A stretch of 32,000 nucleotides of DNA. It comes from Wallemia ichthyophaga EXF-994 (Eukaryota; Fungi; Basidiomycota). Positions 1 through 32,000 of the stretch are shown here, one piece after another. The notes under the pieces are model-generated. The model saw only the letters and a program-made list of their open reading frames with translations, ran no database searches and was not told the DNA's origin. How positions within the stretch are numbered: position 1 is the stretch's first letter; every line of letters starts with the position of its first letter. Made by a program: the position numbers and the translations under genes. The stretch is taken from assembly GCF_000400465.1 (NCBI RefSeq), contig NW_008806293.1, positions 152,601-184,600 of the forward strand, in the 5' to 3' direction.

Positions 1-2
1 TC

Positions 3-1912
3 ATGGGAATCACCCCCCAGCTGGCCGGTCAGAGGGTGGAGCTATCGCAAAAGCAGGTCGTCGAGATGGATTTGGCTAAATTGGCTGGAGAGGTGGAAGC
101 GTCGGTCAAGACGAGCAAGTCTGAAGCCAGCACGAGCGGGTGTGCGAGTGTGATTGGTAGTGCAAACAAAAGCAAACAGTCAAACAACGGCGTGGGCAAG
201 TTTTTCCCTAAATCCATCAGTTCGCGCCGCAGTGATAACCAGATAATCAGTGGTATTGAAAAGGCTAATAACCGCAGACTCGACAGTCAGCGCGTCGAAA
301 TGGGCAGCCGTTTAAAAGATGCTCACACCAAGATGCGCGACGCCGACCTCATCGACATCATTGAGAGAAACAGCATGGGGAGAATGGTGCAACAGGAAAG
401 TCAGTTTAGTGAGGCCAGCAAGCTGCGCCAGGGAAATAATCCGCGCTCTAGCAGAGGTATGTGGATTTTTTTTTTGTCTTTGACACATCTTTCTAACACT
501 CTGTTAGACTCCAACGACTCGCAAACACATAGTATGGTATCGCACCAAGCATACCTCGCAGAGCACAACATAAATGTTGGTAATGTGTTAGTGCAGTTCA
601 AAACTCAACTGCATGGCCAATCCAGGGAGCTTGAAGTAGAGATAGACGAGCAGGACAGAGACACCGCGGTGTTGAAAAACCTATCCAGCTACAACGTCCG
701 CTTGAACCTGCCTACGGGAGTGGTGTGGCCGCAACACAGGACGGCAAAGCTGGTAGAAAAAGACCTCTTCGAGTTCAACCTGCAAGTGACTCATCAGTCA
801 AGGAAGTCACTTACAACGCCAGCGGTAGAGCCGCCATCATACCCATTTAGTGCTGTTGACTTTGCCGTGACCAGACCGTCCAGCTTTTGCTGCGCTAAAT
901 GCGGTCGAGACCTTAGCAGCGGGGAGCTTATCCACAATTACAGAGATCTCCCGTCAGACAATTGGTCTGAGCATGTCGACAACTGGATGTGTCACCCTGC
1001 GCAGGAACTTAACGCGGATTACTACCGTACTTCGCTCAGCGACGCAGCTAGTCCCGATGAGGCCCTCATCGGCAGCAATTATTGGGTCTTCCATAAGAAA
1101 AACATGGTGGAGAGGAGTTTAAAAGTGGAAAGTAATGTGAGTATGGATTCTTGATGTCCCGAAACGGGCGGCCAAGAAGGCCAAGCGGGGCTGTCTCAGA
1201 CACATCCTACCTCGCCTGTTGTCGATACAGCCGCCCAATAGTAATACCCTCGCTGAATACCCGCGGCGTCTCGAGATCCATGTCACGCTGCGGCTACATA
1301 GAGGGGGACATCTGAATGTTTTACTAGAGACATTAACTGACCAACCCCTAAAGGAGCAACAAATAGAGCCGACCCTGAAGTGTGTCTGTGGCAGCACCGT
1401 GGGTAGTGTGCAGGGCGAGGCCTTCTTTCGCCTCAGCAAGGTGGCCGTGAGGCCCATTGCACAGGGCACTGCGTAGGTTTGTTGTGTATGTGTGACTCAT
1501 CTAACACCCGCATAGCTACCACCGCTATAACATCGGCCACTACATCTCCGCAGAGCTTGTCGACCAGTCGCGCAACTATGGCAGCTACCGCTACTTCCTA
1601 CAGGATGAGGATAGTGGTGAACTGAGGCTGCTGGTGTGGCTTTTCAACCCTCTCGTCCGACTGCGCACATCGCAGCTCAGCCTAAATGCCACTGTCGACG
1701 CGTGCAAATTATTCTGGAAGACGAGCAAGGAGGAGCCCTTCCACGACAATCGAATGGGCAAGATACCGAGACTGTCGTACCCTGGTTGGATCCTCGATGA
1801 GTTCGAGAAGTTGCTCATGCACGGCATCGCCTCCTTTCTCGCTGATTCTCCAAGACGTTTCTTCTCCGATTGGCATATAGGATATATCGAGCGCGTGGGC
1901 GTGCCTAAATAA
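3..1912 (+). CDS. IPA1: HECT_2-domain protein (UBE3D/Ipa1 family), 5'-partial, with an unexplained in-frame N-terminal region; exons <1-456, 508-1136, 1354-1472, 1516-1912
   Basis: Motifs CAKC...YRDLPSDNWSEHVDNWMCHP, LKCVCGSTVG and RYFLQDEDSGELRLLVWLFNP are typical of HECT_2/UBE3D. Introns are 457-507 (GTATGT..CTAAC..TAG), 1137-1353 (GTGAGT..CTGAC..AAG) and 1473-1515 (GTAGGT..CTAAC..TAG), and all preserve the frame. The HECT_2 part begins near ATG 534. Confidence 0.85.
1166..1313 (+). ncRNA. Intronic H/ACA box snoRNA/scaRNA-like guide RNA (snR81-like; predicted U2 snRNA pseudouridylation guide)
   Basis: Hairpin 1 has lower stem GGGCGGC 1166-1172 / GCCGCCC 1230-1236 and upper stem GCGGGG 1185-1190 / CCTCGC 1210-1215. 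The H box ATAGTA is at 1238-1243. Hairpin 2 has lower stem CCCTC 1247-1251 / GAGGG 1301-1305 and upper stem CCGCGGCGT 1261-1269 / ACGCTGCGG 1285-1293. ACA is at 1308-1310, followed by 3 nt. Both pockets lie 14 nt from their box. Confidence 0.88.
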
Positions 1913-2465
1913 GACAAGGCACTTAAGTGGCATTCAATTGGCGTTTTAAATAGCATTGCACATCATCAAAACATCATTCCCAATCATACACTCAACATAG
2001 ATACTCAATTATGGAGACGAATCTCTCGCTTTTCTCTACACATCGCAGTCATTGTATTCATTCATCATGTTTTATTATGTCAGTGTCTTGGTTTTTAAAA
2101 ATTCTTTGTGGGTATCGTACGATGACTCAGTCCACGAATTTGAGTTTCTTCGCGCTATCCGCCTGCAGGTGACTCCGTTTGTGAAAACTTTCTTGTCTGC
2201 AAGCAGGGCGAAGTGTATAATTTCCATAAAGCTTATATTTGCGCTCGTGCAAGCTGCACAAGTCTTTAAAGATCTGACTTATTTGTCTTCAATTCAGGTG
2301 GTCGTAGCAGAGAAATGGTACTATAATCATGTCGAAGGATGTTAGACGTACACGTGCACCCTCACGCACTCCCATGCGCTCCCAGCAAACGTCTAAACTT
2401 AGCGCATTACGTCATCAGCTATAAAAGTCATGCTTCCGCTTGGCATACGTTTTGCGATAACGACG

Positions 2466-5400
2466 ATGAGCCCTTCTGAGGATAAGAATGAGTGCGTCAT
2501 CTAAAAGCAATACCGTTCTACTTAACCCCCACCTCACAGCGTCGTTCTTGACCCGATCACACTGCACAACGTAATCGCACCAGACACAACGGCGGAGGAG
2601 TACGACTATGTGATGCACAAACTAAGCGGTAAGGATAGTGTAGCTGAAGACAAGCTCATCACAAAGCCATTCCCACCTACGCACTCGAGCCAGGAATTCA
2701 TACGCATCCACCTCCCGACGTTTATCAAGGAATTTGGTGTATACGCAGCCATTCTCTCACTTATACCCCTTCCTATACCCATCATTATCTCCCTTACAGC
2801 TGCTCTCCTTTGGCGTATTTGGATTCATATCGACAACGAAGCTGACAAGCTGGCGTACGAGCAGGAACGCCAGCGCACACTCGAAAGCAAAGCAAGCGTC
2901 GGCGGTGTCCAGGAGAGCTGCAACTGGATGAACCAGATCCTCAATAGAGTTTGGGGGATCATCAACCCTGACCTTTTCACTCTCGGTATCGATTTACTCG
3001 AAGACACAATGGAGTCCATGCTGCCGTCGTTCATGATGGGCTTTGTGAACGGCGTTAAGGTGAGCGATATCGATCAGGGCACTGTTCCGATGCGCGTACT
3101 CTCCATGCGCGATCTCTCAGACGCCGAGATGATGGAGACGCTCAACAACAACTCTGTCCCAAGTTTCAGTGATCAGGAGAATTCCTCCAAGAAAGACCTA
3201 AGACCTGACGAAGAGAAGGGCGAGTACGTCAATCTCGAAATTAACTTCGCTTATCGGGCCAGACCGTCTGGAGATCTAGCCACCAAGTCGCGCAACATAC
3301 ATATGCTCATACACTTTGTAGTAGGACTGAAAAAGATGCTCGGGGCTGTCATGCCCGTGTATGTCGAGGTGCAGGGTATGACAGGGACTTTGAGGGCGCG
3401 CTGTCAGCTCGTACCTAACCCGCCCTTTATCAAGAACACAACTATCGCTTTCATGGGTCTGCCCAAGGTCGTCATCAGCGCCACACCCCTAACTAAACAC
3501 TTCCTCAATGCCATGAAACTTCCCCTCGTGTCTCAGTTCATCAACAGCAGTATCAATGAGGCAATGAGAGATTTCTGCGCTCCAAAATCCTATACTGTTG
3601 ATGTGCAGGATCTGCTTTTGGAGGACGACGTTAAGAGGGATGTCTCGGCAATTGGCGTAATTGAGGTGCGCATACATGGCGCTATCGACATTGAAAAGAG
3701 CGATACAAATGGGACGTCTGATCCTTACTGCACGATCGCTTTCAGTAAGCAGCAGAAACCGCTGTATTCGACGAGAGTCATTGTAAATGATCTCAACCCT
3801 ACGTGGGAGGAGTCGACAACTATATTGCTACGTCCTGAAATTATCAAGTCGCAAGAAGATATAACAGTGCAGCTATATGACTCTGATAGGCTTTCAGCGT
3901 AGGTTTTTATAGCCATGAAAGGCGTGAGCGCATATCTCACACTCCAAACAGCGACGACCGTCTCGGCGAAGCCACAATGAGCATAACGAAGCTTGTCAGA
4001 AACGCTGGCAAGATGTACGAGTTGAATAGCGAGCTAGCCGGACAAGTCCACGGTACTAGACGCCAGGGTACACTCTCGTGGACCGTTGCATTTCATCCAA
4101 AGCGCGACCTCAATAAGAGTCTCATGACGGCAGGTACTGATCCCAACGTACCTGAGGACATAGCCAAGCATTACAGGGAGGAGTTCGGAGATGCCCAGAT
4201 AGACAATGAGAATAGACTGGTACAGCGCATCAAGCCAGAAACGCAATTCCCATCTGGAATTCTCTCTGTACAGATACACTCCATCGCGCAGCTGGAAGTG
4301 AAGAACGTTTTGGGGACATTCGGCACAGACGCCAAGCGCAGTGGTGCAGCTGGACAGAGTTACGTGGAGACTGAGGATGAACAATCAACTACTGCTCCTA
4401 GCAGCTACTGCACCATTATTGTCAATGATCAGACTGTCTTCCGGACGCGCAAAAAACCTTTCGCTTTCAACCCCGTCTTCAACGCTGGCACGGAGAGATT
4501 TATTGCTGATTGGAGGAGTACGATGCTTTGCGTGGCCATATACGACACGCGTTATAGAGAGGAGGACCCTATTCTTGGTGTCATACCTCTCAAGCTGTCT
4601 GAGGTGCTCAAAAATGGTTGTCAATTGACAAACAGTTATCCACTGATTGGTGGCCTAGGTGAGTGTTGTTGTATGCTATCTTACGACATCCTAACCTAAT
4701 CACCACCCAGGATACGGACGTGTGCGTCTCAGTGTGCTCTTCAGAAGCTGCGATATGCAATTAGAACGGCCTTTGCTGGGATGGGAGATTGGTACTGTAC
4801 AACTGCACTCCAACATAACTGTCAAATTCGACGCAGGCAAGCATTCCAGCTACTCAAAATGCATCATCCGCACTATCTCCTCAGAAGTGAAACTGCGCAA
4901 GCGCAAGACGACAGCATCCGAGACTGTAGTGTGGAAAGTGGAGGCCGACGAACCGCCAATGCGACTACCTGTAAAGCGCCGCTATGCGAGTGCATTCAGG
5001 GTGGAGTTCTACACCCACAACACAAATGCTCTCAATAGTGGTCCTGCAGCCGTGGCAATAATATGGCTGCGCGATATCGTCGATAATGAGATGCTGCGCA
5101 ATTTCCGTATGACACTTTGGGATGGTAAGGATTTCCACCGTCTCCTGCAGTGCTATACATATAATGAAGAAGATGCTGAGAAGTTGGGTCTTAAGAGGAT
5201 CGGCCATATAGAGCTCGATTTGCGTTACAAATCAGGTCTTGGTAAGACACATGGTCATTTCAAGGGTAATAAGGAGAGCATGGATGTACTCCAGGCATGG
5301 GAGGCAGCTGTTAGCTCAGGGCAGCGCAGCACGGTGGGTGACTTTATTGGCGAGTATACAGACGTGGATAGAAATAGAGATCCTGCTAGTAGAGCTGTCA

Positions 5401-5741
5401 GGAGAGATAGTGTTGACGCGTACTCGCATCAGCCTAGCACTATTGGTACGCGCAGGACTGCGCAGACTATGTCGGGCGATTTCGGTGAAGAATACGTTAC
5501 TGACGAAGAACAAGAAAAGCAAGATGAGCAAGATATCAACAGGTCGAGCAGTGGTGAGAATCACACATCTAAACGTGCTCTCAGAAAGGCTATGCACCGC
5601 GAGCATAGAGGTAGCTACCAATATAAGCCCGTAAGAACCGCTATGTGGGCTGCTAAGGGAGTCAGACACTCACTCTCCTCCGTCAAATCGAAAACTTCGC
5701 TGCATGATCGCCGAGCCAACCAGATAGAGACGGAGGTTTGA
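2466..5741 (+). CDS. SMP + multiple C2 domain membrane protein (Mug190/tricalbin-like); exons 2466-2491, 2540-3898, 3952-4658, 4711-5741
   Basis: N-terminal hydrophobic hairpin, SMP-start motif ESCNWMNQILNRVW, and C2 motifs GTSDPYCTIAF..LNPTWEE and YDSDRLSADDRLG. Canonical introns at 2492-2539, 3899-3951 and 4659-4710 join the ORF-track pieces. Confidence 0.82.
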
Positions 5742-5822
5742 TGAGCTACTTAATTCTTAAAATGCTCATCCGAATATAAATTAGATGTATCTATATAATA
5801 ATAAACTTTTACAATGCGTGCT

Positions 5823-8426
5823 TCAAGCACCCTTAACCTCCGCCAAAAGCTCTTTAAGCACCTCATACTCATTTTCATCCTCAAACGATGTCCTTGTGCG
5901 CCCAAGGAACGTCCTTAGAATGCTCTTGGCTTGGTACCTCCAATCAGGAGAGGCATCCTCTTGGTTGTTGGGGTCATTTACGTCCGCAGGCTTATCACCA
6001 AAGTTCTGCAACACATCCACCAAATCATTGATAGCTTCTGACGCTCTCCGGAATGCTTTGAGGTCATTTTCGACAGAGTCGTCTGAGCCAACACTAGCTC
6101 TGTATGCTTTGAGATGCATGTCGATCGCGTTTCTATACTGCCCCTTCCAGAAGCAGAGTCTGGCGTAAGATTTAAAAACGCGAGGCGATGACGATACCTT
6201 CTTGAGGAGCGAGTATTCGTAAAGTCTGTCAACAGCTCTGAGTAGACCATGACCTTCGTTTGGATTGTGCGCGACTCGAGCTCCCTCAGCGGTAGCGTCA
6301 CCCTCAATAGCATCCTTTTCGTTACGTGGAGCGAGTGTGACAGCGTCAACTATCTTGTCGACAACGTCGAGTTCACTCGAGTCGTCATTCTCGCCGCAAA
6401 TCTTCTCACCTCTGATATCTGCTAGTCTACCAACGGATCTAGCAGCATCAGCCAACTGACCGACGTCTATTGCGACAATCATGAGGTTCTGCCATATACG
6501 CCAGTTATCGAAGCCGAATTTCGAACCTTGCTTGAGGGCTCTGAAAGCAAGCATTTTGTTATCGTGCGACTGTAGGGCTTGTGAGAATGCATGTCTTTCG
6601 GCGATAAATGGCTCACTCACTACTCCTTGATCGCCGAGACGGAGATAAACACTGGCAAGATTATTCCACGATTCCGCATCGTCATCTTCCACAGCGACAC
6701 ATCTACCGAAAGATTCAATCGCGCTATCCCAATCCTCTACTTTAATACTAGCGCAACCGAGAATGAACCACGAGTGGTGGAAAAGGGGGTTGATAGCGAC
6801 GGCGTTGCGCAACACTTCTATAGTGCATTTATAGTCACCTTTCGCAAAGTACAATCCACCGAGAGATCTCCACGCACGACTACTCGATCCTTTCGACACC
6901 TCTAATGCCTTTTGGTAGTGCTTCTCGCAGTTGGACACGTCGAGATCTCCATACAAACACCACAACTTTGCGACACGCATGACGTCCATTCTTGTACGTG
7001 TCTTTGAATCTACTGTTGACTTGGCGCGTGTGGTGATAGTTTGTGATTCGACGATATTTCCTTCGAGTAAACCTTTCACTGTCTCGAGGGCATCTCCCTG
7101 TCTATCAGTACTGACGTAACAGATGATGGTGTCTTCCCACATCTCCAGCTTCTGGTAAATCTCGAGAGCTGATCTGACAACACCCATAGCGACGAAACGC
7201 TGTGCTAGCTCTCGTTCTAACTCCCACTTAGCTGGCATTGGCATGGCGAAGAAGTACTTCAAACGCTCTACATTACTCGAGTCGGATGTCGGCATTTGAT
7301 CGATTAGGGCTTGTAATTGGAGGGTGGAACGTTGGACGGTGCGGGTGCGATGGGCTTCCAATCTACTTCTCAGCAGCAAAGCCATTGTGTAAATGGACCA
7401 ATTTTGATGATTCGATAGCACTCTCTGTACGAAAGCACCCATTTGCGAATTAGTGAGTCCATTCTCTGGTGCCGTGTTCTTTATATTGAGACACATGGCT
7501 AGAAGGATACATTGATCGACAGCCGACAGCTTTGGTTGATTGGTTGGGTCAATGTGGGATAAAGGAGCGGATGCGTCAACCGTCGAGCTGAATTGAGTCT
7601 GTTCGAGGAGGGTGTCGTCGTTGAGTTGGAGGTTCTTGACTTGAGTATCGGCGTCGTTAGTGTTTTCGTGACTGTCGTGACTGTCTTTGGACTGTGCAAG
7701 CAAAACAAGCTGGGTAATATCGCTTTGTTGGAATTTCGTACGCTTTCCGAGGGCACCAGTGAGATGAAATTTGAGTTGATTCATGTTGGCAGCTTCTAAG
7801 AAAGTTTCCGAGGCTTCTCTGTCCCTTTCGCACATGTGATACGCGATACCGATTTCAAGAGTGAGTCTGGCTTGGAGAGGAGGGGGAAGTCTATCAGAGA
7901 ATGACTGGTTGACGCCATCGAGGATGGATTGGGGGAGGGGAACGCAATCGTCGAGCAAGTGCTGCTGGGAGATTGCAGCTCTGAGTTGCCACCACTTTGC
8001 AGATCCCAATGGCAGTTCACCTTCATCGCTTTTGAGTAACTCGGCCAAAATGGCTTGGGAGATGAGGAGCAATGGCGCGTATCTGGTCAAGTGATACGCA
8101 GGTTCACCGCCAGAGCTCAGTTTGTGAATTGCAGTTGAATTTTGATAGTCATAGTCATTCCACAGGCCATTCAAGTCTGCCAAAGTGAAATCAACGTCAG
8201 GACCAGTCCAATTGACTTGAATGAAGGAATGAAGGAGTGCTACAGCAACAGCCAGCGCATCCTTCTCATCGACTGTAACTCTAACCTTGAGATACTCCAA
8301 ATCTATATCACTGAGTATCTTCTGCGCTGCATCGCCTAGCAGTACCTCCTTGAATTTTCCTTGGTTAACTAGTTGTACAAGGCCACTGCCACCTGCACCC
8401 TCGAGCAATGCCAGCTCTGAATCCAT
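5823..8426 (-). CDS. EMW1: TPR-repeat protein Emw1/TTC27, 867 aa, intronless
   Basis: Contains LTGALGKRTKFQQ, NWSIYTMALLLRSRLE and TPR repeats such as ESWNNLASVYL and WRIWQN, all characteristic of TTC27/Emw1. Confidence 0.88.
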   Translation of the reverse strand: MDSELALLEGAGGSGLVQLVNQGKFKEVLLGDAAQKILSDIDLEYLKVRVTVDEKDALAVAVALLHSFIQVNWTGPDVDFTLADLNGLWNDYDYQNSTAIHKLSSGGEPAYHLTRYAPLLLISQAILAELLKSDEGELPLGSAKWWQLRAAISQQHLLDDCVPLPQSILDGVNQSFSDRLPPPLQARLTLEIGIAYHMCERDREASETFLEAANMNQLKFHLTGALGKRTKFQQSDITQLVLLAQSKDSHDSHENTNDADTQVKNLQLNDDTLLEQTQFSSTVDASAPLSHIDPTNQPKLSAVDQCILLAMCLNIKNTAPENGLTNSQMGAFVQRVLSNHQNWSIYTMALLLRSRLEAHRTRTVQRSTLQLQALIDQMPTSDSSNVERLKYFFAMPMPAKWELERELAQRFVAMGVVRSALEIYQKLEMWEDTIICYVSTDRQGDALETVKGLLEGNIVESQTITTRAKSTVDSKTRTRMDVMRVAKLWCLYGDLDVSNCEKHYQKALEVSKGSSSRAWRSLGGLYFAKGDYKCTIEVLRNAVAINPLFHHSWFILGCASIKVEDWDSAIESFGRCVAVEDDDAESWNNLASVYLRLGDQGVVSEPFIAERHAFSQALQSHDNKMLAFRALKQGSKFGFDNWRIWQNLMIVAIDVGQLADAARSVGRLADIRGEKICGENDDSSELDVVDKIVDAVTLAPRNEKDAIEGDATAEGARVAHNPNEGHGLLRAVDRLYEYSLLKKVSSSPRVFKSYARLCFWKGQYRNAIDMHLKAYRASVGSDDSVENDLKAFRRASEAINDLVDVLQNFGDKPADVNDPNNQEDASPDWRYQAKSILRTFLGRTRTSFEDENEYEVLKELLAEVKGA

Positions 8427-8497
8427 TTTACAGCGTTGTTGGTGGTATTTGTTAACGTTGACTGGCTGGCTGGCTTCTCACTCCGTAATCCCATCCG

Positions 8498-10219
8498 ATG
8501 CAATCAACGTCGTCGATAAATTTCGGAGTTGAATTTATTCATTTGCCTGCTTTATTCTTCAGTTTAATTTCTCTAATCGCTGTCGTCGTTGGCCCGCGTA
8601 ACTTTTGCTGTTTTATCACAAGCATGTTTAACTGGTTATTTGGTGGTGGCGTGGACAACCCCAAGCCTTTAAGTAAAATCAATAGAAAGCGCTGCTCAAT
8701 AACCCATCAAGCAATCCCAAGTGGCACTTATCCTGGTCTGCGTAATTCCAGCGGTGTGCACTGTTTCCTCAATTCTACGATACAGGTGTGTTTGTGTATA
8801 CGCGCCTATAATCCCCTTAAATCCCTCACAGTCTCTCGCCTCTCTCACCTCACTTGAATCCTTCCTGGGCGAGCTACTCAACGAGAGCGATAAGGTAGAC
8901 ATATACCTTCCACTATCGGAGGCGTTGTGGGATGTTATACAGAGTGCGTTTGAGTGTTACAACCAACTCCGCCAAACTCACGCTTCAACAGCCCTCAACA
9001 CACCCAGTCGAGCAGTACACACCAACACGGCGATAATAGACGCATTCTCACTCAGCGACACTAACAACAACAACACCTCCCTCATGTCTCCCTCCAAGCG
9101 TGCCCTCTCCCTCATCCAGTCCGGGCAGCAAGACGCACAAGAGATGTTCCAGTGCATTTCCTCGCTCCTGGCTCACGAAGAAGGTCTGATAAAAGCTGCT
9201 AAATGTAAAGTACGCGGTCTGGACACTCTCACCAGCTCAGATAATACCACTTATACCACCTCATTCCCTCTGGCGGGACTTACTGCTAGCAGACTCGCCG
9301 ATCTGCGCTGCGGGTATGTAGAAGCGATACGGAATATCGCCTTTGATGCACTCTCGCTGAATTTGCCTATGCAGACTTCGTGCACCGTCGAGCAGCTGCT
9401 AGGTGAGTACACAGCGATAGAGACTATAGAAGATGCTTCGTGTAGGAGGTGCTCGCTTGAAGCTACGCTCGCGCGTCTGCGCCAAGATGTAAAGCAGCTG
9501 ATGCCTGCTGACCCCAATAAAGGTTCGACATCCCGCCGCAAACGCATCAAAGAGGCTTCTAAGCAGGAGAGGCGACTTTCGACGCTCCTGAGTGAGGAGG
9601 GAGATTTACAAGAAGACGCGAGGTTGAAAGATATCAAAGTGGATAAATCAGGCGGGGGATCCACCAAGCAGATACTGATAGCGAGGGTGAGTGTTGGAGT
9701 TTTAGCTTAGCGTGTCACAATCACACTCACACTCACACACAGCCACCGCGGATATTGGGTCTGCACATCAATCGCTCAGCCTACTTGGGGAATGGAATGG
9801 CGGTGAAGAACCCTTGCAAAATATTGTTCGGAGATACGCTCGATATAACAGCGTACACTACGACAGGCGCATTAGAAACAGCACCGCGCAAACCCATCTC
9901 ATCGCCGAGCAAAGAGATGATAGAGAGACTTACATCAACAGGCACAATCCCAAGTCGCGTTTTATACACACTCAAATCGATTGTCGTACATTATGGTTCG
10001 CATCACTCTGGTCATTACGTGACTTATCGCAAATCTCGTTCAGATGATGATGATGAATGGTTACGTACGAGTGATTCCTCCGTTCAGATTGTTTCTCTCG
10101 CAGACGTTCTCCAACAAAATCCTTTCATGATATTCTATGAGAGGGCTGTAGATAAGAAGAAGAGCGAGAATAACACTCCTAACGCCCAAATACTGTCCAC
10201 ATACTCGTTGCATGACTGA
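8498..10219 (+). CDS. Ubiquitin carboxyl-terminal hydrolase (USP family; USP30/Ubp16-like if the N-terminal hydrophobic segment is used); introns 8786-8831 and 9687-9742; alternative start ATG 8624
   Basis: Cys box GLRNSSGVHCFLNSTIQ|SLASL, QQDAQEMF, His box YTLKSIVVHYGSHHSGHYVTYR, and WLRTSD. The start codon is uncertain (8498 or 8624). Confidence 0.85.
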
Positions 10220-10347
10220 TTTGTACTACTTCATTTGATCACCATTTGATCACGTTGATTTGTTGAAAGAAAGGGGGAAGGATGTGAAGATGTATGTGAA
10301 GGGCAGACTGTAACAATGAGGATCTAAAAAGTACAAAATGGGGATAT

Positions 10348-10352
10348 AAAAA
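10348..10352 (-). terminator. RNA polymerase III oligo-T terminator of the tRNA
   Basis: TTTTT on the minus strand 2 nt downstream of N73. Confidence 0.75.
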
Positions 10353-10354
10353 GA

Positions 10355-10445
10355 AGGAGATAATGGGGTTCGAACCCATGACTTCCGCGGGTAACATTGT
10401 TGAAACGCTGTGAACACGGCGCTCTAACCACTGAGCTATATCTCC
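10355..10445 (-). tRNA. tRNA-Val(CAC) with an 18-nt intron after position 37
   Basis: Minus-strand cloverleaf: acceptor GGAGATA/TATCTCC, D stem GCTC/GAGC, anticodon stem CCGTG/CGCGG, spliced loop TT-CAC-A|C, variable loop AAGTC, T arm ATGGG-TTCGAAC-CCCAT, and N73 = U. Confidence 0.9.
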
Positions 10446-10568
10446 TGTGAAAGAGGAGGTGATTCAAAATAAACAGTATCGCCTAAATTGCAAAACGACG
10501 AAATCAACCGAAATACGGCGATTTTTATATAAAGAAAGGCACATGATACGATGCAAAAAATGAGATTT

Positions 10569-11213
10569 TTAAAAAGCTACGTATTTGATAAGTTTTAACA
10601 AAAGAACAAGTGGGGAGAGATTGATAAGAGATTGTCCCAGTCGGGTGTGCTCGACTGACCAAGTGAGAGCAACGAGTGTGCTAACTGCGTTGTAGTGGTT
10701 GAATAGTGCAGCATAAGCGACACCCCAGAAACACCACACCATAGCATGTGGTGTGGCCCACAAGCAGGCGCACCACACGACTGCGAATGTCCACCCGCGC
10801 ATGCATGTAAGAAGAAGTAGTGTGAGTGGCAGAGCGGGGGACCTGCACTGCCATCGTGCATTGATGGCTAGGAGGAGAAGTGTGAGGTGTGGGAGGAGGT
10901 GGGCGAATTGGTATGTGAGTATGACGAGGAGGAGGAGTGCGAGTGAGGTGAGTTGTGAAAGAATTGATGGGGAGACTGTCAAAGATGCTGATACTCCCTC
11001 TCCCTTCCCTCCCTGGTCATATTCCCGCCGAAGCACTGGATCACTGAGCACCGCATACGCTTCTTGCACGGCGCGGAAAGACGCGTCCGTCGCTTGTCCC
11101 GTGCGGTCCGGGTGTAGCGCCAATGCCTGGCGACGGTAAGCGTGGCGGATGTCCCTGCTGGTGGCGGTCGTGGGCAGTGCGAGTGTGTCATAGTGGGACG
11201 GCGAATAGGGCAT
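10569..11213 (-). CDS. J-domain (DnaJ/Hsp40 type III) protein with hydrophobic, probably membrane-spanning C-terminus, about 214 aa
   Basis: MPYSPSHYDTLAL...AYRRQALALHPDR...EAYAVLSDPVLRREYD is a J domain with an intact HPD motif, followed by several hydrophobic segments. Confidence 0.85.
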   Translation of the reverse strand: MPYSPSHYDTLALPTTATSRDIRHAYRRQALALHPDRTGQATDASFRAVQEAYAVLSDPVLRREYDQGGKGEGVSASLTVSPSILSQLTSLALLLLVILTYQFAHLLPHLTLLLLAINARWQCRSPALPLTLLLLTCMRGWTFAVVWCACLWATPHAMVWCFWGVAYAALFNHYNAVSTLVALTWSVEHTRLGQSLINLSPLVLLLKLIKYVAF

Positions 11214-11246
11214 GGAAGGGCGAGAAGAGAGGGACACAAATGCGCG

Positions 11247-11294
11247 AAGAAAGCGCAAAGAAAGCGCAAAGAAAGCGCAAAGAAAGAGAGCGCA
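11247..11294. repeat. 11-bp tandem repeat (AAGAAAGCGCA)x3 plus a degenerate fourth copy
   Basis: Perfect copies at 11247, 11258 and 11269, located between the SNF1-beta stop and the DnaJ start. Confidence 0.85.
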
Positions 11295-11350
11295 TAACAC
11301 AAAATTCACAATGCACAATACACATTACCCCACACACACAAAATAACACC

Positions 11351-12622
11351 CTAATCAATGCTCGTATAATACACAGTACTAATAAATTTCCTTCTGTAGC
11401 GCGTAGTAGTCCCGACAGCGAGCACGCCGCCGCGGATAGCGCTAGCAGTGAGATGTCTGAGGGTCACGTGATTGGGGATAGGTAAGACGCTATTATCGTC
11501 AAGAGTGCCTCCGTGTGGGACAGTGCTGTTAGCGGGTGGGGCGATTTGGGGAGGCTGGGCGTTGAGGACGACTCTTTCAAGCTGTCGAGGAAGCATGGGT
11601 GGTTCAGGGAGGAAGGTGTGTGATGAGTGTGATGAGTGTGCGTTGTGCGCGCTGTCTCCCTCCCCCGACTCGAGGTTGGCATATGTGACTAGCATCTGGG
11701 GTATGTCGGTGGTGTACTCGTGTGGAGGAGTTGGATCGTGATGCGTGTGTGGATTTGATGGGTTCGAGTGAGTAAGTGAGTGTTGTGTACCATCTTGATC
11801 ATCTGCGCATTGTAAATCACCTTCTTTAGCAGATTGAGGGGTGATTATGCGCGTGTTGTTGATTTCCGTATGAGTGTGCTCCTTTCTATCATTCTCAGCC
11901 AACTTGGGTACTTCAATGTAGTTGACCATCAAGCCATCATCATCTGTGGCAGTTTGTAGGTCATCGCTCACCCGCCAGTTATTATCCACTACGAAAACAA
12001 TCCTGTGGTGACCTGGAGGGAGTTTAACACAGGTAACAAAGTCTTTCTCGCTTCTGGTCATGGGTACGCTTGTCTTCCAACCAGGACCAAATCGAACTTG
12101 AGCATCGTTACCACCACCACGCCAACTCAAGACAGTATCAGTGAGCTCATCCGAGTTTTCATCGTCTCTATTAACAGCAGCTGCATTATAAGCAGGTAGA
12201 TCGCTGCCGTCATCGAGTTTGAGGTTGATTGCGGGTGGTTGAGATGCGGGGACGGTGGGGAAGTAGCTGGCTTGAAGGGCGACGGCGGCGTCGATGAGGG
12301 GGGAGCTCACGGAACCAGGCTGAGGACACCAGGCGGGCGGAGGCGGTGGAGTAGCGCGGGTAGTGTGGGTGATGGAGGGGTTGTGGGTGCTGTTACTGTT
12401 GTCGTGGGAGATGTCCGTAGGAGGTTGTTGGCTGAGATCACCACCGAATGGCAACAAATCAGGTAATTCTAAGCTACGGCGCCGGGGAAACTCAGCATTA
12501 CGGCGTGGTTGTTGAGCTTTATAAGCGGCAGCTTGTTGTTGACTGGCTTGGCGATTGTGGGTCGCGATATCCTTTATGCTCTGCTGCCTCTGTGTGTTGC
12601 TGGAGGAGGCGCTGTTTCCCAT
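11351..12622 (-). CDS. SNF1/AMPK complex beta subunit (Gal83/Sip2-like), 423 aa
   Basis: N-myristoylation-type start MGNSAS; glycogen-binding domain (LSWRGGG...KLPPGHHRIVFVVDNNW...NYIEV); ASC domain (PPMLPRQLERVVLN...PNHVTLRHL...TTRYRRKFISTVYY). Confidence 0.92.
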   Translation of the reverse strand: MGNSASSSNTQRQQSIKDIATHNRQASQQQAAAYKAQQPRRNAEFPRRRSLELPDLLPFGGDLSQQPPTDISHDNSNSTHNPSITHTTRATPPPPPAWCPQPGSVSSPLIDAAVALQASYFPTVPASQPPAINLKLDDGSDLPAYNAAAVNRDDENSDELTDTVLSWRGGGNDAQVRFGPGWKTSVPMTRSEKDFVTCVKLPPGHHRIVFVVDNNWRVSDDLQTATDDDGLMVNYIEVPKLAENDRKEHTHTEINNTRIITPQSAKEGDLQCADDQDGTQHSLTHSNPSNPHTHHDPTPPHEYTTDIPQMLVTYANLESGEGDSAHNAHSSHSSHTFLPEPPMLPRQLERVVLNAQPPQIAPPANSTVPHGGTLDDNSVLPIPNHVTLRHLTASAIRGGVLAVGTTTRYRRKFISTVYYTSID

Positions 12623-12868
12623 CAGATGGATTAATCAGATGATGGTGGTTTGTGATCAAGAAGGCTTTCGCCGGTGATTAGACGGTATCGGGATTTGAGC
12701 AGGAGTACATGGCACACAACAAAATACTAGACATGAACAACCACTTTAATGCTTGTAAAATGCCTCTGAAAATCTTCACACACAGCAGCCAACGAATCCC
12801 AAATGCTTAACCAATGGATCGGACACGTACACATTTTAAACTGCAACGACTGCAACGGCAACACCAGT

Positions 12869-13279
12869 TTAGTCAAAGAGACCGAGACCCATGTCGTCAT
12901 CGGATTCTTCCTTGGCCTCTTCCTAAAGGAGAGTTAGATTACAACAAACAGCAAATACCGTTCAAACCTTCTTTGGTGCCTCCTCTGCTGGGGCATCAGC
13001 TTGAGCAGCTGGAGCACCTGCAGCTGGGGCAGCAGCAGCACCGGATGAGACGTTGGTGAGAATCTCAGCGACATCCTTGCCCTCGAGGGCCTTGGCGAGG
13101 AGTGTTGCCCAGATGGCCTCGACCTCCACACCTGCTGCTGAGGTGAGCTTGAGAATGTTCTCTGCCTCGAGTGGCACGTTCTCGTCAGCCAAGATGAGTG
13201 AGGCGTAGGTGCTGTGGGCGTGGCATTAATTATTTTACAATCGTACACGCTCCACGTACGTTGCGAGTTCAGCTGACAT
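12869..13279 (-). CDS. RPP1: 60S acidic ribosomal protein P1; exons 13279-13260, 13211-12968, 12922-12869
   Basis: The spliced product is [19 protein letters not shown]...[15 protein letters not shown]...[17 protein letters not shown]. Introns are 13212-13259 and 12923-12967. Confidence 0.95.
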
Positions 13280-13615
13280 TGGTGCTTTTTGAGTTGTTGT
13301 CCTGAAAGACTATTGCGCCTCCCAAAAATTATATTCGCACTCTGGAAAAATTTATAAAATGTTGTATTTGGAAGAGGTGCGCGTGGGCGGTGTTTATACG
13401 TGTCCTGTATGTGCTGCGTGTACTGTTTATTGTGCATTTACCCTCATCCCATGTGATGTTAAGGAGGTAGATCAGTATCGCTAATTCCATCGATATTCTT
13501 GGAGATCTGTACTCCCGTCACTCACAGCTCCTCGCTGCCCCTTTTCACGCTCTTAAATTTCCCCTCCCCGCTCTTCTCCCGCACGGCCACCAACGACGCA
13601 CACACACACACCCAC

Positions 13616-15475
13616 ATGGCCATTCCATACCCCTCCACGGCCCATCTCCGCCACCGCAAGGCCAATTCGCTCAACAAGCCTGGATACATTCCCCAGCATG
13701 GTCCACCACCGAAGCTCTCGCTGATCAACAGGATGCGCATCTTTCTGCTGAATGACGGGCTCAGCTATCTCTTTATAGGTGTGTGGGTGCTCCTCTGTAG
13801 TCTGGTCTTTGGGCTGGGCTTTGTGAATTACGATCTCAACGACAACTATGCCGGGGGTGAGTGGGGGCGACGATCCCGAGGGCATACACACACTCACACA
13901 GTCCCGCAGCTCGCGCAGTCTTTGGGCGCTCCTTTGTCAGTGCAAAGAGCGCCGCTATCTGCCTGCACATCAACATCGCCTTCATCCTTTTCCCTGTCTG
14001 CCGTACGCTCGTCTCGTACGCACGCAGCACACCTTTGGGCCAGGTGATACCCTTCGACAAGCACATAGATTTCCACAAAATAGTTGGCTATGCGGTGTGT
14101 GTGTTTACAGTCCTGCACATCCTGTCCCACCAGTCCAATTTCGCGCGTCTAGCGCAGCACAACGGCACGGGATTCAAGGGCTTCTTTCTCTCCAACTTCG
14201 CCTCTGGGCCGGGAGCGACGGGGTGGATCATGACGGCATGTCTTGCCACAATGGTGTACTTTGCGCGTCAGAAAAAAATGCGTCGCGCGAATACCGGCTA
14301 CGAACGTTTCTGGTACTCGCACCACCTCTTTATTCCCTTCTTCGTGCTGTGGCAGTCGCATGGGATGTTCTGCATGATCCAGCCGGACACTCCACCCTAC
14401 TGCGACTACTCACAAGTGGGTGTGTTCTGGAAATACTGGCTGGCGGGAGGTGTGATATACATCGGCGAGAGACTGCTGCGCGAATGGCGCGCTCGTCAGC
14501 TCACCTACATCAGCAAAGTCATCCAACATCCCTCACAAGTCATTGAGTTGCAGATACGCAAAGAGGGCATCAAAACGCAGGCAGGTCAGTACATCTTCCT
14601 TAATTGCCCTGCACTCTCCCTCTGGCAGTGGCACCCTTTTACTCTCACTAGCGCCCCTGAAGAGGATTACATCAGCGTGCATATTCGCGTAGCGGGTGAT
14701 TTCACCCGCGCTCTTGCTGATACCCTCGGTTGCGACTTTGAGCAAAACGACAAAGTCATCGAGGGCGCTCATCCGAATAGCTCACACGCTGGTATCGTTA
14801 ATAGAGTCCTCCCCCGCGTTATGGTCGATGGTCCATTCGGGTCTGCCAGTGAGGATGTGTTTAATGTGAGTGTGGTAGTTGGTGTGACGGGAGTATATCC
14901 CTTCTGACAACCACCTGCAGTACGAAATCGCTGTGCTCGTCGGCGCTGGTATCGGTGTTACCCCTTTCGCCAGCATCCTAAAAGATATTTGGTACAGAGC
15001 TCATTGGCCAGATCCCTCCAAACCGACGCGTCTTAGTAAGGTGTATTTTATATGGGTCATACGGGATTTCGGCTCGGCAGAGTGGTTCCATTCGCTTTTG
15101 CATGCCATCGAAGAGCAGGATTTGGACAACTACATTGAAATTCAGACATACCTCACCGCCAAGATCAAATTTGATGACATACAAAACATTCTTGCTCACG
15201 ATATAGGTAGTGAGAGAGATGCAATTAGTGGTCTGCGCGCTCCAACTAACTTTGGTAGACCAAATTGGGATCGAATCTTTGAGAATATTACTGCTAAACA
15301 TCCAAATACTGACGCTGGTGTGTTTTTCTGCGGCCCTCCCGTTCTTGGATCGGCTTTGCATAAGGGTTGCAATAAACATTCTAATCCGAAAAGCACTAGA
15401 TTTTTGTGGGTGTTTCATGCGTTTTTTTGGGTGCTCACTGATGCAGAAAATAGCTTCGGTAAAGAGAATTTCTAG
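13616..15475 (+). CDS. noxB: Fungal NADPH oxidase, NoxB/Nox2 type; introns 13857-13909, 14866-14920, 15406-15453
   Basis: Heme His motifs (FHKIVG..VLHILSH, FWYSHHLF..WQSHG), FAD motif HPFTLTSAPEE, NADPH motifs DGPFGSASED and GAGIGVTPF, and C-terminal FGKENF. The segment YISKVIQHPSQVIELQI..AGQYIFL..EEDYISVHIR resembles NoxB rather than NoxA. Confidence 0.9.
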
Positions 15476-15639
15476 GTGTGGTTTGTGGGAATGTCACACA
15501 ATCACACACTGCTATACAAAATAAATATCATTGTCTGGTTATTAACAAGCATCCTGCTTTTTCTTTGTTGCTATGTATGTACCGGGAGTATTATGTAGCG
15601 ATATAGAAGCGTTTTTATGGCGATATGTGAAGGTGCCTC

Positions 15640-16848
15640 CTACAATACCAACTGCTTATCAAAAGAAGCTAATGCAATGGCTAGTGATGCAGAGGTATCA
15701 GAGTCACCGCCGAGGAAGTTGTATTGAGGTTCATTTTGCTTACTTATCAATTGCTGATCGTCTGTTGGTGTGCGAGGGGTGTGGGAGGTGTGAGAGGTGT
15801 GAGAGGTGTGCGAGTCATTGACAGTATTCGACCTGTTCACACGATCTACACCGTCAAAATCAAGCTGCGGGAGAGACATGAAAGGTTGAGTGGGCATACC
15901 CTTCTTATCAGCCCCCTTACCGTCCTCCTTATCGCTATCACCACTGCGCATAGCTCCACGCTTAGACGGCTTCCATTTGGTCGGCTTCTCGCGAGTAGTG
16001 AGTCGTGGATCATACACAAAGCGGCGTCGCGGATGCTCGTAGCGCACTTTGGCGGGCAAGTCCTTCACGTCGAAGGAGACGACGATGGATATTCTGTCAA
16101 GGTGGCTTGTAGGTGGAAAGAAATTGCTAATTTTGAGCGACTCTACGCGCAAGGGTACTTTAGCCGCGCGTTCCATGAGTGATGAGTCAGTACCGGGTGA
16201 AAAAACACAGTCAGTGGCATAAATAAGTGTTTTAGCAGGATTGATTGCCCTGCCATCAGCGCGAATGAGAGTTTTCTTCAGCTGTCCCACCGTCCAATCG
16301 CCATCCGCGTCGACTATGATAGGAGGGGTCTTGTCTTGGATGCTGATGTCATCCTGGAAAGAGGCGAGGAGAGTGTGAGTGTCGTTGGCAAACGGGACAA
16401 CCCTTGCAATCAGGTGTATAATATCGTCACGCTTAACCCACCCCCCAGTACCCTTCTTACCACGCTTGATAAGATTGCTCACTTGCATGTCGTCATCGCT
16501 CAGATACGAACCTTCAAAGTAAGACAGTATCGAAGTGTTTTGCAAGTGCTGTTTGTTGTGTTGTCTGAACTGAGCTTCTGCGCCAACGTCGATCTGTGTC
16601 TTGTAGATGCGAATACAGTTGAGGAGTAGTTCCTCATCGTCTATCAGCTCAAATAGGTCACCACGTCCACGCAGCTTCTCCTGCTTGACGATCTCAGCCT
16701 TGAGATCTCTGACAGTATAACTCGCTGGGAACGACACGGTGAATGGCGTTGCTCGTGATTCTGGGTTATCGAAGACGACACGCAGCTTGATTAATGGAGG
16801 TGTCTGCCTTAAGGAGAATAGAGCAGTGAGCGATTTAGATTTGAGCAT
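15640..16848 (-). CDS. Hypothetical protein (about 400 aa) with two tandem Crinkler N-terminal-like ubiquitin-fold domains and a basic/low-complexity tail
   Basis: Long open frame from ATG 16848. Two repeats fit the pattern L-x-V...F-x-V-x6-TV-x-(D/Q)LK..I...L...(I/V)S...I(H/S)(L/I)(I/V). A possible in-frame 63-nt intron lies at 15681-15743. Confidence 0.6.
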   Translation of the reverse strand: MLKSKSLTALFSLRQTPPLIKLRVVFDNPESRATPFTVSFPASYTVRDLKAEIVKQEKLRGRGDLFELIDDEELLLNCIRIYKTQIDVGAEAQFRQHNKQHLQNTSILSYFEGSYLSDDDMQVSNLIKRGKKGTGGWVKRDDIIHLIARVVPFANDTHTLLASFQDDISIQDKTPPIIVDADGDWTVGQLKKTLIRADGRAINPAKTLIYATDCVFSPGTDSSLMERAAKVPLRVESLKISNFFPPTSHLDRISIVVSFDVKDLPAKVRYEHPRRRFVYDPRLTTREKPTKWKPSKRGAMRSGDSDKEDGKGADKKGMPTQPFMSLPQLDFDGVDRVNRSNTVNDSHTSHTSHTSHTPRTPTDDQQLISKQNEPQYNFLGGDSDTSASLAIALASFDKQLVL

Positions 16849-16929
16849 TTCTTTGGCTGTACTCAGCAACCCCCGCTGTCTTTCCAAATTGAGTTACAGT
16901 GGCAGCTGTCACTAGATTCTTTATTTGGT

Positions 16930-17122
16930 TTAAATTGATTTTATTCGCCTAATTTGTGTCGCTCGCCGATCTCCTCCTCGCTGTTCCGTTTCAAGTTGCT
17001 CAATCGACTGCCCCCGAAGCGCACGGGCCGTGCCGTGTGGTCTTGCTCTAAGTTGCCTTCTCTTTACTGCTAATTTGTTGTTTGGTCAGTGCGGCTGCTT
17101 CTGCTCTAAATAGTGTACGCAT
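16930..17122 (-). CDS. Candidate spliced small ORF/uORF (47 aa, MPVKRRQLRARPHG...) upstream of the Crinkler-like gene; intron 17070-17118
   Basis: ATG-C, then a 49-nt GTACAC..CTGAC..TTAG intron, then an open frame to TAA at 16932-16930. No recognisable motif. Confidence 0.3.
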
Positions 17123-17224
17123 TTAGTATTTTTCTTTTCCCGGATTATTTCCCCGCGATCGGCACATGTGGTTGATTAAGCGGATGTGAGTTGTGTGTGA
17201 GTATGTGTGCGTGTGCATTTCCTG

Positions 17225-17258
17225 CCATATCTCCCATATCTCCCATATCTCCCATCTC
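17225..17258. repeat. 9-bp tandem repeat (CCATATCTC)x3 plus a partial copy in the pyrimidine-rich leader of the TBC gene
   Basis: Copies start at 17225, 17234 and 17243, with a degenerate copy at 17252. Confidence 0.85.
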
Positions 17259-17289
17259 CCCCATTTTCCCTTAGTCTCCAACCATCATC

Positions 17290-18694
17290 ATGTCGTTCAG
17301 CACCCACAGTGCAAACGACACATCGCTCCACTCCCAGCTCAACACCGCCCTTTCATCCAACGATACCCACAATATACGCCGTCTAGTGCGGCTATCTGCG
17401 CTGAGCAGCAATCGCGAGCTGCGAACGAGGACTTGGTGAGGCGTGCTGAGCGAGATACAGCGCACGTCTCTCACACGGTGTTATTAGGTGTCACGTGATG
17501 GGTGTGAGCGGTGAAGGCAGAGAAGGCACAAAAGAAGCCAAAGGCACAGGAGAAGGCAAAGGAGAAGGCACAGATACAGGCATATCCACTTCAACACACC
17601 ACGATACAGCGCGGCAGTGGTTCATGTTGTCGTCCTTCAATCCAGTTCGTGACGGCACACGCCTTAATCTCACAACCCACTTTGACCTCAACAAGCAAGA
17701 CAAGCGACGTCTACTCACACCCCACCCCGATGAGAACCAACTGCGACTCGATATCGACCGCTCATTGATCCACTACCCACTTCACGTGACTTTACAGCAC
17801 AAGAATCAACTCAAGGCACTCCTCTACGATTTAATTACAACCACTCTCCGCTTACATCCCACTCTAAGCTATTTCCAAGGCTTTCATGATGTCATCACTG
17901 TCATTCTCGTTGAGCTTGACGTTGATGTCGGTGTTTTGCAAGCTTTCATACACCGTTTTACCCTGCATTGGTGCAGAGATGCGATGGGCGTGGGTTTGGA
18001 GCCTGTGCGGGGATGGTTGCGCGTGTTGCACAAGATACTAATTGCAGTCGACCCTGACGTGGCCATTATCGTTGAACAAGCCGCTCCAGAACCCTTTTTT
18101 GCACTGTCGTGGATACTAACGCTGTTCGCACATGACGTTGTCGATCAACCTACCATTGCCCGTCTATTCGATTTTTGGATCGTCGAAGGTCCACCTGCCC
18201 TGGTGTATTTCTGCGTAGCGCTTGTGATGGCTGAGAAGGAGAGACTAGTGGAGCTGGCTGGGGAGTGTGACGGTAAAGATGCTCATGAAAAGATTGATGA
18301 CATTGACAACACTGCTAACATACACCAATTTCTCGCTCATATACCCAAATGTCTCAATGAAAAACTTACTCAAGTTATGGAAATGGCGATGAATATTAGA
18401 CAGCGCTTTCCACTTAATCACCCTTTGATTGATGTGGATGGGATTATGGGAAGACAGTCGGTGTTAAGGTCACCACCATTCTCAATCACTGATCGCGCTG
18501 CAGAGTTGGCGGTGGGGAGACTTGAGTGTCTGGTGAGACAGCCACTGCCATCTATAGAGTTTAGCGGGGCAGAGAGGAGAAGGAGGAGAATATCGCGGGA
18601 TAGGCGTAGACAGCAATTCAAGTGGGCAGTCACGCTCGGAGTGACACTCGCTGCTGCTGCATATGGATATTACTCGAGACACCAAATAAAATAA
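17290..18694 (+). CDS. GYP8: TBC-domain Rab GTPase-activating protein, Gyp8/TBC1D20 type; intron 17436-17487
   Basis: ELRTRTW|CHVMG at the TBC start, R finger PHPDENQLRLDIDRS, Q finger YFQGFHDV, PFFALSWILTLFAHD, and a C-terminal tail anchor FKWAVTLGVTLAAAAYGYY. Confidence 0.85.
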
Positions 18695-18751
18695 GCCAAT
18701 CGAATGCATTTCCTTGATTTTCCTTATTTCCCTCTGTCTGCAACGACCATC

Positions 18752-21700
18752 ATGTTAAAGCCAAAGATAAGCCGGAGTGGGGAATTATCTCAATAGCATT
18801 GAGCCCTCTAATAATATAAATTAGCCAGATTGCGTCGCTATCAACACACGATACACAGGAATCAAGTCGGTGTGCAGCTACTCACACCATCTCTTCGTAA
18901 ACAACTCTATCCGCGGGATCTGCAGGGTCCTGACAGTGCTACCATAAATATCGCGTTGGAACATTTACAAAAGCACGATCTCGGTGGCACTGGATCCACT
19001 CTCCCACCCACCACCTTCACTCTCCCGCCCCTCCAAGGACCCGATATAGACAATCACTTCTACAGAATTGGCAGTGAGGCTGCACAACCGTATCTTTCTC
19101 TTTCGCGGACTTTCTCCGCCTCGAATCTCCCCCCGTACCCAGATTCTTGGGTCACTGATACCCCCGGCTGGACTGTATACGATGCAGACGGCAGCTACAA
19201 ATCTATCCAAAATGGTCCCAGCGGTGAGTCTATGCTCGTGTTTGACGTGGAGACCCTTCCCCATCTATCCCAGCACGCTGTGATGGCGGTAGCCGCCTCA
19301 CCCACACACTGGTACTCGTGGATATCGCCCTATTTAACCGGGCATTCGGAGACCACTGAGCATTTTATACCACTCGGAGAGAGCCACAAGAGTTACGATC
19401 GTGATGGCCACGGGAGACCTGCAAGACCTCGGATCATTATCGGCCACAATGTCGGATTCGATAGAGCACGACTTGGTTCAGAGTACTCCCTTCATCTCTC
19501 TTCTAACCGTTTCATCGATACTATGTCGCTGCACGTCGCTGTGCGCGGCATGTCCAGTCCACAGCGCCCAGCGTGGATCGCCCACCAGCGCGACAAAAAG
19601 ACAGAACGCGATCATGCACGCGAAGCAAGCCAGTCGATCAAGAACATTCTCGCAGAGCGCGACGATCCTGAGCTGCTACTGTCTCTGATGCGATACGAGC
19701 GAGAAGAGCGAGAAGCGCAGGAAGCACTCGACCGCGCTTTTGAGATGGGTGAGATGGGTGGTAACAGTAGTAGTGGCAGTGGCGAAAGCGAAAGCACCAC
19801 CACAGACACCCCCGACGACCACAAACTGTGGCAGGACATAGCCTCCTCCAACTCGCTCAGCAACGTATACGAACTCTACCATCCCCGCAGACAGCCTCTA
19901 GAGAAGGAAGTGCGGGGGTATTTCACTGATCCATCGAGCAACGCGCATACGCTGAGACACGAATTGCAGCATCTCATGCATTACTGCGCCGTAGACGTTC
20001 AGGCGACGCACGACGTATACAGCAAGGTCCTTCCACTATTCCTCGACCGCTGCCCACATCCCGTCAGCTTTGCGGGTATGCTCGGCATGGGCAACTCTTT
20101 CCTGCCTATTGACACCTCGTGGCGGGAGTACCTGCGCAAAGCGGAAGGTAAGTACAGGGAGCTGTCGGAAAATGTTCAGACCAGCTTAGGGGAACTGGCT
20201 CAATTTGCCCGTGGGAAAATGGACGATGAGTCGTGGAGAGATGATGTGTGGCTCGCGCAGCTCGATTGGACACCAAAACGTACAAGGGGCGTGAGACGCG
20301 GGAGTGGGAGCGGGAGTAGGAGAGAAACAGTCTCGACGTACATACCCTCTTGGCTCGCTAAACTTCTCTCGACACGCACAGCATCCTTCGTCAGCTCACC
20401 CACTCTCAAATCTACCCTGTTGCCCTACTTGCTACAAATCAAGTACCTGGGTCATCCCGTTGTGTTCACGACAACTCTCGGCTGGGCAGCGAGAGTGAGA
20501 CGGAGTAGTACTACAAAGGGTGAAGAACAAAAAAGCATCCCGCTCAAGGAAGGAGATGTGAGGTATGACGAGTTGCAGAACTACTACTTTCTTCCACTCC
20601 CAGGTTTAGCCACGGGTAGTTTAATAAGCAGACTGCTCCTGCGACTCGTGAAAGATGGCAGCCTCACTAGCATTCTCAAACAAGAGGATCTGCTCAAGGT
20701 GTTTGAGGGGTATGAAATGGCCTCTGACTATCTAATCAGTAAAGTGGCTTTGGATAGCTACTTGAATTCTTCCCCAGACTCCACTGAATCCCCTGAACCA
20801 TCATACTCGCCCACCTACGCACAGCTCAAGGAACTTGATTGGACACCTGCCAAATTAACTCCACTTATGAATAAGAAGCTGCTTGAGGCTGCTGAGCGCA
20901 CAGGCGTGTCTTTGGACCAGACATTCTTACAATCTGCCAACGCACTTAAAGCACCAGCTGCTGCATCCGCCGCACAACCACAGATGCAACCGAAGTGGTA
21001 CTGGGATCTGGAAGGGAAGTTAAAGCGGGAAGAAGGTGAAGAGGAAGGAGGAGGAGAAAAGAAAGGGAAAGTACAAGTCTCTACACGCAGTAAATTATCC
21101 CCCATTCTACTCAAACTACGCTGGCTCGACTATCCAGTTTTCCACTCACGCAAACATGGCTATGTATACAGAGTGCCTCGTGCAGATATCTCCACTGGTA
21201 AACACACCACCCGCCAGCCCACATTATCCTTCAAACATCCCGCCGATGACCACCTCGCTGGGATGGAGAGCGATTTCGCCTTCTATAAGATACCACATAA
21301 AGACGGCGAGGAGCACAACGTCGGTAATCTTCTCTCTAAAGGCTTCATACATGCTTTGGAGTCAGGGATGCTGAGCAGTGAGGACGACACGGCTCATGCG
21401 GCCATGTCACTCAATGCCCAGTGCAGCTATTGGATTAGTGCAAGGGAGAGAGTTATCAAGCAGTTTGCTGTTTTTGATGGAACGAGTGGGTTAGATATGG
21501 GAATGAAAGATGGCGTGGAAGGTGGTGTGCAAAATGGTGTACAAAGCGTCAATTTCAATGAAAGCACTCGAGAAACTACCTACCCTCACAAACGCGGCAT
21601 GATCCTTCCAGAAGTTATCACCATGGGCACCATCACTCGCCGAGCAATTGAAAAAACCTGGCTTACTGCATCTAACGCCAAGAAAAATAGAGTCGGTAGT

Positions 21701-22974
21701 GAACTTAAATCTATGGTTAAGGCGCCTCCTGGATATGCCTTTGTTGGAGCAGATGTTGACTCGGAGGAGCTTTGGATTTGTTCAACCCTCGGTGACGCTC
21801 AGTTTGGTGTACAGGGTGCCACTTCTATCGGATGGATGACACTGGAAGGTACTAAAAATGCCGGTACTGATCTGCACTCCGTCTCAGCCAAAATTCTTGG
21901 TATCTCCAGAGACCAAGCCAAGGTATGTTGGGTGTTTAACTAAATTTTTGCACACTTACATCCACGCAGGTCTTCAACTATTCACGTATATACGGCGCTG
22001 GTGTGAAGCATGCAGTCCAACTGCTCCTAAAATCAAACCCATCAATGAGCGAAGCAGAAGCCAAGCAACGAGCGACAGATCTCTACGCTGCAACAAAAGG
22101 TATGACCATGAAAGAGGCATTCGGGAGAAAGTTTTGGTTTGGCGGAACTGAATCATACGTCTTCAATAAACTCGAAGAAATTGCACTGAGTGACAGACCG
22201 CGTACACCTACGCTTGGGTGCGAGATCACAGCTGCACTCGCAAAGAAACATCTTCCCTCCTCTGGCAGCAATTTCATGACGAGCAGGGTGAATTGGGTGG
22301 TACAGAGCAGTGGAGTTGATTACCTCCACATGCTCATCGTTTCCATGGATCATCTCATTAACAAGTACAAGTTGAATGCGAGGTACTTGATATCGGTGCA
22401 TGACGAGATACGCTTTTTGGTTGAGGAGAAGGATAAACATAGACTGGCACTGGCTCTGCAGATATCCAATCTATGGACGCGAGCCATGTTCACATACAAG
22501 TTGGGGATGGACGATCTACCCATGTCAGTTGCATTCTTCTCTGGTGTAGATGTCGACCATGTGTTCAGGAAGGAGGTTGACATGGACTGTGTCACTCCGT
22601 CAAACCTTACACCTATAGAACCTGGCGAGTGTCTCGACATTGAATCCATCCTTTCGCTTACTAGTGGATCGCTCATGGAGGACGGATCTCCGATGGAAGA
22701 AGTCCCACCGCTTCATGTGCCCGCGTTAGATGGTCACTTACACATTGAAAACCATCGCCCGCTCACCACTCATTTCCTCAAAGCACAGTCGGCAGATTCT
22801 GTCTCGCAGATACGCATGCTCGAGAAGCGGGCCAAGGCTACTGCATCTGATGAAATTTTGCAAAACACACACACATCGCATGACATACCCGTATCTAAAA
22901 AAACGCCGTCCGCGCAACACAAGAAGACCCCCGTAAGGAAAGTAAACGTCGTGCGTAAGCTGAGTAAACCTTGA
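18752..22974 (+). CDS. MIP1: Mitochondrial DNA polymerase gamma; introns 18777-18824 (tentative) and 21923-21969
   Basis: Exonuclease motifs LVFDVET, IGHNVGFDRAR and YCAVDV; polymerase motifs VGADVDSEELW, AK|VFNYSRIYGAG and ISVHDEIRF. Confidence 0.95.
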
Positions 22975-23077
22975 GTATGTTAAGATTATTATTTGTTTAG
23001 TTTTGTGTATTTTGTAAATTATAAGCAATTGCATTAATTGGGATTTAAAATATCTATATGTTACTCCACTGCTCCGC

Positions 23078-24172
23078 CTACAGCTGAATCACAGTCTTTC
23101 CGTGCTTGTCACCTCTAAGCAAGTCCAAGAATGCCTGTGAAGTTGCTTCGATGCCGTTGTAGACGTGATTTTTGACGTCCAGCTTACCCTCCTTTATCAT
23201 GGAAGGTATGGTAGCCATGAATTCTTCTTCGATTGTGTTGTACTTTGATTCATGAAATGGCTTCTGTGGAATCAACTCGAAAGTGATAAACCCTTGGAAT
23301 GATAGGCGCTTTGCAACGATTTGGAAGGTGTTTTTGATACCATACGCCTCAGCACCGGAGTTGTAAGTTGCAATTTGACCGCAGCACTAATGGGAATGAG
23401 CCTGTGATCATTTGAGTGGAGATCAACCTACAATTACGCGTCCGTAGACATTGATTTGGTCCAAAACATCTTCCAACATCTTCCCACCAACGTTGTCGTA
23501 GAATATGTCGCATCCGAATGCAGCCAATTCCTTTCGAGTATCGCTCGTCTTGTAGTTAAAAGCGCGGTCGACACCGAGTGTCTTCTCGCAATAATCGACC
23601 TTCTCGTCGCTACCTACAGCAGCCAACACCTTTAAACCATCCATCTTGCACAGCTGGCATAACATTTGTCCAATGCCGCCTGAAGCTGCGCTGATAAAGA
23701 TCTTCTCACCAGCCTTACCCCTTACAAGCTGCTTATAGCTGTAGTAAGCTGTTTTTCCCGGCAAGCCACATGCACCAATCAGGGTTTCGTTTGGAAGTTC
23801 AGCGTCGGTGATATCCGTATAGAAGGCATTCGAGGCTTCAGTAACGAGTGCGTATTCGGAAAAAGGTAGAGTGAAGCCAGCGTAATATTTTCTATCTACT
23901 TTGAAATGCGCGTTGTTGCTCTTCAGGACAATGACGACACCGCCATTGTCGATTGGCTCTCCGAGGGTGAATGGCGGCACGTAGGTTTCAATGCTGGGAT
24001 CCCTCATCCTGCTCCTCATATACGGATCGAGGCTGAGCATTTCTACCTTGAGAATAGCCTCCCCAGGAGCGAGTTGACGGTCGAGGTCGAATTGCTGAGT
24101 GACGATCTTTAGCGAATCGACTGGCTCGTGATTTGGGATAGAATCAAATAAAACTGTCTTATTGGAGACCAT
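23078..24172 (-). CDS. NADP-dependent MDR oxidoreductase (prostaglandin reductase/2-alkenal reductase-like), copy A; intron 23387-23431
   Basis: Motifs SLDPYMRSRM, GACGLPGKTAY, FISAASGGIG, DIFYDNVGG, CGQIATYN and GDKHGKTVI. Confidence 0.9.
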
Positions 24173-24359
24173 GTTGTTTGAAACTAAGGGAGAAGACAGA
24201 GTGACGTAATTCACCGAACACGCTTATAAATACGTGCCCTTTCAAACACATTACAAATCATGGCAAAATCAGCGTCAAAACGACGCAATCAGGCAAATGC
24301 CGCGACATACACGTCGATACTCGTGGATAAGACATAATGGTTGGCAGTGACAAGTGATG

Positions 24360-24369
24360 TAACCGGTTA
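24360..24369. promoter_or_regulatory. Perfect palindrome TAACCGGTTA near the centre of the divergent promoter shared by the two oxidoreductase paralogues
   Basis: A 10-bp self-complementary site containing CCG/CGG half-sites, with a further CCGG at 24373. Its function is inferred only. Confidence 0.3.
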
Positions 24370-24587
24370 TATCCGGCTGTGGAAATTGAGACCAAATGCC
24401 TTCACACGCATAAAATACCATACAGGGAATCATGCGGCGTACGAGGCGAAAATTAATAATCTTGAGATAATTTTACACATTTATAAGCAGATGAATTAAT
24501 AATCTTCGTGAAACTACTGTGGAGGCGAACAGGGCTATAAAATGCGCGACCAGTATCACACGAACAACCAACATTAAACTTTCAGAA

Positions 24588-25746
24588 ATGGTACAAAACA
24601 AGTCTGTAATCTTCAACGAAATTCCACACGGTGAACCAAAGTTGGACCAAACACTTAAAGTCAAGAGTGATGAGTTCGATACACAACAGGACATCGCAGA
24701 CGGTTCCGTAATGCTCAAGGTCATCACCCTCTCCATCGACCCTTACCAAAGAGGTAGAATGCGTGCACCAGACAGCGAATCATACGTCCCTCCATTCTAC
24801 GTCGGCCAACCAATTCAAAACCACGGTGTCGCCCGTGTTCTTAAGTCCAAGAACGCTGCTTTCAAGGAAGGTGCTCTTGTTTATGGTGGTTTGCCATTCT
24901 CAGAGTACATGGTTCTCAATGAACAATTCGCCCAAGGCCTAAAGGACGTCAGCGACAGCGGCATTGCTCCAGAAACCCTCGTTGGTGCTTGCGGTATGCC
25001 AGGCAGAACCGCTTACATGTCCTTCTATCACGTTGGTCAGCCTAAGGCAGGTCAAAGCATCTACGTCAGTGCTGGTGCTGGTGCTGTCGGTGCTTTGGTT
25101 ATCCAATACGCAAAGAAGACTGGTTTGAAGGTTGGTAATCTATTACTCTGTTGGATTGACAGTCTAACTCGTACGAAAAGGTCATCGCTAGTGCTGGTTC
25201 AGCTGAAAAGGTTGAATTATGTCGCCAAGTCGGTGCAGACGCTGCCTTCAACTACAAAGAGTCAAGCACAAAGGAGGAAATCAAGAAGTTCGGCGGTATC
25301 GACATTTTCTACGACAATGTTGGTGGTAAAATGCTTGATGGTGAGTGCTTTAGGAGGAAAATTTTGACCATATTCTAACTACAATCCCCACAGATGTCCT
25401 CGAAGTTATTAACCCAGATGGTCTTGTCATCATGTGCGGTGCCATTAGTCAATACAACAGCGCAGGTGAAATGTACGGTCTCAAGAATACCGTTCAACTC
25501 GTATTCAAGAGATTGACCACGAAGGGCTTCATCGTTTTCTATCTCCACGACAAGCCAAGCAGCCACCCAGACTTTTCAGGTAAGACTCTTGACGATGAGT
25601 TCACTGCAATCGTTCCAAAACTCGTCAAGGAAGGCTCAATCAAGATCAAGGAGCACGTTTACAACGGTATTGAGAAAGCACCAGAAGCCTTTATTGACAT
25701 GCTCAGCGGCAAGAACGTCGGTAAGGTTGTTGTCAAGCTTGAGTAA
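24588..25746 (+). CDS. NADP-dependent MDR oxidoreductase (prostaglandin reductase/2-alkenal reductase-like), copy B; introns 25131-25180 and 25341-25393
   Basis: Motifs SIDPYQRGRM, GACGMPGRTAY, YVSAGAGAVG, DIFYDNVGG, MCGAISQYN and GKNVGKVVV. Confidence 0.92.
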
Positions 25747-25950
25747 GCGCTTTAGTCATCTATACTTTAAACACGCACTGCTATTTAATTCTTGTATCAT
25801 TTAACGTCAAAATTCGATCAAAGCATTTTCTTGAATGATTTGTTGTGATTTGTATTTGTTTGTAATTGCTTATTGCTACTAGGAATCACGCTGCCTTCCT
25901 CTTCCTACTTAACGATCTGCAGACTGATAGCAGCCGTTGTGGCGCTGAAA

Positions 25951-27124
25951 ATGGGGAGAGCATCCAAGATTATATCCGCCGGCAGCCTTGAATTCACTAC
26001 GACGTGCACAACTTCGTCATACCCAAAAGAAGGCGCCAAAGTTAAAAGCAAATCGCAGCACAGCAGCGTGCAAGGGGCTTCAACTGTTCTAAATGCTCTT
26101 TCTAGCTTACCGAATACTGAGTGTTATATGTACTCGCAGCTTGGGCGAGATTTGACCAGCAACTGCGTCAAAGCCCAGCTCGCTGAGGAGGGGATTTCAA
26201 CCGAGTACATCTACAAATCAGACTCTGCGGCTATTCCTGTGGGTGAATTTGAGTGGTCGCTATATAAGTTCGTCTAACGCGTCTCGCAGCACACTTTCGT
26301 TATCAACAACACCTCCAACAATACGAAAACAAGGCTCAACCACTCGAGCGGCGCCGGATCCAGCTCTCTACCGCCGCTGGAGTATTTTGATAGAGTCTTA
26401 CAACAATTCAATTTCGACTGGATACACTTCGACGGCCAGACAACAACGAATCTGTATGAGACAATCAAGCATCTGCGAAAGGGTAAAGGTGAAGGCGTCG
26501 ACGATATGGGACTCCCAAGATACAAGAACACACTCATATCAATCAGTTGTTTCAACAAGTTGAAGCCAGACATGGTGGACTGTCTTCCATTTGCGGATTT
26601 TGTCTTTTTCAACAAGGAATTTGTAAATGTGAGTGTTTACTGGTGTGTTGAATTATCTCTAACGCTTCACTCAGAAAAGCGGATTTGACGATGCGAGGAC
26701 TTTTCTCCTCTTCATGTCGCTGAGGGTCTCACCTAGAGCAACTATTTACTGCATTTGGGATGAGAGGACGTCTTTCATGCTTTCGCTAAAGTCTTCGGAG
26801 TATATCAAGAGCGAGAATACACGTCGACCTCTTGCACCTTCTTCTCGCTCGAAATCATACTCTAACTCAAATTACATCGATGAAGCGTTTGTTGCAGGTG
26901 CAATATACGCCACACTAGCGCGAGCTACCTCAATTAACGGCAATTTCAATGGCAAACTGGACAACCAGAAGGTGTTGCAGTTTGCAACTGACATGATGGG
27001 TCTGAAGGGCGCGGGAGTGCCTTTACAGGACATTGGAGGGATTCTTATCAGAGAAGGATGGTTTACTGATATCAGTGGAGGTGTTCAGAGTCTTGAGCGT
27101 ACTAAGAGCACTGAAAGCTCTTAA
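25951..27124 (+). CDS. Ketohexokinase-like PfkB/ribokinase-fold protein with degenerate catalytic motifs; introns 26239-26289 and 26629-26674
   Basis: KHK-like segments SSYPKEGAKVK, FDWIHFDGQ, ADFVFFNKEF, ATIYCIWDE and AFVAGAIY appear in the expected order. The DTxGAGD motif is replaced by NSNYIDE. Confidence 0.72.
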
Positions 27125-27260
27125 AGGGTATTCGGAGGACAAATACCAGCACTACTCAACCCCACCAAGATCCACTCACGCATCATATATCCACTAGCAT
27201 TAAATAACATGCATGTCTTTATGTATACCTTTATTCGGATTCGTATTCGTACAAAAGGAC

Positions 27261-28108
27261 TCAACGACCCATCCATCCACCATCGACAGTAAGCATCTCC
27301 CCACTGAGATACTTGGATGCCTCACTTGCGAGGAATATCACTGGGCCGACAAAGTCAGCAGGCTCACCCCATCTACTAGCAGGAATGCGCTCATTCAGCT
27401 GTCTCAATCTGTTTGGATCAGCGAGCAACTTCTCATTCATATCGGTAGCAACGTAACCTGGCGCGATAGCGTTGACATTGACATTCTCCTTACTCCATTC
27501 GTTTGAAAGTGCCTTGGTAAGCTGACCGACTGCACCTTTAGCAGATGCATAAGCTGGGACAGTGAATCCACCTTGGAATGACAATAGTGAGCCAAAGTTG
27601 ATTATTTTTCCGTGTCTTCTGGGTACCATGTGTCTTCCTGCTGCCTGAGACAACAACCAAACAGATTTCAAATTAACGTTGATTACGTCGTCCCAGTCTG
27701 ATTCGCTGAACTCTGTGCTTGGCGAGCGTCTTTGTATACCACCGCAGTTAATCAGAACATCAATGTGTCCACCGTCTGCCACTCTAACGGCCTTATCGAA
27801 CACACCCTTAACAGCATCCATATCGGATAAATCTGCGATGACTATATCAGCCTTACTGCCGGCCTGTGTGATTTGATCTTTTGTTGCTGTGTTGGAGGTG
27901 TCTCTCTGCACGAGAATGACATGCTTAGCGCCAGCCTTTGCAAGTCCAATAGCGCAAGCCTGGCCAATACCACGGGTAGCACCGCTGCGAGTGTGTGAGA
28001 GCTGTCAGTAAGTGTAGCATATACATACGTGATTAAAACATTCTGACCTTGCAGTCCAAACAATGCGCTTGGGTTTGATGCGTTTTGTGTTTTGGAAAGG
28101 GAAGACAT
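27261..28108 (-). CDS. Short-chain dehydrogenase, KduD / gluconate 5-dehydrogenase-like; intron 27985-28028
   Basis: Spliced TGATRGIG cofactor motif, LINCGGIQRR, NFGSLLSFQGG, catalytic YASAK, NEWS..VNVNAIAPGY, and the C-terminal VDGGWMGR typical of KduD. Confidence 0.9.
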
Positions 28109-28214
28109 TTTTATACTTTTGGTTGTAGTCAAATAAGTTGCAATGCGTGGATGCTAATTATGAATTAAAAATACAATCCCGATTTTATCTGCTCAAACGC
28201 TCAACGATGACATC

Positions 28215-28245
28215 ACTCCGTTCGGATCGCTAACCGGAGCGGAGT
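28215..28245. promoter_or_regulatory. Imperfect inverted repeat with multiple CGG/CCG triplets in the 198-bp bidirectional promoter between the SDR and the 2-hydroxyacid dehydrogenase
   Basis: ACTCCGTTCGG-ATCGCTAA-CCGGAGCGGAGT. CGG triplets are the established half-site of Zn(II)2Cys6 regulators. Confidence 0.4.
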
Positions 28246-28306
28246 TTATCGCGATTATAAGAAGAAGCGATCGGCTTTGTCCACTGCTACAAAATTACAC
28301 AAAACC

Positions 28307-29390
28307 ATGTCCAAAGTAAGCTTACAGTAATACTGCCACTACCAAACCCACTAATAATTGCAGATTCTTATCAGCGGTACCATCGTATGGGCACATAGCG
28401 AAATTGAGCAGCTCAAGCAGTTCGGCGAGGTCGTGCAGCTCACTTCAACCTCACGCCAGCAGTTTTACGAGGACCTTCAAACCAAGTACGCCAACACTGT
28501 CGCAATCTATAGACACAACGATAGCGCAGGCAAGATTGGCGTGTACGACAAGGAGCTTATTGACAAACTTCCTTCGACCGTTAAATTCATCTGCCACAAC
28601 GGCGCTGGGTATGATCAGATAGATGTTGCTGCTGCCACCGCTAGAGGTGAGTTGCTTTGATGGCAATATCTCAGTGCAAATAAATTAACACACCACAGGC
28701 ATTCAAGTCTCGCACACACCAGCTGCAGTCGACGACGCAACAGCCACTACAGCCATGTTCTTGATAGTATCTTCATTACGTCAGTACTGGAAGGCAGAAG
28801 TGAATGCGAGAAACGGCGTTTTCAAGCAGGGTTTGAAGCCTGCGTCGGATCCTGAGGGAAAGACGTTAGGCATTATTGGTATGGGTGGTATTGGCGGGGC
28901 TGTCGCACGCAGAGCGCTCGGTTTCGATATGAAGATCAAGTACCATAACAGGAGGGAGATTCAGCCGCGCCCAAGCTTCCCCTGCGAGTATGTCAGCACG
29001 ATGGATGAGCTCCTGGCCACCTCAGACGTCGTCTCGCTCAACCTCCCACTTAACGAAAAGACGGTAAATTCATTCGGCAAAGATCAATTCAGCAAGATGA
29101 AGGATGGCGCCGTTCTCATAAACACGGCTAGAGGGGGTGTCGTGGAGCAGGAAGCCTTCATTGACGCTCTCAAATCTGGCAAGCTCTCGTCGGCGGGTCT
29201 CGACGTCTACCCAGAAGAGCCAAAGATCGACCAGCGACTGATCGACATGCCCAATATCACCCTCCTCCCGCACATGGGCACTGAGACCCGCGAGACGCAG
29301 CACAAGATGGAAGTCTTGGTCATCGACAACATCAAGAGCGCCATCTCCTCCGGCAAGTTGCTCAACCAGGTGCACGAACAGAAGAACTAA
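28307..29390 (+). CDS. D-isomer-specific 2-hydroxyacid dehydrogenase (glyoxylate / 2-keto-aldonate reductase-like); introns 28316-28363 and 28647-28698
   Basis: Motifs HNGAGYDQIDV, SHTPAAVDDATA, GIIGMGGIG, INTARGGVV, GLDVYPEEP and LLPHMGT. Confidence 0.93.
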
Positions 29391-29460
29391 TGTAATATAT
29401 GCTGTATTGATGATTGTCCGTTTGCTTTTGTTTAGAATCATTTTAAGTATTGCTCCATCC

Positions 29461-30272
29461 TCACCTCCCCAAACGCTGTTCGACTTTACCGTATGCATAG
29501 AGTGCTTTTGTTAATGTGTACTGTTTAAGTGGGCCGCGCGAAAAGGGTAGGCGGAAAGCGTCGTGGTATATCTCACCAACCCTCAGCTGCCAGGGTGGAA
29601 ACCCGTTCATCTGCAGACTCCTACTGATGAATGATGGCTGGAGATGGTGCACTACGATAAGTTCCGGGTCGTCATGCTTGTACCATCTCTTCATCAGGCT
29701 GTCTGTGAATGCTATCCTCTGCGTATGCGTCTCAAACTCCTCCCTATGCACATCCTCTGCTACGGTGAAGAATCGATCTGATGCCTCGTCGCCGGACAGC
29801 ACCCTCACGGATATTCCCTTATTGAGTCTCCTCGGCGCTATCTTTGGTGTGGGTGGTGGAGAAAGGGGTGGAGTGTCTGCGACAAGATCGTCGTCCTGGA
29901 TATCGCTGTAATATTTTTTGAGAGTGCCTGCATATTGACACCGTTGTGAGCGTGGTAAGCGCTGGACAACAAACACCCACCTGTACTCTCATATATCATC
30001 AACTGCTGTACGCCCATCTTCTCACACCAGCTGGTCGCGTTACGTGCGCTATCGATGAGCCATTGCAGCTGCTTGTTGCGCCTCCATAGACCAGAGGATT
30101 CGTTCATAATCAGTATCACCGCTATCGACTTGGGTGGGTTGACGTTGTAGCTCCTCCGCCTCCTTAGCGACGCCTTGACACTCTTATATAGCTGAGTTAT
30201 GATATGCAATGCATGCAATAGCAGTAGCAGTCCTAACAGCGCTGCTCGCTTTATAATGGCGATCACCTGCAT
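29461..30272 (-). CDS. NUS1: Nus1/NgBR subunit of cis-prenyltransferase (dehydrodolichyl diphosphate synthase); intron 29928-29980
   Basis: N-terminal hydrophobic helix, PKSIAVIL, SWC..MGVQQLMIYEST|G, DPELIVV, GFPPWQLRVGEIY, and C-terminal EQRLGR (RxG motif). Confidence 0.88.
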
Positions 30273-30610
30273 GACTGTGTATGATGGAGAGATTGATCGT
30301 CAAAGATGCCGAATTTAGGGTAATGTTTTACAATATATAAGCCAACAAATTATCGAAACTCAGACGGATTCTTGAACTCCTCCGAGTCATTTATTAGCAT
30401 TCAGAGTCAGCGTGGCTTAACTCGTAGCTCAATCAATGAATAAGTTCTCAACCAGCAAATTGGCATTTTATACTTAAGTTTACTTGATCAGATCAGCTTT
30501 TGATCCGACGAAAAAGATTGACACCTATCAATCTTAAGCCCAGTTTAACAGTAATGTTCGAATTAAATCCACAAATAGGATAGTACAAGAGGTAATACAT
30601 AGGGATAACC

Positions 30611-30986
30611 TTAAATGGCAGAAATTGGAACACATCCCTAATAAAGAAATTAGACAATTTACCAGAATGTCTAAGACAATACACACCAAGTTGGCAAGGC
30701 CATTTTGAGTTTGGTCACTGCAGCAAGCAGCTGTAGTCTTGCATTGGTTAGAGATCGGAACACCGACGACTGCAGCAATTTGGTCACATTCGAGTCCGAC
30801 TTGACCAGCTAATTCATCGATACCGAGTAATCCGAGCGTACCAGTGTCGATGGAGGAGGCGTCCTTGACTTGGTTACAACACTTGACACTATCAGTAGAG
30901 CAGTCACCGGCTCTCATTTGCAGCTTGGCTGCGAGTGAAGCGGAGAAGAAAGCGGAGGCAGAAAGGGCGATCGCAGAGAATTGCAT
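30611..30986 (-). CDS. Class I hydrophobin, 108 aa; intron 30638-30686
   Basis: Signal peptide MQFSAIALSASAFFSASLA. Splicing yields the full 8-Cys pattern C-CC-C-C-CC-C, ending ...NGLANL|GCVPISAI. Confidence 0.92.
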
Positions 30987-31604
30987 TGAAGAAGACTTAA
31001 AGGTTGAGAGATGAAGATGTAGAGAAATACTGACTGAAATTTATGTGCTCAGGTAAATGCAATTAATTTGTGAAAAATTTAGATCGGCGAGCTTCTAGCA
31101 CAAATAAATCACGCAAAAAGGAAATTCAGTACCCGCAGCTGTCGAAAACCGCAGGTATTAAGAAATGGAAGCAAATTTTTTCGGCGTTTGAGCGTCACAA
31201 AGGCAGACTAGAATGGCTTATCTCTGATCAAATCGGATTAGTCACTGTGACGCCTATCCAGCCTCGCTCAATCGATGTCGTTCATCATAAGCGCTCAAGG
31301 GCATCATTATACCCCTGTTTCACTCATGTTGGGTCTTTAGACGCGTAACTCAACATTGGAAGTAGAGTTTAGGTGTCGCATTTCACTAATCAGTGTGAAA
31401 TCTTGTCAAATTGAATAAATACAATACACAGGGGCTTCCTTTTACCTTCAAATTCAGCTGATATACAACTTTAGCCAAATTACTTGGCATTTCACCAAAT
31501 GACAAGATGTGATAACACCGAGAATCATCAGCCCAACTATGTATTTAAGAAGCACACATACATTCTCAACTCCTTATATCTCAAGATAGAAATTTACTTC
31601 AACA

Positions 31605-32000
31605 ATGCTAAAGCTCTCGCCGTTTTCACCTTCACTGCCACCATCGCACCAGTAGCCTCTAAAAGTAACATCTCCCGTCGTGGAAATGATAGGGATGTCG
31701 AATACATAAAATGACAGCTCTGGCAAGGAGTTGATTCCAAGAATGACGACACTTACGGCAAATACGATAAACAAGACAAGCTATCCCACGAAGACGCGTT
31801 CAAGAAGCACCGCGAGGAGGTCGAAAAGCATATCAAGCCGAACAACGATACTGGCGAAAAGAACAAACCGGATTTCAAGGTTGGTGGTAGCGATGTTTGT
31901 TGAATGTTGGCTTACAATCAGAAGCAGAAGACAGACGAGTACAGGAATATAGTCGTTTACAAGAAACTTTCATCAACCCACTTATCCATCCACTTCACGA
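31605..32000 (+). CDS. Hypothetical small, possibly secreted, charged protein; 3'-partial with unresolved 5' structure
   Basis: The coding-like frame LWQGVDSKNDDTYGKYDKQDKLSHEDAFKKHREEVEKH (from 31718) continues across a stop-containing intron at 31880-31921. A second putative intron lies at 31652-31717. ATG 31605 is out of frame with the downstream hydrophobic stretch. Confidence 0.4.

Follow-up and report, generated by a model that had tools for sequence, protein, structure and literature searches.

Why should a fungal gene whose other introns measure 51 and 43 nt carry a third of 217 nt, and what might that intron encode? The gene lies at the start of the window (the whole 32,000-nucleotide stretch of DNA analysed here), and all features described below for this gene are on the + strand. 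Its frame is already open at window base 3. The upstream exons (1..1136, delimited by translation and by Pfam PF09814) are interrupted by an in-frame 51-nt intron at 457-507, and the downstream exons (1354-1472 and 1516-1912, spanning 1354..1912, again from translation and Pfam) are separated by a 43-nt intron at 1473-1515. Between the two groups lies the intron of interest (1137..1353), which we call long because the others in the gene are so short. The donor is GTGAGT, the branch site CTGAC (1337-1341) and the acceptor AAG; use of an alternative acceptor at 1356 would likewise keep the frame. Exon 1 uses frame 3 and closes with a full codon at 1136, frame-3 read-through meets a stop five codons into the intron, and splicing at 1137/1353 restores the HECT_2 frame. 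The product obtained by joining 1136 to 1354 and removing the 43-nt intron has 372 residues, of which 11-343 match HECT_2 (PF09814, E 6.8e-44), identifying a protein of the UBE3D/Ipa1 type. The match begins near Met-534, and the residues upstream of this methionine are kept in the predicted protein P0001. A first-pass annotation of the DNA had proposed a 217-nt intron at 1137-1353 in an IPA1/UBE3D gene of basidiomycete origin; the splice signals, the read-through stop and the domain match bear out the intron and the host, and Wallemia does belong to the Basidiomycota.

The same annotation had seen in the intron a hairpin, an H box, a second hairpin and an ACA box, and this architecture is recovered by the minimum free energy (MFE) fold of 1160-1316 (hairpin, hinge, hairpin, tail), by RNAalifold and by covariation. 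The predicted mature box H/ACA RNA is about 148 nt long (1166..1313) and is delimited by the fold, the conservation block and the covariation. Its 5' hairpin (1166..1236) has a lower stem formed by GGGCGGC and GCCGCCC (1166-1172/1230-1236) and an upper stem (1179-1190/1210-1223) closed by a variable apical loop (1191-1209). The internal loop between the stems is the 5' pocket, whose strands are CAAGAA (1173..1178) and GATACA (1224..1229). The H box, ATAGTA (consensus ANANNA, 1238..1243), follows G1224 by 14 nt; the guide strands 1174-1178 and 1224-1228 and the box distance given in the earlier annotation are exact to the nucleotide. The 3' hairpin (1247..1305) comprises a lower stem of CCCTC and GAGGG (1247-1251/1301-1305), a nine-pair upper stem (1261-1269/1285-1293), an apical loop (1270-1284) in which CTC-N-AG...TGTC is invariant, and a 3' pocket with strands GCTGAATAC (1252..1260) and CTACATA (1294..1300), or GCUGAAUAC / CUACAUA in RNA letters. 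Its 3' strand starts 14 nt before the ACA box (1308..1310), which is followed by a 3-nt tail, TCT. The distance from the 3' strand of the pocket to its box is thus 14 nt in both hairpins, inside the rule of 15 +/- 1 nt (PMC5733568). The folding-energy z-score of the single sequence is weak, at only -1.64, and the case against chance therefore rests on the comparison of orthologues.

Protein-database searches with the host exons returned close relatives only (at least 69% identity), all of them in SRA or ENA assemblies. Together with the window, they provide seven full orthologous introns (L001, L009, L002, L010, L011, L012 and the window itself) and a partial one, cut by the end of its contig (L003). 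All eight contigs carry the RNA in sense orientation within an intron at one shared exon junction of this gene, and at least four distinct lineages are represented; the intron measures 220-240 nt in L001, L002, L009, L010, L011 and L012. In the seven-sequence alignment (A4), the 34 modelled pairs are paired in 96.6% of cells, compared with 42-58% when the partners are slid by one to three columns, and none of 500 shuffles matched the observed values. RNAalifold, given no structure, recovered the same four helices, the two of the 5' hairpin being 100% paired. Nine pairs have changed on both sides. Compensatory replacement of C-G by U-A occurs in the 5' hairpin, and the 3' hairpin contributes three compensatory pairs in its upper stem, where C-G to U-A double changes are found at three positions, and four in its lower stem. 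The alignment of orthologous introns that had been suggested as a check on the initial proposal thus speaks in its favour, with conserved stems and nine compensatory pairs.

The distribution of the changes is equally informative. Sequence has drifted in the flanks of the intron and in the two apical loops, and conservation extends from the first lower stem to 3 nt past the ACA box, where the block ends. Both pockets are essentially invariant across the copies: CAAGAA is unchanged in eight sequences, GATACA in seven, and CTACATA throughout, and the sole substitution is C1253 to T, in one clade, in the otherwise conserved 5' strand of the 3' pocket. The unpaired pocket strands are therefore more conserved than the stems around them, and such tighter constraint on guide strands than on the helices that present them is the hallmark of modification guide RNAs. 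The boxes are somewhat more variable. The H box reads ACATTA or AGAGCA in some orthologues and takes the imperfect forms AAAGTG and ACAGTG in others (L001 and L009 end in G), and the ACA position holds ACA in the window, L001, L009 and L012 and AAA in L002, L010 and L011. Compensatory changes have occurred inside the AAA clade (L011 against L002), which argues that this clade is still under selection. On this comparative sequence evidence, we are highly confident that the intron harbours a genuine, conserved H/ACA RNA.

What, then, would such an RNA modify? The GUAGUAUCUGUUCUU segment of U2 is near-universally conserved, and from this conservation the Wallemia U2 should carry the invariant GUAUCUGUUCUU. 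The target reference was the yeast U2 sequence given in PMC4712673 (nt 31-126), which also fixes the numbering. When every U of this region was considered, the 5' pocket selected U42: GAUAC pairs with G37-C41 and AAGAA with U44-U48, giving 5+5 Watson-Crick pairs with U42-G43 left unpaired. The next-best U2 site reaches five pairs in total. The initial proposal of a canonically spaced 5+5 pairing around U42 accordingly holds against the yeast sequence. The duplex is AU-rich and comprises only 10 pairs. Among 200,000 random 5+5 pockets, only three fitted any U of U2 nt 31-60, and no perfect 5+5 site for the pocket turned up on either strand of a 1.14 Mb control drawn from 120 eukaryotic rDNA loci. 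In yeast, U2 Psi42 is made by the 5' pocket of snR81 (PMC4931107), and the modification persists when the snR81 pocket is shortened to 5+5 or even 4+4 pairs, which sets the minimum at 8 bp (PMC6049503); the 10-bp bipartite complementarity of the Wallemia pocket exceeds this minimum and leaves the U-N dinucleotide unpaired. SCARNA4 and the Xenopus and C. elegans SCARNA15 RNAs, heterologous guides with a pocket of this kind, restore Psi42 in snr81-delta yeast (PMC5733568). We consider it likely that the Wallemia RNA is a guide for U2 Psi42.

Three other readings of the segment have to be weighed against this one. That it is coding sequence, or that its likeness to an H/ACA RNA is accidental, could be entertained because frame 1 is open across the entire segment and because two predictions by prokaryote-style gene callers (P0001 and P0002) continue the exon 1 ORF into it. 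Exon 1, however, is in frame 3 and stops five codons in, the indels among orthologues are not multiples of three, the substitutions come as paired compensatory changes, and splicing at 1137/1353 restores the full HECT_2 match; frame, splicing and covariation together refute this reading, to which we give almost no credence. The locus marks a spot where ORF callers run into an RNA gene. A structure that acts in cis, for instance on splicing or on host expression, and that yields no stable trans-acting RNA would explain why the element always occupies this one intron of the host gene and how one clade can lack a canonical ACA. Nothing in such a role, however, calls for two imitation pseudouridylation pockets, let alone one that matches U2 perfectly. 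Speaking against it as well are the exact 14-nt spacing of the H and ACA/AAA boxes in both hairpins, single-stranded pockets conserved more strongly than the stems, and a conservation block that ends 3 nt past the ACA box, and we regard a cis-acting role as quite improbable.

The remaining reading accepts a genuine H/ACA guide and assigns its 5' pocket mainly to another RNA, in particular to the LSU rRNA site GUUAUC-UU-UUCUU, the match to U2 being a by-product of the similarity between the two sites. In the 120 eukaryotic rDNA loci, sites of the form GAGTTATC[TT]TTCTTCTTAAC and variants thereof do pair 4+5 with the pocket, and these nine pairs also exceed the 8-bp minimum (PMC6049503). The U2 pairing is nonetheless the better one, at 5+5 and all Watson-Crick, and the U2 site is a known H/ACA-guided position in yeast, worms, flies and vertebrates. 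We know of no mapped pseudouridine at the LSU site in yeast, whose snR81 has a pocket similar to that of the Wallemia RNA. A guide serving chiefly LSU rRNA or some other RNA is therefore unlikely, if somewhat less so than a cis element, and U2 remains the favoured substrate of the 5' pocket. The LSU look-alike site adjoins an expansion segment.

Whether a guide for U2 Psi42 also belongs to a known family is a separate matter. Rfam models for H/ACA RNAs, with snR81 and SCARNA4/15 in view, had been suggested as a test of the first-pass annotation; when 1100-1400 was run through cmscan on both strands with all 4227 families, no match appeared even at E <= 10, and at gathering thresholds the window and L001-L004 yielded a tRNA only and nothing at the locus. 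Among the closest known RNAs is S. cerevisiae snR81 (Rfam snR81; HACA_26 of the fungal snoRNAome), which shares the two-hairpin form, the U2 guide at U42-G43 in the 5' pocket, and the geometry. Unlike the Wallemia RNA, which lies inside a spliceosomal intron, snR81 is independently transcribed, and its 3' pocket guides 25S Psi1051, whereas that of the Wallemia RNA has no matching rRNA site in the 120 rDNA loci. No sequence or covariance-model similarity between the two is detectable, and a homology-based survey of fungal snoRNAs traced the snR81 family within Saccharomyces only (PMC5824354). The earlier description of the RNA as snR81-like thus holds for function, as judged by complementarity to U2, and for which of the two hairpins bears the U2 guide, and fails for orthology, given the lack of an Rfam match and a 3' pocket that misses the 25S site. 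The RNA would be a functional analogue of snR81 and SCARNA4, with membership in either family unsupported by Rfam, by gene position or by the second pocket.

Among animal guides, vertebrate SCARNA4 (ACA26), also of the H/ACA class, directs Psi41 of U2 (yeast 42) and rescues Psi42 in snr81-delta yeast (PMC5733568); it differs in that it belongs to the Cajal-body scaRNAs, bears CAB boxes and directs its other pocket to U2 Psi39, and the Wallemia RNA has no Rfam match to it. When the apical loops were inspected for a CAB box (ugAG), the 3' loop was found to keep an invariant CTC-N-AG (CGAG, CTAG or CAAG) in seven sequences, and the 5' loop had no invariant AG. SCARNA15 (ACA45, non-eutherian vertebrates), C. 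elegans C50C3.14 and Drosophila scaRNA:PsiU2-38.40.42 also use the 5' pocket for the equivalent of U42, and in 3' pockets of the SCARNA15 type the 3' strand pairs with the GUGUAG upstream of U38 (PMC5733568). Like this group, the Wallemia RNA has a 3' strand, CUACAU, complementary to U2 nt 32-37; unlike it, the 5' strand of the same pocket does not pair just downstream of U38 or U40, and no Rfam match is found. S. pombe pugU2-43/44 (SPNCRNA.1709) was also found by complementarity (PMC5473140), yet it uses the 3' pocket to target Psi43/44 and is encoded downstream of RPC10, whereas the Wallemia RNA is intronic and would use its 5' pocket.

The 3' pocket is probably functional too, since it matches the 5' pocket in both conservation and spacing. 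Its candidate rRNA substrates came from eukaryotic rDNA present as contamination among genome contigs (at least 120 contigs), located with the same LSU pattern that returned no eukaryotic LSU rDNA from viral contigs. Under strict or relaxed rules these 120 loci offered no convincing site, the best candidates containing several G-U pairs and mismatches or lying in spacers. The 25S Psi1051 target of snR81 was rejected as no rDNA site was adequately paired, and yeast U2 nt 31-126 holds no canonical substrate for this pocket; at U2 U35, U38 or U40, canonical pairing or pairing with three unpaired nucleotides fails in one arm. The two strands do each find a partner on U2: the 3' strand pairs with nt 32-37 (five Watson-Crick pairs and one G-U) and the 5' strand with nt 49-53/54. 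These arms are in canonical orientation and flank the site of the 5' pocket, with 11 nt unpaired instead of 2. This is a post hoc observation, and 2% of composition-matched shuffles equal the two-arm match. It is conceivable that the RNA is a fungal double guide of the scaRNA type devoted wholly to U2, in which the 5' pocket directs Psi42 and the 3' pocket holds the same region in a non-canonical large loop, clamping it or guiding modification of the equivalent of U38, and that the RNA and the metazoan SCARNA15 triple guide are related but have diverged. We rate this possibility as doubtful; if true, it would place the origin of U2 branch-site guides as early as the ancestor of the opisthokonts.

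Taking these observations together, we propose a model in which the RNA (1166-1313) would probably emerge as exonucleases trim the spliced and debranched host intron, its assembly with Cbf5, Nhp2, Nop10 and Gar1 affording protection. The pocket of its 5' hairpin would then pair with G37-C41 and U44-U48 of U2 (yeast numbering) for formation of Psi42, the same job at the same site as is done by the 5' pocket of yeast snR81 and by metazoan SCARNA4 and SCARNA15. As judged from sequence, this suggests that RNA-guided formation of U2 Psi42 has probably been kept in basidiomycetes. No description of Wallemia snoRNAs was found in the literature searched, and Wallemia sebi is listed as having 'lost' 92% of H/ACA families (PMC5824354). 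If our reading is correct, Wallemia retains at least one canonical and strongly constrained H/ACA guide that is invisible to homology searches, and since such searches miss it, at least part of the apparent loss of H/ACA families would be an artefact of detection. What the locus adds would be an intron-encoded fungal member of a known RNA type, with a well-conserved orphan 3' pocket.

A wider search for the guide-element pattern GTCGATACA...TGAATAC...CTACATA in JGI metagenome contigs returned four matches, all due to chance and devoid of H/ACA structure. Among the sequences with orthologous introns, L002 comes from a banknote metagenome, which fits a dust-borne Wallemia; SRR5256705 is a banknote metagenome. 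Elsewhere in the window, a tRNA-SeC called by ARAGORN at 10353-10446 was rejected, as it is an intron-containing tRNA-Val(CAC). The other genes of the window are fungal and include those for a Mug190-like SMP/C2 protein, AMPK beta, a RabGAP and the mitochondrial DNA polymerase, and the ORF at 3977-4696 falls in a 90%-identity cluster shared with Wallemia ichthyophaga proteins.

The orphan 3′ pocket of the predicted box H/ACA RNA also has complementarity to U2, with its strands at window positions 1252-1260 and 1294-1300 matching U2 nucleotides 49-54 and 32-37, respectively. These arms fall on either side of the target of the 5′ pocket, in the canonical orientation but leaving 11 nt unpaired between them, and about 2% of shuffled pockets matched this U2 fit. 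The 5′ pocket, in turn, may have a secondary or rival substrate in LSU rRNA, as suggested by the sequence GAGTTATC[TT]TTCTTCTTAAC, which resembles the U2 target and forms 4+5 pairing with this pocket; it was found at L033:6276-6298, on a eukaryotic rDNA contig, and at seven other rDNA loci.

Among orthologous introns, the ACA box is replaced by AAA at L002:5784-5786 and at the equivalent site of L010 and L011, with identical 14-nt spacing. Compensatory change in the stems is still present within this AAA clade, and the substitution is either an ANA variant that is tolerated or a first stage of decay. The 3′ hairpin's apical loop (window 1270-1284) retains CTC-N-AG...TGTC in all seven sequences, with variable bases in between, and the AG that never changes is reminiscent of the metazoan scaRNA CAB box (ugAG).

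Prokaryote-style gene calls on three fungal contigs (L001:1024-1749, L002:5001-5735 and L012:331-1173) run on from the HECT_2 exon into the intron that bears this RNA, and the database proteins P0001, P0002 and P0011 gained 20-80 spurious residues from such read-through. In a GTDB-based genome collection, exact matches to a 30-mer found specifically in eukaryotic LSU rRNA lay on at least 120 contigs (L013-L132) labelled as bacterial species or MAGs, including Streptomyces, Planomonospora and Saccharibacteria bins. Several of these contigs filed as bacterial carry complete fungal-type 18S-5.8S-25S units, showing that the assemblies behind them carry eukaryotic contamination.

At window 3-533 the reading frame of the host gene is already open where the window begins, and it continues in frame across a 51-nt intron at 457-507 into the HECT_2 exon. 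The residues immediately before Met-534 are conserved in L001, which has Val in place of this Met. Given the open frame and this upstream conservation, the start of the gene probably lies before the window, and it probably encodes a long N-terminal extension without a Pfam match.

Elsewhere in the window, ARAGORN called a tRNA-SeC with anticodon TCA at 10353-10446 on the reverse strand, where the general tRNA model of Rfam scores 59.8 bits and the match carries 20 inserted nt following the anticodon loop. We rejected the tRNA-SeC call as an artefact, since inspection by eye identified a tRNA-Val(CAC) with an intron at the canonical position. The window is assigned to Wallemia (Basidiomycota, Wallemiomycetes) by its forward-strand ORF at 3977-4696, which falls into a 90%-identity cluster with the Wallemia ichthyophaga 'Meiotically up-regulated protein' (e.g. 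XP_009269945.1).
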